The notes: generated by a model from the letters alone, not told the origin. A DNA stretch of 64,000 nt from an uncultured Acidobacteriota bacterium (GCA_963713655.1 CAVQMT010000044.1:6686-70685), one strand, 5' to 3'; positions 1 through 64,000 are shown, counted from the first letter of the stretch. Made by a program: numbers and translations.

Positions 1-210
1 GAGCCGCTGACCAAGGGGCTGCCGCAGAAGGACTGCTACGTGAACGTGCTGCGCGACGCGATGGCCGTGGACACGCTGGACAAGTGCGGCATCTACTTCG
101 GCACCACCGGCGGCCAGGTCTACGCGTCGTCGGATGCGGGCGACAGCTGGGCGCCCATCGTCAGCACGCTGCCCGCGGTGCTGTCGGTCGAGGTCCAGAC
201 GCTGACGTGA
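1..210 (+). CDS. C-terminal fragment of a BNR/Asp-box beta-propeller-like protein (5' end outside window)
   Basis: Frame 1 is open from the window edge to TGA 208-210. The tail reads [25 protein letters not shown], which contains an S-x-D-x-G-x-W Asp-box motif. Confidence 0.5.
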
Positions 211-262
211 CGTTCACCAGGTCCGCGTCGAGCTGCCGTTTCACCTCCGCACGCTCGCACGC

Positions 263-514
263 GTGCCAGGGGAGATCACCGTGGACGTGGACGGCACCGT
301 GACCGTCGGCGCGGTGCTCGACGCCGTGGAGCGCCGCTACCCGGTGCTCCTCGGCACCATCCGCGACCACGACACGCTGAAACGCCGGGCGTTCCTGCGC
401 TTCTTTGCCTGTCAGGAAGACCTGTCGCTCGAGCCCGCCGACTTCGTGCTGCCCGATCGGGTTGCCAGCGGCGCCGAGCCGTTCCTGGTCGTCGGCGCCC
501 TGGCAGGAGGCTGA
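263..514 (+). CDS. MoaD/ThiS-family ubiquitin-like beta-grasp protein ending in Gly-Gly
   Basis: Intact 83-aa ORF from GTG 263 to TGA 512-514. The small size, the ITVDVDG...FLVVGALAGG pattern and the C-terminal GG are typical of sulfur-carrier-like proteins. Confidence 0.7.
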   Translation: MPGEITVDVDGTVTVGAVLDAVERRYPVLLGTIRDHDTLKRRAFLRFFACQEDLSLEPADFVLPDRVASGAEPFLVVGALAGG

Positions 515-534
515 TCGGAGGAGTATTCTTCAGG

Positions 535-561
535 CCGGAAGCCGAAGCCGGAAGCCAGAGG
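535..561. repeat. Imperfect tandem CCGGAAG-type 6-7-mers directly upstream of the hydrolase RBS
   Basis: Reads CCGGAAG CCGAAG CCGGAAG CCAGAGG, followed by the GAGGAGG RBS region and ATG 572. Confidence 0.7.
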
Positions 562-571
562 AGGAACCCCC

Positions 572-2866
572 ATGACCACGCCCCCTCGTCAGGACGATGT
601 GCTCGATCTCTATCGCCGCTACGCCCGCGGCGGCGTCTCGCGACGCGAGTTCATGAAGCACGCCACGGCGCTCGGCATTGCCGGCTCCGCCGCGTCGGCG
701 CTCGGCGCGCTGGCCGGCAACGAGGCGGCCGCGGCGGGGTTGGCCGCGCAGGCGGCCGGCGGGCCCGGCACGCAGAAGCTGGCGCTCGACCTGTCCGAGT
801 GGAGCTACATGTGGGTGAACGTGAAGCGGGCCGACACGGCGATGGGCAGCTTCGTCGGCGGCCAGCAGATGTACGTCGAGTACATGGTGCCGACGCGCGT
901 GCGCAAGCCGTTTCCGATCGTGCTCGTGCACGGCGGCGGGGGACAGGGCCTGGACTGGATGGGCACGCCCGATGGCCGCCCGGGCTGGTTTCAGTACCTG
1001 GCGGCTGAGGGCTACCGGGTCTACGTCGTCGATCGGCCGGGGCACGGACGCTCGCCGCTCCATCCCTATGTGCACGGCGGCTTCCCGGCGCGCGCGAACA
1101 CGATGGAGGGGCTGCAGGGCAACTTCATCCCGCCGGCGCCGAGCAACACCGACAAGTTCCGCCGCAACCACACGCAGTGGCCCGGCCCCGGCAAGGTGGG
1201 CAATCCCGAAGTCAACGCGCTTCATCGCCTCACAAGGCGGCAGCTACGTTCAGCAGCAACAGCCGGGCGGGGCGCCGGGCCGTCAGGGTGGACCGGCCGC
1301 AGGGCGGCAGGGCGGGCCGGGCGGCGCGGCCGGCGGGGCCTCCGGTGCCGGCGAATCAGCAGCCCGCGGGTGCGCCCAATCTGGCGCACGCGACCTGGCG
1401 CGAGGCAGGCGCCGAGCTGCTCGACAAGATCGGCCCCGCGATCATCATGACCCACTCGGCCGGCGGCCCGTTCGGTCTGCTGGTCGCCGAAGCACGCCCG
1501 AACCTGGTGAAGGCCACGGTGATCATCGAGGGCGCCGGCACCGCGTTCGCCGGCGGCAACCGCTGGGGCCTGTCGACGATTCCGGTGACCTACGATCCGC
1601 CGGTCGCCGATCCGTCGGAGATCAAGGTCGTGCGGGTCGAGAACCCCGAGCCCGATGTGGACGGCTACTTCCTGCAGGCCGAGCCCGCGCGCAAGCTGCC
1701 GAAGCTGAAGAACACGGCCGTGCTGACGGTCACGGCGCCGGCCTCCAACGCCGCGCCCGGCAACCCCGGTCAGGTGGCGTTCCTGAAACAGGCCGGCGTG
1801 AAGGCCGAAGAGCTGCGCATCGAACGCGATGCGGGCCTGCGCGGCAACAGCCACATGATGATGGTGGAGAAGAACAACCGCGAGGTCCTGCAGCCCATCC
1901 TGAACTGGCTGGACAAGAACGTGACCGGCAGCGCCCCCGCCTACAAGAAGCGCGGCACCGACTCCACGGCGCTGCGCCTGGCGGACATGGGCTACTTCTG
2001 GATCGGCGCCGAGCCCAGGAAGATGGACTACGGCACCATCGTCTCGGGGCAGATCTACGTCCAGTACCTGATCCCCGAGCAGATCCGCCAGCCGCTGCCG
2101 ATCGTGCTCGTGCACGGCGGCGGCGGCCAGAGCACCGACTACATGGGCCTCGACGGCAACGCCAGCTGGGCGCACTACTACGTGCAGGCCGGCTACCAGG
2201 TGTACCTGGTCGATCGGCCCGGTCACGGCCGCGTGCCGAACCATCCCGATACCACCGGTCCGATTGGCGCGATGCCGACCTACGACTTCGTGTCCGGCCA
2301 ACTGCGGCGCGGGGCCACCGGCACGCCGCGGCGTTGGGCGGGCACGGGCCTGCCGGGCGACCCGCTGCTCGATCAGTGGATGGCGTCGTCGAACGCGGCG
2401 CCGACCAACAACGCCGCGATGATGGAGCTGTGGAAGAGCCGGGGCGGCATGCTGCTCGACAAGATCGGCCCGGCGATCATCCAGACGCATTCGGCCGGCG
2501 GCCCGTTCGGGTGGCTGACCGCCGACGCCAGGCCCAACCTGGTCAAGGCGATCGTGTGCTTCGAGGGCGCGCCGGCACCGCTCGTCGGGCAGGGCGGGGC
2601 GGTGCAGCCGCTGGCCAACCTCAAGAACATCCCCATCCTGTACTTCGAGGCCGAGAATTCCGGCTTCACGTTCGGCCGGCAGCTGCTGCCGGCGTTGAAG
2701 CAGTCGGGCGCGGCGGCGGAGTACTTGAGCTTGAAGGACCGCGGCATCACGCGGCAACAGCCACTTCGCGATGGTGGAGACCAACCGCAAGGAGATCTTC
2801 GAGGTGCTGCGCGGCTGGATCGAGAGCAAGTTGCCCGCGCGCGGAAACACGACCGCGCGGCTGTAG
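572..2866 (+). CDS. Tat-signal, internally duplicated (two-domain) alpha/beta hydrolase; apparent frameshifts
   Basis: It has a twin-arginine leader (SRREFMKHATALGIAGSAASA). Two homologous halves each carry VLVHGGGGQ, VDRPGHGR and THSAGGP (nucleophile-elbow-like) motifs. The reading frame hops near 1.22-1.38 kb and near 2745. The final segment RGNSHFAMVETNRKEIFEVLRGWIESKL ends at TAG 2864-2866. Confidence 0.7.
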
Positions 2867-2901
2867 GGGCTCCGGGCTCCAGGCTACAGGCTCCGGGCCC
2901 G
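2867..2901. repeat. Tandem heptamers GGGCTCC GGGCTCC AGGCTAC AGGCTCC GGGCCCG immediately after the hydrolase stop
   Basis: Direct reading shows five 7-nt units. AGGCTCC is the reverse complement of the GGAGCCT unit at 44981-45015. Confidence 0.85.
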
Positions 2902-2946
2902 GCAAAAGCAACGGCGGCGGCGGCCGCGGCGTCATAGTAGAGACGT

Positions 2947-4404
2947 ATGGACGCCGCGCTTCGTGCCCTGAATCGCTTTGGCCTCGGTGCCCGCGTGGGC
3001 GAGGGCCGCCGCCTCTCGGATCCGCGCGGCTGGCTGCGCGCACAACTGCGCGGCGATGCGCCACGCCTGACACCCCCGGCGGGCGCCGAGCCCGACACCA
3101 TCGGCGACGCCGTGCGGGGCTTGCGCCAGCTGGGGCAGGGCGACGAGGCCGCCCGCCGGCAGGCGCGCCGGCGTCTCCAGGAGATCGCCGCCGCGGAGCT
3201 GCGGCAGGCCCTCACGACCCGCGTCACCAGCGACCGCCCGTTCGTCGAGCGGCTGGTCGCGTTCTGGTCCAACCACCTGTGCGTGTCGATGGGCGCCAAG
3301 GTGCTGGTCGCGCCGCTGGCCGGCAGCTACGAGCGCGACGTCATCCGTCCCCACGTGCTGGGACGATTCGAGGACATGGTGCTGGCCTCGGCCAGACACC
3401 CGGCCATGCTGGCCTACCTCGACAACTTTCAATCGATCGGGCCGGCGTCGCCCGCCGCGACGTTGGGCCAGCGCGCTGGTCGTCCGCGTGCGGCTCAGCA
3501 GCCCGCTCCCGCGCGGCGCGGGCTGAACGAGAACTACGCCCGCGAGCTGCTGGAGCTGCACACGCTGGGCGTGGACGGCGGCTACACGCAGCAGGATGTC
3601 CAGGAGCTGGCCCGGATGCTGACCGGCTGGACCATCGACGGCATTGCCGGTCCGGGGGCGCGCGCCGCCGCCGCGACGCAGCGCGGGCGGGGCGGGCGGC
3701 GTGGGGGAGCCGCGCGCGCGCAGGCGGCGGCGCCGGACGGCCCGCTGCGGTTCGTCTTTCGCGAGGCGCTGCACGAGCCCGGCGCCAAGACGCTGCTCGG
3801 CACCCGGTACGGCGAGGACGGCGAGGACGAAGCGGTCCGCGCCATCAAGACCCTGTGCGCCCACCCGTCCACGGCGCGCTTCGTTGCCCGCAAGCTGGTG
3901 ACGCACTTCGTCAGCGACGAGCCGCCCGCGGCGGCCGTGGACCGGGTGGCGCAGACGTTCCGCTCGAGCGGCGGCAACCTGAAGGCCGTTGCCGACGTGC
4001 TGATCGACCTGCCCGAGGCGTGGCAGGACGACCGGCGCAAGTTCCGCGCCCCGCAGGACTGGCTGGTGGCGGTGCTGCGCGCGCTCGGCCCCGCCGAGGT
4101 CCGCGAGAACGTCGGCCCGCTGCTGCGGCAATTGCGCCAGCCGCTGTGGTCGCCCGCCGCGCCCAAGGGCTACGGCGACACGATGCAGGAATGGGCCGAC
4201 CCGGACTCGCTGCTCAACCGCGGCGAGCTGGCGCGCACCATCGCGCGGATGCCCGGCCTGCGGGACCTCGAACCCGGATCGTTGCTGGAGGTGGTGGACC
4301 TGCCGGCCAACGCACCCTTGCCGGCGATGCTGGCCGACGCGTCGATCGCGCGCGACGAGCGCGTGGCGCTGGCCCTGGCCGGCCCCGCGTTCCAATGGAG
4401 ATAG
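2947..4404 (+). CDS. DUF1800 domain protein
   Basis: Intact 485-aa ORF. NENYARELLELHTLGVDGGYTQQDVQELARMLTGWT is the characteristic DUF1800 core. The stop overlaps the next gene's start (ATGGAGATAG). Confidence 0.8.
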   Translation: MDAALRALNRFGLGARVGEGRRLSDPRGWLRAQLRGDAPRLTPPAGAEPDTIGDAVRGLRQLGQGDEAARRQARRRLQEIAAAELRQALTTRVTSDRPFVERLVAFWSNHLCVSMGAKVLVAPLAGSYERDVIRPHVLGRFEDMVLASARHPAMLAYLDNFQSIGPASPAATLGQRAGRPRAAQQPAPARRGLNENYARELLELHTLGVDGGYTQQDVQELARMLTGWTIDGIAGPGARAAAATQRGRGGRRGGAARAQAAAPDGPLRFVFREALHEPGAKTLLGTRYGEDGEDEAVRAIKTLCAHPSTARFVARKLVTHFVSDEPPAAAVDRVAQTFRSSGGNLKAVADVLIDLPEAWQDDRRKFRAPQDWLVAVLRALGPAEVRENVGPLLRQLRQPLWSPAAPKGYGDTMQEWADPDSLLNRGELARTIARMPGLRDLEPGSLLEVVDLPANAPLPAMLADASIARDERVALALAGPAFQWR

Positions 4405-5584
4405 CCGTGCGAACACCCATGCACCGCCGCGCCTTCGTCCAGCTCGATGTGCTACGGAGGGCTGGCAACCTTCGCGCTGCCGTCGGTGGCCTTCGCCCAG
4501 GTCAGCCGGCCGGGCCGCTTCGTGTTCGTGCTGTTGCGCGGCGGCTTCGACGGGCTGGCGGCAATCGTGCCGGTTGGCGATCCAGCCTATCGGAGCGTCC
4601 GCGACGCGTTCGCCTACGACGCCTCCGCGCTGGCGATGCTCGACGACACCTTCGGTCTCGCGCCCGGGCCTGGCGCCGCTGCGCCCGTTCTGGGAGCAGG
4701 GCCAGCTGGCGGTGGCGCACGCGATGGCGATCCCGCACCGCACCCGCAGCCACTTCGACGGCCAGGCGGTGCTCGAGTCGGGACTCGACAAGCCGCTGGG
4801 ATCGTCGGACGGCTGGCTCAACCGGCTGCTGCAGGTGATGGCGGGCAAGCGTACCGGCATCGCCATCGCCGCCGGCATGCCGCTGTCGCTGACCGGCGCC
4901 TACGACGTGCAAAGCTGGTCGCCGACGCAGCTCGGCGTCGTGGACGACGCGTTTCGCGAGCGGCTGGCGGCGTTGTATCGCGCCGACGCCGTCCTGCACA
5001 ACCGCTTCGAGGCCGCGATCGCGCAGCAGGAGATGGTGGGCGAGGAGCCGATGGCGCGCGGACGGGCGCGCCGCGACGGTGCCGTGGCGCTGATGACGGC
5101 GGCGGCCCGCATTCTCAGGCCCGAGGGCGGGCCCAACGTCGCGGCGATGGAGCTGAGCGGATGGGATACGCACGCCAACCAGGGGCTGGCCGGCGGCGCG
5201 CTCGATCGGCTGCTGGGCCAGCTGGCGGAAGGCCTGGTGGCGTTCCGCACTGAAATGGGCACGGCCTGGGATTCGACCACGATGGTCGTGATGACGGAGT
5301 TCGGCCGGACGGCGCGCCCGAACGGCACGCGCGGCACCGACCACGGCACCGCAGGTGCGGGCTTCGTGCTCGGCCCGCGCCTGGCGCGTTCAACGATTGT
5401 CGCCGACTGGCCGGGGCTGGCCGCCAGTGCCCTCTACGAGGGCCGCGATCTCAAGCCGACGCTCGACACGCGTGCGCTGCTCAAGAGCGCGGTGGCCGGC
5501 GCCTTCGACCTCACCGCGGCCCAGCTGGATCGCGTCTTTCCGAACTCCGCGGCCGCGCGCCCACTGCCGGGCTTGATGGCCTGA
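4395..5584 (+). CDS. DUF1501 domain protein with Tat-like N-terminus; about 2 apparent frameshifts
   Basis: MHRRAFVQL is followed by GRFVFVLLRGGFDGL, AMAIPHRTRSHFDGQ and MTEFGRTARPNGTRGTDHGTAG. Frame hops occur near 4445 and 4680. This is the usual genomic partner of DUF1800. Confidence 0.75.
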
Positions 5585-5641
5585 GACGGCCCACGCCCTC
5601 GGGCGGACGAACCTGGTCTGTCGATTGCACTCCTCCATCTC

Positions 5642-6798
5642 GTGCGTGGAGGAGTGGCCGCAGTCGTCGGCGTGACCTTGATCGCGACGGGCGTCTGGCT
5701 CGCCGTGGGAACCAACCACCGCTCCGACACGACCGTTACCGCGCCGACGCCCGCGGAAATCGCACGCGCCCAGCCGCGTTCGGCAGAGGAGCGCGTCGTC
5801 TCCGAGCCGGTGCGGCACGATGCGCTGACCCGCGCCCGGGTCTGGCCCGAGCCAAGCCCCCCGGTGGCGGACGACCAGTTTCGCGCCGCGACCATCGACG
5901 AGATTGCCTGCCGCTTCGTCGTCACGCGCCTCGGCGGCACGACGCCGAAGTTCGATTGCGCGCTGGCCAGCGGCGAGACGATTCGTGTCAAGTACGGCAG
6001 CGGGTCCGAGATTCCGTCCGAGGCGGCCGCCACGCGGCTGGTACGCGCGCTGGGGTTTGCCGCCGACACCATCACGCTGGTGAAGCGCCTGCGCTGTCAC
6101 GGCTGTCCGATCGAGCCGTTCACGACCTTGAAAACCGCGGCTGCCGTCCACGCGGGCGAGTTGTATTCCAAGGCGATCGACTACGCCGAGCATCGACGAC
6201 TTCGAGTGGGTGGCCGTCGAGCGCAAGTACGACGGCGAGCCGATCGAAACCGCGACCCAGCAGGGCTGGTCCTTCCACGAGCTCGATCAGGTCAGTGCGT
6301 CGAAGGGCGGCGCCGCCGCGGGCGCACGTGGACGCCCTGCGCCTGATGGCCGCCTTCCTGGCGCACTGGGACAACAAGGCCGACAACCAGCGGCTGGTCT
6401 GCGTCAGCCGCGAGTGGCCCGCGGGCGCGCCCTGCCCGGAGCCGATGCTGGTGCTGCAGGATCTCGGCGCGGCCTTCGGGCCGCGCAAGGTCGATCTCGA
6501 CGGCTGGAGCCGAACCGGCATCTGGGGCGACCGCACGACCTGCCGCCTGAGCATGCGCGGGCTGCCGTACAGACGGGGCCACGTTCTCGGACGTCCGGAT
6601 CGGCGAGCCGGGCCGCCAGCTCCTCGCGAGCCGGCTGCGGCAGGTGTCCGAGGCGCAGGCGGCGGATCTGTTCGCGGGCGCGCGCTTCGATCAGAAGCGC
6701 GGCCTGTTCAGCGACGTCCGCCCGGTGGACGACTGGGTGCGCGCCTTCAAGACGCGGGTCGCGATGATCAGCGACGGCCCGCCGTGCCCAGCGCTGTG
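5642..6798 (+). CDS. Membrane-anchored hypothetical protein with a divergent kinase-like catalytic loop; about 3 apparent frameshifts
   Basis: N-terminal TM segment (VAAVVGVTLIATGVWLAV). HWDNKADN lies at 6364-6387 and DLG at 6459-6467. Frame hops occur near 6200, 6300 and 6580. The C-terminal segment DLFAGARFDQKRGLFSDVRPVDDWVRAFKTRVAMISDG ends at TGA 6796-6798. Confidence 0.45.
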
Positions 6799-7772
6799 AT
6801 GCGGGCGCGCGGGCGGCCGCCGGCCCGCGCGCGAGAGCGTGCCCGCGTCGATGGTCCGCCCGCTCCGCGAGATCGCCTGGAAGTGCAGGTCGTCGCCTTC
6901 GATCTCCACCAGCATGAAGTGATAGTCGCCCGAGTAGGTACGCGCGATGTAGGACGTCGGCACGCCGTCGCCGGGCCGCAGCGAGCCCGCGCCGCCGCTG
7001 ACGAAATACTGGATGCCGCTCTGCAGCGTGGACCGCTGGTAGATGTGCTCGTGCCCCGAGAACACCACGCCGACGTTGTGGCGTCACGAACAGCGCCTCG
7101 AGGCTGGCGCGCTGGACCAGCGCCGCCAGGCGGTAGCGGCCGGAGGTGTAGATCGGGTGGTGCAGGAAACAGATCTTCCACTCCGCCGCCGACGCCTTGA
7201 GCCGCTGGTCCAGCCACGTCAACTGCTCGCGGTCCAGGTAGGTCGAGTCCAAGGCGAAGAACTCCACCGGCGTCGTCACCAGCGCCAGGGTGTTCCCCGG
7301 CGGCGCGAACGAGTAGTAGCGGCGGCCCTTCATGTTGAACTGCTCGTAGTACACCTGGCGGGGATCGTCGTGGTTGCCGAGCGCGGCATAGAACTGGACG
7401 CCGCGATCGAGCAGCGCCTGGTAGGGCTGCTCGAACTTCACGCGGTAGTCCTCCGGCGTCGCGACGCCTTCGTAGAGGTTGTCGCCGAGCATGATCGTGA
7501 ACGGGAACTCGAACTGCTGGTGGTAGCGCGCCATCTGATCCGCGACCTCGCGCTGCGGCTTGGTGCCGCGGCCGCTGTCGCCGATGACCGCGAACTTCAC
7601 CGACGTCGGCGAGTTGGGCAGCATCAGCGTGCCGGCGGCGATGCCCTCGAGCGCCGCCTGGCGGACGGTCGCGGCCGGGCTCGGCGGCGGATCTCGTGGC
7701 CGCAGCCGCTCGTCAGCACGCCAGCCAGAGCGGCAGCCAGCACCAGCTGGGCCGTGCGCGTGGGCCGGGCCA
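6768..7772 (-). CDS. Lipoprotein metallophosphoesterase (calcineurin/purple-acid-phosphatase-like); apparent frameshifts
   Basis: MARPTRTAQLVLAAALAGVLTSGC is a lipobox signal. The metallophosphoesterase motifs GDSG, GDNLY, GNHD, HHP and GHEH are all present. Frame hops occur near 7690 and 7070. The 3' end is uncertain (6691 or 6768). Confidence 0.7.
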
Positions 7773-7827
7773 TGTCTGTGCCCGGTGCAGAAAGCGGGCC
7801 AGCGGCGGCGTCTACAATCAGCACGTT

Positions 7828-9139
7828 GTGGCAAGCGCGCCCGAGCACGAGATCCTGACCGTCGGCCGCCGCGAGGTCGCCGTATCGAACCCGCGAAAGG
7901 TCCTGTTCCCGCAGGCGGGCCACACCAAGCTGGATCTGGCCCTCTACTACATCGCCGTGGCGGAGGGCGCGCTGCGCGGCGCGGGCGGCCGGCCGAACAT
8001 GCTGCTCCGGTTCCCGAACGGGATCGCCGAGGAGTCGTTCTACCAGAAGCGGGCACCCGACTCGCGGCCGCCGTGGATCGAAGTGGTCGAGCTGTCGTTT
8101 CCGTCCGGCCGCACGGCGAAGGAAGTGGTGCCGCGCGACGCCGCCGCGCTGGTGTGGATGGCCAACCTGGCGTGCCTCGAGCTGCATCCGCATCCGGTGC
8201 GCGCCGAAGACCTCGATCATCCCGACGAGATACGGATCGACCTCGATCCCGTGCCGGGCATCGAGTGGCCTCAGGTCCGCGAGGTGGCCGGTGTCGTGCG
8301 TGCGACCCTCGCCGATTTCGGCCTGGTGGGGTGGCCCAAGACCTCGGGCTCACGCGGCATGCACATCTACGTGCGCATCCAGCCGCGATGGGGCTTCACC
8401 GAGGTACGGCGGGCGGCCCTCGCGCTTGGCGCGCGAGGTGGAGCGGCGCGCGCCCACGCTGGCGACCAGCAAGTGGTGGAAGGAGGAGCGCCACGGCGTG
8501 TTCCTCGACTACAACCAGAACGCCAAGGACCGGACGATCGCCGCCGCCTATTCGGTGCGTCCCAAGCCCGATGCGCGCGTCTCGGCGCCGCTCGCCTGGG
8601 ACGAGGTCGGCGCCTGCGAGCCAGGCGACTTCACGCTGCGGACGATGCCGGCGCGGTTCGCCGAGGTGGGTGACCGCCATCGCGAGATCGATGCGTCGGC
8701 GGGCAGCTTGGAGGCGCTGCTCGAGCTGTCGGCGCGGCAGGAGAAGGAGGGTCTCGGCGACGCGCCGTGGCCGCCGCACTACCGCAAGCAGCCGGGCGAG
8801 GCGCCCCGGGTGGCGCCGTCCAAGCGGCGCGTGCCCAAGCACCCGCTGATCGAGATCGGACGGGCCCGAAACAAGGCCGACGCGCTCGCGGGCCTCGAGC
8901 GCTGGAAGGCGCGGCATCCGGAGGCCAGCGCGCATCTCGAGCCAGCAGACGTGCTGGTCGATGCGATGCGAGGGCGGTTCACCACCTGGACGCGCATCCG
9001 CGTCAACCTGCAGCACGTGCCGGCGGCGCTGCGGCCGGCGCAGGAAGCGCTCGACCCGGACGACGATCTGAACGACTGGCCCGCGCCGCCTGGCCGGCGT
9101 TACGCCCCGCTCGCGCCGAAGATCTTCTGCAGCTCGTAA
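7828..9139 (+). CDS. Stand-alone NHEJ polymerase/primase domain protein (LigD Pol-domain type) with a long C-terminal extension
   Basis: Contains VSNPRKVLFP, LELHPHP, WPKTSGSRGMHIYV, VFLDYNQNAKDRTIAAAYSVRP and LAWDEV. One frame hop occurs near 8425. About 130 aa follow the Pol core. Confidence 0.8.
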
Positions 9140-10186
9140 GGCGTCGTGACCTCCAGCTGGTCGTAGCGGCAGTCCTTCGGCTGGCGGTCGGGGCGCCACC
9201 GCTCGAACACGGCCGCGTGCCGGAACCGGTCGCCCTGCATGTGGTCGTATTTGACCTCGCACACGCGCTCGATCCTGAGGGGCTCCCACGACAGGTCCTT
9301 GCCGGCGCTCCACCGGCTCTGGCCTCCGGGCATGCGCGTCGAGCCGTCGCTGGCGGCCCACGCCCGCCACGGGTGGCCGTCCAGCGCTCCCGTCCGCAGC
9401 GGCTCGAGCTCCGTGGCCAGCTGCCGCCGCGCCGCCATCGTGAACGACGAGGTGACCCCGACGTGGTGCAGGTGGCCGGCATCGTCGTAGAGGCCGAGCA
9501 GCAGCGAGCCGACCAGCTCGCCGGGGCCGTTCTTGTGCCAGCGGAACCCGGCGACCACGCAGTCGGCGGTGCGCGCGTGCTTGATCTTGAGCATCGCCCG
9601 CTTGCCCGGCTGGTACTCCCCATCGGCCGGCTTGGCGATGACGCCGTCCAGGCCGGCGCCCTCGAACTGGGCCAGCCACTCGATCGCCAGCGCCCGATCG
9701 CGCGTCAGCGGTGTCAGGTGCACTGGCGGCCTGACTCCGCGCATCAGCCGCTCGAGGGCCGCCCGCCGCTCGCCTTGGCGATGCGCGCGCACGTCCCGGC
9801 CGTCGGCCGCCAGCAAGTCGAAGGCGACGAACGACGACGGCGTCTCGCGCGCCAGCTTCGCCACCCGCGACGCCGCCGGGTGGAGGCGCAGCTGCAGCGC
9901 GTCGAAGTCGAGCCCCTCGGGTGTGGCGATCACGATCTCGCCATCGACCACGCAGCCGTCGGGCAGCTGCGTGACGCAGCAGCTCGCTGAGCTCGGGGAA
10001 ATAGCGGTCCAGCGGGCGCAGGTCGCGGCTCTGGATGAAGATCTCGGTGCCGCCGCCGCGGAAGACGATGGCGCGGAACCCGTCCCACTTGGGCTCGAAC
10101 AGGAAGTCGCCCTCGGGGACCTCCTCGGTGAGCTTGGCGAGCATCGGCTCGACCGGGGGCTCGATGGGAAAGGCGCTCTTGGCCAT
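9100..10186 (-). CDS. ATP-dependent DNA ligase (LigD ligase-domain type)
   Basis: MAKSAFPIEPPVEPMLAKL...EPKWDGFRA contains the KxDGxR adenylation motif. LDGVIAKP, MLKIKHARTADCVV and RFRHAAVFERWRPDR are also present. One frame hop occurs near 9975. The gene is convergent with the Pol gene and overlaps it by about 40 nt. Confidence 0.8.
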
Positions 10187-10249
10187 GCGTCCGTACGCCG
10201 CGCGGACACTGATTATCGTCCGTCGCGGCGTCGCAGGCCCAGCCTGGCG

Positions 10250-10597
10250 CTACTTGCCGGCGTGCTCCTTGGCCAGCTCTTGATGAATCGTCGCCAGGTT
10301 TCGCAGCGCCTCGGCTGCCTCGCGGGAGTGCCCGGCGTAGTGCCGCGCTTCCTTCGCCAGGGCCGCCTCGGCCTTGTCGTACTGCTTCGCCAGCTCGTCG
10401 TGCACCTTGGCGTCGGCCTCGTGCTCCGCCGCGTGGGCGGTGTAGTGGGCGGCGAGTCGCCGATGCTCGTCGGCGTTGCTGTGCGACTGTGCGACTTTCC
10501 GGAAATCCGCCTCGGACAGCTTCCCGGACTGCGCCAGCAACGGCGTGCAGAGGACCAACGCTGCCAGGCAGACGAACGTGGGTCGAATAGTAATCAT
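10250..10597 (-). CDS. Small secreted His/Ala/Glu-rich helical protein, unknown function
   Basis: Intact 115-aa ORF with an AGGAGGG RBS. It has a signal peptide (FVCLAALVLCTPLLAQS) and many His residues (HSNADEH, AHYTAHAAEHE). Confidence 0.5.
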   Translation of the reverse strand: MITIRPTFVCLAALVLCTPLLAQSGKLSEADFRKVAQSHSNADEHRRLAAHYTAHAAEHEADAKVHDELAKQYDKAEAALAKEARHYAGHSREAAEALRNLATIHQELAKEHAGK

Positions 10598-10744
10598 GTG
10601 CCCTCCTGGCCGTCAGGCAGGGCACGAAGGGTGCCATTACCCGCCGCCGTCGCCGCGCAGCGCGAATTACCGAGCGATTCAGCGTCGGTCGCCGAATTCA
10701 GCCTATCGACCCACGATACAATCCAGGCCCCAGCAGGGGGAAAA

Positions 10745-11287
10745 ATGCGGGGACCGCGGAAATCTTCACAACCGGTGGCGGCAGGTGCGGTGCTGGCGTT
10801 CTGCCTTGGTTTGGCGTGGATGGCTACGCCCGGCGTCCAGCTCGCCGCGCAAGGGCCCAGCGCCGAGGACGTGGCCGCCGGTCTGCGCATCTTCCGCCAG
10901 AAGGCGGACTGCCAGGCCTGCCACGGCTGGGCCGGCGACGGCCGCAAGATGGACAGTCAGATGCCCGATGGCGCCAACTTGCGGACGACGAAGCTGAATC
11001 GGGACAAGCTGATCGTCGCGATCAAGTGCGGCGTGCCCGGCAAGGGGATGCCGGCGTTCGACCGCCTGGCCTACAGCGACGGGCGCTGCTACGGCATGAA
11101 GCAGGCGGATTTGGAACGCACCAACCTGACGATGCCGGATCCGGCGGCTACCCTGCAGGCGCGCGAGATCGAGCTCGTGGCCGACTTCCTGTTTGCCAAA
11201 GTCGTGGGCCAGGGGCCGATGGACCGCGCGAAATGCATCGAGTTCTGGGGATCGGACGTGGCGACGTGCGCGGAGTTTTCGAAGTAG
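10745..11287 (+). CDS. Secreted mono-haem c-type cytochrome
   Basis: ATG 10745. It has a signal peptide (AVLAFCLGLAWMATPGVQLAAQ), a CQACH haem-binding motif and a distal GMPAF. Confidence 0.75.
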   Translation: MRGPRKSSQPVAAGAVLAFCLGLAWMATPGVQLAAQGPSAEDVAAGLRIFRQKADCQACHGWAGDGRKMDSQMPDGANLRTTKLNRDKLIVAIKCGVPGKGMPAFDRLAYSDGRCYGMKQADLERTNLTMPDPAATLQAREIELVADFLFAKVVGQGPMDRAKCIEFWGSDVATCAEFSK

Positions 11288-11302
11288 CAGTTCCGTCATC
11301 AG

Positions 11303-11353
11303 TACTGCAGTCCGACTGCAGTCCCGCATAGCGGGACTGTAGCCGACTGTAGC
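11303..11353 (+). terminator. Long imperfect hairpin after the cytochrome c gene (possible terminator or REP-like element)
   Basis: The core stem CAGTCCCGC-ATA-GCGGGACTG lies at 11319-11339. It extends outward through ACTGCAGTCC / GGACTGTAG repeats. A weak T-run (ATTTTGA) follows about 20 nt later. Confidence 0.4.
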
Positions 11354-11372
11354 CCGTAGCCTGATTTTGAGT

Positions 11373-11454
11373 ATGCTGTGAACGGCACGGCGCCAGAGCC
11401 GGGCGGTCGTGAGTCGGCAGGACGCTAGCACGCCGCCTGTTCCGTTCACAGCAT
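11373..11454. repeat. 82-nt unit bounded by a perfect 13-bp inverted repeat
   Basis: ATGCTGTGAACGG lies at 11373-11385 and CCGTTCACAGCAT at 11442-11454, separated by 56 nt. It sits upstream of the winged-helix/TPR regulator. Confidence 0.6.
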
Positions 11455-11532
11455 CCCAGGCGCGATCCTAGGGGAGGGTCGCGTACGTGCGAGTCACAAA
11501 AAACGGTCAAATCTCTCTTCGGTACCCACGTC

Positions 11533-12810
11533 GTGACCGAGATCGCCTTCGGACCCTTCACCATCGACCTGGCCAACTCCCGCATCTACGCGCGACGGCG
11601 TGGAAGTCCGGCTTCGCCCGCAGGCGTTTCAGGCGCTGCGCGTGCTGCTCCGGCACAACGGCCGCGCCGTCGGGCACGACCAGATGATCGCGGAGGCGTG
11701 GGACGGTACGCACGTGTCGCGCCACACCGTCGACGTGACCGTCGGCGAGGTGAAGAAGAGCCTGGGCGAATACGGGCGCTGGATCACGCACCGGCCCAAG
11801 GCGGGCTACTGCCTCGAGCTGCCGACGTCGGAGGAGCTGATTCGCAAGGGCTGGCACTTCTGGGATCGCCGCACGCGCGAGGGCGCGGAGCTGGCGATCG
11901 ACTGCTTCGAAAGCGCCGCGGCCGATTGTCCCGGCGACTTCCGCGCCTACGACGGCCTGTCGCAGTGCTACCTGATGCTGGCCGTGTTCGGGATGCAGCC
12001 CCCGACCGACGTCTATCCCAAGTTCCAGGAGGCCAACGAGCGCGCGGCGGCGCTAGGCGGCTTCCGGCCCGAGCTGCGCTGCAACCGGGCGCACGGCCTG
12101 CACCTGTTCGAGCGCCGCTATGCCGAGGCCGAAGCCGAGCTGCTGCGGACGCTGGAGGAGAAGCCGTCGCTCGGCGACGCCTACGTGCGCGCGGCGCTGC
12201 TCTATGCCAACCTCGATCGGCTCGACGACGCCGTGGCGATGCTGCAGCGCGGCGCCCAAGCCGATCCCCTGAAGGCGACGCTGCCGGCTACCGAGATCCA
12301 GATCCGCGTCTACCGGCGCGAGTTCGACGTGGCGATCGCCGTCGGCGCGCAAGGCCGTCGAGCTGCACCCGTACCTCCAGATCGTGCGGGTGCACTACGG
12401 GCAGGCGCTCGAGTTCTCCGGTCGGTTCGCCGAGGCCCTGCGGCAGTATCAGATCGCGTCGGTGATGTCGCCCGACTTGCCGTGGCTGCGGGCGCTCGAA
12501 GGCACCTGCCTGGCGAAGATGGGCCGCGAAGCCGAGGCCGGCGCCATCCTGGCGGAGCTGGACGAGCTGCGGCGGTCCGAATACGTGGACGCCTACTACA
12601 TGGCGGTCTTCCGCCAGCGCGCTCAATCGCACCGACGAGGCGTGGCTCGAGCTGGAGCGGTCGGTCGACGAGTACTCGGGCTTCGTCCTGGCGCTCCACG
12701 TCGATCCGAAGATGGACGTGTTCCGCCGCGATCCGCGCTTCGCCGCGCTCAGTCCTGTCGAACTACCTTCCCGCCCTTCATCACGAACCGCACACGCTGC
12801 AAAGCCGTGA
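11533..12810 (+). CDS. OmpR/CadC-type winged-helix DNA-binding domain fused to TPR repeats; apparent frameshifts
   Basis: FGPFTIDLANSRIY..VRLRPQAFQALRVLLRHNGRAVGHDQMIAEAWDGTHVSRHTVDVTVGEVKKSL is a trans_reg_C-like domain and is followed by TPR-like helices. Frame hops occur near 11595, 12355 and 12625. The 3' end is uncertain. Confidence 0.65.
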
Positions 12811-14131
12811 TGTCGGCGGTGGGGTCTCCCGGCACGGCCACGAGATCGGCGAATTTGCCCTTGGCGATCGAGCCGATCTGATCGCCCCAGCCCATCACCC
12901 GGGCGTTGACGATGGTGCCGGCCTGCAGCGCGGCCGCCGGCGTCATGCCGGTGCGCTTGACCAGCAGCTCGAACTCCAGCGCCTGGGTGCCGTGCGGAAA
13001 CGGACCGCCGTCCACGCCGCTGCCGATCATGGTGCGCAAGCCCTTGGTCTTCACCGCCATCGACACCGCCTTCTCGAAGATCGGGATCATGCGGAACTTG
13101 CCGCCGGTGGCCTTGGCGTCGTTGTCGTCCATGTAGGGCGCGGTGTAGCGCGCCAGCGTCGGGTCGAAGTCCAGCTTCTTCGCCACCATCTGGTCGAGCT
13201 GCGCCTGCGTCAGGCCGTAGCCGTGCTCGATGGTGTCGCAGCCGGTGGTGATGGCGTTCTGCAGCCCTTCGCCGCCGAAGGCGTGGCACGCCGCCTTGAG
13301 GCCGAGGCGGTGGGTTTCGTCCATGATCGCCTGCAGCACCGGCAACGGGTAGGTGAGCACGTACTCGCGCGGTGCCGGTCGGCGTGAACGAATAGGCGCC
13401 GGTCGGATAGAGCTTGATCCAGTCCACGCCTCTGGCCTTGTGGTCGCGCACCGCCGCGCGGCCTTCTTCAGCCGACCGGATGACGGTGCCGGCCAGCGGA
13501 TCGTCGGGCGCCGACGGGTTGGGCGGGGTGGCGGACCAGCGGATGCCGCGGCCGGCGACCTGGAACCGCGGGCCATCGAGGTCGCCCTGGTTGATCGCGT
13601 CGCGCATGGTCACGTCGGCGTAGCCGTTGGTGTGCGAGCTCATGTCGCGCGCGGCGGTGAAGCCGGCGCGCAGGTCGGCCTGCAGGTTCTGGACGGCGAT
13701 GATGGTGGCGCGCTCGCGCGATGGTGCCCTTCTCGGGCGTGTTGAACATGTGCGTGTGCGCGTCGATGAGTCCGGGCAGAACCGTGGCGTCGCTGAGATC
13801 GATCACCGCGGCCCCGGCGGGCGCTTTCACGCGCGACTCGGGCCCGACGTCCAGGATGCGCTCGCCCTGCACGAGGACGACCTGTTTCGTCAGCATCGTG
13901 CCGGCTTCGCTGTCGAACAGCCGCCCGGCACGTATGGCCGTGACGCGTGTGCTGGCTGGCGGGCACTGCAGCGTGCCGCCATCCGGCGCGACGCACGGGT
14001 GTGCGCCGACGTTGCGCCACGGATCCGGGCAGCTTCTGCCGCGGCGGCGTCGCCGGCGCCTGCGCGCTCAGCAGGGCGCACGCCGTCATGAACACGGCCA
14101 CCGGCAGCACGATGCGATCACGTCGGGTCAT
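12749..14131 (-). CDS. Secreted amidohydrolase-family metallohydrolase; about 4 apparent frameshifts
   Basis: It has a signal peptide (IVLPVAVFMTACALLSAQA). LPGLIDAHTHM is the HxH metal motif. ACHAFGGEG, TIEHG and GKFADLVAVPGDP are also present. Pieces lie in four ORF-track frames. Confidence 0.75.
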
Positions 14132-14178
14132 GGGGCAAGACTCCTAGTCGAGGCTGAAGGGTCCGGAACGAGAGCCAC

Positions 14179-15176
14179 TTACCGAGCGGTGGTGGATCGT
14201 GACAGGCAGCGTGCCGCCTTGTTCGACGGGTCTGTCGGATCTGGATTCTGGCCGCGTCCCCGGGTCTCCCTGTACGCCTGGTGGCACGCGGCGCAGGCGT
14301 CGGAGAGGTCACCGGTGGCGTCCGACACGGCCTCCTGGCTCCTGGTCTGCGAGGCCTGGTAGGTTTTTCGCGCCACGGCGATCATCTCTTCGGTCAGCTT
14401 GATCCACAAGGCATCGGTGACTGGCGCCAGCCGCCCGTTCTCGCAGCGGATCCCCGGCGTCAGCATCAGGGGCGACGCGTCGGCCAACGCGATCGCGGCG
14501 TTGTCCACCAGCTGCCATCCGCCGTAGATGCCCGCTCCCCAGTCCACGAATGAGAAGCCGCCAGTCTGGCCGCCGCTGCCGCGGGGTCCGGCTTCGGAGC
14601 GGGCGCGCCGGGATCGTGTGTCTGCACCGTGAAGATCAGGTTCGAGTTCGGGAAGAAGATGCCGCGCATCAGCTGCGCCATGTTGCCGAGCGGCGGAAAG
14701 GCGCGAACCGCCGCGGCGGTTGCGGGCGCGGACGGCTGACTGGCCGGGCCGGGTGGCCAGCCGATCGCCGCAAGCGCGGCCTGCGCCGGGGCAAGCTCGG
14801 TGCGACCGGCGGGGAATCCGCCGAGCTTCAGGATGTGCGCCAGCACGTCGGACGTCTGGGCGGGCGACAGCGTCCCCTGGGCGTCGGCGGGCATCGTGTT
14901 GCGGATCTTGCCGGCGAGCGCGGAGAGCGGTTGTACGCGCCAGGTGCCGCGGAAGGCGTCGCCGACGAGCGGCGGCCCCTGCAGGCCTTCCGCCATCTTG
15001 CCGTGACACGACGCGCACTGCTTCGCATACAGCGCCTGACCGCGCGAGGCCTGGGCCTCGGTGAACACGCCGTCCTGCACGGTGCGCCGGACTGCGCCTG
15101 CACCGCGGTCAGCCATGACAGCGCTCATGGCCAGTATCTGGCCGGTCACTCGACCCGGGCTCGCGACGGACGGCAA
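14179..15176 (-). CDS. Two-domain c-type cytochrome (class I-like N-domain plus a C-terminal domain with a late CxxCH, as in cytochrome c'/c556)
   Basis: CASCHG lies in the N-terminal half and DACAACHQAYRE near the C-terminus. Frame hops occur near 15100 and 14540. It lies directly downstream of the PQQ dehydrogenase. Confidence 0.65.
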
Positions 15177-15193
15177 CGACCCTCATGGCCGGA

Positions 15194-16938
15194 CTAGTTC
15201 AGCGCGAACACGAACAGGTAGCTGGAGTTCTGCAGCTTGTCAAAGTTCACCGGGTGCAGGTGGCGGCCGCTGGCCTGCACCGCGAGAAACTGCTTCGGCC
15301 CGATCGCGTAGGTGACCGGCGCGCCCTTGAGCGGCGTGCCGACGTTGAAGCGCCACAGCTCTTCCAGCGTCTCGTCGTTGTAGGCCACGACCCAGCCGTC
15401 CTGCAGCGCCGTGAACAGCAGGCCGCCGGCGGTCACGGTCGCGCCCGAGCGGATCTCGATGTCGGTGACGGCCTTGGCCACCACCTTGTGGTTCACGGTG
15501 TCGAACGCCGTCACCGCGCCGTAGTAGAGGTCGCTGTTGAACTGGCGGCGCTCGCTGTTCTTGTTGTCGATGCCGCCGTCCTTGCCCAGCGACGCCACCG
15601 CGGCGCCCGTTCTGGCGTGAAGCATCCTTCGGTGCCGACGCCGTAGGCGATGCCCTTGACCGGGTTGTAGGCCATCGGCTGATGCGCCACGCCGCCGTGC
15701 CAGGTCGGGCAGCTGCGCTTGCGGCCGTCGCCGCGCAGCGCGCGCGCCTCGGGGTTGTAGATCTGCACGTCGAGCTTGGGGTTGTAGTCGAGCGGCTTGC
15801 CGCTCTCGGGGTGGATGCCCTTGGTCCAGTTCAGGTCGTTGACGTACTTCTCGGCCTTGATGAAGCGGCCGTTGGTGCGATCCACCGAGTAGAAGAAGCC
15901 GTTGCGGGCGAAGTGGCCGACCACCTTGCGATCGATGCCCTGGATCTTCTGGTCGTAGAGCATGAACACGCCGGCCTCGTCGAAGTCCCACGAGTCGTTG
16001 GGCGTGTACTGGAAGTGCCACTTCATCTTGCCGGTGGCGACGTCGAGCGCGACCACCGAGTTGGTGTAGAGGTTGTCGCCAGGGCGGAACTGCGGGTCGT
16101 AGATCGGGAACGGGTTGCCGGTGCCGAAGATGTAGAGGTTCTGCGCCGCGTCGTAGGAGCCCGTCTGCCAGATGCCGCCGCCGCCGGTCTTCCACGCGTT
16201 GTGGTCGTCCTTCCAGGTCTCGCTGCCGGGATCGCCCGGCTTCGGCACGGTGTACCAGCGCCACAGCTCGTTGCCGGTGTTGACGTCGAGGGCCGCCACC
16301 CAGCCGCGCGTGCCGCCGTCGCCGGCGCCGTTCTGCACCAGCACCTTGCCGTCGGCGACGATGGGCGCGGTCAGGAAGCGCTCCTGGTTGCCGAACTCGT
16401 TCTTGGTCATGATCTTCTTGTCCCAGAGGATCTCGCCGTTGTCGCGGTTGATCGCGATCACGCGGCCATCGGGCAGGTTGGCCAGGACCTTGTTCTCCCA
16501 CAGCGCGATGCCGCGGGTGCGCGAGGTGTTGCCTTCGTGCGCGACGCCGGGGTCGGCCACCCACACGAACGAGCCGCGCTGCGGGTTGCGCGCGTCGATC
16601 TTGTAGACCGTGCCCCAGCCGTCGCTGGTGTACATGAAGCCGTTGTCGATGAGCGGGTTGACTTCGCTCTCGGGCCCGTTCTGCCCGACGTCCTGCATGC
16701 CGCCGAGCGCCATCGCCCACACCATCCGCAGATCCTTCACGTTGGTGCGGTTGATCTGGGTCAGGCGGGAATAGCGCAGCGACCCGTAGTCGCCGTTCAT
16801 CAGCAGCCAGTTCTGCGGCTCGTTCTGCGCGTTGATCAGCCGGTCCTTGTTGACCGTCAGCGAATACTGGGCGGACGTGGTGACCATCAGCGCGGTCGCC
16901 GCGACGAGAGCCGTCAGGAGGGCGGTCTTGAGGCGCAT
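15194..16938 (-). CDS. PQQ-dependent dehydrogenase, methanol/ethanol family, with D-x-D (lanthanide-type) motif
   Basis: ATG 16938 with a GAGAGGA RBS and a signal peptide (ALLTALVAATALMVTTSAQ). Eight-bladed propeller W-motifs are present (ELWRW, MKWHFQ, EELWRF). DSWDFDE is encoded at 15976-15996. One frame hop occurs near 15.62 kb. Confidence 0.85.
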
Positions 16939-17004
16939 CGGTGAAATCCTCTCGGGTGGCACGCCCCATACCGTGGGCCGCACCGGCGACATAATACTGC
17001 GGTC

Positions 17005-17938
17005 ATGAAATTCACAATTCACAATTCAGAATTCAGAAACTGCAGCCGGAACTGCTTCTCTGGCCGCCTTTTGCGGGCGAGCCTGCCCCTGGCAGCCGCC
17101 TTGTTCCTGCTGGCGTCGCCGGGGCTGGCGCAGACGTCGAACAAGGCCGCTCCGGTGGTGGTCAGCCATTTCCACCTGAACGTGACCAGCATCGACGCTC
17201 ACAAGAAGTTCTGGGTCGATACCCTGGGTGGCACTGCGCTCAGGCTGAATGGTCTCGACGCCGTCCAGTTCCCCGACATCTATATCTTTCTCCGCCAGCA
17301 GGCGCCCACGGGCCCGACGCGCGGCACGGCGTTCGATCACATCGGGTTCGCCGTGCCGGACGTGCCGGCGTTGACGACTCGGGTGGTGGCCGCGGGATAT
17401 CAGCTGACCACCGGCCGCGAGCCGGCGCCGGGGCAGGAGGCCGCGGCGGCGACCGGCACCCAGGCGCCGTACGGCCGCTTTTCGTATCTGCTGGGCCCTG
17501 ACGGCGCGAAGGTGGAATTGGTGACGGCAGCCGGCGCCGAGCGCGCCTCCGATCGCGTATCACCACATTCACTTCATCAACAAGCAGTACGTCGAGATGC
17601 AGCAGTGGTACATGAAAGTGTTCGACGCCACGCTGCGCCCGGGTCAGACCGACTTCTTCATCGGCGCGGACCTGCCCGGCGTCGGCTACAGCCTCAACTT
17701 CTTCCGCTGGGAAGGGGATCAAGCCGTGACCCACGCCACCACGGCGGGACGAGTGATGGACCGTGCCGGGTTCGACGTGCGGAACCTCGAAGACTTCTGC
17801 AAGCGCCTGGAGGCCAAGGGCGTGGCGCTGACGGTGCCGTACCGGCGCCGTCCCGACTTCGGGAATCTGGGCACCGCCGTGATCACCGATCCGTGGGGCA
17901 CCGTGATCGAGTTGACCGAAGGGCTCGCGGGCCGTTGA
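17005..17938 (+). CDS. Secreted two-domain VOC (glyoxalase/bleomycin-resistance/dioxygenase) family protein
   Basis: It has a signal peptide (LPLAAALFLLASPGLAQT). HFHLNV...FDHIGFAVPD and HHIHF...DRAGFDV are paired VOC modules. One frame hop occurs near 17555. An alternative start is TTG 17071. Confidence 0.65.
17009..17036. repeat. AT-rich tandem heptamers AATTCAC x2 then AATTCAG x2
   Basis: Direct reading. They lie between the divergent PQQ-dehydrogenase and VOC genes, or inside the first 11 codons of the VOC gene if ATG 17005 is used. Confidence 0.9.
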
Positions 17939-18106
17939 GCGGCTGGCGAACGGAAACGTCATCGAATTCCCGAGTATCTACAAAAAAGTATGACGTCGCG
18001 TCCGGCCTCGAACCGCGCCGTCGATTCGGCGCCGTTCGGGAATGACGGCCGGCTGTATACTCGAATCCTACAGTGTTGTTTGATTCAAGCATTCATGTTA
18101 CGTGAT

Positions 18107-18125
18107 TGTGCAGCCGATCTGCACA
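18107..18125. promoter_or_regulatory. Perfect palindrome TGTGCAG-CCGAT-CTGCACA in the AT-richer spacer upstream of the porin gene
   Basis: Direct reading. It lies about 180 nt upstream of ATG 18303. It is loosely reminiscent of a CRP/FNR-type TGTG..CACA site, but the spacing differs. Confidence 0.3.
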
Positions 18126-18302
18126 TGACGGCGCCCGGTCAGACGGCGCTATCTGATCTCGCGCGCATATAGTTAACAGCCGATTCGAGCTCCTCGGTAT
18201 TTCGGCTTACCCCTTGCACCGTCCCTCCACACTTGCGGCCAGGTGAAGCAGCGCGACAGTCGCACGCGATTCGCTGCCCGGCCACATCGAGGAGGACATT
18301 TC

Positions 18303-19570
18303 ATGGGAGTTTCGAGTCGAGCCGTTCCGTTCACCGTCGTGCCGTCATTAGGTCAGGCCTTGCGCGCCCTGTCGGTCGTCTGCATGGGCGCCGCTTTGTT
18401 CCAGCCCGTGCCGGCGTCGGCGGGTCCCGGCGGCCCAGGAACTCCGGACGCCGGGCCCGAGCGCACCAGCGCCTGCACTGTCGCTGGCCAAGGCAGCGGA
18501 CGACCCCGACCCTCAGCAGCAGCAGGTTACGGTTGGGGTTACTGATCCGTTCATAGAGTTCTTTCGTAAGACGGAGATCCTGGGGCTCGTCGACACCTAC
18601 TACACCTACAACTTCAACGAGCCGCCGACCGGCACGTTCACGCCGCTCCACAGCTTCGACGTCAAGCACAACCAGTTCAGCGTCTCGCTGCTGGAGTTGG
18701 CGTTCAGCAAGGCCACGGGCACCGACGACCGGATCGGGTTCCGGTTCGACCTGCAATACGGGCAGACGGCGCAGGTCTTCAACACCGACCCGCTCGACAA
18801 CAACAATCTGCTGAACGTGCAGCAGGCCTACGTCAGCTACCTGGTCCCGGGGGGCATGACCTTCGAGGTCGGCAAGTTGGTGACCCCGGTTGGCAGCGAG
18901 GCGACCGAGGCGCATCTGAACAACAACTACTCGCGCGGGCTGCTCTACCAGTACGGGCCCTTCTACCATGTCGGAACGCGGGTGTCCTTCCCGCTGCACG
19001 AGAAGTTCACCATCGGCGGCATGTTCGTGAACGGGTGGAACGCCACCGGCGACAACAACTCCGGCAAGACGTTCGGCGCCAACCTCACCTGGGTGCCGAG
19101 CTCGAAGTTCACGTTCATCCAGAACGTCCTGTGGGGCCCGGAGCAGACCGACAACGCCGACGACAAGCGCACGTTTTCGGACACCAACCTCGCGTTCAAC
19201 TTTGGCGGTTTCACGACCGGCGCGAACTACATCTACGCCGTCGACGAAGTGGCGGGCGAGTCGATCGATTGGCAAGGGCTGGCGCTCTACTTCAAAGGCC
19301 AGCTCGGGCCGGTGTTTGCGATCGCGCCCCGCTTCGAGTGGTACAAGCGATCCCGACGGCTTCGTGTTCGGCGCCGGCGAGCAGACGATCAAGGAGTTCA
19401 CGCTGACCTTCGAACTCAAGCACCCGCGTGGCCTGATCACACGGTTCGAGTATCGCCGTGACTGGTCCGACGTGGACTACTTCACCAAGGACGGCGACCC
19501 GACCGACAACCAGAACGTTTTCACGGTCGGCTTCATCGTGCCGTTCAGCTCGAGGGCGGTGTCGCCCTAG
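18303..19570 (+). CDS. Outer-membrane beta-barrel porin (porin-2/DUF1597-like); about 2 apparent frameshifts
   Basis: GGAGGA RBS and a signal peptide. Alternating beta-strand pattern is visible (GLVDTYYTYNFN, FRFDLQYG, AYVSYLVPGGMTFEVGK, TFGANLTWVP). It ends in FTVGFIVPFSS. Frame hops occur near 18500 and 19345. Confidence 0.6.
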
Positions 19571-19593
19571 CGGGCTGTAGTCTCCCCCTGCTC

Positions 19594-19618
19594 GGCGCCG
19601 GCCGTCGCGGCCGGCGCC
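19594..19618 (+). terminator. GC-only 10-bp hairpin after the porin gene
   Basis: GGCGCCGGCC-GTCGC-GGCCGGCGCC. There is no adjacent U-tract. Confidence 0.3.
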
Positions 19619-19723
19619 GGGGCTCGTCCTGTGCCGCGTTTTCCCGCCTCGGGCGGGGCACCAGAAGACTTGACTCACCTGTCAGGGTCTTTGCGAGCAA
19701 GCCTTCTGGGCGAGCGCGGCCTG

Positions 19724-19743
19724 GGCAAGACGCTGGTCTTGCC
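19724..19743 (+). terminator. 8-bp hairpin with a T5 run 10 nt downstream
   Basis: GGCAAGAC-GCTG-GTCTTGCC, followed by ACAGGTCGCGTTTTT. Confidence 0.35.
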
Positions 19744-19840
19744 ACAGGTCGCGTTTTTCCGTCGGCAGATCGGGCCAGCCCCGACGGCATCAGACGACGG
19801 CAGCCGTATACTCATAATCTTTCCAATGCGGAGGTATGAG

Positions 19841-21209
19841 ATGCGGTGCCGGGTGTCTGCCGTGGCGGGCGCGGTGCTGGCGGTGGGTATCCTCGCCGCC
19901 GTGCCGGTCGGCCATGCCGAACAAGCCGCGCAGGGCGCGGGCCCTGCCGGCCGGGCCCAAGGCGCCGGGCGCGGGCCGGTGCGGCCCGAGTGCGTCAATC
20001 CGGCGCTGCCGGCCGCGGAGTGCAACATCCCGCCGGGGATCAACTGGCCCGATCCGCCGCTCGGCGCGGGGCCGTTCCTGCTCGAAACCGCGGTGCCCGC
20101 AGCACCGCAACATCCGCGTCGTGGTGGTGGCGACCGGGCTGAACCAGCCCTGGTCCATGACCTGGCTGCCCGACGGCACCATGCTCGTCACCGAGCGTGC
20201 CGGGCGGCTGCGCGTGATCCGCAACGGCGTGCTGGATCCGAACCCGGTGGCGGGCGTGCCTGAGGTGCGCGCGCAGGGTCTGCAGGGCCTGATGGACGTG
20301 GTGCTGCACCCGCGCTTCGCGGAGAACCGCTACGTCTATCTGTCCTATCACAAGCCCTTCCCGGTTCCCGGCGCCACCACCCCGCAGGGCGCACCGCTCG
20401 TCGAGGGCGAGACCGTGCATCGCGCGCGGCACCTGGAACGGCACGGCGCTCACCGACGTGCGCGACATCTTTCGATCGGGTGCCACGCGGACCGAGTCGT
20501 CGCGCATCGGCTTCGCGCGCGACGGCATGCTGCACATGACCATCAGCGCGTCGGGCACCGGTCCCGACGTGATGCGCTCCGCGGATCCCAACGACTACGC
20601 CGGCAAGACCGTGCGCCTGCGCGACGACGGCACCATCCCGCCCGACAACCCGTTCGTGGGCAAGGCCGGCTACAAGCCGGGGATCTACACGCTCGGGTCA
20701 TCGCAACGGCCATTCGATGGCGCTCAACCCCGAGACGGGCGAGTTCTGGGTCACGGAGCAGGGGCCCAACGGCGGCGACGAGATCAACGTGCTGAAGCCG
20801 GGCGCGAACTACGGCTGGCCCTACGCCAGCCACGGGCGCAGCTACATGGGGCCGCGCATCTCGCCGACGCCGGGCCGCGACGGCACCGAGCAGCCGGTGG
20901 TCGTCTGGGTGCCGTCGATCGCCGCGGCCGGCGGCGACCTTTTACACCGGCGACAAGTTCCCGGGCTGGCAGCGCAACTTCTTCGTCGGCGGCCTGCGCG
21001 AGGGCGAGACGCCGCGCACCGGCCAGATGCAGCGCATCGAGTTCAACGAGCGCTGGGAGGAGATCCGGCGCGAGCCGCTGCTGCGCGAGCTGAAGCAGCG
21101 CATCCGCGACGTGCGGCAAGGACCCGATGGGCTGATCTACGCGCTGACGAGCGAGAACCCGGGTGCCGTGCTGCGCCTCGAGCCGGCAGAGGCACCGGCC
21201 GCGCGTTGA
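19841..21209 (+). CDS. PQQ-dependent sugar dehydrogenase (soluble aldose/sorbosone dehydrogenase family); at least 4 apparent frameshifts
   Basis: GGAGG RBS 6 nt upstream of ATG 19841 and a signal peptide. Contains GLNQPWSMTWLPDGTMLVTERAGRLRVI, GLMDVVLHP, GHRNGHSMALNPETGEFWVTEQGPNGGDEINVLKPGANYGWP and PDGLIYALT. Confidence 0.8.
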
Positions 21210-21212
21210 CCA

Positions 21213-21247
21213 CGACTAACGACTAACGACCAACGACCAACGAGCAC
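21213..21247. repeat. Tandem heptamers CGACTAA x2, CGACCAA x2, CGAGCAC between the sugar dehydrogenase stop and the pirin start
   Basis: Direct reading. Its reverse complement begins with the same TAGTTGGT motif as the array starting at 51116. Confidence 0.9.
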
Positions 21248-21252
21248 CAACT

Positions 21253-21960
21253 ATGCTGACCTTGCGCAAAGCCGACGACCGCGGTCACACCGACCTCGGG
21301 TGGCTCAGCAGCTTCCACACCTTCTCGTTCGGCGGCTATACCGACCCGAACCACATGGGCTTCCGCTCGCTGCGGGTGCTCAACGACGACCGCGTGGCGC
21401 CGGGCAAGGGCTTCGGCGCCCACGGCCACCGCGACATGGAGATCCTGTCCTACGTGATCACCGGCAAGCTGGCGCACAAGGACAGCATGGGCGAGCAGCA
21501 CGAGCTGGGGCCGAACGAGGTGCAGGCGATGTCGGCCGGCACCGGCGTCATCCACAGCGAGTTCAACGGCGTGAACGACGCCGAGACGCATTTCCTGCAG
21601 ATCTGGATCGTGCCCAACGCGAAGGGGCTCAAGCCGTCGTATCAGCAGTTCGAGTACGCGGAGGCCGAGAAGCGCGGCGTGCTGCGGCTGATGGCGGGGC
21701 CCGATCGCGGCACCACGCCGCCGGCGGCGTTCATCAACCAGGACGCGCGGATGTACGCCTCCGTGCTCGCGGACGGGCAGACGCTCGAGCTGCCGGTGGC
21801 GCCCGGCCGCTACGCCTGGGTGCACTGCGTGCAGGGCGCCATCGACGTCAACGGCGTCGCGATGCACGGCGGCGACGGCCTGGCCGTCAGCGACGAGCGG
21901 GCGCTGACGATTCGCGGCGGCGCCGGCGGCGGCGAGCTGCTGCTGTTCGACCTCGCGTGA
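21253..21960 (+). CDS. Pirin family protein
   Basis: Intact 235-aa ORF. Contains RGHTDLGWLSSFHTFSF, FGAHGHRDMEILSYV and MSAGTGVIHSEFN (cupin metal-site pattern). Confidence 0.9.
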   Translation: MLTLRKADDRGHTDLGWLSSFHTFSFGGYTDPNHMGFRSLRVLNDDRVAPGKGFGAHGHRDMEILSYVITGKLAHKDSMGEQHELGPNEVQAMSAGTGVIHSEFNGVNDAETHFLQIWIVPNAKGLKPSYQQFEYAEAEKRGVLRLMAGPDRGTTPPAAFINQDARMYASVLADGQTLELPVAPGRYAWVHCVQGAIDVNGVAMHGGDGLAVSDERALTIRGGAGGGELLLFDLA

Positions 21961-21999
21961 GGGTCCTTAGGACCAGGCACCAAGGACCAGCCCAAGACC

Positions 22000-22433
22000 A
22001 TGGCCGACCCCGTCAACGTCCTGGTGGTGTTCTACTCGCGCTACGGCGCGCGCCGAGCGCCTGGCGCTCGCGGTGGGCGTCGGCGCCATCGAAGCCGAGG
22101 CCAACATCCGGCTGCGCCGGCTGCCCGACGACGCCAGCGCCGAGACGATCCAGTGCCGACGCCGCGTGGCGCGAGTCGCTCGACCGCATGAACCGCGACT
22201 ACGTGGCGCCGCGGCCCGCCGATCCGGTGTGGGCCGACGTGATCGTGCTGGCCACCCCCGCGGAATCCTCGCGCGAGGTAGAGGCCTACGTGGCGACGCT
22301 GCCCGGGCTGGGCGTCATGACCGGCAAGCTGGCGGCGCCGCTCACGCCGGGCGAGGACGGCGCGTGCGACGAGGTGTTCGTGGCGGCCGCCCGCGCCGGT
22401 CTGATCTCGGTTCCCGCGGACGCCCGCTTCTGA
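22000..22433 (+). CDS. Flavodoxin-like-fold protein (WrbA/NAD(P)H:quinone oxidoreductase-like); 2 apparent frameshifts
   Basis: VNVLVVFYSRYG N-terminus, then ADVIVLATPAESS and LAAPLTPG. Frame hops occur near 22050 and 22165. Confidence 0.55.
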
Positions 22434-22706
22434 CGCGACCGCCGACCCCGAAACCCTGACCCAGGCCCGCCTGCACGGCCAGCGGCTGGTGCAGCTGGCC
22501 CGCGCGATGAAGACCCCTTCGCCAGCGAATTAGCGCCTCCGCATCCGCTCGAAGGCGGCGCCAGGCCGCGATTGCACGCGCCTGCACGCGCGCCACGGCT
22601 CGACTGCCCTGAGCCGGCGAATTTCCCGTGCAGTTCTGGCGATTCACCGGCAGACGTGCGGTGCATCTCGTGCAGAAGTGCCACGGTCCGTGCCGATACG
22701 CAGCGC

Positions 22707-25051
22707 ATGGAACCAGCACTCTCGACTCCGCGCCCGGTGGCGCCTACCGTGTTCGAAGACGGCATCGGCGAGCGCCTGTCGGCGGTTGGCGGCGCCAACG
22801 AATCGCTGGAAGTCCTCAAGGTCAGCAACGAGCTGAGTGCGGTTTCGACCTTCGAGGGCGCCCTCCGCGAGCAGACCACGCGCCTGGCCTATTTCCGTCA
22901 CGAGGCGTTCGCCCGCGTCCGCGCCGTCGAGCGATTGGATTCACGCACCTCCACCGTGGTCGTCATCTCCGACCGTGTGCGCGGCGTCCGCCTGTCGGAG
23001 GTGCTGGCCACCGCCGAGCGGCAGGGCATTCCGCTCGAGCTGAACGCCGCGTTGTGCCTGATTCGCCAGCTGGTGTCGGCCGTGGCGGCCTTCCACGAGG
23101 CCGAACCCAACTCCTGCCACGGTGCGATCGCTCCCGAGCGGATCCTGATCACCCCCGAGGGCCGGCTGATCATGGTCGAGTACGTGCTGGGGCCCGCGCT
23201 CGAGGAGCTGCGCTTCTCGCAGGAGCGCTACTGGCGCGAGCTGGGGATCGCGGTGCCGCACACGTTCGGCCTGCCGCGCTTCGACCTGTTCGCCGACGTG
23301 ACGCAGGTGGGGGCGGTGGCGCTGGCGCTGGTGCTCGGGCGGCGTCTCGTGGTCGATGAGTACCCCGCGAAGATCAGCGAGGTCGTCGACTCGGCGATGA
23401 CGCGGCTCGAATCGGGCGAATCCGAGCCGATTCCGGTTCTGCTGCGGGCCTGGATCCGCAGCGCGCTGCAGCTCGAGCCGCGGCATTCGTTCGTCTCGGC
23501 GATTGGCGCGAAGAAGGACCTCGAGATCGCGCTGAGCCATGCCAGCCCAGACGCCGAGCGCGCGTCGCTGCGCGCGTTCCTGACCAGGTACGCAGCCGCG
23601 GTGCTGGCCGACCGCACGTCACGAGCCGCAGGCCGCGGCGCCGCCCGTGCCGATGCCGGTGGCGAGCAGCGCCCACGCCGGCGCCCTTCACGGTGTGCTA
23701 CCCCGGTTCCCGTACCGGCTCCCGTTGCGGCGCCCAGTGCCTGCCGCGGTGGCACCGCCAGCGCCTGCCCCGGCGCCTGCGGCCACGGTGCCCACGCCGA
23801 TCGCGATGGCCACGCCGTCGCGGTGCCCCGACGCCGGTGCCGGTGGCGCCAGTGCCGGTGACGCCGGTGCCGATGCGCGCCGGCGCCGGTACGCCCCCGT
23901 GTCCCAGCCGCCGTCACGCCGCCGCCGGCGGTTCCGCCGGCCCCGGCGTCCATCTCAACCTCGCCCGTCGCCGCACCCGCCGCGGCCGCCTCGGCCACGC
24001 CGTTCCGCGGCCGCGCCAGCGAGGCCGCCGGTGCAGGGCAGCGCGGCCCCGGCGCCGACGCCGTCGCGCGCCGCGACCTGTCTGGATGAACCCGTGGGCC
24101 GGCGCGGCCGCTGCCGCCCTGGTGATCGTGGCCACGCTCGGCTTTACGTTGACGCGTCCTGCCAGCGCCCCGCCGCCCGCGCAACCGGCAACGGCACGCT
24201 GACCGTCGGCACGAGCCCCGAGGGGGCCACGGTCCTCGTGGACGGCGTGAACCGCGGCCTGACGCCGCTGAACCTCAGCCTGTCTGCCGGCGAACACGTG
24301 CTCGAGCTGGTGACCAACGGCGAGCGCCGCCGCATCCCGGTCACGCTCACTTCGGGCGGCCAGGTCTCGCACTACTTCGACCTGCCGAAGACGTCGCCGA
24401 CCGGGACCGGCAGCCTGCAGATCCGCACCGACCCGCCCAAGGCGCGGGTCACGGTGGACGGGCAGCCGTTCGGTCGCACGCCCGACCGTGGTGACTGGCC
24501 TGACGCCGGGTCCGCACCAGGTGCTGCTCGAGACCGATACCGAGCGGGTCTCCGAGCAGGTGCTGATCGAGGCCGGCGGCACCGCGTCGCTGGTGGTGCC
24601 GATGAAGAGCCAGAGCCTCCTGCCCACGGGCGGCGGGTCCGGATGGATTGCCGTCTCGGCGCCAGCCGAAGTGCAGATCTACGAGAACCAGCGCCTGCTG
24701 GGCACCAGTCGCACGGATCGAATCATGTTGCCGGCGGGCCGGCACGACCTCGAGTTCGTGAACGAGTCGCTGGGTTATCGCGGGACGCGCTCGGTGGAAG
24801 TGGCCAACGGGCTGGTGGCCGCGGTGCGGCCCGAGTGGCCGCGCGGCACCGTGGCGCTGAACGCGCTGCCGTGGGCCGAAGTGTTCGTGAACGGCGAGCG
24901 GCTGGGCGAGACGCCCATCGGCGCGGCGTCCCTGCCGATCGGCGTCCACGAGATCGTGTTCCGCCATCCCGAGCTCGGCGAGCGCAGGGCCAGCGCCATC
25001 GTGACCAGTGGAGCCCCGGCGCGGCTCAGCGTGGATATGAGGGCGAAATGA
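22707..25051 (+). CDS. Pseudokinase-like domain, Pro/Ala-rich linker, TM segment and multiple PEGA domains; at least 3 apparent frameshifts
   Basis: Kinase-fold-like region with CHGAIAPERILI in place of HRDxKxxN and no DFG. The TM segment is WAGAAAAALVIVATLGFTL. PEGA-type repeats are present (GTLTVGTSPEGATVLVDGVNRGLTP, LQIRTDPPKARVTVDGQPFGRTP, NALPWAEVFVNGERLGETP). Confidence 0.65.
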
Positions 25052-25958
25052 GGAACCTGCTTCGCGCGACCGTTCTGGCCGTCGTGGCGCTGAGCGCCAC
25101 GACCGGCCGGGCGCAGGAGGCGAGCCTGGCGGCCGCCCGGGAGCTGTATGGGGCGGCTGAGTACGCCAGCGCCCTGAAGATGCTGACCACGCTGCCGGGC
25201 GCCGACACGTCGAAGGCCGACCTCCAGACCATCGACCTCTATCGTGCGCTGTGCCTGCTGGCGCTCGGCAACACCACCGAGGCCAACAAGGTGATCGAGT
25301 CGATGCTCATGCTCGACCCGCTCTACCGCCCCGACACCACCGACCTGCCGCCGCGCGTGCGCACTGCCTTCGCCGACGCCCGCAAGCGGATGCTGCCGGC
25401 GCTGGTCCAGCAGCGCTACCTGGTGGCGCGCGCCGCCTTCGAGGCCAAGAACTACGCGGCCGCGGCCGTCGGCTTCCAGGTCGTGCTGAGCGGCCTGTCG
25501 GACCCGGATCTCGGCATCGCCGAGCGCGCAGCCGCCGCTCTCCGATCTGAAGGTGCTGGCGTCGGGCTTCCACGATCTGGCTTCCAAGGCGAGCGCGCCC
25601 GTCGAGACGCCGGTCGAGGCGCCGCCGCCGGCGCCTCCCGTCCAGGAGCGGCCCGCCGGACCCGTCGATCTACGGCCCCGAGGATGTGAACGTGTCGCCG
25701 CCGCAGACAGTGCGGCAGATAGTGCCCGCGTTCCCGGGGCGCGTGCTGCTGACCGGGGCGGCGACGATGGACCTCATCATCAACGAGAGCGGGTCGGTGG
25801 ATTCGGCCACGATCGTGACCTCGCTGAACCCGCAGTACGATCGGATGGCGTTGAACGCGGCGCGGAGCTGGCAGTACAAGCCGGCGACGCTGAACGGCAC
25901 GCCGGTGAAGTACCGCAAGCGGCTCCAGTTGACGGTGGTTCCGGGCCAGACCCGGTAG
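25048..25958 (+). CDS. Signal peptide, TPR-like helical region, Pro-rich spacer and a TonB C-terminal-like domain; 2 apparent frameshifts
   Basis: The start ATG overlaps the upstream stop (ATGA). The Pro-rich spacer is PVETPVEAPPPAPPVQERP. The C-terminus PPQTVRQIVPAFPG...VDSATIV...ALNAARSWQYKPATLNGTPV is TonB_C-like. Confidence 0.6.
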
Positions 25959-25966
25959 AAGGGGGC

Positions 25967-26009
25967 GCCAGGCCCCAGGCTCCTAGGCTTTGGGCTTTGG
26001 GCCTGGGCT
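25967..26009. repeat. Degenerate heptamer array CCAGGCC CCAGGCT CCTAGGCT TTGGGCT TTGGGCC TGGGCTC at a convergent gene junction
   Basis: Direct reading. The right part encodes the SPFH C-terminal tail SSPGPKPKA on the minus strand. Confidence 0.75.
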
Positions 26010-26928
26010 CGACGCGTCGAACACGCGCATCGCCGTGGCAATCATCCCCGCGACGTCGGTGACGGTCGCCGGCACGATCACCGCATTCGCCGTGCGCGCC
26101 AGGTTGCCGAACTGCGTGACGTACTGTTCGGCGACCCGCAGCTGCACCGCGTCCCGCCCGCCTTCCGACCGAATCGCGTCGGCCACCTCGCGAATGCCTT
26201 GCGCCGTCGCCGTCGCCACGGCCCGGATCGCCGACGCCTGGCCTTCGGCCTCGTTGATCTGCTGCTGGCGGCTCGCTTCCGACTGCTTGATCACCTGCTG
26301 CTTTTCGCCCTCGGCCGAGTTGATGGCGGCATCGCGCTGGCCCTCGGACGTGCAGAATCAGCGCGCGCTTCTCGCGCTCGGCGCGCATCTGCTTTTCCAT
26401 CGCCGCCAGGATGTCCTGCGGCGGCTCGATGTTCTTGATCTCGTAGCGCAGCACCTTGACGCCCCAGGATTCCGACGCCTTGTCCAGCTCGCCCACCACC
26501 TCGGCGTTGATGCTGGCGCGTTCCTCGAACGTGCGGTCGAGGTCGATCTTGCCGACCTCGCTGCGCAGCGTGGTCTGGGCCAGCTGGGTGATGGCGAACA
26601 GGTAGTTCGAGATGCCGTAGGACGCGCGCTCCGGGTTCAGCACCTTCAGGTAGAGGATGCCGTCCACGCCCACCTGCACGTTGTCGCGGGTGATGCAGAC
26701 CTGCGCCGGGATGTCGAGCGCCTGCTCCTTGAGCGAATGCCGGTAGCGGATGACGTCCACGAACGGCACCAGGATGTGGAAGCCGGCGTTGAGCGTGGCG
26801 TGGTAGCGGCCCAGGCGCTCGACGACGAACGCGCTCTGCTGCGGCACCACGACCGCCGTCTTGAACAGGACGAACAGGATCAGCAGGGCGACGAGAATCA
26901 GGACGACGACGGTGGCTTCCACGGTCAC
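25983..26928 (-). CDS. SPFH/band-7 (stomatin/paraslipin-like) protein
   Basis: N-terminal TM segment (VVLILVALLILFVLF). Contains VVERLGRYHATLNAGFHILVPFVD, TRDNVQVGVDGILYLKV and LRYEIKNIEPP. One frame hop occurs near 26340. Confidence 0.85.
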
Positions 26929-26929
26929 C

Positions 26930-27361
26930 TCACTCCGGTCGGATGTCGAGTTCCAGGCCGTTGACGGCGACGACGCGGCAGCGTTCGCGCGCGCCGACGG
27001 CACGCTCGCTCACGTTGCGCGCGTTCCACAACGCGCCGCGCACTTCGGCCTTGCCGCGCCCGCCCGGCTCGAGCGCGATCGCGGGCAGCGCCGCGTCGCC
27101 GACGAGCGAATCCACGCTGGCCGGTGTCGCGCGCCTGCAGCCGGGCCAGGAGCGGCTGCCGGAAGAGCCGCAGCGCCACCAGGGCGACGATGGGGAAGAC
27201 CAGCCACTGCGCCCACGCCGGCTTCCAGCAGCCCGGCCACGCTGCAGCAGGCCGACCACCACCGCGCCGACGCCGAAGAAGATGATGAAGAAGCCGCCCG
27301 GCGTCGCCAGCTCGATGGCCGCGAGCACCAGGCCCAGGGCGATCCACATCCAGCCGGTCAT
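26930..27361 (-). CDS. NfeD-family membrane protein (SPFH partner); 2 apparent frameshifts
   Basis: MTGWMWIALGLVLAAIELATPGGFFIIFFGVGAVVVG, followed by a C-terminal beta domain (GRGKAEVRGALWNARN...VVAVNGLELDIRPE). It abuts the SPFH start. Confidence 0.75.
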   Translation of the reverse strand: MTGWMWIALGLVLAAIELATPGGFFIIFFGVGAVVVGLLQRGRAAGSRRGRSGWSSPSSPWWRCGSSGSRSWPGCRRATPASVDSLVGDAALPAIALEPGGRGKAEVRGALWNARNVSERAVGARERCRVVAVNGLELDIRPE

Positions 27362-27372
27362 GGCGGTTCCGG

Positions 27373-28192
27373 CTACGCGCCGGCGCGCGTCAGGCGTAAG
27401 GGCGCCGAGCCGGGCGCCGTCAGCTCGATCTCGGTGTCGCCGGCGCGGCCGGTGTAGACACGATCGCCGGCCTTGAGCGTGATGTCGCGCCCGTTCAGCT
27501 GCCCGGTGACCGGAACCGGCTTGCCGCCGACCGTCAGCGTGCCCGAGACCATCTGGAAGTCCTGCGTCAGGGTCAGCTCGCCGTCCGATGCGCGCCACCG
27601 GCCGCCCACCTTGGCCGGGACGATCCACAGGATCGCTTCGCACCATGCGGTGCAGTCGCCGCCAATCGTCTCGCTCTTGTCGGGATTCCACCCTTCGAAG
27701 CGGAACGTGTTCGACACGATCCGCGAGCCCGGCGCGAGGGCGAAGAACTTCGGCGCGCAGCTGCAGCATGTTGCTGGGCAGCAGGAAGATGGCCATCACC
27801 GTCGCCTTGGAGATGTCGGCCGCGAACATGTCGCCCTGCACGAACTGGGCGCGGTCGGCGACGCCGGCGCTCTTGGCCAGGCGTTCGGACAGGCCGACCA
27901 TGTCGGGGTTGAACTCGACCCCGAGCGCGCGGGCGCCGCGCTTGGCGGCCGCGATGACGTTGCGGCCGTCGCCCGACCCCAGGTCGATCACGAAGTCGTT
28001 GGGCCCGACCTGGGCCATGTCCATCATCTTCTCGACCAGCGCCGGCGGCGTGGGCACCCACACCACGTCCTTGCCGGGTTGGCCGACCTCGGGTTCGAAG
28101 GGTTTCGCGCCCTGTTGGGCGTGCGACGGGGCGGGTGAAACCAGCAGGGCGATGAGCGCCAGGGCCCATGCGACGGTGTAAATGCTTCGCAT
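27373..28192 (-). CDS. Signal-peptide-bearing class I SAM-dependent methyltransferase with an extra C-terminal beta-rich domain
   Basis: It has a signal peptide (VAWALALIALLVSPAPSHAQQ). VIDLGSGDGR is motif I. GVEFNPDMV and GDMF are also present. The C-terminal segment is WCEAILWIVPAKVGGRWR...TLTVGGKPVPVTGQLNG. One frame hop occurs near 27735. Confidence 0.7.
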
Positions 28193-28236
28193 GGGCCGTA
28201 TGGTAGCGCGGGATGCCCGCGCGCGGCGTTCCGAAC

Positions 28237-30087
28237 CTACCGCACGGCGTCGGACCGCGGCGGCGGTGCGGCGCTCAGCGGCGCCAGCTTGGAGGCGGCG
28301 TCCTGTGGCGAACCCGCGCCCGACTCCTGCTGCAGCATCGACACCTGGGTGGGCGCGCCGTAGGTGACTTCAACCGTCTGGCGGCGCTCGCCGAAGAGCG
28401 GATGCCGCACCAGCACTTCCCGCGTGCCCAGCGGCACCGAGATGTCGCCGAGCGGCAGCGTGCCCACGTGCTCACCCTCGACCCACACTTCGCCGCCGGG
28501 GGCACCGGCGATACGCAACTGCCCGGGAGGCAGCGTAGCCGTGTGCGTGGTCACCTGGCCGCCGGCCACGTCCAGGGTGACCTCGCCGCGGTAGTTCAAG
28601 CGCTTGTTGACCAGCTCGACGCGGCGGCGTCCGGCCGGCACCACGATCTGGCCGTCGTCGGTCGAGCCGACGCGCACGCCGTCGATGATCAGGTCGAGCG
28701 GCACGCGCGAATAGACGGTCAGGAGGCCCGACGAGGCCTTGGTCGGCGTCCACGACGGGCGTGCCGGCGGCCTGGGCGTCCCGGGCCGCGTCGCCGCGCC
28801 CGGCGCGCCGGGTGCGCGGCGCCGGGGTGGCCGGCTTCTCCGGTTCGGTGGCAGCAACTTCGGGAACGGTCTCGGGCGCCTTGGCCGGCGTGGCCGCGCG
28901 GTCCCACCACAGATAGCCGCCGGTCCCGATGATCACCACCGCGGCGGCGGCGGCAGCGGCCGCGATCCAGACCTTCCACGCCGGCGCGTCGTCGGAATCG
29001 TCCGTCGTCTCGGTGGTGCTGAAGCGTTCGCCGAAGACCGGACGCGGCGCGGGGGCCTCGACGCTTGGCGCGGCGGCGGGTTCGGCGATCGGGGCCGGGG
29101 CCTCCGGTGCCGGCTGGCGCCGCGCGGGCCGTTCCCGGTGCTCGGTGCGCAGCTTGGCCACTTCCTCCTCGAGCCGCTGGCTGTTTTCCGTGCGTGAACG
29201 CTCGCTCTCTGCCTTGAACCGGGTTTCGTTCTCCGAGCGGATGCGGGTCGCCTCGACTTCGAAGGCCTTGGCCGCCGCACGCTGGGCCGCGGCCTGGACG
29301 TCGCGCGCCGCTTGTTCGCGCGCCGCCTCGGCTTGCTGCTGCGCCTGCGTCTGCTGCCGCCTCGCCGCCTCGGCCTGCTCCCGCAGGCTGGCCAGCTCCA
29401 CCTGCAGCTTCGATTCGGTTTCGGTGCGCACGCGCGCAAGCTCGGCTTCGAGCGCGCGGGTCGCGGCGGCTTCGGCGGCGAGACGCGCTTCCTGGACGGC
29501 CGCCGCGCGCGTGACTTCGGCCTCGGCGCGGGCGCGGGCCAGGTTGGCCTCGCGGTCCCGATCGGCATCGACGCGCGACTGTCCCAGGCGTTCGGACAGC
29601 TGCCGCTCCATCTGCTCGCGCGACCGTTCCAGCTCGCGCGCCAGCTGCTGCTCGGCCTCGCGTGCGCGCGCGCGCCAGCTCGCTGGCCATCGACTCGCGC
29701 GCCGCGGCTTCGGCCTGGGCGCGGGCTTCGGCCACGGCTCGCTCGCGCTCTGCCGCGGCCGCCGCTTCATGGCTTGGCCAACTCGGCCTGCCGCTGGGCG
29801 GCCGCTTCGGCCTTGATCCGTTCGACCTCCACCGCCAGCTTCGCCTTGGCGTGCGCCTCGACGAGCGCGAGCTCGGCGGCGTGCACCTCCGGATCGATGC
29901 CGTCCTGGGCGGCTGCCGGGCCCGCCTCGGCCGCTGTCGCGGCGGCTTGACGGATGTCGGGTTGCTGCTCGCCGTTCACTTCGATGGCCATCGGGTCGAC
30001 ACCCATCGTGTTGATCAGGGAGTCGACCTCGGCGGCCATCTGCGTGTCGTCGGCGGTGTGGGAACGGCGGGGGTGGCGTGTGCTCAT
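28237..30087 (-). CDS. Long Ala/Glu/Arg-rich coiled-coil, TM segment and C-terminal PEGA domains; about 3 apparent frameshifts
   Basis: ATG 30087. It has about 250 aa of AEAEV/ARLAAEAAA/ELARVRTE heptad-like sequence. The TM segment is WKVWIAAAAAAAAVVIIGTGGYLWW. The PEGA-like segments are LLTVYSRVPLDLIIDGVRVGSTDDG and GGEVWVEGEHVGTLP. Frame hops occur near 29765, 29665 and 28740. Confidence 0.6.
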
Positions 30088-30332
30088 GTGGTCGGGCTCG
30101 GCGGATACAGAACTGGTCGTCCGGGGATGTTGCGCGCAACGCCCGTACCAGGCGTGGCCACGACGGCAAGCGTCAGAAACAGGCCGGAACTCGCGCCCAT
30201 CCGGTGCCGTGGCTCCCGCGGACGGGCGAGGGGCATTCGTGAGCACCTGCCAAATCCGTGATCGCCGGAACCCGATTTGTTACGGGGTCGGCGGCGACTG
30301 GCGCGCAGCTTTGTGCAGCCTTCCCCGGGCGT

Positions 30333-30379
30333 TACAATCGGCGGCGCAAGCGAGGCTCCGCCTCGCGTGCCCAGTTTTT
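30333..30379 (+). promoter_or_regulatory. TACAAT -10-like hexamer followed by a 7-bp hairpin and T5 run upstream of the secreted-paralog cluster
   Basis: TACAAT lies at 30333-30338. GCGAGGC-TCC-GCCTCGC lies at 30350-30366. TTTTT lies at 30375-30379. GTG 30429 is preceded by GGGGAGG. Confidence 0.25.
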
Positions 30380-30428
30380 GATTGCCAGCCCTTCGGGCGG
30401 GCGTCTAGCGTAGCGGGGAGGTAGGAAC

Positions 30429-31241
30429 GTGCGGCAACGGAAGTACGGGTTCTGGATCCTGGCGCTGGCCCTCACCTGGTCGGCGGCGGCCCCCGGCGCG
30501 CTCCTGGCCCAACAGGCCCAGGACATCCCGGCGCAGCCCCCGAGCGCGCTGGCGCCCGACAACCTGGCGAAGCCGCGCCCGGCGGCGCCGTTCAACCTGA
30601 CCGGGAACTGGTTCATCGACAACACGCCGGCGGTGCAAGGGTGGCTGTTCGGGCCCGCCGCCATCCCCAAGCTGCTGCCCGATGCCCAGAAGCACCGCGA
30701 TGCCTACGTCAAGGCGACAGCGGAGGGGAAGGTCTACCGCGACGACATCGGCCAGTGCTGGCCGGCCGGCGTGCCGATCATCATGACCCGGGTGTGGCCG
30801 ATCGCGATGATCCAGCTGCCGACCGCCATCTACATGGTCAGCGGCTTCATGAACAGCCTGCGCACCGTCTTCATGGACGGCCGCTCCCACACCGACCCTG
30901 ATATCGTCGTGCGGACGTTCAACGGCGAGTCGATCGGGCGCTGGGAGGGCGACACGCTGGTGATCGAGACCAAGAACTTCATCGACGACGAGCACCACTG
31001 GGTGGACCAGGGGGTCCGCGCCAGCGGCGAGCTGAAGATCGTCGAGCGGGTCCGGATGATCAACAACGGCCGGACCCTCGAGATCCAGATGACGCTCACG
31101 GATCCGAAGAACTGGGAAGGCGAGTACAAGGGCACCCGCCGGTGGAACCGCGTGGACGACATCGACATCGCGGAAGTGGAGTGCCTGCCAGACCTCAACG
31201 AGCATCTGCAGAGCACGTCGTCGAAAGTGCACGTCCGCTAG
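30429..31241 (+). CDS. Secreted uncharacterised protein, paralog A1
   Basis: Intact 270-aa ORF with a signal peptide (FWILALALTWSAAAPGALLAQQ). Contains LTGNWFID, GQCWPAG, VFMDGRSH and GRWEGDTLVIETKNF. About two thirds of residues are identical to the 31671-32543 product by eye. Confidence 0.7.
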   Translation: MRQRKYGFWILALALTWSAAAPGALLAQQAQDIPAQPPSALAPDNLAKPRPAAPFNLTGNWFIDNTPAVQGWLFGPAAIPKLLPDAQKHRDAYVKATAEGKVYRDDIGQCWPAGVPIIMTRVWPIAMIQLPTAIYMVSGFMNSLRTVFMDGRSHTDPDIVVRTFNGESIGRWEGDTLVIETKNFIDDEHHWVDQGVRASGELKIVERVRMINNGRTLEIQMTLTDPKNWEGEYKGTRRWNRVDDIDIAEVECLPDLNEHLQSTSSKVHVR

Positions 31242-31267
31242 GACCGCACACCAAGGAGACTGGACTG

Positions 31268-31669
31268 ATGAGAAGGACTGTTCTGTTGCCGTGCGTGCTG
31301 GCCGCGATGGTGGCCGTGCCGGTGTTCGCGCATCACTCGCCGGCGGCGTTCGACCGCACCAAGGAGGTCACGCTGGTCGGCATCGTCAAGGAGTTCCGCT
31401 GGCAGAACCCGCACACCTGGATCGAGATGAACGTGCCCGATCCCGTCACGAAGAAGGACGTGCTGTGGGGTGTGGAGCTGACCTCTCCGACCTACCTGGT
31501 GCGCGCCGGCTGGAAATCCAACCTGATCAAGCCCGGCGACAAGGTCACCGTGGTGGTCAATCCGGTTCGCAGCGGCGAGCCCTCCGGTATCTTCCGCTCG
31601 CTGACGCTGGCCGATGGCCGCACGTTCCTCGAACGGCCGGCGCGTCTCGGCACGGCCGAGTCCAAGTAA
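31268..31669 (+). CDS. Small secreted protein resembling the DUF6152 type (mature N-terminus His-His-Ser)
   Basis: Intact 133-aa ORF. The signal peptide LAAMVAVPVFA is followed by HHSPAAFD (31331-31339). Contains FRWQNPHTWIEM and KPGDKVTVVVNPVRSGEPSG. Confidence 0.7.
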   Translation: MRRTVLLPCVLAAMVAVPVFAHHSPAAFDRTKEVTLVGIVKEFRWQNPHTWIEMNVPDPVTKKDVLWGVELTSPTYLVRAGWKSNLIKPGDKVTVVVNPVRSGEPSGIFRSLTLADGRTFLERPARLGTAESK

Positions 31670-31670
31670 C

Positions 31671-32543
31671 GTGCGTGTGCCCCTGAAACGCCTGGGCCTT
31701 CACGCGCTCGCGCTGACGGCGATCGTCGCTCTGCCGCTGCTGCTACTGCCAGCGTCCTGCAGCGCGCCGCCGCTCGAAGCTCCCGCGCCGGCTGCGACAG
31801 GCGCCGGCGAGGTTTCGCCCGCCGGGGCCGAGCCCGTGAGCGCGCTGGCTCCCGCCAATCTGGCCAAGGCACGTCCGGCCGCGCCCTTCAGCGTGACCGG
31901 CAACTGGTTCATCGACGTCAGCCAGAACCCCGACGCGTGGCGGTTCGGGCCGCCGTATCCGGCCCTGAAACCGGGCGCGCAGAAACACGCCGACGCCTCC
32001 AAGAAGGCCACGGCCGAGGGCAAGGTCTATCGCGACGACATCGGGCAGTGCTGGCCGGCCGGCCTGCCGCTCATCATGACCCGCTACTGGCCGATGGCGA
32101 TGATCCAGCTGCCGACGGCGATCTACATGGTCAGCGGCTTCATGAACAGCCTCCGCATCGTCTATCTGGACGGCCGCAGCCACACCCCCGAGGACATCGT
32201 CGTGCGCACGTTCAACGGCGAGTCGATCGGCCGTTGGGAAGGCGACACGCTGGTGGTGGACACCCGCCATTTCCGCGCCGACCACCACTGGATGGACCAG
32301 GGCGGCGTGTCGATTCCGGCGGGCGAGCAGCTGCGCATCGTCGAGCGCATCAAGTCGGTGAGCGACGGCAAGCAGCTCGAGATCGAGTACACGATGACCG
32401 ACCCGGAAAACTGGGACGGCGAATGGAAGAGCACCAAGCGCTTCAACCGGGTGGACGACGTGGACATCCAGGAAGTGTCGTGCCTGCCCGACTTGAACGA
32501 GCACCTGCAGAGCACGACGTCGAAGACGCAGGTGCTGCAGTAG
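31671..32543 (+). CDS. Secreted (possible lipoprotein) uncharacterised protein, paralog A2
   Basis: GTG 31671 lies 1 nt after the upstream stop. LLLLPASC is lipobox-like. It shares the A1 motifs VTGNWFID, GQCWPAG, VYLDGRSH and GRWEGDTLVVDTRHF. Confidence 0.7.
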   Translation: MRVPLKRLGLHALALTAIVALPLLLLPASCSAPPLEAPAPAATGAGEVSPAGAEPVSALAPANLAKARPAAPFSVTGNWFIDVSQNPDAWRFGPPYPALKPGAQKHADASKKATAEGKVYRDDIGQCWPAGLPLIMTRYWPMAMIQLPTAIYMVSGFMNSLRIVYLDGRSHTPEDIVVRTFNGESIGRWEGDTLVVDTRHFRADHHWMDQGGVSIPAGEQLRIVERIKSVSDGKQLEIEYTMTDPENWDGEWKSTKRFNRVDDVDIQEVSCLPDLNEHLQSTTSKTQVLQ

Positions 32544-32563
32544 TGATCGAAGGAGGTCGTGTG

Positions 32564-34361
32564 ATGTGTTCGCGCGCGCGGTGTGCTGCTGCTTCTGGCG
32601 GTGCTGGCCGCGTCGGGTGGCAACGCCTTCGGGCAGGTGAGCCTGGTCGGGGATTGGACGGGCCGTTACCACGAGGATCAGCCCGACCGGGTCCCCGGGA
32701 TCGAGCCCAACGACTACTCGGGCCTTCCGGTCAACGAGGCGGCCCGGATGTTCGCCGACAGCTGGGATGTGGAGCGGACGACGGTGCTCGAGCACCAGTG
32801 CCAGCCCTACACCATGCCGTACCTGTTTCACGGCCCGCTGCAGTTCCGGGTGTGGGAGGAGCGGCAGCCGGACACGCAGGAGTTCCTGGCGATCAAGTTC
32901 TACATCGGTACCTATCAGCAGTGGCGCACGATCTGGATGGACGGCCGCCCGCACCCGCCGGAGTACGCGCCCCACACCTTCATGGGGTTCTCGACCGGCG
33001 AATGGAACGGCGACATCCTCACCGTCACCACTACCCATATCAAGGCGGGCTACTTCCGCCGCAGCGGCATCCCCAACAGCGATCGCACCACGCTGGTCGA
33101 GCACTTCATCCGCCACGGCAACGTGCTGTCGCACGTGACCATCGCCACCGACCCGGTGTATCTGACCGAGCCCTACATCCGCAGCCAGGAATTCGTGCTG
33201 ATGGAGCGCAACAACACCAACTGGCTCTACAACTGCGAATACGTCAACGAGATCCCGCGCCCTCGACACCAGGTGCCGATGTTCCTGCCGGGGAAGAACC
33301 CATGGCTGGCCGAGGTCGGTGCCAAGTACGGGATGCCGCAGGAGGCGGTGCGCGGCGGGGCGGCGACGACGCGGCCCGAATACGCGGAGACGATTCGCTC
33401 GGGCAAGGCGGCGCGCGCGGAAGGCGTGCCGGTGCCGGCCGTGCCGGAGCAGGTGGCGCTCACAGCTGACGCGCGGCCGGGCACCGTGCCCGCCGGCGAG
33501 GTGCGCACGATGCACGTGCAAGGGAACGTGCACATGATCGTCGGCGCCGGCGCGAACGTCGCCGTACAGGTGGGGCCCGACGGCGTGGTGGTCGTGGATA
33601 CCGGCGGCGCCGGGATGGGCGAGAAGGTGCTGGCCGCGATCCGGCAGCTGTCCGACAAGCCGATCCGCTGGATCATCAACACCACATTCCGCCCGGATCA
33701 CATCGGCGGCAACGAGCCGATTGCCTTCGCCGGCCGCACCGTGAACGGCAACGTGGCCGCGGTGGTGTCGCACGAGAACGCCAACGCGCACATGATTGCG
33801 GCCAAGGTGCCCGACCAGGCGCGGCCCTACAACACCTACTTCGAGCCGACGCGCGATTTCCCCTACAACGGCGAGGCGGTGATGCTCTATCACGGCGGCG
33901 CCGCGTCGAGCGACGCCGACACGATGGTGTTCTTCCGGCGCTCCGACGTGATCGTGGCCGGCGACTTGTTCTCCACCGCTGCGTATCCGGTGATCGACCT
34001 GCCGAACGGCGGCAGCGTCGCCGGCTCCATCGCCGCGCTGAACCAGATCCTCGAGATGGCCGTGCCCAGCAAGTACCTGGCGGAGGGCGGCACGCTGATC
34101 ATCCCGGGGCACGGTCGCATCTGCGACGAGTCCGACGTGGTCGAATACCGCGACATGCTCGTGATCGTGTCGTCGCGTGTGCGCGACATGGTGGAGCGCG
34201 GGATGACGCTGGAGCAGGTGAAGGCGGCCCGGCCGACGCTGGACTACGACGGCCGCTACGCGACGCCGTCCGGCCCCACGTCCACGGCCGGCTTCGTCGA
34301 GGCGTTGTATAACGACGCCGTCGCGGCCCGGCGCAACACGTCGGCGGGTGGCGCGCGATGA
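32564..34361 (+). CDS. Secreted fusion of an A-family-related N-domain and a metallo-beta-lactamase-fold C-domain with a degenerate HxHxDH motif
   Basis: AGGAGG RBS 7 nt before ATG 32564, with one frame hop inside the (CG)n run at 32571-32580. N-domain motifs are LVGDWTG, HQCQPY, IWMDGRPHP and GEWNGDILTVTTTH. The C-domain has VVVDTGG and INTTFRPDHIGGN (33675-33713). Confidence 0.7.
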
Positions 34362-35334
34362 GCGTACGGACTGTCCGGATCATCCGGCTCACTGTTGGCC
34401 GCGGCCTTCGGCGCCGCCCTGGCCTGGACCGCCGCGGGTCCGATGTCGACGACGCTGGCGCAGCAGGCGCCGGCACAGGGGCCGGGCGCGGCGCGCGGCC
34501 GCGGGGCGCCGCCGGCTCCGCGCACGGGGCGGGAGCTGGCGCCCATCGACCTGACCGGCAACTGGGTGGCGATTGTGACCGAGGACTACCGCTGGCGGAT
34601 GGTCACGCCGCCGAAGGGCGACGTCTCCAGCATCCCGATCAACGCCGAGGGCCGCAAGGCCGCCGAGGCATGGGATCTGGCCAAGGACAACGCCGCGAAC
34701 CTGCAGTGCAAGGCGTTCGGTGTCGCCGGCATCATGCGCCAGCCGGGCCGCTTGCGGGTCTCGTGGGACGACCCGGCGACGCTGAAGCTCGAGTTCGACG
34801 CCGGCACGCAGACGCGGCTGCTGCACTTCGACGCCACGCCAGCGCCGGCGGAGCGCACCTGGCAAGGACATTCCGTTGCGGTGTGGGAAGGGCCCGGGCG
34901 TCGGCCGGGGTGGGGAAATCGCGCCCGGCAACGTCAACGCCGTGGCGCGCGGCGGCCAGGTGGTGGTGCCGGGCGGCGGCGGGCAGGGGCTCCGCGGCGG
35001 ACCGCCGCCGCGTGGGCAGGCGTCGATCCTGCGCGGCGGCTCGCTGAAGGTCACCACCACGCAGTTTCGCGAGGGCTACCTGCGCAAGAACGGTGTGCCC
35101 TACAGCGAGCAGGCCACCATCACGGAGTACTTCCACCGTCTGCCGCCGCATCCCAACGGCGACGAGTGGCTCCACGTGACGACGATCGTGGACGACCCCC
35201 GCTACTTGACGCAGCCGTTCTACACCAGCACGCATTTCAAGCGGGAAGCCGACGGCACGAAATGGAACCCGGCGCCGTGCGCGACGCCGGCGCCGCTGCC
35301 AGTCGCGGAGCGGCCGCGTCCGGCCGCCCGCTGA
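34358..35334 (+). CDS. Secreted A-family-related protein with a Gly-rich insert
   Basis: ATG 34358 overlaps the upstream stop (ATGA). Contains LTGNWVAIV, LQCKAF, REGYLRKNGVPYSEQATITEYFHR and DDPRYLTQPFYTSTHF, which parallel the 32564 N-domain. Frame hops occur near 34390 and 34890. Confidence 0.55.
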
Positions 35335-35377
35335 ACACTTGATCGAGTCGGTCGACGTTCGCGAAGGAGGGCCAAGG

Positions 35378-35854
35378 ATGCGGAGTGTTGAACGGACCCT
35401 GGTCGGCAGTCTCGCGCTGCTGATGGTGGCGGCGTTGCCGATCGTGGCGCAGGCGCAGGCGTCGTTTGCGGGCACCTGGGAGCTGGACCGCTTCAAGTCG
35501 GTCTACGAGCCGGCGGCCACCCAGCCGCAGCGGCGGGTGGTGACGCTGGAGGTGAAGGGCGACGACATCGTGTCGAGGGCGCAGACGTGGCGCGGCGACG
35601 CGGTGAACGAGGTGGTGATCACCGCCAAGCTGGACGGCAAGGAGTATCCGGTGCCGAACCAGCCCGCCACGGTCACCTTCAAGCGGTCGAATCCGACCAC
35701 CATCGTGCGGACGGCGATGCTCAGCGGCAAGCTGACCGAGACCCAGACCTGGGCGCTGTCGGCCGACGGCAAGGTGCTGACCATCACCTCCGACGGCACC
35801 GACGCGCAGGGCACGCCGATCAAGAGCAAGCAGCACTACGACCGCAAGAAGTAA
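35378..35854 (+). CDS. Small secreted lipocalin-like beta-barrel protein
   Basis: GAAGGAGG RBS and a signal peptide (LALLMVAALPIVAQAQA). FAGTWELD is a GxW motif. The rest shows an alternating strand pattern. Confidence 0.6.
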   Translation: MRSVERTLVGSLALLMVAALPIVAQAQASFAGTWELDRFKSVYEPAATQPQRRVVTLEVKGDDIVSRAQTWRGDAVNEVVITAKLDGKEYPVPNQPATVTFKRSNPTTIVRTAMLSGKLTETQTWALSADGKVLTITSDGTDAQGTPIKSKQHYDRKK

Positions 35855-35900
35855 CGGTCACCTACTCGCTGCTATCCCCGGGCGGCCGCCTCCTGTGGCA

Positions 35901-35921
35901 TTGTGTCGGTCACCGACACAA
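35901..35921. promoter_or_regulatory. Perfect 21-bp palindrome TTGTGTCGGT-C-ACCGACACAA at the PadR gene start (candidate PadR operator)
   Basis: Direct reading. It ends 2 nt before ATG 35924 and overlaps the alternative GTG 35903. Confidence 0.5.
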
Positions 35922-36253
35922 CGATGAGCCGGCCACCCGACCTCGTCCAGGGCACGCTCGACGCGCTGATCCTGCGGACCCTGTCGCACGGCTCCCTGCA
36001 CGGTCTGGCGGTGGCGCAGCGCCTGCGCGCTCAATCGGCCGACGTGCTCGGCGTCAGCCGCGGGTCGCTCTACCCGGCGCTCCACAAGCTCGAGCAGCAA
36101 GGCCTGCTGCGGGCGGAGTGGCGTCTGTCGGAGAGCGGCAAGCGCGCCAAGTACTACTCGCTGACGCGCGCGGGCGGCCGCCAGCTGGCGAAGGAACTCC
36201 GGGACTGGGAGCGGCTGTCCACCGCGATCTCGATGGTCCTGAAGCCGGGCTGA
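35903..36253 (+). CDS. PadR family transcriptional regulator
   Basis: LVQGTLDALILRTLSHGSLHGLAVAQRL...GSLYPALHKLEQQGLLRAEW...KRAKYYSLTRAG is a canonical PadR winged helix. The likely true start is ATG 35924. Confidence 0.85.
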   Translation: MSVTDTTMSRPPDLVQGTLDALILRTLSHGSLHGLAVAQRLRAQSADVLGVSRGSLYPALHKLEQQGLLRAEWRLSESGKRAKYYSLTRAGGRQLAKELRDWERLSTAISMVLKPG

Positions 36254-36262
36254 GGAGGACGC

Positions 36263-38930
36263 ATGACGCGATGGCTGGGCCGATGGTCGCGCGTGCGGGA
36301 CGTCTGGCGCCGCTCGCGCCTGGATCGCGACATCGACGACGAACTGCGCTTCCACATCGAGGAAGAGAGTGGAAGCCGGCCTGCGGGCGGGGCTGACGCC
36401 CGGCCAGGCGCGCCGCGCAGCGGAGGAGAGCCTGGGGGCCGGACCGCTGGTGACGCGCGAACAGATCCTCGACGCGCGGGGCGCTACGGCGCTGGACGAG
36501 TTCACGCGCGACGTTCGCCACGCGGTCAGGTTCCTGGGGCGGAATCCGGGATTCGCGGCAGTGGTCCTGGCGACGCTGGCCGTCGCCATCGGCGCGGCGG
36601 TCGCCGCCTTCAGCGTCACCGACGCGTGGCTGTTCAGGCCGCTGCGCTTTCCCGACGCGGACCGCCTGGTGGTCGCGTTCGCCGCCGCGCCCGCGCGGCC
36701 CACCGAGCCGGCGGTGTGGATGCCATACCGCGCCTACCGTGCGTGGCAGAAGGACGCACGGTCGTTCGCCTCCGTTTCGGGGGCGTTCTTTCAAGGTGCC
36801 ACCTACCGCACGGCGACCGACGCGATGTCGATCGTTGGCATGCGCGTGACCCCCGAGTTCTTCGACACGTTCGCCATGCCGCCGCTGCGCGGCCGCGGGC
36901 TGACGCAGGCCGACGTGGGCGGCCCGGACGCGGTGGTCATCAGCCATGGCTTCTGGCAACGGCCTCGGCGGGTCCGAGAACGTGGTTGGGACGACGCTGA
37001 CGCTGAGCGAGGTCCCGTACACCGTCGTCGGCATCATGCCGCCGGGCTTCGACGTCAGGCTGCTGGATCAGGCGGAGGGGGCGGCGTTCTGGACGCTGCT
37101 GGGCGCCAGCGATCCGGGTTACGGCCCCGACGGGATCGGCCCCGTGGCCATCGTCGCCCGAGTGAGGGCCGGCGTGACCATCGCGGCGGCGAGGGCCGAA
37201 GCGGCCGCGATCACGCGCCGCGCCGAGTCGGTCTACGCCCGCAACTTCAACCAGTTCATCGTCAACCTCAGCTCGCTGCAGGCGGACAACACGCGCTCGG
37301 TGCGCGTCACGCTCGTGACCGTGCTGGCGGCGGCGATCTGCCTGCTGCTCATCGCCGCGATCAACGTCGGCGCCTTGCTCCTGAGCCGGGGGCTGGCCCG
37401 GCGCAGCGAGGTGGCGGTCCGCCATGCGCTCGGGGCGGCCCGCGCGCGGCTGGTGCGGCAGTTCCTGACGGAAAGCTTCGTCCTGTCGGTGTGCGGCGGC
37501 GCCCTCGGCCTCGGGGTTGGCCACCGTGGCAACGCGGCTCTTCCTGGCGTGGAACCCGCTCGGCACGCTGCCGGCCAACGGCGTGCAGCTGGACTTTCGC
37601 GCGCTGGCCGCGGCGGCCATCGCGATGACGCTGACGACGGTCGTCAGCGGCCTGGTGCCGGCCCTGCAGGTCTCGTCGGGCGCGCCCGCCGAGGCGCTCC
37701 GGTCGGGTGGGCAGCCGGGCCGCTCGACCGCGCCGATTCGGCGTGCGCAGAACCTGCTGCTGGCGGCGCAGGTGGCGGTGTCGCTGGTGCTCCTGGTGTG
37801 TTCAGCCCTACTGGCACGCACGTTCGTTCAGCTTCGATCCGCGCCGCTCGGCTTCGCCTTCGATGATCTGACCGTCGCCACCGTGGTGCTGCCGCGGATG
37901 CCGTTCGATTCCAGCGCGGCCCGCAACGCCTACTTCGCCAGGCTCGAAGCCAGGCTCCTGGCCCTCCCCGGCGTGGCGAAGGTGGCCGCATCGACGACGC
38001 CGCCGCTCGACCGGCGGGGGAGTGGCCAGCGTGAACCTTACGGCGGCGGACTCTATCTCCGCGCCCCGCATCAGCCTGTCCGAGGTGACGCCGGGATTCT
38101 TCGATGCGCTGGCGGTTCCGCTGCTCGCCGGCCGGTCCTTCGATATCCAGGACAGTGCGCGCGGTGTGCCGGTGGTGGTTCTCAACGCGCGCGCCGCCAC
38201 CGATCTCTTTGGCAGCCCGGCGGCCGCCGTTGGACAGCGCCTGCGGCTGAACGACGAGCCCTGGCGACAGGTGGCGGGCGTCGTGGGCAACGTGCGAACC
38301 ACCTTCTTCAACACGCTCGAATGGCGCACCGACCCCGCGGTCTATCGCCCGTCGGCACAAGGGTTCTCGCAAATCGGCAGCCTGTCGGCGGCCAGCTTCT
38401 CGCTGTTCATACACATCCGCGCCAGCCGGCCGCTGCCGGCGGCCGAGATACGGCAAGCGGCCCTGGATGCGGACCCCGCGGCCGCCGTCGTCGAGGTGCG
38501 CCGGCTGCCGGCCATGGTCGCAGACGCGACCAGGCAGCCGACGTTCCGGATGACGCTGCTGCTCTGGTTCAGCGGACTCACCCTGTTGCTGGCGGCCATC
38601 GGCGTCTACGGGCTGGTGGCGCAGACGGTCAATCAGCGCCTGCGCGAGATCGCCGTCCGCATGGCGTTGGGTGCCGCGCCACGCACCGTGATGGCCGCGC
38701 TGGTCCGCGGCGCCATGACCGCGAGCCTCGCCGGGCTGGCGGCCGGCATCGTTGCGGCGCTGGGCCTGGCCCAGGCGCTCCAGGGGTTGCTCTACGGCGT
38801 GCAGCCCCGCGACGGGGCGGCGCTGCTCGGAGCGGTGGCGCTGCTCCTGGCCGTCACCGCCGCGGCGGCCTGCGTGCCGGCGTTGCGCGCCACGCGCGTC
38901 GATCCGGTGCGAGTGCTGCGTGGCGATTAG
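36263..38930 (+). CDS. ADOP-family duplicated orphan permease (two FtsX/MacB-like halves); at least 4 apparent frameshifts
   Basis: The N-terminus RLDRDIDDELRFHIEE is typical of ADOP proteins. Two MacB_PCD/FtsX halves are present. It ends in RATRVDPVRVLRGD. It follows PadR, as is usual in Acidobacteria. Frame hops occur near 36370, 36960, 37515 and 38010. Confidence 0.85.
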
Positions 38931-39105
38931 GACACGCTCTACCACCCCAGCAGGCAGCGACGCCCTGCTTGACTGTTATGTCCAGCGTGCTGATGGGCGC
39001 CGGGTAACGTCCTCATCACGTTGGGGTCGGCCTACGCCTGGACGATCGTCGGCGTGACGCTGGCCGTCGCTCTGACCGTCGCCGGCCTACCGGGAGGGCG
39101 CCCGC

Positions 39106-39445
39106 TTGAAGCGGCTCCGTGAGGCCGTCTCGGAGCCGGCCTTTCCCGAACTCGACGACCTGCTGCAGCACCGTGCCCGGGTCGGCGCCGCCGTGCTGCT
39201 GGCGCGGCACGATCGGCTGTCGTTCAGCCGCCTCAAGGAGCTGCTGAACGAGACCGACGGCAACCTCGGCGCCAACATGCGAAGGCTCGAGGACGCGGGC
39301 TACGTCAACGTCCGCAAGGAATTCCAGGACCGCCGGCCGGTGACTTGGTACGCGCTGACGCCGAAGGGCAGGCGGGCCCTGTCGCAGCACCTGACCGGCC
39401 TGGGACAGCTCATCGAGCGCGCGCGCGGAAAGGCACTGCCGGTGA
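39106..39445 (+). CDS. Small winged-helix transcriptional regulator (HTH_34/ArsR-like)
   Basis: Contains HRARVGAAVLLARHDRLSFSRLKELLNETDGNLGANMRRLEDAGYVNVRKEFQDRRPVTWYALTPKGR. The stop at 39443-39445 is reached only if one hop is assumed in the GCGCGCGCG run near 39420. Confidence 0.6.
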
Positions 39446-39882
39446 TCGACCTGAACCTCGCGTTTCTCGGCTGGCTCCACACCGTTGCGTGCGCTGGTCG
39501 CGATGGCGGCATTCGTGCCGGTGATGCTGGCGCGAAAGGGCAACCGGCGGCACCGGGTTTCGGGCCGCGTCTACGCCGTCGCCTACGTCGGCTGCTTCGC
39601 GCGCTTCTCTCGCGCAATTCTGGTATCGCCTTGGCCGGGATCTGCCGAACTGGCCGTGCCGGCGCTGGCACTGCACGGCCGAGTACGCGCGGGCACGTCT
39701 GCTGCCGACCACGCCTGATCGCCGATCGTCAACGGCCGCCGTACCGGCGTCGCGGAGCATTGCGAGCTGGCAGGCCTCGATCACTGCTGGCGTCGCCATG
39801 CGTTCATGAGCGACAGCCGTGGTCGCTACGGCGTCAGGACTGATCATTCTGGCACTCGGTGACATCGTCCTCGACTTTCTGA
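39442..39882 (+). CDS. Possible DUF2306-like membrane protein, heavily frame-disrupted
   Basis: The GTG start overlaps the regulator stop (GTGA). Fragments include LVAMAAFVPVMLARKGNRRHRVSGRVYAVAYV and LIILALGDIVLDFL. Frames and the 3' end are unclear. Confidence 0.3.
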
Positions 39883-39893
39883 ATTCGAGTGTC

Positions 39894-40919
39894 CTAGCCG
39901 GTCCGCGCGGGCTCCCAGCGCAGGCCCAGCGCGATGATGCGCTCGAGCAGCCGCTCGTAGGACGATGCCGGCCCGCTCGGCCGACTCCGCGAAGTCCTCG
40001 CCGTAGGCGAGGTTCGGGTTCGGGTTGGCGTCGAGCACGTAGGGGCGGCCGTCGCCGTCCAGGCGGATGTCGATGCGCGCGTAGCCGTTGAGGTCGAGCG
40101 CGCGGTAGGCGCGCTTGGCGAGGCGTTGGATGGTGCTCGACGACTTTGTCCGGCGAGCTCGGCGCGCTCGGTCATGATGCCGTGGCGCTTCTGGTACCGC
40201 GTGCTCCACTTCACGCGCTCGGTGGCGATGCGCCAGCGGTTGTCCGCCATGCCGGCGAACGACATCTCCCATACCGGCAACACCTCCAGCCGCTCGTTGC
40301 CGAGGACGCCGACGTAGAGCTCGCGGCCGTCGATGAACTGCTCGACGATGGCGGCCGTGCTCCAGGCTTTCGTGGACGAAGGTGACGCGCTTGGCCAGCT
40401 GCTCGTCGTTCTCGACCACCGACGCCTGCGAGATGCCGGTGGACGACTCGAAGAACAACGACTTCACGATCAGCGGAAACCCGAGCTTGCGCGGCAGCAC
40501 GGGCTTGCGGCCGGGCCGCACGACCGTGAAGTCCGGCACCGGCACGCGGTGGTAGGCGAGCAGCTTCTTCGACAGCGCCTTGTCGCGCGCCAGGATCAGG
40601 CCGCGCGGGTTGCAGCCGGTGTAGGGCAGGCGCAGCAGCTCCAGGTAGCTGACGACGTTCTGATCGAAGGTGGTGACGCCGGCGAACGCCTCCAGCAGGT
40701 TGAAGACGATGTGCGGCTTGAACGACGCGACGGTGGGCGCGGATGCCGCTGCAGGTCGTCGTGGACGCCGCGCACGCGCACCTCGTGGCCCATCTCGCGC
40801 AGCGTCTCGATGACGTCGAACTCCATCTTCCACTCGGCCTCGCGCACGTCGATGCCCTTGGTGTGCGCGGGGCGGCACCAGGTGGTCGTGCACGAGCGCC
40901 AGGACGCGGCGTCTTCACA
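39894..40919 (-). CDS. ATP-grasp enzyme of the D-alanine--D-alanine ligase family; about 5 apparent frameshifts
   Basis: Contains VLALVHDHLVPP, FKPHIVFNLLEAFAGV, LRLPYTGCNPRGLILARDKALSKKLL, FPLIVKS, VEQFIDGRELYVGVLGNE and GYARIDIRLDGDGRPYVLDANPNP. The GTG start overlaps the upstream stop (GTGA). Confidence 0.75.
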
Positions 40920-41958
40920 GGAACAGCCGGTGGCCGCCGCTGTGCAGGTAGTTCATCGCCTGCACGGTGAGGAGCACGGTGAACTCCTGCCGCGCGGTGT
41001 CTTCGGGAACGCGCCAGCCGCAGCCGCAGCTCGCGGCAGCGCGCCGTCATGTCCTCGAGCACCTGATCGATCGTGTACTGGTAGATGCCGGTCCAGCCGG
41101 CCACCGCCTTGCGCACCGGCCGCCGGATGCGGGCGATGAACTGCGCCGCCGTGGGGTTGGCGCTGAACTCGGGCTCGTCCGAGAAGATGCGCCGCAGGTC
41201 GCGGTCGTAGAAGTTCGGATAGTCCACGCCGTAGTGGCGACGCTTGGTGCGGTAGTGCTGGCGCAGCGTCTTCCGCAGGCTCGGCAGCGGATCGATCTCG
41301 GCCGGGTTGTCCACGCGCGGCGGCTGCGCCTTGCAGCGATGCCCATCAGCTGGTCCATGTATTCCAGCTTGCGCAGCGCCGGCCAGCCGGCGTAGCGCTG
41401 GCGCCACTCGCTGTTCGGCGTCAGCCACACCGCGAACGTCTCGGCAAAGTCCTCGTCGGGATGGCTCTGCGCGTACCACGCGTCGAGGTGCAGCACGAAG
41501 CTCTTGCTGTACGGCTTCGGCGTGTAGAACTCCGGATACGGCTCGGACGGCGAGCCGAACACCTCGCGCCGCTGCCGGCGCAGGCGGAGGCGGTAGGCGT
41601 TGTCGATGGCGTGGCCGGCCTCGTGGCGCAGGATGCGCATGCCCCACTCGTGCTCGCCGCCCTCGACCTCGAGCATCTGCGCCTCCTCGAGCTTCTCGAG
41701 CCGCGGGTGCGCCAGATAGAAGGGGACGGCGATCGGCCGTCGCGCCGTCGGGCGTGAACCACTCGTCCGACAGATAGAAGTGCAGCGGGAAGCGCGAGGC
41801 CGCGCGCTCGCCATCTCGTCGCGCAGCTGGGCGATGCGGGCGGCCAGCGTGCCTTCGATGGCGATCGGCAGGTCGGCCATCCGGACGTCGAGGAGCGCGT
41901 CGTCCGAGAGGCTTGCCCAGTCTGCGGTCAGCGGCCGGCGCGGCATCCGAACGTCCAT
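40915..41958 (-). CDS. Putative zinc metallopeptidase (HExxH) of the type commonly paired with ATP-grasp ligases; at least 4 apparent frameshifts
   Basis: Contains FPLHFYLSDEWFTPDG, VPFYLAHPRL, MRILRHEAGHAIDNAY and HPDEDFAETFAVWL. It ends in NYLHSGGHRLFL, with the stop at 40915-40917. Confidence 0.7.
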
Positions 41959-42024
41959 TGTATTAGCGCATCCGTCCCGCGCCGCGCGACGCTGGTCCCA
42001 CACGCTTTTGCACGGGGGACGGGC

Positions 42025-42033
42025 TGCTACACT
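42025..42033 (+). promoter_or_regulatory. Extended -10-like element TGCTACACT upstream of the M3 peptidase
   Basis: TGnTAnnnT pattern 36 nt before ATG 42069, with a GGGAG RBS in between. Confidence 0.3.
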
Positions 42034-42068
42034 AGAAGCCTGTTGTACCTCAACCGGGAGCCGCTTTC

Positions 42069-43963
42069 ATGCACGCCCGAACCATGCGCCTGGCCCTGAC
42101 CGGTGTTCTCTTTCTGGTGACTACGATGCTGCTGACGGCACAGGAACGCGACCGCGCCAAGGTGCCCGATACCTTCAAGTGGAACCTGGCGGACATCTAT
42201 CCGGACCAGCCGGCGTGGCGCGCCCGGAAGGACGACAATCGCGGCCGAGCTGCCGTCGCTGCGCAAGTTCGAAGGGCAGCTCGGCTCGTCGGCCGCGAAG
42301 CTGGCCGACGCGCTGGAGCTGATGTCGCGGCTCGACAAGGAGCTGTCGCGGCTCTACGTCTACGCCAGCATGCTGTCCGACCAGGACACGCGCGTGTCCG
42401 AGCCGCAGGGCATGCAGCAGGAGATGCAGCAGCTGTACGCCAACTTCGCGCCCAGGCGGCGTTCATCGAGCCCGAGGTGCTGCGCGTCGGCAGCGACGAC
42501 GATCGAGGCGTTCCTGACGTCGGAGCCGCGGCTCAAGCCCGTACGCGTTCTACCTGCGCGACATCGTGCGCCGCGCCGCCCACACGCTGAGCGATGCCGG
42601 AAGAGAAGCTCCTGGCCGACGCCGGTCCGCTGGCGGGATCGGCGTCGAACATCTACACCATCCTCGCCAACGCCGACTTCCCGTATCCGACGCATCACGC
42701 TCGGCCGACGGCAAGACCGTCAAGGTCGACCAGGCCGGCTACTCGGCGCTGCGCACCTCGCCGAACCGCGAGGATCGCAAGGCGGCGATGTCCGCGTTCT
42801 TCGGCGCGCTCGGCGGCTTCGGCCGCACCTTCGGCACGACGATGAACTCGAGCGTGCAGAAGTCGCTGTTCTACGCCCGCGCCCGGAAGTACGGCTCGAA
42901 CCTCGAGGCCGCGCTCGACGGGCCCGAACATCCCGGTGTCGGTCTACATGCGCCTGATCGAGGGCGTGAACCAGCAGCCTGCCGACGTTCCACCGCTACC
43001 TGAAGCTGCGCAAGCGGATGATGGGGCTGACCGACGACCTGCACTACTACGACCTGTACGCGCCGCTCGTCGCCGACGGTGGACCTGCGATACACGCCGG
43101 AAGCAGGCGCAGGCGCTGGTCGTGTCGTCGATGGCGCCGCTCGGCGCCGACTACACGGGCGTGCTGCAGCGCGCGTTCAAGGAGCGCTGGCTCGACTGGT
43201 ATCCCACCGAAGGCAAGGTGTCGGGCGCCTACTCGAACGGCGGCGCCTACGACGTGCACCCGTACATGCTGCTGAACTACCTCGGGCAGTACAACGACGT
43301 CAGCACGCTGGCCCACGAGCTGGGCCACACGATGCACAGCTACTACTCGAACAAGACGCAGCCCTACGCCACGGCGGCCTACGCGACGTTCGTCGCCGAG
43401 GTGGCGTCCACGTTCAACGAGGCGCTGCTGGTCGATCACATGCTGAAGCAGATCAAGGACACGCCGACGCGGCTGTCGCTCCTCGGCAACTATCTCGAGG
43501 GCATCAAGTCCACCGTGTTCCGCCAGACGCAGTTCGCCGAGTTCGAGCTGCGGATGCACGAGATGGCCCAGGCCGGGCAGCCGATCACCGGTGAGGCGCT
43601 GGCCAAGCTGTATCTCGACATCACGCGCCGGTACTACGGCCACGACCAGCGGCGTGTGCGTCGTGGACGACTACATCGCCCACGAGTGGAGCTACATCCC
43701 GCACTTCTACCGCGACTTCTACGTGTTCCAGTACGCCACGTCGTTCACCGCCGCCGAGGCGCTGTCGGCGAAGGTGCTGGCGGGCGACATCAAGGCGCGC
43801 GACGCGCTACCTGACGTTCCTGGGCTCGGGCGGCTCGAAGTATCCGATCGACCTGCTGAAGGACGCCGGCGTGGACATGACCACCGACGAGCCGCTGGAT
43901 CTCACGATCAGGCGGATGAACGAGGTGATGGACGAGATCGAACGGCTACTGCCAAAGCAGTAG
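42069..43963 (+). CDS. Secreted oligoendopeptidase F-family (M3B) metallopeptidase; about 9 apparent frameshifts
   Basis: It has a signal peptide (LALTGVLFLVTTMLLTAQ). Contains FKWNLADIY, LSRLYVYASMLSDQD and STLAHELGHTMHSYYS (HExxH), plus FAEFELRMHE and WSYIPHFYRDFYVFQYATSF. It ends at TAG 43961-43963. Confidence 0.85.
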
Positions 43964-44047
43964 CCGCTCGATCGTCAGGCTAGAGTCCGGCCTTCGGTCG
44001 GCCCAGCGCGTCCGGCTGAAGCCTGGAGCCCTGCCGAGCCCGTAGCC

Positions 44048-44963
44048 CTACAAGATATTCTTCCCCAGCGCCGACAGCGCCAGCTCCGTGCCGAGCTCGG
44101 CGGTCGTGTTGCGAATGTCGAGCGTGGGGTTCACCTCCACCAGGTCCAGCGCGACCAGGAGCTTCGAGTCGGCCACCAGCTCCATCAGCAGGTGCGCCTC
44201 GCGGTAGCCCAGCCCGCCGCGCACCGGCGTGCCGACGCCCGGTGCGATCGACGGATCGCAGGCGTCGAGATCGAACGAGACGTGGATGCCGCCGGTCCCG
44301 GCTGACGCCGGCGGCGATCGCGCGCTCGGCCACGCGCGCCATCCCGTCGCGATCGATGTCCTTCATCGTGAAGACGTGCACGCCGGCGGCGCGAATCTGA
44401 TCCTTCTCGCGGTCGTCCAGGTTGCGGATGCCGACGAGCACGGTGTGCTGGGCGGACACCGACGGCGCCGTTGCCGATCGCCGCGAGCTCGCGCGGCTCC
44501 TGGCCGAGCAGCGCCGCCAGCGGCATGCCGTGCACGTTGCCGCTCTCGGACGTGTCGGGGGTGTTCATGTCGCCGTGCGCGTCCACCCAGATGAGGCCGA
44601 GCGGGTAGCGCCGACCCTTGGCTCACCCAGTCGGCGCTGGCCGCGACCGAACCAGCGGCCAGGCTGTGATCGCCGCCGAGCACCACCGGGAGGGCGCCGG
44701 CGTCGAGCGCCTCGAGGCGGCAGCCGTGCACGCGGCGGCAGACCTCGGCGATGTCGTCGACGTACTTCTTGCGCTCGTCGCCCGAGGCCGCCCGACTCGC
44801 GCATGCGGCGCCGGCACGTTGCCGCGGTCCACGACGCGTGCGTCCGAGCACGCGCGATCTGTTCCGCCAGGCCGGCGATGCGGAACGCCGACGGGCCCAT
44901 GTCCACGCCGCGCCGCCCGCCGCCGAGGTCCAGCGGCACGCCGATGAGATGGACCGGCTTCAT
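44048..44963 (-). CDS. rocF: Arginase; about 4 apparent frameshifts
   Basis: Contains [75 protein letters not shown] and LDLVEVNP. Confidence 0.85.
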
Positions 44964-44975
44964 GGCGCGCTCATT

Positions 44976-46409
44976 CTAGCGAGGCCTGGAGCCTGGAGCC
45001 CGGAGCCTGGAGCCTGATGCCGCGCCGAGCCACTCGTGGATGCGCGTGGCCGTGGCCCGGCCGTCGAGCAATGCAGTCGGGGATGCCGATGGCGCCGAAT
45101 CCGCTGCCGGCGCCGAAGAGACCCGGGATGCGCCTCGAGGCGCTGCGTCGATGGCCCGCACCCGCGTGCCGATGCCCGACGACGTACTGCGGGCTCTGCC
45201 GCGTCCAGCGCGCGACGCGGGTCAGCACCGGGGCGCCCGGTGATGCCGAGCACGTCCCCCAGCTCCTGCGTCGCCAGATCTGTCAGCCCCTCGTCGTCGT
45301 GCTGGTCGAGGCGCTGGGGGTCGCGGCCGCCGCCGAAGAAGGCGCGCAGCAGCACGTGCCCGGGCGGCGCGCGGCCCGGCCACTTCGACGTGACCCATGT
45401 GGCGGCCAGCAGCGCCCGGCCTTCGGCCCGCGGGACCACGAAGCCCGTGCCCCGCATCGGGTGCGCGACCTGTTCCGCGCGATAGCCGAGGGCCACCGTG
45501 GCGGTGGACGCATAGTCCACGCCGTCGCACAGCGCCGCCAGCGGCTGGTCGAGGGCGCGAAGCAGCGCGGCGGCCTCGTAGGACGGCACCGCCAGCAGCA
45601 CCGAGCCCGCGCGAACGTGCCGGCCGCCGGCGCTCCACGACGTAGCCGCCGGCGCCGCGCCGCACGCTCGTCGCACGGCAGCCCTGCACCACCGTGCCCG
45701 GCGGCAGCGCGCGCCACCAGCGCCTCCACCAGCTCGCCGACGCCGCCGGGCAGCGACACGAACGCGCCCTCGAGCCGAGGGTGTCGGCTTCAGTCGCGCG
45801 GAAGGCCCGCAGCAGGCTGCCATGCTGACGCTCCGCATCCACCAGACGCGGAAACAGCGGGCGGACCGACAGCCGATCGACGTCGCCGGCGTGGATGCCG
45901 GCGAGCAGCGGCTCGGCCAGGTAGTCCACGGCCTCGCGGCCGAACCGGCGGCCCACGAACGCCGGCGATCGACTCGTCGTCGTCCGTCGTGCCAGCGTCG
46001 CGCGCGCGGGATCAACGCTTCGGCCGCCATCCGCGCCTTGCCCAGCGGCGTGAAGAGCGACGACATCGCCAGCGCCGCGCAGCGACACGGGAAAGCCGAG
46101 GAACGAGCCCTCGGGCAGCGGATGCAGCCGGCCGTCGCGCAGCACGTAGGCCGTGCGCGGCTCGAGCGTCGACGATCAGCTGCGGCTCGAGGCCCAGCTC
46201 GCGGCAGAGCGCGATGGCGGCCGGCTTCTGCGACCAGGAACGAGTCGGGCCCGCAATCCACGACCCAGCCGTCGAAGCGTTCGGTTTGCATCACGCCGCC
46301 GGGCGTCGGCCGGCGTCGAGCACGCGCACCGTGCGGCCGCGCCGCTGCAGGTCGTAGGCAGCCGCCAGGCCGGCGATGCCGCCGCCGATGACGACGACGT
46401 CGACGGACA
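44976..46409 (-). CDS. hemY: Protoporphyrinogen/coproporphyrinogen III oxidase (HemY type, FAD-dependent); about 6 apparent frameshifts
   Basis: MSVDVVVIGGGIAGLAAAYDL is the GxGxxG motif. Also contains LAEPLLAGIHAGD, VLLAVPSYEAAALL, GFVVPRAEG, ATWVTSKWPGRAP and GIPDCIA. Confidence 0.8.
44981..45015. repeat. Five tandem heptamers GAGGCCT GGAGCCT GGAGCCC GGAGCCT GGAGCCT
   Basis: Direct reading. The array lies between the arginase start (44963) and the hemY 3' end. On the minus strand it encodes the hemY tail GSRLRAPGSRPR. Confidence 0.9.
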
Positions 46410-46419
46410 TCGGCGCACG

Positions 46420-47463
46420 TCAGGCGGGACGGCAGCGGCCGAGCCGTCACGCGGTGGACGTAACTGGCCAGCATCTGCACGTGCTCGAGCGGCGTGGTCG
46501 GCAGGATGCCGTGGCCGAGGTTGAAGATGTGGCCGCGGCGGCCGCCGACGCGCTCGATGATGTCGTCCACCTGCCGGCACATGCGGGCCACGGGCCCGAG
46601 CAGCGTCGTCGGATCGAGATTGCCCTGGATGGCGCGGTCGTGGCCGATGCGATCCCAGGCTTCGTCGATCGGAATGCGCCAGTCGGCGCCAATCACGTCG
46701 CCGCCGGCTTCGCGCATGACGTCCAGCATCATCGCCGTGCCGGTGCCGAAGTGGATCGTGGGCGCCCGGCTGCCGACGATCTCGAAGATCCGGCGGGAGT
46801 GGGGCAGCGCGAACTCGCGGTAGTCGGCGGCACTGAGCGCGCCGACCCACGAGTCGAACACCTGCACCGACGTCGACGCCGGCTTCGATCTGCGCCACCA
46901 GATAGTCGCCCACCAGCTCCGCCAGCATGCCGCAGAGCCGATGCCAGGCGTCGGGGTGCCCGAACATCAGCGCCTTGGTCTTGGCGAACGAGTTGGAGTG
47001 CCCGCCTTCGATGGCGTAGGACGCGAGCGTGAACGGCGCCCCGGCGAAGCCGATCAGCGGCAGCTGGCCGTTCAGCTCCCGCTGGATCTGGCGGATGGCC
47101 TGCAGCACGAAGCCCAGCTCCTCGCGCGGCTCGAAGCGCCGCAGGGCGTCGATGTCGGCGGCCGTGGACAGCGGCCGCTCGAGCCGCGGTCCCTCGCCGC
47201 CGACGAAGTCGAACGGCAGCCCCAGCGGCGCCAGCGGAATCAGCAGATCCGAGAACAGGATCGCGGCGTCCACCTCGATGCGGCGCAGCGGCTGCAACGT
47301 CACCTCGGTGGCCAGGTCCGGCTCGCGGCAGATTTCGAGCAGCCCGTGCCGCTCGTCGCAGCGCCCGGTATTCGGCCATGTAGCGTCCGGCCTGGCGCAT
47401 GAACCAGACGGGCGTGGCGTCCACCGGCTGCCGCCGGCAGGCTTGCAGGAACCGGCCGCTCAC
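46420..47463 (-). CDS. hemE: Uroporphyrinogen decarboxylase; about 3 apparent frameshifts, 3' end approximate
   Basis: Contains [57 protein letters not shown] and FNLGHGILP. The GTG start overlaps the receiver-domain stop (GTGA). Confidence 0.85.
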
Positions 47464-47858
47464 GCCGCGCTCACGAGCGACCGCGCCAGCGCCACCAGCT
47501 CGTCGAGCCAGAGCGGCTTGTAGCGCACCACCGCGCCGAGCGCGGTCAGCTCGCCGAGGGCGTCGGGTGTGGGGTGCAGGTCGCCGCTGACGATGGCGAT
47601 GGGCGTCCCGGCCAGATGGGGAATCTGCCGCAGCGACCGGGCGAGCCCGAGCGCGCGCGGCATCGAGGTTCTGATGTCGACCACGATCGCGTTGGGCGCG
47701 TGGGCCTGCGCCAGCCGCACGCCGTCTTCTGCCGTGAGCGCCGCCCACACTTCGTAGCCGTCCAGCCGCAGGGCCCTGGAACAGGAGTCCGCCACGGTCG
47801 GATCGTCGTTCACGATCAGAATACGGGCAGACGAACGCCCACCGGCACCAGGAGACAT
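47460..47858 (-). CDS. Stand-alone response-regulator receiver (CheY-like) domain
   Basis: Intact 132-aa ORF. It has the acidic pair in ILIVNDDP, the phospho-acceptor D in AIVVDI, S in IVSGD and K-P in RYKPL. Confidence 0.85.
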
Positions 47859-47868
47859 CGGGCCATTG

Positions 47869-47877
47869 TGCTATATT
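47869..47877 (+). promoter_or_regulatory. Extended -10-like element TGCTATATT
   Basis: TGnTATAnT pattern, with GGAGG plus TTG 47940 downstream. It is nearly identical in context to 49789-49797 (TGCTATAYTTTYCGCGCCT). Confidence 0.3.
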
Positions 47878-47939
47878 TTCCGCGCCTGCGGCCGGGCTTG
47901 GCCGCCGTCTGAGGCCCTTCCCCTGTACCGGAGGTTTTA

Positions 47940-49310
47940 TTGAGCCCCATCCTCGTGCGGCCCGTTCGCGAGCAGCTCGAGCACGATCGGGTGATCCGCC
48001 TGCTGCAGGCGAAGTACAAGAGGAAGTTCGACGTCGCCATCAATCCCGGGCACGAACAGACGGCTCCGGTCGGCCCGCCGCCGTCGCCCTGGTATCCCGA
48101 CCTGGTCCTGCACTCCACCGAGCGCGGCCGCCGCCTGGCCGGCATCGTCGAGGTGGAGACCGCCGAGTCGGTGAACAACCTCGAGGCGATGTCGCAGTGG
48201 GCGGCGTTTGCCAAGCAGCGGGCGGAGTTCCACCTCTACGTTCCGGCGTCGTCGATCGACGTGACCCGGCGGCTGTGCGCCGACATCGGCATCAACGTCA
48301 CCGAGATCTGGGCCTATCACGCGGTCGGCGACCAGCTGCGGTTCGTCCTGGTGCAGCGCGCCGCCGGCGCCCCGAAGCCGCCAAGCCGGCGCCCGAAGAC
48401 CGCCGGCCAAGCCGGCCAAGGCCGCCGCGGCCAAGCCGGCTGCCAGCGGCGCGAAGCGGCCGGCGAGCCGCCAAGCCGCCCGCGTCAAGGTCGCAGCGGC
48501 GAAGAACGGCCCGGCGAAGAACGGTGCCGCGAAGCAGCAGCGCCGCCAAGAACAGCGGCGCCGAAGGCCGTCCGTCAAGAAAGCGGCCGCCCAAGCAGGC
48601 CGGCGCCGCAAGAAGGCGGCGCCGAAGCCCGCCGTCCAAGCCAGCCAGGCGCCGCTAGCCCCGTGCCGTTCCTGAGGGTCATCCGCGACAAGCGCGGGTA
48701 CGAGACCACGTACCTGATGCACTGGTTCAGCGAGGGGGGCCGGCAGCGCTCGCGCATCCTGTACGCCTTTCGCGGCCCGTCGCTGGCACGCGTCGGACGG
48801 GTGCCGCTCGAACCTGCCGTCATGCGGCAGATCGCGGCCAGCTTTCCGGAGGTGGCGTTCGACTGGAAGGCCGTCGTCGCCGAACGTCAGGTGATCGAGT
48901 CGGCCCCCGAGATCAGGCGCCGGCGTCCACGCCGCGAGGACGAGCCCGTCCACGCCGCCGGGCCGAAGCCGCGCCGCCGCCGGTTGTGGCCGCAGCTCCT
49001 CCCCCCGAGCGGCCTCGGCAGATTCCCTCGGCGCTGCCGCCGGGCACCGACGAGGAGCGGATGGCATTTCTGGCCGAGTGGTATCCGCTGGTGCGCGAGC
49101 GGGTAGAGCGCCGCACCACCGACGAGGTGCGGCGGCAGGCGCTGCTGAGCCTGGCCGAACGCCTCGAACCCGGCGGCGTGGGGCGAGGGTGGCGCGTCGC
49201 CGGACCACTTCGCTGCGGCGGCTGAAGCGCTGGAACGCCTGGCGCGCGTGCTGACGCGCCGCCGCCGCCGCAGCAACCGGCCGCCGCAGGCGCCGAGCCC
49301 CGCGAGCTAG
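47940..49310 (+). CDS. Hypothetical protein: endonuclease-like N-domain, Lys/Ala/Pro-rich histone-H1-like middle and a conserved-looking C-domain; about 5 apparent frameshifts
   Basis: The N-domain contains YPDLVLHS...[10 protein letters not shown]. The middle region at 48360-48660 reads [20 protein letters not shown] / [14 protein letters not shown] / KKAAPKPAV in shifting frames. The C-domain begins [22 protein letters not shown]. It ends at TAG 49308-49310. Confidence 0.5.
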
Positions 49311-49778
49311 GAGTGCGGCACCGCGGCCGTGCGCGTGAACTCGCGCTCGATCGCGAGGAGCTTGTCGAGCCGCCGCCGGTGCCGGGCTTCGCCGGAGAAC
49401 GGGCGTTCAGGAACGCCGACACGATCTCGCTGGCCAGCGCGCCGCCCACGACGCGGGCGCCGAGGCACAGCACGTTCATGTCGTCGTGCTCCACCGCCTG
49501 GTGGGCCGTATAGGTGTCGTGGCAGACGGCGGCCCGAATGCCCGGCACCTTGTTCGCCGCAATCGACACGCCGGCGCCGCTGCCGCACACGACGATGCCG
49601 CGCTCAGCGCGCCCGCGGTCAGCGCCTCGGCGACGGCGCGGGCCGAATCGGGATAGTCCACGGGGTCCGTGGAATGGGTGCCCAGATTCTCGACCGTGTG
49701 GCCCAAACCCGCCAAAAAGGCCGCCAGCTCCTCCTTCAGGTCCAACCCCGCATGATCGGACGCCAGCGCCAGGTGCAT
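49307..49778 (-). CDS. rpiB: Ribose-5-phosphate isomerase B; 2 apparent frameshifts
   Basis: Contains [43 protein letters not shown] and [11 protein letters not shown]. Confidence 0.85.
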
Positions 49779-49788
49779 GCGGCAAGAC

Positions 49789-49797
49789 TGCTATACT
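49789..49797 (+). promoter_or_regulatory. Extended -10-like element TGCTATACT only 9 nt before ATG 49807 (possible leaderless transcript)
   Basis: Direct reading. There is no Shine-Dalgarno sequence between the element and the ATG. Confidence 0.3.
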
Positions 49798-49806
49798 TTC
49801 GCGCCT

Positions 49807-51118
49807 ATGCGCAACACGAACCGGTGCATCTTTGCTGGCTTGTTCGCATGCCTGCTGGCGGCGCTGATCACCACCGCCCATGGGCCGCTGGCCGCCCAGG
49901 CGCCACAGGCGCCGGCGCCGCAGCAGCCGGCGCCGGCGCCGGCCACGCCGCCGGCCGGGCAGACGCCGACGTTCCGCGTCAGCGTCGACCTGATCACCAC
50001 CGATCTCATCGTCCGCGACAGCCGCGACCAGTTCATCGCCGACCTGAAGCCGGGCGAGATCGAGGTCTACGAAGACGGCGTCAAGCAGGACATCGCGTCG
50101 CTGGAGCTGATTCACGGCGGGCGCGCCTACAGCGTGCAGGCCCCGCCGCCGGCGCCGGTGCAGGAAGGCATCATCCTGCCGCGCAACCGGCCCACCAACG
50201 ACACCGCCGGGCGCGTGTTCCTGCTGTTCATCGACGACCTGCACCTGGGCTTCCGCGAGACGCCGCGCACGCGCGACCTGCTGAAGCGGATGCTGAAGAG
50301 CCTGATTCACGACGGCGACATGTTCGGCATCGTGACCACGGGCACCTCGTCGATCTCGCAGCAGCTGACCTACGACCGCCAGGTGCTCGACTCGGCGATC
50401 TCGCGCATCACCGGCAACTCGCTGAAGCCGTCGGAAATCATCCAGGGCGGGCAGGGTCCGAACGGCCCGACCGAGCTGCGACACCGCGCGCACGTCGCGT
50501 TTTCGACGGCCTACGATCTGATGCGCAACCTCGAGAAGCTGCAGAACCGCCGCAAGGCCGTGCTCTACATCAGCAGCGGCTACGACTTCAATCCGTTCGA
50601 GCAGGGCCGCGTGGACGAGATGGCCAAGCGGATGCACGTGGAAAACGCCAACGAGCTGCAAAGCGATCCGTTCTTCCGCAACCAGCAGAGCCAGCAGATG
50701 CTGGCCGAATCGGATCTCGATTCGCGAGCTGGCCGAGCTGACGCGCGCCGCCAACCGCGCCAACGCCACCTTCTACACGATCGACCCGCGCGGGCTGGTG
50801 GCCGGGCAGGATCTCGACGAAGAGGTGCCGATCAAGGACTGGAACGAGTACATCCGCGAGACGCAGAACAGCCTGCGCGTGCTGGCCGAGGAAACCGGCG
50901 GCATCGCGGTGGTGAACCAGAACGACTTCGACAAGGCGCTCAAGCGCATCGACGCCGAGACCAGCGACTACTACGTCCTGGGCTACTACTCGAGCAACCC
51001 CGACCCGCTGAAGCGCACGCGCAAGATCGAGGTGAAGATCTTGAACCGGCCGAACGTCAATACGTTCTTCCGGTCGTCGTACTCGCTCCGTCCGCCTCCG
51101 CCGCCGGATCAGCGCTAG
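49807..51118 (+). CDS. Secreted VWA-domain protein of the acidobacterial VWFA-related type
   Basis: It has a signal peptide. Contains [61 protein letters not shown] and [11 protein letters not shown]...KIEVKI. One frame hop occurs near 50720. Confidence 0.8.
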
Positions 51119-51215
51119 TTGGTCGTTCGTCGTTTGTAGTTGGTCGTTCGGACTGCATTACGCGACCGAATCGCGACGTCCGAGCTAACGACCCACGACT
51201 ACGAGCCGCTACCAA
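51116..51215. repeat. Composite heptamer-phased repeat: TAGTTGG TCGTTCG TCGTTTG TAGTTGG TCGTTCG, then a central segment, then CTAACGA CCCACGA CTACGAG in inverse orientation
   Basis: Direct reading. The left arm is related to the reverse complement of the array at 21213-21247. It lies at the convergent VWA/LysR junction. Confidence 0.7.
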
Positions 51216-52125
51216 CCAGGCTTGACGGCGGCTTCCAGACGAGGCCGCAGTCCCTCCAGCACGCTCATCACTTCGCTCACCATCCGCGGCAGCCGGCTCA
51301 TCTTCGGATAGACCCAGCCGGTCTGGCGGAACAGCTGTGGCCGGCGATGCGGCTGCAGGCCAGCTGCTTGCTCTTGCACGTCGGCCGCGGCGGCCTGCCA
51401 CGGGATGATGCTGATGCCGAGGCCGCTGCGCACCATCGCCTTGATGATCTCGACGTTCTCGGTCTCCATCACGACGTGGGCTTCGACGCCCTGGCGGGTG
51501 AAGAACTCGTCCACCAGCCGGCGGGTGATCGATCCGGTCTCGAACAGGATGAACGGCTGCCTGGTTCAGGTCGGCGGGCGTGATCTGGCGGCGCTTGGCC
51601 AGCGGGTGGGTCGGGTAGGTCACGAGCAGCAGCTCCTCGGTGAGGATCGGCACCGACACCAGGTCGCTGGCCTCCACCGGCAGCGTGACCAGGCCCAGGT
51701 CGCCGACGCCCTGGCGCAGCATCGCAATCGAGCGCTCGGCGCTGCCGACGGTGACCTTCAGATCGAGGTTGGGGTGGATGCGCCGCAGCTCGGCGATGAG
51801 CGACGGGAAACACGTAGAGGCAGACCGTCATCCCGCCGACCAGGCGGATCGTGCCGCGCAGCGTTTCCTGCGTATCGTTGATGGCGGCCACCGTGTCCTG
51901 GAGATCCTGGAACACGCGGTGGCTCAGCTGCAGCAGTGCGGCCCCGGCCGGCGTGATCCGGACCCGCCGGCCGACGCGGTGGAAGACCGCCTCGCCGAGC
52001 TCGTCCTCGAGCAGCAGGATCTGGCGGCTGATCGCCGACTGCGAGACGTGCAGCTTGTTGCCGGCCGCGGTGAACGAGCCGGTGTCGGCGATGGCGCGGA
52101 TGATCTCGAGCTGCCGGAGATCCAT
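51209..52125 (-). CDS. LysR-family transcriptional regulator; about 3 apparent frameshifts
   Basis: MDLRQLEIIRAIADTGSFTAAGNKLHVSQSAISRQILLLEDELG is the HTH. It is followed by a periplasmic-binding-protein-like effector domain (LVTLPV, FILFETGS, GLGISIIP). Confidence 0.8.
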
Positions 52126-52150
52126 GCGCCAGGATACATCTCGAAACTGG

Positions 52151-52170
52151 ATGGGTTCAAATCGACCCAT
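52151..52170. promoter_or_regulatory. Dyad ATGGGT-N8-ACCCAT upstream of the LysR gene (possible LysR-type box)
   Basis: Direct reading. It lies 26 nt upstream of ATG 52125 on the minus strand. Confidence 0.3.
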
Positions 52171-52190
52171 GCGCCGGCGGCGTGTCGCCG

Positions 52191-53102
52191 TCAGGGCCGC
52201 GCGGCGATGGCGGCGGCGGTGCGGGCGATGGCTTCCTTGAGATAGGCCTCGTCCAGCTCGAAGCCCACGAAGTCCACGCCCAGCCCGACGCAGGCGAGCG
52301 CCGTCGAGCCCAGGCCCAGAAACGGATCGGCGACCAGCTTCACCCGCTCGCGCCCGTGCAGCCGGACGCACATCTCCGGCAGCTTGGCGGGAAAGGTGGC
52401 CGGGTGCGGCCGATCCTTGTCGCGGTTCTGGATGGTGTCGTAGGGGATGAACCAGGTGTTCCCCCGGCATCGGACCCCCGACCCCGCCGTCCGCCACCTC
52501 GACACGTTCGACTGATCCTGATATCGCACGCCAACCGACTCGCCGATCGAGCGGTGTCCGGCCGCCCGGCGTCAGGTGAAAGACAAATTCATGACAGTCG
52601 TGGACAAATCGTTGACTGTTGATCGGCTTGTAGTGGCCGACGGCCAGATCCTCGTCGAGCGCCGCGCGCGCGCCGGCCAGCGCCTTTTCGATGGCGATCG
52701 ACTTGATCCAGTGGATCGTGTTCTGCAGCTGCAGGTGGCTCGCGCGCGGCCTGCGCCACGTCCATCGCCAGCCAGGGGTCGGTGGGCTTCGACCCGACGT
52801 TCAGGAACAGGGAACCGTCCGCGGCCAGCACGCCGGGCCAGCGCCTGCACCCACGCCGAGGTCCACTTCAGATACTCCGGCCGGGGCATCGTGTCGCGGA
52901 ACGTGTTGTAGGCGATGCCCAGGTTGTAGGGCGGCGAGGTGACGGCGACGTCCACGCTGCCCGCGGGCCAGTTCGCGAGCAGATCGGTGCAGTCGCCGAG
53001 GAAAAAGCTGAACTGAGCCTTGCCCCGGCGCAGGATCTCGTAGGGGCGAGGCGGGCGGGACACCGTCGCGATTGTAGCGCCTGGCGCGCGGAGCGCGCCC
53101 AA
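52191..53102 (-). CDS. Beta-class N4-cytosine/N6-adenine DNA methyltransferase (SPPY motif IV before FxGxG motif I); at least 3 apparent frameshifts
   Basis: Contains [34 protein letters not shown] and [14 protein letters not shown]...GFELDEAY. An alternative start is GTG 53063, directly after a minus-strand TACAAT at 53076-53071. Confidence 0.8.
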
Positions 53103-53118
53103 GAGGCAAGCTGACCGA

Positions 53119-53325
53119 CTACGACGCCCGGGCGTCGATCAGGCTGGGAGATGCGGGCGCGGCCAGATTGGCGACCGTGTGATTGCGGCGATGCGAGTGG
53201 GTCTCGCAGGTCGATCCCTTTTCCTCGACGTAGGTCAGCTCTCGACCGCTGGCCAGATCGCGGTAGCGACCGACGACGCATCCGCACGTCAGGTTCTTGA
53301 ATCCCAGGAGCCGAACCAGACTCAT
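53119..53325 (-). CDS. Small Cys/His-rich hypothetical protein upstream of the methyltransferase
   Basis: MSLVRLLGFKNLTCGCVVGRYRDLASGRELTYVEEKGSTCETHSHRRNHTV carries a CxC...CxxHxH pattern. It lies 17 nt from the longest methyltransferase ORF. Confidence 0.4.
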   Translation of the reverse strand: MSLVRLLGFKNLTCGCVVGRYRDLASGRELTYVEEKGSTCETHSHRRNHTVANLAAPASPSLIDARAS

Positions 53326-53608
53326 TGCCCCGCCCTCCGTCGAGTGCACAAAGCAAATCTCGTGCCTGTGCGGCTAACGATCGGCGCGCATGCGCGTCGT
53401 GCGCGCCGCTGCCGAAACTCCGTTCCGAAAACACCAGCGGTGTGTGGATCAAGCCGCGCCCGGGAGCGGCCGGCCAGCCGCAGATCGCGGCATCGCCGAG
53501 GCCCCGTTCGTTGGATCGCGGTTCAACGCCTTGGACAGGGTCCGGTGACAGGATTTGTCGGGAGTTCTTGGATTCCAGCGAAGTCTCGCGGCCGCCGGAC
53601 CGCGGTAC

Positions 53609-54141
53609 TCACGGTTCTGTCGGCGGGTGTATCGCCTTGAACGCGTCGAGGTCGGCGCGCCGCTGGCGGCCGGCCACCATCCGCGCCCGCGCGAGCCGCA
53701 GCAGGAACGCCGCGTGCGCGGCGAAGAGCAGCACGATCTCGAGTGGCGTCGGCTGGGCCACGAAAGCCACGCCCAGGTTGACAAGAGACGCCACGGCGAA
53801 GACCACCGAGAACAACGGGTCCGCTCCGCTGCCGGGTAGCCCCGGGGAGGCGCGCATGGCGCTCGTCTCCCACGAGGCGCCGTCATCCCGACTCGTAGCT
53901 GACCTGAATGAACCGGCCGATGCGCTCGACGCCGACGTGCAAGGTCCACACAGCCTCGAATCCGCCGACCAGCACCGTCAGCGGGACCATCGCCAGCAGG
54001 GACAGGTCGCGAGTAGAGGCCCTGCATCGACGCCAGCGTCGCCCACGCCACCACGGCCGCTACGGCCACGACGACCCGGACCGTGCCTCGAGCGGCTATC
54101 GTCTGGCGCAGGGCGGCGAACTCGGCTTCGCGTATCGTCAC
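53609..54141 (-). CDS. Hypothetical multi-pass membrane protein; about 2 apparent frameshifts
   Basis: AAGGAG RBS plus GTG 54141. Hydrophobic segments are VVVAVAAVVAWATLA, LSLLAMVPLTVLVGGF and PLFSVVFAVASLVNLGVAFVA. Confidence 0.4.
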
Positions 54142-54242
54142 GGAAACAACTCCTTTACGGCTTTGGCCCTGTAGAAATTGCACGCTGTGGCTTGCGGCCA
54201 AACAATTTTCGCGTCGTCCCGGGCACGCGGGTATAGATTGTC

Positions 54243-54251
54243 TGCTAGAAT
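54243..54251 (+). promoter_or_regulatory. Extended -10-like element TGCTAGAAT upstream of the DD-carboxypeptidase
   Basis: TGnTAnAAT pattern in an AT-richer spacer, 55 nt before ATG 54306. Confidence 0.3.
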
Positions 54252-54305
54252 GCCGATACTCGTAACGGTCCTAGTCTCAAACATTTGCCGGTGATTTTCC
54301 CTGGG

Positions 54306-55384
54306 ATGCAGCTTGTGGAACTGACTAATGCCCCCCGTCGGATGCTCGCAGTGGTGTTTTGTCTCGCGGCCGCGCTCGCCGTGTCGACGGAACAGGCCCT
54401 GGAAGCGGCAACTCAGGCGAAGCCGCCGAAGCCGAGCTCGAGCTCGTCCCGGCTAACCTTGTCAAAGGCGCGTGCCACCAAGGCGCGCAGCCGCCGGCCC
54501 AGTCGTGCCCGCGCCCGCGCCGCGGCCAACGCCAAGGCGGTCCGCGAGGCCCAGGAGCCGCATTTCAAGTTCGACGAGACCGGCGCGCTGGTTCCGGACA
54601 TCCGCGCCGAAGCCGCCATCATCTATGACCCGCGCACCGGACAGGTGCTGTGGGAGCAGAACTCGCAGGTCGAGCGCTCGATTGCCAGCATCACGAAGGT
54701 GATGACGGCGGCGGTGGTGCTCGAGAACCCGGACGACCTCGACACCGAGGTCGTGATCCAGCGGTCGCGACGTCTATCGCGCCTCCACCACCTACATCCG
54801 TGCCGGCGACCGCGTGACCAAGGACGACCTGCTGCACCTGCTGCTGATCGGCTCCGACAACGCCGCGGCGCGCGTGCTGGCGCGCACGTCGTCGCTGGGC
54901 CCCGAAGGCTTCATCCGGCGGATGAACGAGAAGGCGGCCGAACTCGGGCTCGAGAGCACCGAGTACGTCGATCCCGCCGGGCATCTACAACGCCAACGTG
55001 TCGTCGGCCTACGACATGGCGCGGCTCATCAGCTTCGCGTCGGGCAACGAGCGCATGGCCGCGATCATGCGCACGCCGCAATACAGCATCGACGCCGGCC
55101 GGCGCCGCATCACCGTGTCATCGACCAATCAGCTGGTGAAGGCGGGCGACGTGGACGTGCAGGCGGGCAAGACCGGGTTCATCCGCAACGCCGGCTACTG
55201 CCTGGCGACGCTGCTGCGGCTGCCGCAGGGCGGTGGCGAAGTGGCGGTCGTGGTGCTGGGCGCCAAATCGAACGCGGGCCGCTTCTGGGAAACCCGTCAC
55301 CTGTTCAACTGGCTGTCGGCCAAGGCCGAAGATCTGCTGGGCAGCCGGCTCGAAGCCGCCGCCCCGCCTCCGCTCGCGCAGTAG
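54306..55384 (+). CDS. D-alanyl-D-alanine carboxypeptidase/endopeptidase (peptidase S11, PBP5/6-like); 2 apparent frameshifts
   Basis: It has a signal peptide. The motifs are SIASITKVMT (SxxK), IGSDNAAA (SxN) and AGKTGFI (KTG). Frame hops occur near 54765 and 54985. Confidence 0.8.
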
Positions 55385-55387
55385 CGG

Positions 55388-56260
55388 TTACCCCGCCAGA
55401 TACCCGCGCTGGATCGCTGCCGCGTCGAGCGGCAGCGTGGCCACGTTGTCGAAGGTCGGAAACACCGGCCGCGACGCGTGGCGCGAATCGAACGCCTTCA
55501 GGTACCGCCGGCACTGGTCGCAGCCGAACACCCGATATTGCCCGTCCGGCGTCGCGAACGACGACACGCGCGCGCGATCGTCGTTGCGGCAGAACGGGCA
55601 CGCCGTGCCGTCGAACCCCCACTGCAGGTGGCAATGGCTGCACACCAGGCGGCGCGCGCTGGCCGAGACGATCACCGCGAAATCCGGTTCGGCGCCGCAC
55701 AGCGGACAGTAGCCGTGTGTCCACATGCTGAGCTCGGGCCGGGGCTGAAACGCCTCGGCGCATCGGGAGAGGAACGGGCGCATCGCCAGCGCCAGCACCT
55801 GGTCCAGCGTTTCGTCTTCCGGCGTCGCGCTGGCGGCCGGCGCGCCGTTGTGGCGATCGGCGGTGCGGGCATACCAGGCGGCCGCCGCCGACAGCAGATC
55901 CTGGCTGCGGCCGAGCGCGGCGGCGCGCGCGTAATCGTCGGGGTCCAGGGCACCGCAGCGGTGCAGCACTTCGGCGGTCTGGCGGATCGTGAGCCGCAGG
56001 TCGCTGACGTCGATTGGGATCTGCTCGAAGCGCAGGACCGGACGCCCCTCGCGTACGTGCCGCGCGAAGCCCGGCCCGTCGATGTCGATCCACGGCAGCG
56101 ACACGCGCAAGCGGACGCGATGCTGCAGGTCGAGCAGCGCCAGGTGCAGGTCGGCGGCGTCGGCCAATTCGGGCTGGCTGGTGCGGAGCGCCCTGAGGTG
56201 GGACAGTTCGCCCGCTTCGTTGCGGCCAGACGGGTCGGAGCGCGTGGGCACCCTCGGCAT
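55388..56260 (-). CDS. fdhE: FdhE-like protein (formate dehydrogenase accessory protein family)
   Basis: Intact 290-aa ORF with four Cys pairs (CPLCG, CSHCH, CPFC, CDQC) in the spacing typical of FdhE. Confidence 0.75.
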   Translation of the reverse strand: MPRVPTRSDPSGRNEAGELSHLRALRTSQPELADAADLHLALLDLQHRVRLRVSLPWIDIDGPGFARHVREGRPVLRFEQIPIDVSDLRLTIRQTAEVLHRCGALDPDDYARAAALGRSQDLLSAAAAWYARTADRHNGAPAASATPEDETLDQVLALAMRPFLSRCAEAFQPRPELSMWTHGYCPLCGAEPDFAVIVSASARRLVCSHCHLQWGFDGTACPFCRNDDRARVSSFATPDGQYRVFGCDQCRRYLKAFDSRHASRPVFPTFDNVATLPLDAAAIQRGYLAG

Positions 56261-56299
56261 AATACAGCAGAGCTTGGAATTAATACAGCAGAGCTGGGA
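56259..56299. repeat. Two 21-nt direct repeats (ATAATACAGCAGAGCTTGGA / TTAATACAGCAGAGCTGGGA) in the fdhE-glgA divergent spacer
   Basis: AATACAGCAGAGCT occurs at 56261-56274 and 56282-56295, a period of 21 nt (3 x 7). Confidence 0.85.
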
Positions 56300-56333
56300 C
56301 TGGCCCGGCCCGACCCGCGGATAATAAGGTGGA

Positions 56334-57818
56334 TTGTCGATGCGGATCCTGATGGTGGCCTCGGAAGTCGCCCCGTTCGCGAAAACCGGGGGATTGGCCG
56401 ACGTTCTGGGGGCCCTGCCGCAGGCGCTGGCGCGCCTGGGGCACGATGTCGAGGTCGTGATGCCGCGTTACCGCGGGGTCACCGCCGGCGACCGCGTCGG
56501 GCGCATCACGGTGCGATTGGGGGACCGCCAGCTGGACGCCGGCGTCTTTGCGGTCTCCGCCGCCGGCGTGCGCATCGTCTTCATCGACCAGCCCAGCTAT
56601 TTCGACCGCGAGGGCATCTACGGCGAGGGCGGCCAGGACTATGCCGACAGCCCCGAGCGGTTCGCCTTTCTGGGCCATGCGGCGCTGCGCTGGTCGATGC
56701 TGACCGGCGCGCGCTACGACGTGGTGCACGGGCACGACTGGCAGGCGGGCGCGCTGGCGGCCCTCATCGGTACACCCGGCGCCGCGCACGCGCTGGCGCG
56801 CGTGCCGATGGTGTTCACCATCCACAACCTGGCGTACCAAGGGCTGTTCGACCGGTCGTGGCTGCCGGGACTGGGGTTCAGTCCGACGCTGATGAGCGTG
56901 GACGGGATGGAGTACTGGAACCAGGCCAGCTACCTCAAGGCCGGCATCATGTTCAGCCGGGTCATCACCACGGTCAGCCCGCGGTATGCGGCCGAAATCC
57001 AGACCCCGGAATACGGGTTCGGGTTCGACGGCATCCTGCGCAGCCGGGCCGACCGTCTGGTCGGCATTTTGAACGGGATCGACTACGATCAATGGAACCC
57101 CGCCAGCGACCCGCATCTGCCTGTCCCGTTCGACGCGGGAAACCTGTCGGGAAAGGTGGCCGCCAAGCGACACGCCCTGGAATCGTTCGGCATCCAACCG
57201 AATGAGGCCGCCATGGGCCGGCCGCTGGTCGGCCTGGTGTCGCGGCTGGTGGACCAGAAGGGGTTTGATCTCGTGGCGGACGCGTCCGAAGAGCTGCTGG
57301 GCCTGGATGCTACGTTCGTGCTGCTGGGGACCGGCGACGCGCGCTACGAGACCCTGTGGCACGACCTGTCAGCCGCCCACCCCGACCGTGTCGGCGCGCG
57401 CCTCGGGTTCGACGAGGGGCTGGCGCACGTCATCGAGGGCGGCAGCGACATGTTCCTGATGCCGTCGCGATTCGAGCCGTGCGGCCTCAACCAGATGTAC
57501 AGCCTGCGCTACGGCACGGTGCCGGTGGTGCGGGCCACCGGCGGGCTGGCCGACACGGTGCGCGACTTCGATCCGCAGACGGGCGAGGGCACCGGATTCA
57601 CCTTCGAGGAGTACTCGTCGACGGCGATGGTCGGTGCGCTGACGCGCGCGATCGACACCTATCGGCGCGCCGACGTGTGGCGCGCCATGCAGCTGGCCGG
57701 GATGCGCGAGGATCACTCGTGGACCACGTCGGCGCACAAATACGTGTCCGTCTACGAATGGGCGCAGGAACTGCAGCACCAACGCGGCGGGCCGGCAGGG
57801 AAGGCCGTGCGCGCGTAA
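56334..57818 (+). CDS. glgA: Glycogen synthase (ADP-glucose type)
   Basis: Intact 494-aa ORF. Contains [36 protein letters not shown] and [13 protein letters not shown]. Confidence 0.9.
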
Positions 57819-57839
57819 CGGAACAGGGGGAGACCACAG

Positions 57840-58163
57840 ATGGCATCCGACAAAGTGAAGACGGTCACCGACGGCAACTTCGACAGCGAAACCAGCAAGG
57901 GCCTGGTGCTCGTGGACTTCTGGGCGCCCTGGTGCGGACCCTGCCGCCGCATGGCGCCGACGGTCGACGAGCTGGCGTCGGATTACGAAGGGCGCGCCAC
58001 GGTTGCAAAAATGAACGTGGACGACAATCCGGACGTGCCGAGCCGCTACGCGATTCGCGGCATCCCGACGCTGCTGCTCTTCAAGGACGGGCAGCTGGCC
58101 GAGACGATCGTCGGGCTGCAGTCGAAGGAGGCCATCGTCGCCACGCTCGAAAGGCACCTTTGA
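57840..58163 (+). CDS. trxA: Thioredoxin
   Basis: Intact 107-aa [15 protein letters not shown] is the active site. Confidence 0.9.
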
Positions 58164-59143
58164 TGTCGCACGGTCGCGTCGTCATCATCGGCTCGGGGCC
58201 GGCGGGTCTGACCGCGGCGCTGTACACCGCGCGCGCCAACCTGAAGCCCACGCTGGTGGAGGGCCTCGAGGCCGGCGGGCAGCTGATGCTGACGACGATG
58301 GTGGAGAACTGGCCGGGGTTTCGCGACGGCATCATGGGGCCCGACCTCATGACCGAGATGCGGGCTCAGGCCGAGCGGTTCGGCGCCGAAATCCTGCAGA
58401 GCACCGTGACCAGGGTGGACTTGAGCCGCCGGCCGTTCACCATCGGCCTGGGTGAGAAGCGCGAGCTTCAGGCCGACGCGCTGATCATCGCCACCGGCGC
58501 GTCGGCGAGGTGGCTCGACATCGGCGCCGACCGGCGGCTGTCGGGCCACGGCGTGTCCACGTGCGCCACCTGCGACGGCTACTTCTTCCGCGGCAAGCCG
58601 ATCGCGGTCGTCGGCGGCGGCGACTCGGCGATGGAGGAAGCGATCTACCTGACCCGCTTCGCCTCGTCGGTGGCGGTGATCCACCGCCGCGACTCGTTGC
58701 GGGCGTCGAAGATCATGCAGGACAAGGCGTTCGCCAACCCGAAGATCACCTTCGTGTGGGACTCGGAGGTGGCCGACATCACCGCGTCGGACAAGGGCGA
58801 GGTGACCGGACTGGTCGTCCGCAACCTGAAGACGGACGCGCAGCACACGCTGCCCGTGGACGGCGTGTTCATCGCCATTGGCCACACGCCGAACACGTCG
58901 CTGGTCGCGGGCCAGATCGAGCTCGACGCCAACGGCTACATCGTCACCCACGACGGCTCGCGGACCAGCGTGCCCGGCGTCTTCGCGGCCGGCGACGTGC
59001 AGGACCACATCTACCGGCAGGCGATCACCGCTGCCGGCTCGGGCTGCATGGCGGCAATCGACGCCGAGCGGTATCTGGAAAACCTCGCTGTTCCGTCGAG
59101 CGTGCACGAGACCGCCGATGGTGTCGGCGCCACGGGGCGCTGA
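58163..59143 (+). CDS. trxB: Thioredoxin-disulfide reductase
   Basis: The ATG overlaps the trxA stop (TGATG). Contains [14 protein letters not shown], the redox pair in [16 protein letters not shown] and FAAGDV. Confidence 0.9.
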
Positions 59144-59307
59144 GCCCTCCAGCCGTCCGTCACCAGCCGCGCCAGGCCCGCGGTTCGGGCGCCGGCGATC
59201 TGTTCCGTCTCGGTCTCGCGGTTGCCGCCGCGGGCACCATCGTCGCGGGCTCTCCGATCGTCAACACGATTCGCCAGGCGCTGCTCGTAGCCTGGCCCGC
59301 GGGCTAC

Positions 59308-60321
59308 GTGCCGGTGCTGGCCGGCGTCGTGGCCGTGACCGGCCTGGCCCTCGTCGTCTTCACCCTGCGCTCGATGCGCGACCGGTCGTGGCCGCGGCTG
59401 GCTGCGCTGGCGATGGCTGTCGCCCTTGCCGTCGGATCCGGCGCGGCCCTGCGAACCGGCGTCGCCAACGTGGACGCGGTCGAGGCCTTTCACTTCGTCG
59501 AGTACAGCGCGCTGACGCTGCTGTTTGCCTGGGCCTTCACCCAGCCGGCCGGAGCATCGGCCTGGTTGTGGGCGGCGTATGCGGCGCTGTTCGTCGGCGC
59601 GGTGGACGAGTGGACGCAGTGGTTCGTGCCTGGCCGCACCGGTGAGATTCGCGACGTCGCCATCAACGGCATCGCGATTACCTGCGGGCTGCTGCTCGCC
59701 CGGGCGCTCGACCTGGGCGCCGGTCCGCGGCGCGAGGGCCGCCGGTGGGCCCTGGGCGCCGGTGCCGCCGCGGTCGTGCTGGTGGTGGCGGGCTTCTTCG
59801 CCAGCGCGCACCTGGGCTACGAGCTTCGCGATGATGAAGCCGGCACCTTCATGTCCTACCACTCGCGCGAGGGGCTGGCGGCCCTGTCAGCGGAGCACGC
59901 GCGGGCGTGGGGCGACCGCGGCCCTGCGCCGCAGGGGCAGTTCTCCCGCGAGGATCAATATCTCAGCGAAGCGCTGTGGCACGTGCGGCGGCGCAACGAG
60001 GCGATGGAGGACGGCGATCTCGCCGCGGCGTGGCGCGAGAACCGGATCCTGGAGAAGTACTTCGCGCCCGTGCTGCGAATCAGGCGGCCCGACCGCTCGC
60101 CCCTCCACGCCTTGTCACCCGAACAGGCGGCGGGCCTGGCGGCCGGCCGCGACGCCGCCGGCGCGGGGTCGAGCGACGCGAACCCGATTGCGATCTACAC
60201 CTGGCGGCCCGCGGCGTTCTGGACGGTCGTGCTGGCTCTCGCGGCGGCCCTGGTCTTGCTGACAACACGGGTGGGAGCGGGCCTGGCCACCCGGCGAGCC
60301 CCGGAGGACGTCCATGCGTGA
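59308..60321 (+). CDS. VanZ-like multi-pass membrane protein with a soluble C-terminal region
   Basis: EAFHFVEYSALTLLFAWAF...DEWTQWFVPGRTGEIRDVAINGIAI is a VanZ-like core. The ORF is open upstream to 59140, but the first canonical start is GTG 59308. Confidence 0.55.
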   Translation: MPVLAGVVAVTGLALVVFTLRSMRDRSWPRLAALAMAVALAVGSGAALRTGVANVDAVEAFHFVEYSALTLLFAWAFTQPAGASAWLWAAYAALFVGAVDEWTQWFVPGRTGEIRDVAINGIAITCGLLLARALDLGAGPRREGRRWALGAGAAAVVLVVAGFFASAHLGYELRDDEAGTFMSYHSREGLAALSAEHARAWGDRGPAPQGQFSREDQYLSEALWHVRRRNEAMEDGDLAAAWRENRILEKYFAPVLRIRRPDRSPLHALSPEQAAGLAAGRDAAGAGSSDANPIAIYTWRPAAFWTVVLALAAALVLLTTRVGAGLATRRAPEDVHA

Positions 60322-60898
60322 CACGATTGCGGCACTCGAGGCCGAGTTCTGGCGTTACAAGGCACTTGGCGATTCGGCGCTGGCACAGCTGGACGACGAT
60401 CTGGTGTCGCGCGTGCCGGCGGGCGAGAGCAACTCCGTGGCGGTGATCGTGTGGCACCTGGCGGGCAACTTCGAGTCCCGCTTCACCGACTTCCTGGACG
60501 CTGACGGCGAGAAGCCCTGGCGCGACCGCGACGCCGAGTTCGAGGCGCGCACCGTCACGCAGCCGGTGACGGTGGCGCGCTGGCAGCAGGGCTGGGCGGT
60601 GGTGCTACCGGCGCTGGCCGGCCTGCGCGACATCGACCTGCCGCGCCACGTCACCGTGCGGGGGCAGAAGCTGACCGTGCTCGAGGCCGTGAGCCGCGCG
60701 CTGGCGCACACGGCATATCACGTCGGACAGATCGTGTTCCTGGGGAAGATGTGGCGCGACGAGCAGTGGAAGTGCCTGAGCATTCCGCGCGGCGCGTCGA
60801 AGACCTACAACGCCAACCCCCGCAGCGAGAAGCCGTCGGCCCACGCCGCGCACCTTCAGTCGATCCAGCCGCCGCCGACGACGACGTCGTCGTCGTAG
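60314..60898 (+). CDS. DinB-superfamily protein (DUF1572-like)
   Basis: Intact 194-aa ORF. The ATG overlaps the upstream stop. It shows a four-helix DinB pattern with conserved His residues (VWHLAGN, LAHTAYHVGQIVFLGK). Confidence 0.7.
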   Translation: MRDTIAALEAEFWRYKALGDSALAQLDDDLVSRVPAGESNSVAVIVWHLAGNFESRFTDFLDADGEKPWRDRDAEFEARTVTQPVTVARWQQGWAVVLPALAGLRDIDLPRHVTVRGQKLTVLEAVSRALAHTAYHVGQIVFLGKMWRDEQWKCLSIPRGASKTYNANPRSEKPSAHAAHLQSIQPPPTTTSSS

Positions 60899-61914
60899 AA
60901 CACGGCCGCCTGGCCCGGCGTGACCGCGGCCTGCGGCGCGTCGAACTCCACCTCGGCGCGGCCGCCGTCGAGCGCGCGCACGCGGGCCGGCGCCGCGCGG
61001 TGGCGGTGCCGGATCTGCGCCGTCACCGGCGTCCAGCCAGCGGGGCGGACGCCGCTCGTCCACGTGACGCCGGATGCCGTGAACCCGGTGCGATCCAGGG
61101 CGGCGCGTGGTCCGACGGTCACCGTGGCGCTGTCCGCCTCGATCCGCAGCACGTAGAGCGGCACCGGTGAGGCCACGCCGAGTCCCTTGCGCTGGCCGAC
61201 GGTGAAGCGGTGGACGCCGCCGTGCGCGCCGAGCGTGTTCCCGGCGGTGTCGGCGATGCGGCCGGGGCGCGTGCCGTCGCCGGCCTTCGCCTCCACGAAC
61301 GCCGCGTAGTCGCCGCTCGGCACGAAGCAGATCTCCTGGCTGTCGGGCTTGTCGGCCACGGCCAGGCCCAGGCGCCGCGCGTGATCGCGGACCTCGCCCT
61401 TGGTCAGGGGCCCGACAGGAAACGACGCCTGCGCCAGCTGCTCCTGCGTCAGCGAGAAGAGGAAATAGGACTGATCCTTCTCCCGGTCCGCGCCGCGGCG
61501 CAACAGCCAGCGTCCGTCCGCCGCCCGGTCCACGCGCGCGTAGTGGCCGGTGGCGACGTGGGCGGCGCCCAGCCCGGTGGCGCGCTCGAGCAGCGTCGAG
61601 AACTTGAGGTCGCTGTTGCAGTGGGCGCAGGGCAGGGGAGTGCGGCCCGATGTGTACTCCTGCACGAAATTCGACACCACCGCCTGCTCGAACTGCCGCT
61701 CGAAGTTCAGGATGTAGTGCGGGACGCCGAGGGCGGCGGCCACTCGACGGGCATCGTGCAGGTCGTCGAGGGTGCAGCAGGTGCCGAAGCTCTCGCCGTT
61801 GCGCTGATCGTAGAGCTGCATCGACACGCCCACCACGTCGTGGCCGGCCTCGGCCAGCAGGGCCGCGGCCACCGACGAGTCCACGCCGCCCGACATCGCG
61901 ACCACGACGCGCAT
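60856..61914 (-). CDS. mnmA: tRNA 2-thiouridine(34) synthase
   Basis: Intact ORF. MRVVVAMSGGVDSSVAA is the PP-loop. Also contains PCAHCNSDLKF, ATGHYAR, KDQSYFL and QEICF. Confidence 0.9.
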   Translation of the reverse strand: MRVVVAMSGGVDSSVAAALLAEAGHDVVGVSMQLYDQRNGESFGTCCTLDDLHDARRVAAALGVPHYILNFERQFEQAVVSNFVQEYTSGRTPLPCAHCNSDLKFSTLLERATGLGAAHVATGHYARVDRAADGRWLLRRGADREKDQSYFLFSLTQEQLAQASFPVGPLTKGEVRDHARRLGLAVADKPDSQEICFVPSGDYAAFVEAKAGDGTRPGRIADTAGNTLGAHGGVHRFTVGQRKGLGVASPVPLYVLRIEADSATVTVGPRAALDRTGFTASGVTWTSGVRPAGWTPVTAQIRHRHRAAPARVRALDGGRAEVEFDAPQAAVTPGQAAVFYDDDVVVGGGWID

Positions 61915-62689
61915 GGCTATGATCGGTACTCCGGAAATCGCGACCGCCAGCCTTTGAGGGCGCGGGAAGGGCATACTGCCGGCGCCTCCCGTATTCCGCA
62001 CCCCGACTTGCCGGCGTGCTTTGCACGCTGGTCTCTCGTCCCTCCCGCCCTTCCGCTGCCACCGCAACTAGTCCGTAATTCCACCGAGAACCATCGTGAC
62101 AATGCACCGTCCGGGTGGTTACCGACCGTTCGCGAGTGTCTGTCTTGCGCGCTACGCGCGCAACATCCGCAGCTGTTGACGACCAAGTCCGGCGTGTCGG
62201 GCGTCTACCTCGATAGCATTTGGGGACTTGTGAGACCGTCACCGTATCCGCCGCGTGGCCGCATTCGCCGGTGGAGTCGAGCGTTCGATGGCTCCCTCTC
62301 GTCGGACTTATGGCTCCCGCCGGAGGCTACGCTCACAACATTTGGTGAGCCATTCCTAGCCTCCGTGGCGGTCTCCGGTCCACTCGGGCCGATTCCTGCG
62401 ATTTTCTGCGATTATCTCGTCCGCGTTGTCCGGCCCACCCCTTGCTGCCTTCGCAGCAAGTCCTCCGGAGAGCGGTTTTCCGCGATATCCGGGATCAGAC
62501 CCGGGGGGCTGTCCACGGAACCGGCGAGATTCAGCGCGAGCCGCATCGTTATTTAAGTACTCTGGGCGAATTGCTGCTTGTAGATAATGAGAGACTGAAC
62601 CAACTTGGTCAGGGAACCGCACGCTCGGTCGCGGTAAGCACAACGCGCGAGCGTCATTTCCTCGCCGGAAAAGGAACTGGGGAAGCACC
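61915..62689. other. 775-nt unassigned, visibly lower-GC, hairpin-rich non-coding region (candidate ncRNA or long structured leader)
   Basis: No frame gives a credible protein. A nested hairpin spans 62316-62371 (GGAGGCTA..TAGCCTCC enclosing GCTCAC..GTGAGC). A perfect 8-bp hairpin, CTTGCTGC-CTTC-GCAGCAAG, lies at 62441-62460. Confidence 0.5.
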
Positions 62690-64000
62690 ATGTCGAAGAG
62701 AGAAGACGAGAGAGAAGATACCCGTGATCCGTTTGATCCCTCGGCGCAGGTGCCGTCGGTTCCGACCGGCCTGGACCGCCGAAAGTTCATCATGCGCAGC
62801 GCCGTGATCTCGGCAGCGGCAGTGATGAACGGCTGCGCGCGATCGGAGACCGAACAGAAGGCCCCGCCGCCAGTAGCCGAATCCGCAGCGGCCGATGCGC
62901 CCTCAGTCCCGTTGGCTGCCGACCTGAACGTGGTGATGAAGGCAAAGGGGCCGGTGTTGACGACCGCGGACGAGTTCTACAAGGTGGGACCTGGCCCTTC
63001 CAGTTCGCACACGATTGGTCCGATGCGCATCACCTACGATTTCTACCAGCGAGCGGCCAAACTGCCGGCCGACAAACTCGCCACGGCGACGAAGCTTCAG
63101 GTGAACTTGTTCGGAAGCCTCAGCGCGACAGGCAAGGGACACGGCACGGAACGAGCCGCGCTCGCAGGGCTCGTCGGGAAAGAACCGGCAACAGTCGACC
63201 CGAAGTTTCTGGACGGCTTGCGAGACAAGCCTGATCAGGTGTTCCCGGTGAAGCTGGGCAACAAGTCAATCAATGTGAGCCTCAAGGACGTCATCTACGA
63301 TGCGACCAAGGGCGACTTCAAGCACCCGAACACGATGACGGTCAAGCTCCTCGCCGGCAACGATGTGTTGCTCGAGCAGGAGTACTACTCGGTGGGCGGC
63401 GGATTCATCGAGTGGAAGGGGTATACGCCCCCGAAGAAGAACCCGCCGAAGTACCCGTTCGCGACGATGAAGGAACTGCGGGCCCACGCCGACAACAACA
63501 AGATCACGATCGCCAAGGTCATGCTTGCCAACGAGATGTCGATCGCGGGCAGGTCGGAAGAGGAGGTCAATGCCTTCATCGACAAGATCATCAACGCGAT
63601 GGTCGCGACGGTGAAATCGGGGCTGTCGATGCCGGAGGATGACGTGCTGCCCGGCCCGATCAAGCTGCACAGCAAGGCAGCGTCGGTTTACAAGCGCGCC
63701 AGGGACGACAAGTTCGAATCGGACCGCGGCATCGCCGGTCTGTCGGCGTTCGCGCTGGCGGCATCCGAAGAGAACGGGCGCGGACACCTCGTCATCACCG
63801 CTCCGACCGGCGGTTCAGCCGGTGTCATGCCGTCGCTGGTCTATGGGCTGATGGAGGTCCGAAAAGTCGACCGGCAGAAGGTCCGTGACGGCATGCTCGC
63901 GGCTGGGCGATCGGCTACCTCTGCAAGCACCATGCGACGCTGTCTGCGGCCGAGGGCGGCTGCCAGGCAGAGATCGGCGTGGCGTCGGCGATGGCTGCAG
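62690..64000 (+). CDS. sdaA: Iron-sulfur L-serine dehydratase (single-chain) with an N-terminal twin-arginine signal; runs off the window
   Basis: ATG 62690. LDRRKFIMRSAVISAAAVMNGC is a Tat-like leader. Also contains FYKVGPGPSSSHTIGPM, LFGSLSATGKGHGT, YYSVGGGFI and ITAPTGGSAGVMP. One frame hop occurs near 63903 (IGYLCKHHATLSAAEGGCQAEIGVASAMAA). Confidence 0.85.
   Translation, partial: MSKREDEREDTRDPFDPSAQVPSVPTGLDRRKFIMRSAVISAAAVMNGCARSETEQKAPPPVAESAAADAPSVPLAADLNVVMKAKGPVLTTADEFYKVGPGPSSSHTIGPMRITYDFYQRAAKLPADKLATATKLQVNLFGSLSATGKGHGTERAALAGLVGKEPATVDPKFLDGLRDKPDQVFPVKLGNKSINVSLKDVIYDATKGDFKHPNTMTVKLLAGNDVLLEQEYYSVGGGFIEWKGYTPPKKNPPKYPFATMKELRAHADNNKITIAKVMLANEMSIAGRSEEEVNAFIDKIINAMVATVKSGLSMPEDDVLPGPIKLHSKAASVYKRARDDKFESDRGIAGLSAFALAASEENGRGHLVITAPTGGSAGVMPSLVYGLMEVRKVDRQKVRDGMLAAGRSATSASTMRRCLRPRAAARQRSAWRRRWLQ

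Follow-up and report, generated by a model that had tools for sequence, protein, structure and literature searches.

A composite non-coding gap between mnmA and a Tat-signal serine dehydratase gene in an uncultured Acidobacteriota bacterium, with a putative sigma-54-type promoter region

The closest described systems to the region reported here are enhancer-dependent sigma-54 (RpoN) promoters and their enhancer-binding protein (bEBP) sites, e.g., NtrC at glnAp2 and the Nla28 targets of Myxococcus. The sigma-54 consensus is TGGCACG-N4-TTGC(T/A), and TGGCCCA-N4-CTGCT is the putative sigma-54 site of Myxococcus mrpB (PMC9765219). The gap between mnmA and sdaA that we analysed shares with these systems the spacing of the GG and GC dinucleotides, the TTGCT form of the -12 element and inverted repeats ~80-140 bp upstream. 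TGGCCCA, the -24 part of the putative mrpB site (PMC9765219), also occurs in orthologs of the gap, and a CTCCG half-site at sdaA resembles the Nla28 half-site CT(C/G)CG(C/G)AG. However, the copy in our window (i.e., the whole 64,000-nt stretch of DNA that was analysed) departs from the consensus at -26 and in the first of two putative enhancer sites, and the putative activator for sdaA is not encoded nearby: the window holds no rpoN or bEBP gene, and no activator gene adjoins sdaA.

The sdaA gene of P. aeruginosa is part of the gcs2 operon (gcvH2-gcvP2-glyA2-sdaA-gcvT2), which is activated by GcsR, a TyrR-like enhancer-binding protein, and has a putative RpoN site 79 bp ahead of its first gene (PMC4894688). 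The likeness lies in the arrangement, i.e., a bEBP acting on repeated palindromes upstream of a putative RpoN site to activate a serine dehydratase gene in an amino-acid response, as may be the case at our locus. However, the sdaA of the window stands alone (it is accompanied by porins in locus L122), its product is an exported enzyme with a Tat signal and a lipobox, and it has neither glycine-cleavage genes nor an activator gene next to it. The GcsR site TGTAACG-N4-CGTTCCG has no match in 61915-62689, even with up to three mismatches allowed (≤3). Amino-acid catabolic riboswitches, such as the glycine riboswitch of gcvT, are alike in another way, as they too place a long, hairpin-bearing non-coding stretch before a gene. 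Our gap differs from them in lacking an Rfam match, covariation and a conserved architecture, and its hairpin-rich part lies upstream of the predicted promoter.

The gap runs between the start codon of mnmA (61914-61912, minus strand) and the ATG of sdaA (62690, plus strand), as the sequence-only reading of this DNA had proposed, and NCBIfam models identify the flanking genes as MnmA (430 bits) and L-serine ammonia-lyase (211 bits). That reading had also described the gap as lower in GC and free of any convincing protein, and both descriptions held: GC is ~0.57-0.64 against 0.697 for the whole window, third-position GC periodicity is flat throughout, and none of the gap's 10 stop-to-stop ORFs matches Pfam. 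The gap is the longest non-periodic stretch of the window (990 nt after smoothing; the runners-up are 645 and 555 nt). Indels between orthologous regions, including a 124-nt block, are not multiples of three. Flat codon periodicity, the absence of Pfam matches and these indels therefore mark the gap as non-coding, and we regard it as very likely non-coding and composite. Within the window no part of it occurs a second time, as a MITE- or REP-type repeat would, and a distant blastn search against a plasmid collection gave no matches. The lower GC extends past the gap into sdaA.

The gap was compared by blastn and nhmmer with 80 mnmA loci of Vicinamibacterales/Acidobacteriota. Vicinamibacterales are an abundant, poorly cultured soil group, and the mnmA genes closest to ours (73-84% amino-acid identity) come from metagenome-assembled genomes of this group. 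Only one of the 80 loci, L052, matches the gap, and only over 61920-62046, with a core of GGGAGGCGCCGGCAGTATGCCCTTCCCGCGCCC (mnmA sense) at 61958-61990. A hairpin in this part takes the form CCGGCGTGC-GTC-GCACGCCGG in L052, and may once have terminated an upstream gene that has since been lost, or may be a regulatory site of mnmA; no remnant of the gene upstream of mnmA in L052 is detectable in the gap. None of the 80 loci has sdaA beside mnmA.

On the other side, orthologs of sdaA are numerous in soil metagenomes and assemblies (72-97% identity), and several carry the sequence upstream of the gene as well. The closest (L161, 97% amino-acid identity in sdaA) is 91% identical to the window from 62189 onward, and L162 is 94% identical from 62208; the same module also aligns in L165, L082, L086, L090, L103 and L081, from soil Vicinamibacterales. 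A weak match to L081 suggests that the module may start as early as ~62156. Its upstream neighbour is a different gene at each locus (e.g., vapBC rather than mnmA in L161). Because 61920-62046 matches only the region upstream of mnmA in L052, and the sdaA module lies beside unrelated neighbours, the gap is composite, with ~130 nt of mnmA origin, ~110 nt of orphan sequence and ~500 nt of sdaA module. The orphan segment is presumably a rearrangement junction, and the gap as a whole most likely arose when a rearrangement brought two 5' regulatory regions together, back to back. Its features are collected in Table 1.

Table 1. Features of the mnmA-sdaA gap, in coordinates of the window (z, folding stability relative to shuffled sequences)
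Feature	Position	Strand	Remarks
Whole divergent intergenic gap	61915-62689	.	775 nt, between mnmA (minus) and Tat-signal sdaA (plus)
mnmA-proximal 5' region	61920-62046	-	Conserved with closest mnmA relative, L052 (its 5995-5866)
Hairpin CCGGCGTGC-TTT-GCACGCTGG	62011-62031	-	~100 nt upstream of mnmA; z = -3.3
Orphan segment	62047-62155	.	nhmmer: no homologue in 165 loci
GC-rich palindrome TTGCGCGC-TAC-GCGCGCAA	62145-62163	.	z = -1.3, unexceptional; underlies RsmY-like Rfam match
sdaA-linked upstream module	62189-62689	+	Inherited with sdaA, upstream gene differing
Duplicated ATGGCTCCC	62288 and 62310		
Putative enhancer site 1, CTCCCTCTCGTCGGAC	62292-62307	.	One-off variant of 16-bp palindrome CTCC-N8-GGAG
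Putative enhancer site 2, CTCC-CGCC-GGAG	62314-62325	.	CGGAGG nearly invariant; columns C133, G134, A136 and G138 invariant
Nested hairpin CCGCC/GGCGG, GGAGGCTA/TAGCCTCC, GCTCAC/GTGAGC	62317-62371	.	z = -5.3
-24/-12 element CGGCCCACCCCTTGC	62431-62445	+	GG at 62432-62433, GC at 62444-62445
Perfect 8-bp inverted repeat with 4-nt loop, CTTGCTGC-CTTC-GCAGCAAG	62441-62460	.	z = -4.7
Variable insert	62471-62595	+	Within predicted 5' UTR; absent from L086, L103, L090 and L081
Inverted repeat ACGCTCG-GT-CGCG-(10 nt)-CGCG-CGAGCGT	62621-62654	+	Conserved; 36 nt upstream of ATG
Purine-rich ribosome-binding region (AAAGGAA ... GGGGAAG) and sdaA start	62670-62692	+	Start codon at 62690

The sequence-only reading had singled out the gap as a likely site of a structured RNA, such as a housekeeping RNA, a riboswitch for sdaA or a novel ncRNA, and had named covariance models and covariation across orthologs as the means to check this. 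Neither supports it. Rfam 15 gives no match to the gap at gathering thresholds, and the best match under permissive settings (E up to 10) has E = 0.28. ARAGORN finds no tRNA or tmRNA, and Rfam no housekeeping RNA, anywhere in the window. Across nine orthologous module sequences, the RNAalifold covariation term is unfavourable (+1.86). In helix covariation tests, whose power is limited by their size (9-13 sequences), the hairpins listed by the sequence-only reading have 85% of cells paired and 4 pairs with two-sided change, against 2.9 in shuffles (136/500), and their covariation score is reached by 12/500 shuffles, which is inside the tool's stated false-positive range. A terminator scan of the gap found no intrinsic (T-run) terminator. 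We consider it likely that the gap holds no conserved RNA structure. The idea of a leader for sdaA fared better in one respect: the right two-thirds of the gap does appear to be a regulatory region tied to sdaA, but not one with any riboswitch or structured-RNA support. The permissive Rfam match just mentioned is RsmY-like; it scores 16.7 bits, where the gathering threshold is 57, and was set aside as chance.

The listed hairpins and the duplicated ATGGCTCCC are all real, and lie where they had been placed. Segment 62270-62470 folds more stably than shuffled sequences on both the plus strand (z = -3.5) and the minus strand (z = -3.1), while the whole gap (z = -1.8 plus, -0.5 minus) and the predicted 5' UTR (62457-62700, z = -0.4) are unexceptional. 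Only the window and its two nearest relatives (L161 and L162) show this excess of stability, which is about equal on the two strands; the diverged L165, L082 and L081 have z values of +0.2 to -1.8. The nested hairpin is eroded in relatives: its 3' arm is absent from L082 and L103, its outer arms are deleted in these two and mismatched in L165 and L090, and its inner GCTCAC/GTGAGC stem, though 92% paired, has two-sided changes in just two pairs, each in one sequence. The 8-bp inverted repeat, which overlaps the -12 element and the predicted transcription start, is kept in part (85% of cells paired, no compensatory pairs). The hairpins are best read mainly as inverted enhancer half-sites with lineage-specific extensions, not as a conserved RNA fold. 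On the same reading, the two copies of ATGGCTCCC and the GGAGGC/GCCTCC arms would be CTCC/GGAG half-sites of a putative protein-binding enhancer.

Conservation within the sdaA module is concentrated at two places. Among seven diverged sequences, mean pairwise identity peaks at 0.84 over 62417-62444 (CGTCAGCGTTGTCTGGCCCACGCCTTGC), and a second peak (0.71-0.74) falls on the ribosome-binding region. The first peak covers a sigma-54-type -24/-12 element, which in the orthologs has the form TGGCCCA-N4-TTGCT; the window has CGG for TGG at -24, its first T being replaced by C. The GG and GC are invariant in all nine aligned sequences, and their spacing (10 nt between) is exact in 8/9. The exception, L162, has one extra nucleotide, which may be an assembly error. 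Outside these peaks the module is less informative: its identity of 74-94% compares with 0.70-0.92 at four-fold degenerate sites of sdaA, so much of the similarity could be shared ancestry, with only the conservation peaks suggesting constraint.

How unusual is such an element by chance? When the 400-450 nt upstream of sdaA orthologs are scored against the consensus, the orthologs match at 10/12 positions, a score (≥10) found in 1.4% of random 480-nt segments, and the window at 9/12, which is reached by 10% of them. Searching 2 x 1.4 Mb of related DNA for the strict pattern TGGC-N7-TTGCW gives 21 occurrences, of which five are at the sdaA-module position. Counts in the window sequence alone show no excess of the -24/-12 pattern (5 found, 6.1 expected). 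Within 400 nt upstream of 80 sdaA orthologs, a relaxed pattern occurs at 0.63 per kb-strand against a background of 0.054, i.e., 12-fold enriched. At least 5-6 upstream clusters with no mutual alignment carry it, 115-260 nt from the ATG; by our own estimate, ~0.6 clusters would be expected to do so by chance (~26 clusters, 0.02 chance matches per region). Examples from clusters that do not align with the window's type are TGGCACACGACGTGC, TGGCACACCGCGTGC and TGGCATTTCTGGTGC. The element is not universal: L163, L164 and L087 have another upstream type with no good -24/-12 match.

By aligning non-homologous upstream regions on the -24/-12 motif, we found a second motif, the palindrome CTCCG-N6-CGGAG (e.g., CTCCGACATTTCGGAG). 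Upstream of sdaA orthologs it occurs at 0.33 per kb against a background of 0.010 (33-fold), and at 10 sdaA loci a sigma-54-like motif follows it after 77-142 nt. We did not find it as a known binding site in the literature searched. In the aligned module, the corresponding repeats are CTCC-N8-GGAG and CTCC-N4-GGAG, ~107-140 bp upstream of the -24/-12 element. Forms of site 1 among the orthologs are CTCCATCCCGTCGGAG, as in L086, and CTCCGTCCCTTCGGAG; the window has GGAC for GGAG there, and 17 nt between the two sites instead of 19. The largest cluster among the sdaA upstream regions, with 27 loci, has neither motif; L109, and L122 at its operon head, are the exceptions. A search further upstream in this cluster found the motif pair in L122 only. 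There it heads a porin-amidohydrolase-porin-sdaA cluster.

Between the predicted promoter and the ATG the sequence is much less constant, ranging from ~50 to ~235 nt among relatives, and measured from the conserved core to the ATG the lengths differ by >180 nt. The 124-nt indel falls here, and L161 carries a 908-nt IS with perfect terminal inverted repeats at the equivalent of ~62556. About 11 orthologs keep the inverted repeat nearest the start codon, and 88% of its cells are paired. However, 132/500 shuffles reach its covariation score, and L090 lacks the element entirely. It could be a stem-loop of the 5' UTR or an operator. The fixed architecture and expression platform of a riboswitch were not found here: the predicted UTR is variable in length, has no terminator and folds no better than its shuffles.

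Taken together, these observations suggest that the sdaA module is probably an enhancer-dependent sigma-54 promoter region followed by a variable 5' UTR. A dimeric bEBP would bind the CTCC...GGAG inverted repeats at 62292-62325 and contact sigma-54 RNA polymerase at 62431-62445, ~110-140 bp downstream. Transcription would then start near 62457, giving a ~230-nt 5' UTR ahead of sdaA whose length varies between relatives. Where transcription starts, its dependence on sigma-54, and which activator responds to which signal are inferences from sequence.

The strongest competitor, though still unlikely, is that the gap is a rearrangement scar and mostly neutral spacer, with sdaA transcribed from a sigma-70- or ECF-type promoter and the resemblances to a sigma-54 site and palindromes being functionless. 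The near-synonymous level of identity in the module is what this predicts, the whole upstream region is replaced in other orthologs, and the window itself has a degenerate -24 element and palindrome. An alternative promoter can also be picked out by eye, namely GGAAC (62613-62617) followed after ~16 nt by GTAA, with GGAAC-N16-GT(A/C)A seen before the ATG. However, GGAAC is absent from L082 and L103, a scan with the sigma-70 consensus found no site, and the peak of conservation coincides exactly with the -24/-12 element. The motif pair also recurs, with its spacing fixed, among upstream regions that have no alignment to one another, which shared ancestry cannot explain. It is less probable still that the region acts as a leader RNA (a riboswitch or attenuator), in which the repeat at 62621-62654, or a transcribed 62270-62470, senses serine or glycine and controls translation or elongation. 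The wide occurrence and pairing of that repeat, the well-paired inner stem with its two two-sided changes and the stability of 62270-62470 would fit, but the stability excess does not differ between the strands and disappears in diverged orthologs, and neither Rfam (nothing acceptable even at E up to 10) nor covariation (an unfavourable term and non-significant scores) lends weight to an RNA. Moreover, the predicted 5' UTR has unexceptional folding and no terminator-like site, it tolerates both a 124-nt indel and an IS insertion, and L090 does without the repeat. Slightly more doubtful again is a combination of the two, i.e., an undescribed ligand-responsive leader (62457-62689, with the stem-loop at 62621-62654) on top of an undescribed sigma-54/bEBP circuit. 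If true, soil Acidobacteriota would have layered control of an Fe-S serine dehydratase that is periplasmic and lipid-anchored.

Two further explanations are very improbable. One is that a gene has decayed here, or that assembly indels hide a small one, for which one might cite the frameshifting 1-nt deletion in sdaA, fragmented ORFs across the window (from a crude GC3-based caller) and a weak codon-position asymmetry over 62420-62689. However, 61970-62420 has no periodicity, no frame matches Pfam, and no open frame is common to the orthologous copies, which come from independent assemblies. Collinear tblastx matches to L033 (GlpX-like) and L024 (methyltransferase-like) are to unrelated genes and amount to compositional noise. 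The other is a trans-acting small RNA in 61915-62188 that uses the hairpin at 62011-62031 or 62145-62163 as terminator or scaffold. The local hairpins are stable and there is the RsmY-like match, but that match is far below its gathering score, no T-run terminator is present, conservation is limited to L052, and the orphan part matches nothing.

If the sigma-54-type reading is right, the advance is modest: the architecture is textbook and of a well-known class, and the new part is the putative binding motif. The pair CTCCG-N6-CGGAG and TGGC-N7-TTGC could define a sigma-54 regulon in Vicinamibacterales, and its link to an unusual L-serine dehydratase, Tat-exported and lipobox-bearing, hints at regulated periplasmic amino-acid catabolism. 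The analysis also removes a candidate structured RNA, and serves as a reminder that long, hairpin-rich gaps can be enhancer DNA. Indel noise is seen in the assemblies used here, and includes a 1-nt deletion near 63903-63906 in the sdaA of the window. The Vicinamibacterales loci L035 and L088 encode activators that carry GAFTGA, the motif of contact with sigma-54.

Serine dehydratase (sdaA) orthologs with approximately 90% amino acid identity are found at four of the loci fetched for comparison (L163, L164, L087 and L085), with an upstream region entirely unlike that of the window, which in L164 adjoins a divergent AraC-family regulator. Such similar genes behind wholly different upstream sequences indicate that the 5′ control region of sdaA is swapped between lineages.

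In the closest sdaA relative (L161), an insertion sequence (IS) with a DDE_Tnp_1 transposase and perfect terminal inverted repeats of approximately 19 bp (GAGCACGTTGCGAAATTAG...) lies in the sdaA 5′ region, between the predicted promoter and the gene. At L088, only the ATG-proximal block of the upstream module is retained and no -24/-12 match was found at the sdaA locus. A gene for a sigma-54-dependent activator, with GETGTGKE and GAFTGA motifs, is located two genes from sdaA there. At L122, a palindrome has outward-facing sigma-54-like motifs on either side, the rightward of which heads a series of porin-like, amidohydrolase-like, porin-like and sdaA genes. The arrangement may represent sigma-54 control in both directions from one region, and the genes further members of the regulon.

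Coordinates of features in the window and in related loci
Sequence	Positions	Strand	Feature
Window	17821-18465		non-periodic stretch, 645 nt
Window	53131-53685		non-periodic stretch, 555 nt
Window	61958-61990	minus (sense)	block GGGAGGCGCCGGCAGTATGCCCTTCCCGCGCCC, located 45-75 nt before mnmA
Window	62690-62850		L-serine dehydratase N-terminus (DRRKFIMRSAVISAAAVMNGC)
Window	63895-63910		1 nt missing in sdaA (GCGGCTGGGCGATC; GCCGCATTGGCGATC in L161)
L052	6001-7057		mnmA broken across frames
L088	1382-2983	minus	activator gene, 533 aa
L122	628-745 and flanks		palindrome CTCCGGAATGACGGAG
L161	6943-7850		IS, 908 nt

In the dehydratase N-terminus, a twin-arginine motif precedes a lipobox-like cysteine, and both are kept in orthologs (L082, L088 and L090). 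These features imply that this Fe-S serine dehydratase is exported and held by a lipid anchor, an uncommon location for the enzyme.

Compared with L161 (97% identical), the window's sdaA lacks one nucleotide, so its reading frame is shifted. The public protein identical to its product (P0001, 100% identity) is 438 aa long vs the approximately 541 aa expected, and sdaA of another locus (L162) has a length difference at the same point. The frameshift could be an indel introduced in assembly, or sdaA could be a true pseudogene here. Across the whole window, many short, broken-up ORFs were returned by a simple GC3-based picker, and mnmA is split in its closest relative (L052); long-read assemblies prone to indels would account for both. 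Arguments from reading frame therefore call for caution on these contigs. After the mnmA-sdaA gap, the longest stretches lacking codon periodicity (lengths after smoothing) are the two listed in the table.

On the mnmA side, the upstream block is near-identical in L052 and is probably the mnmA promoter or an operator.
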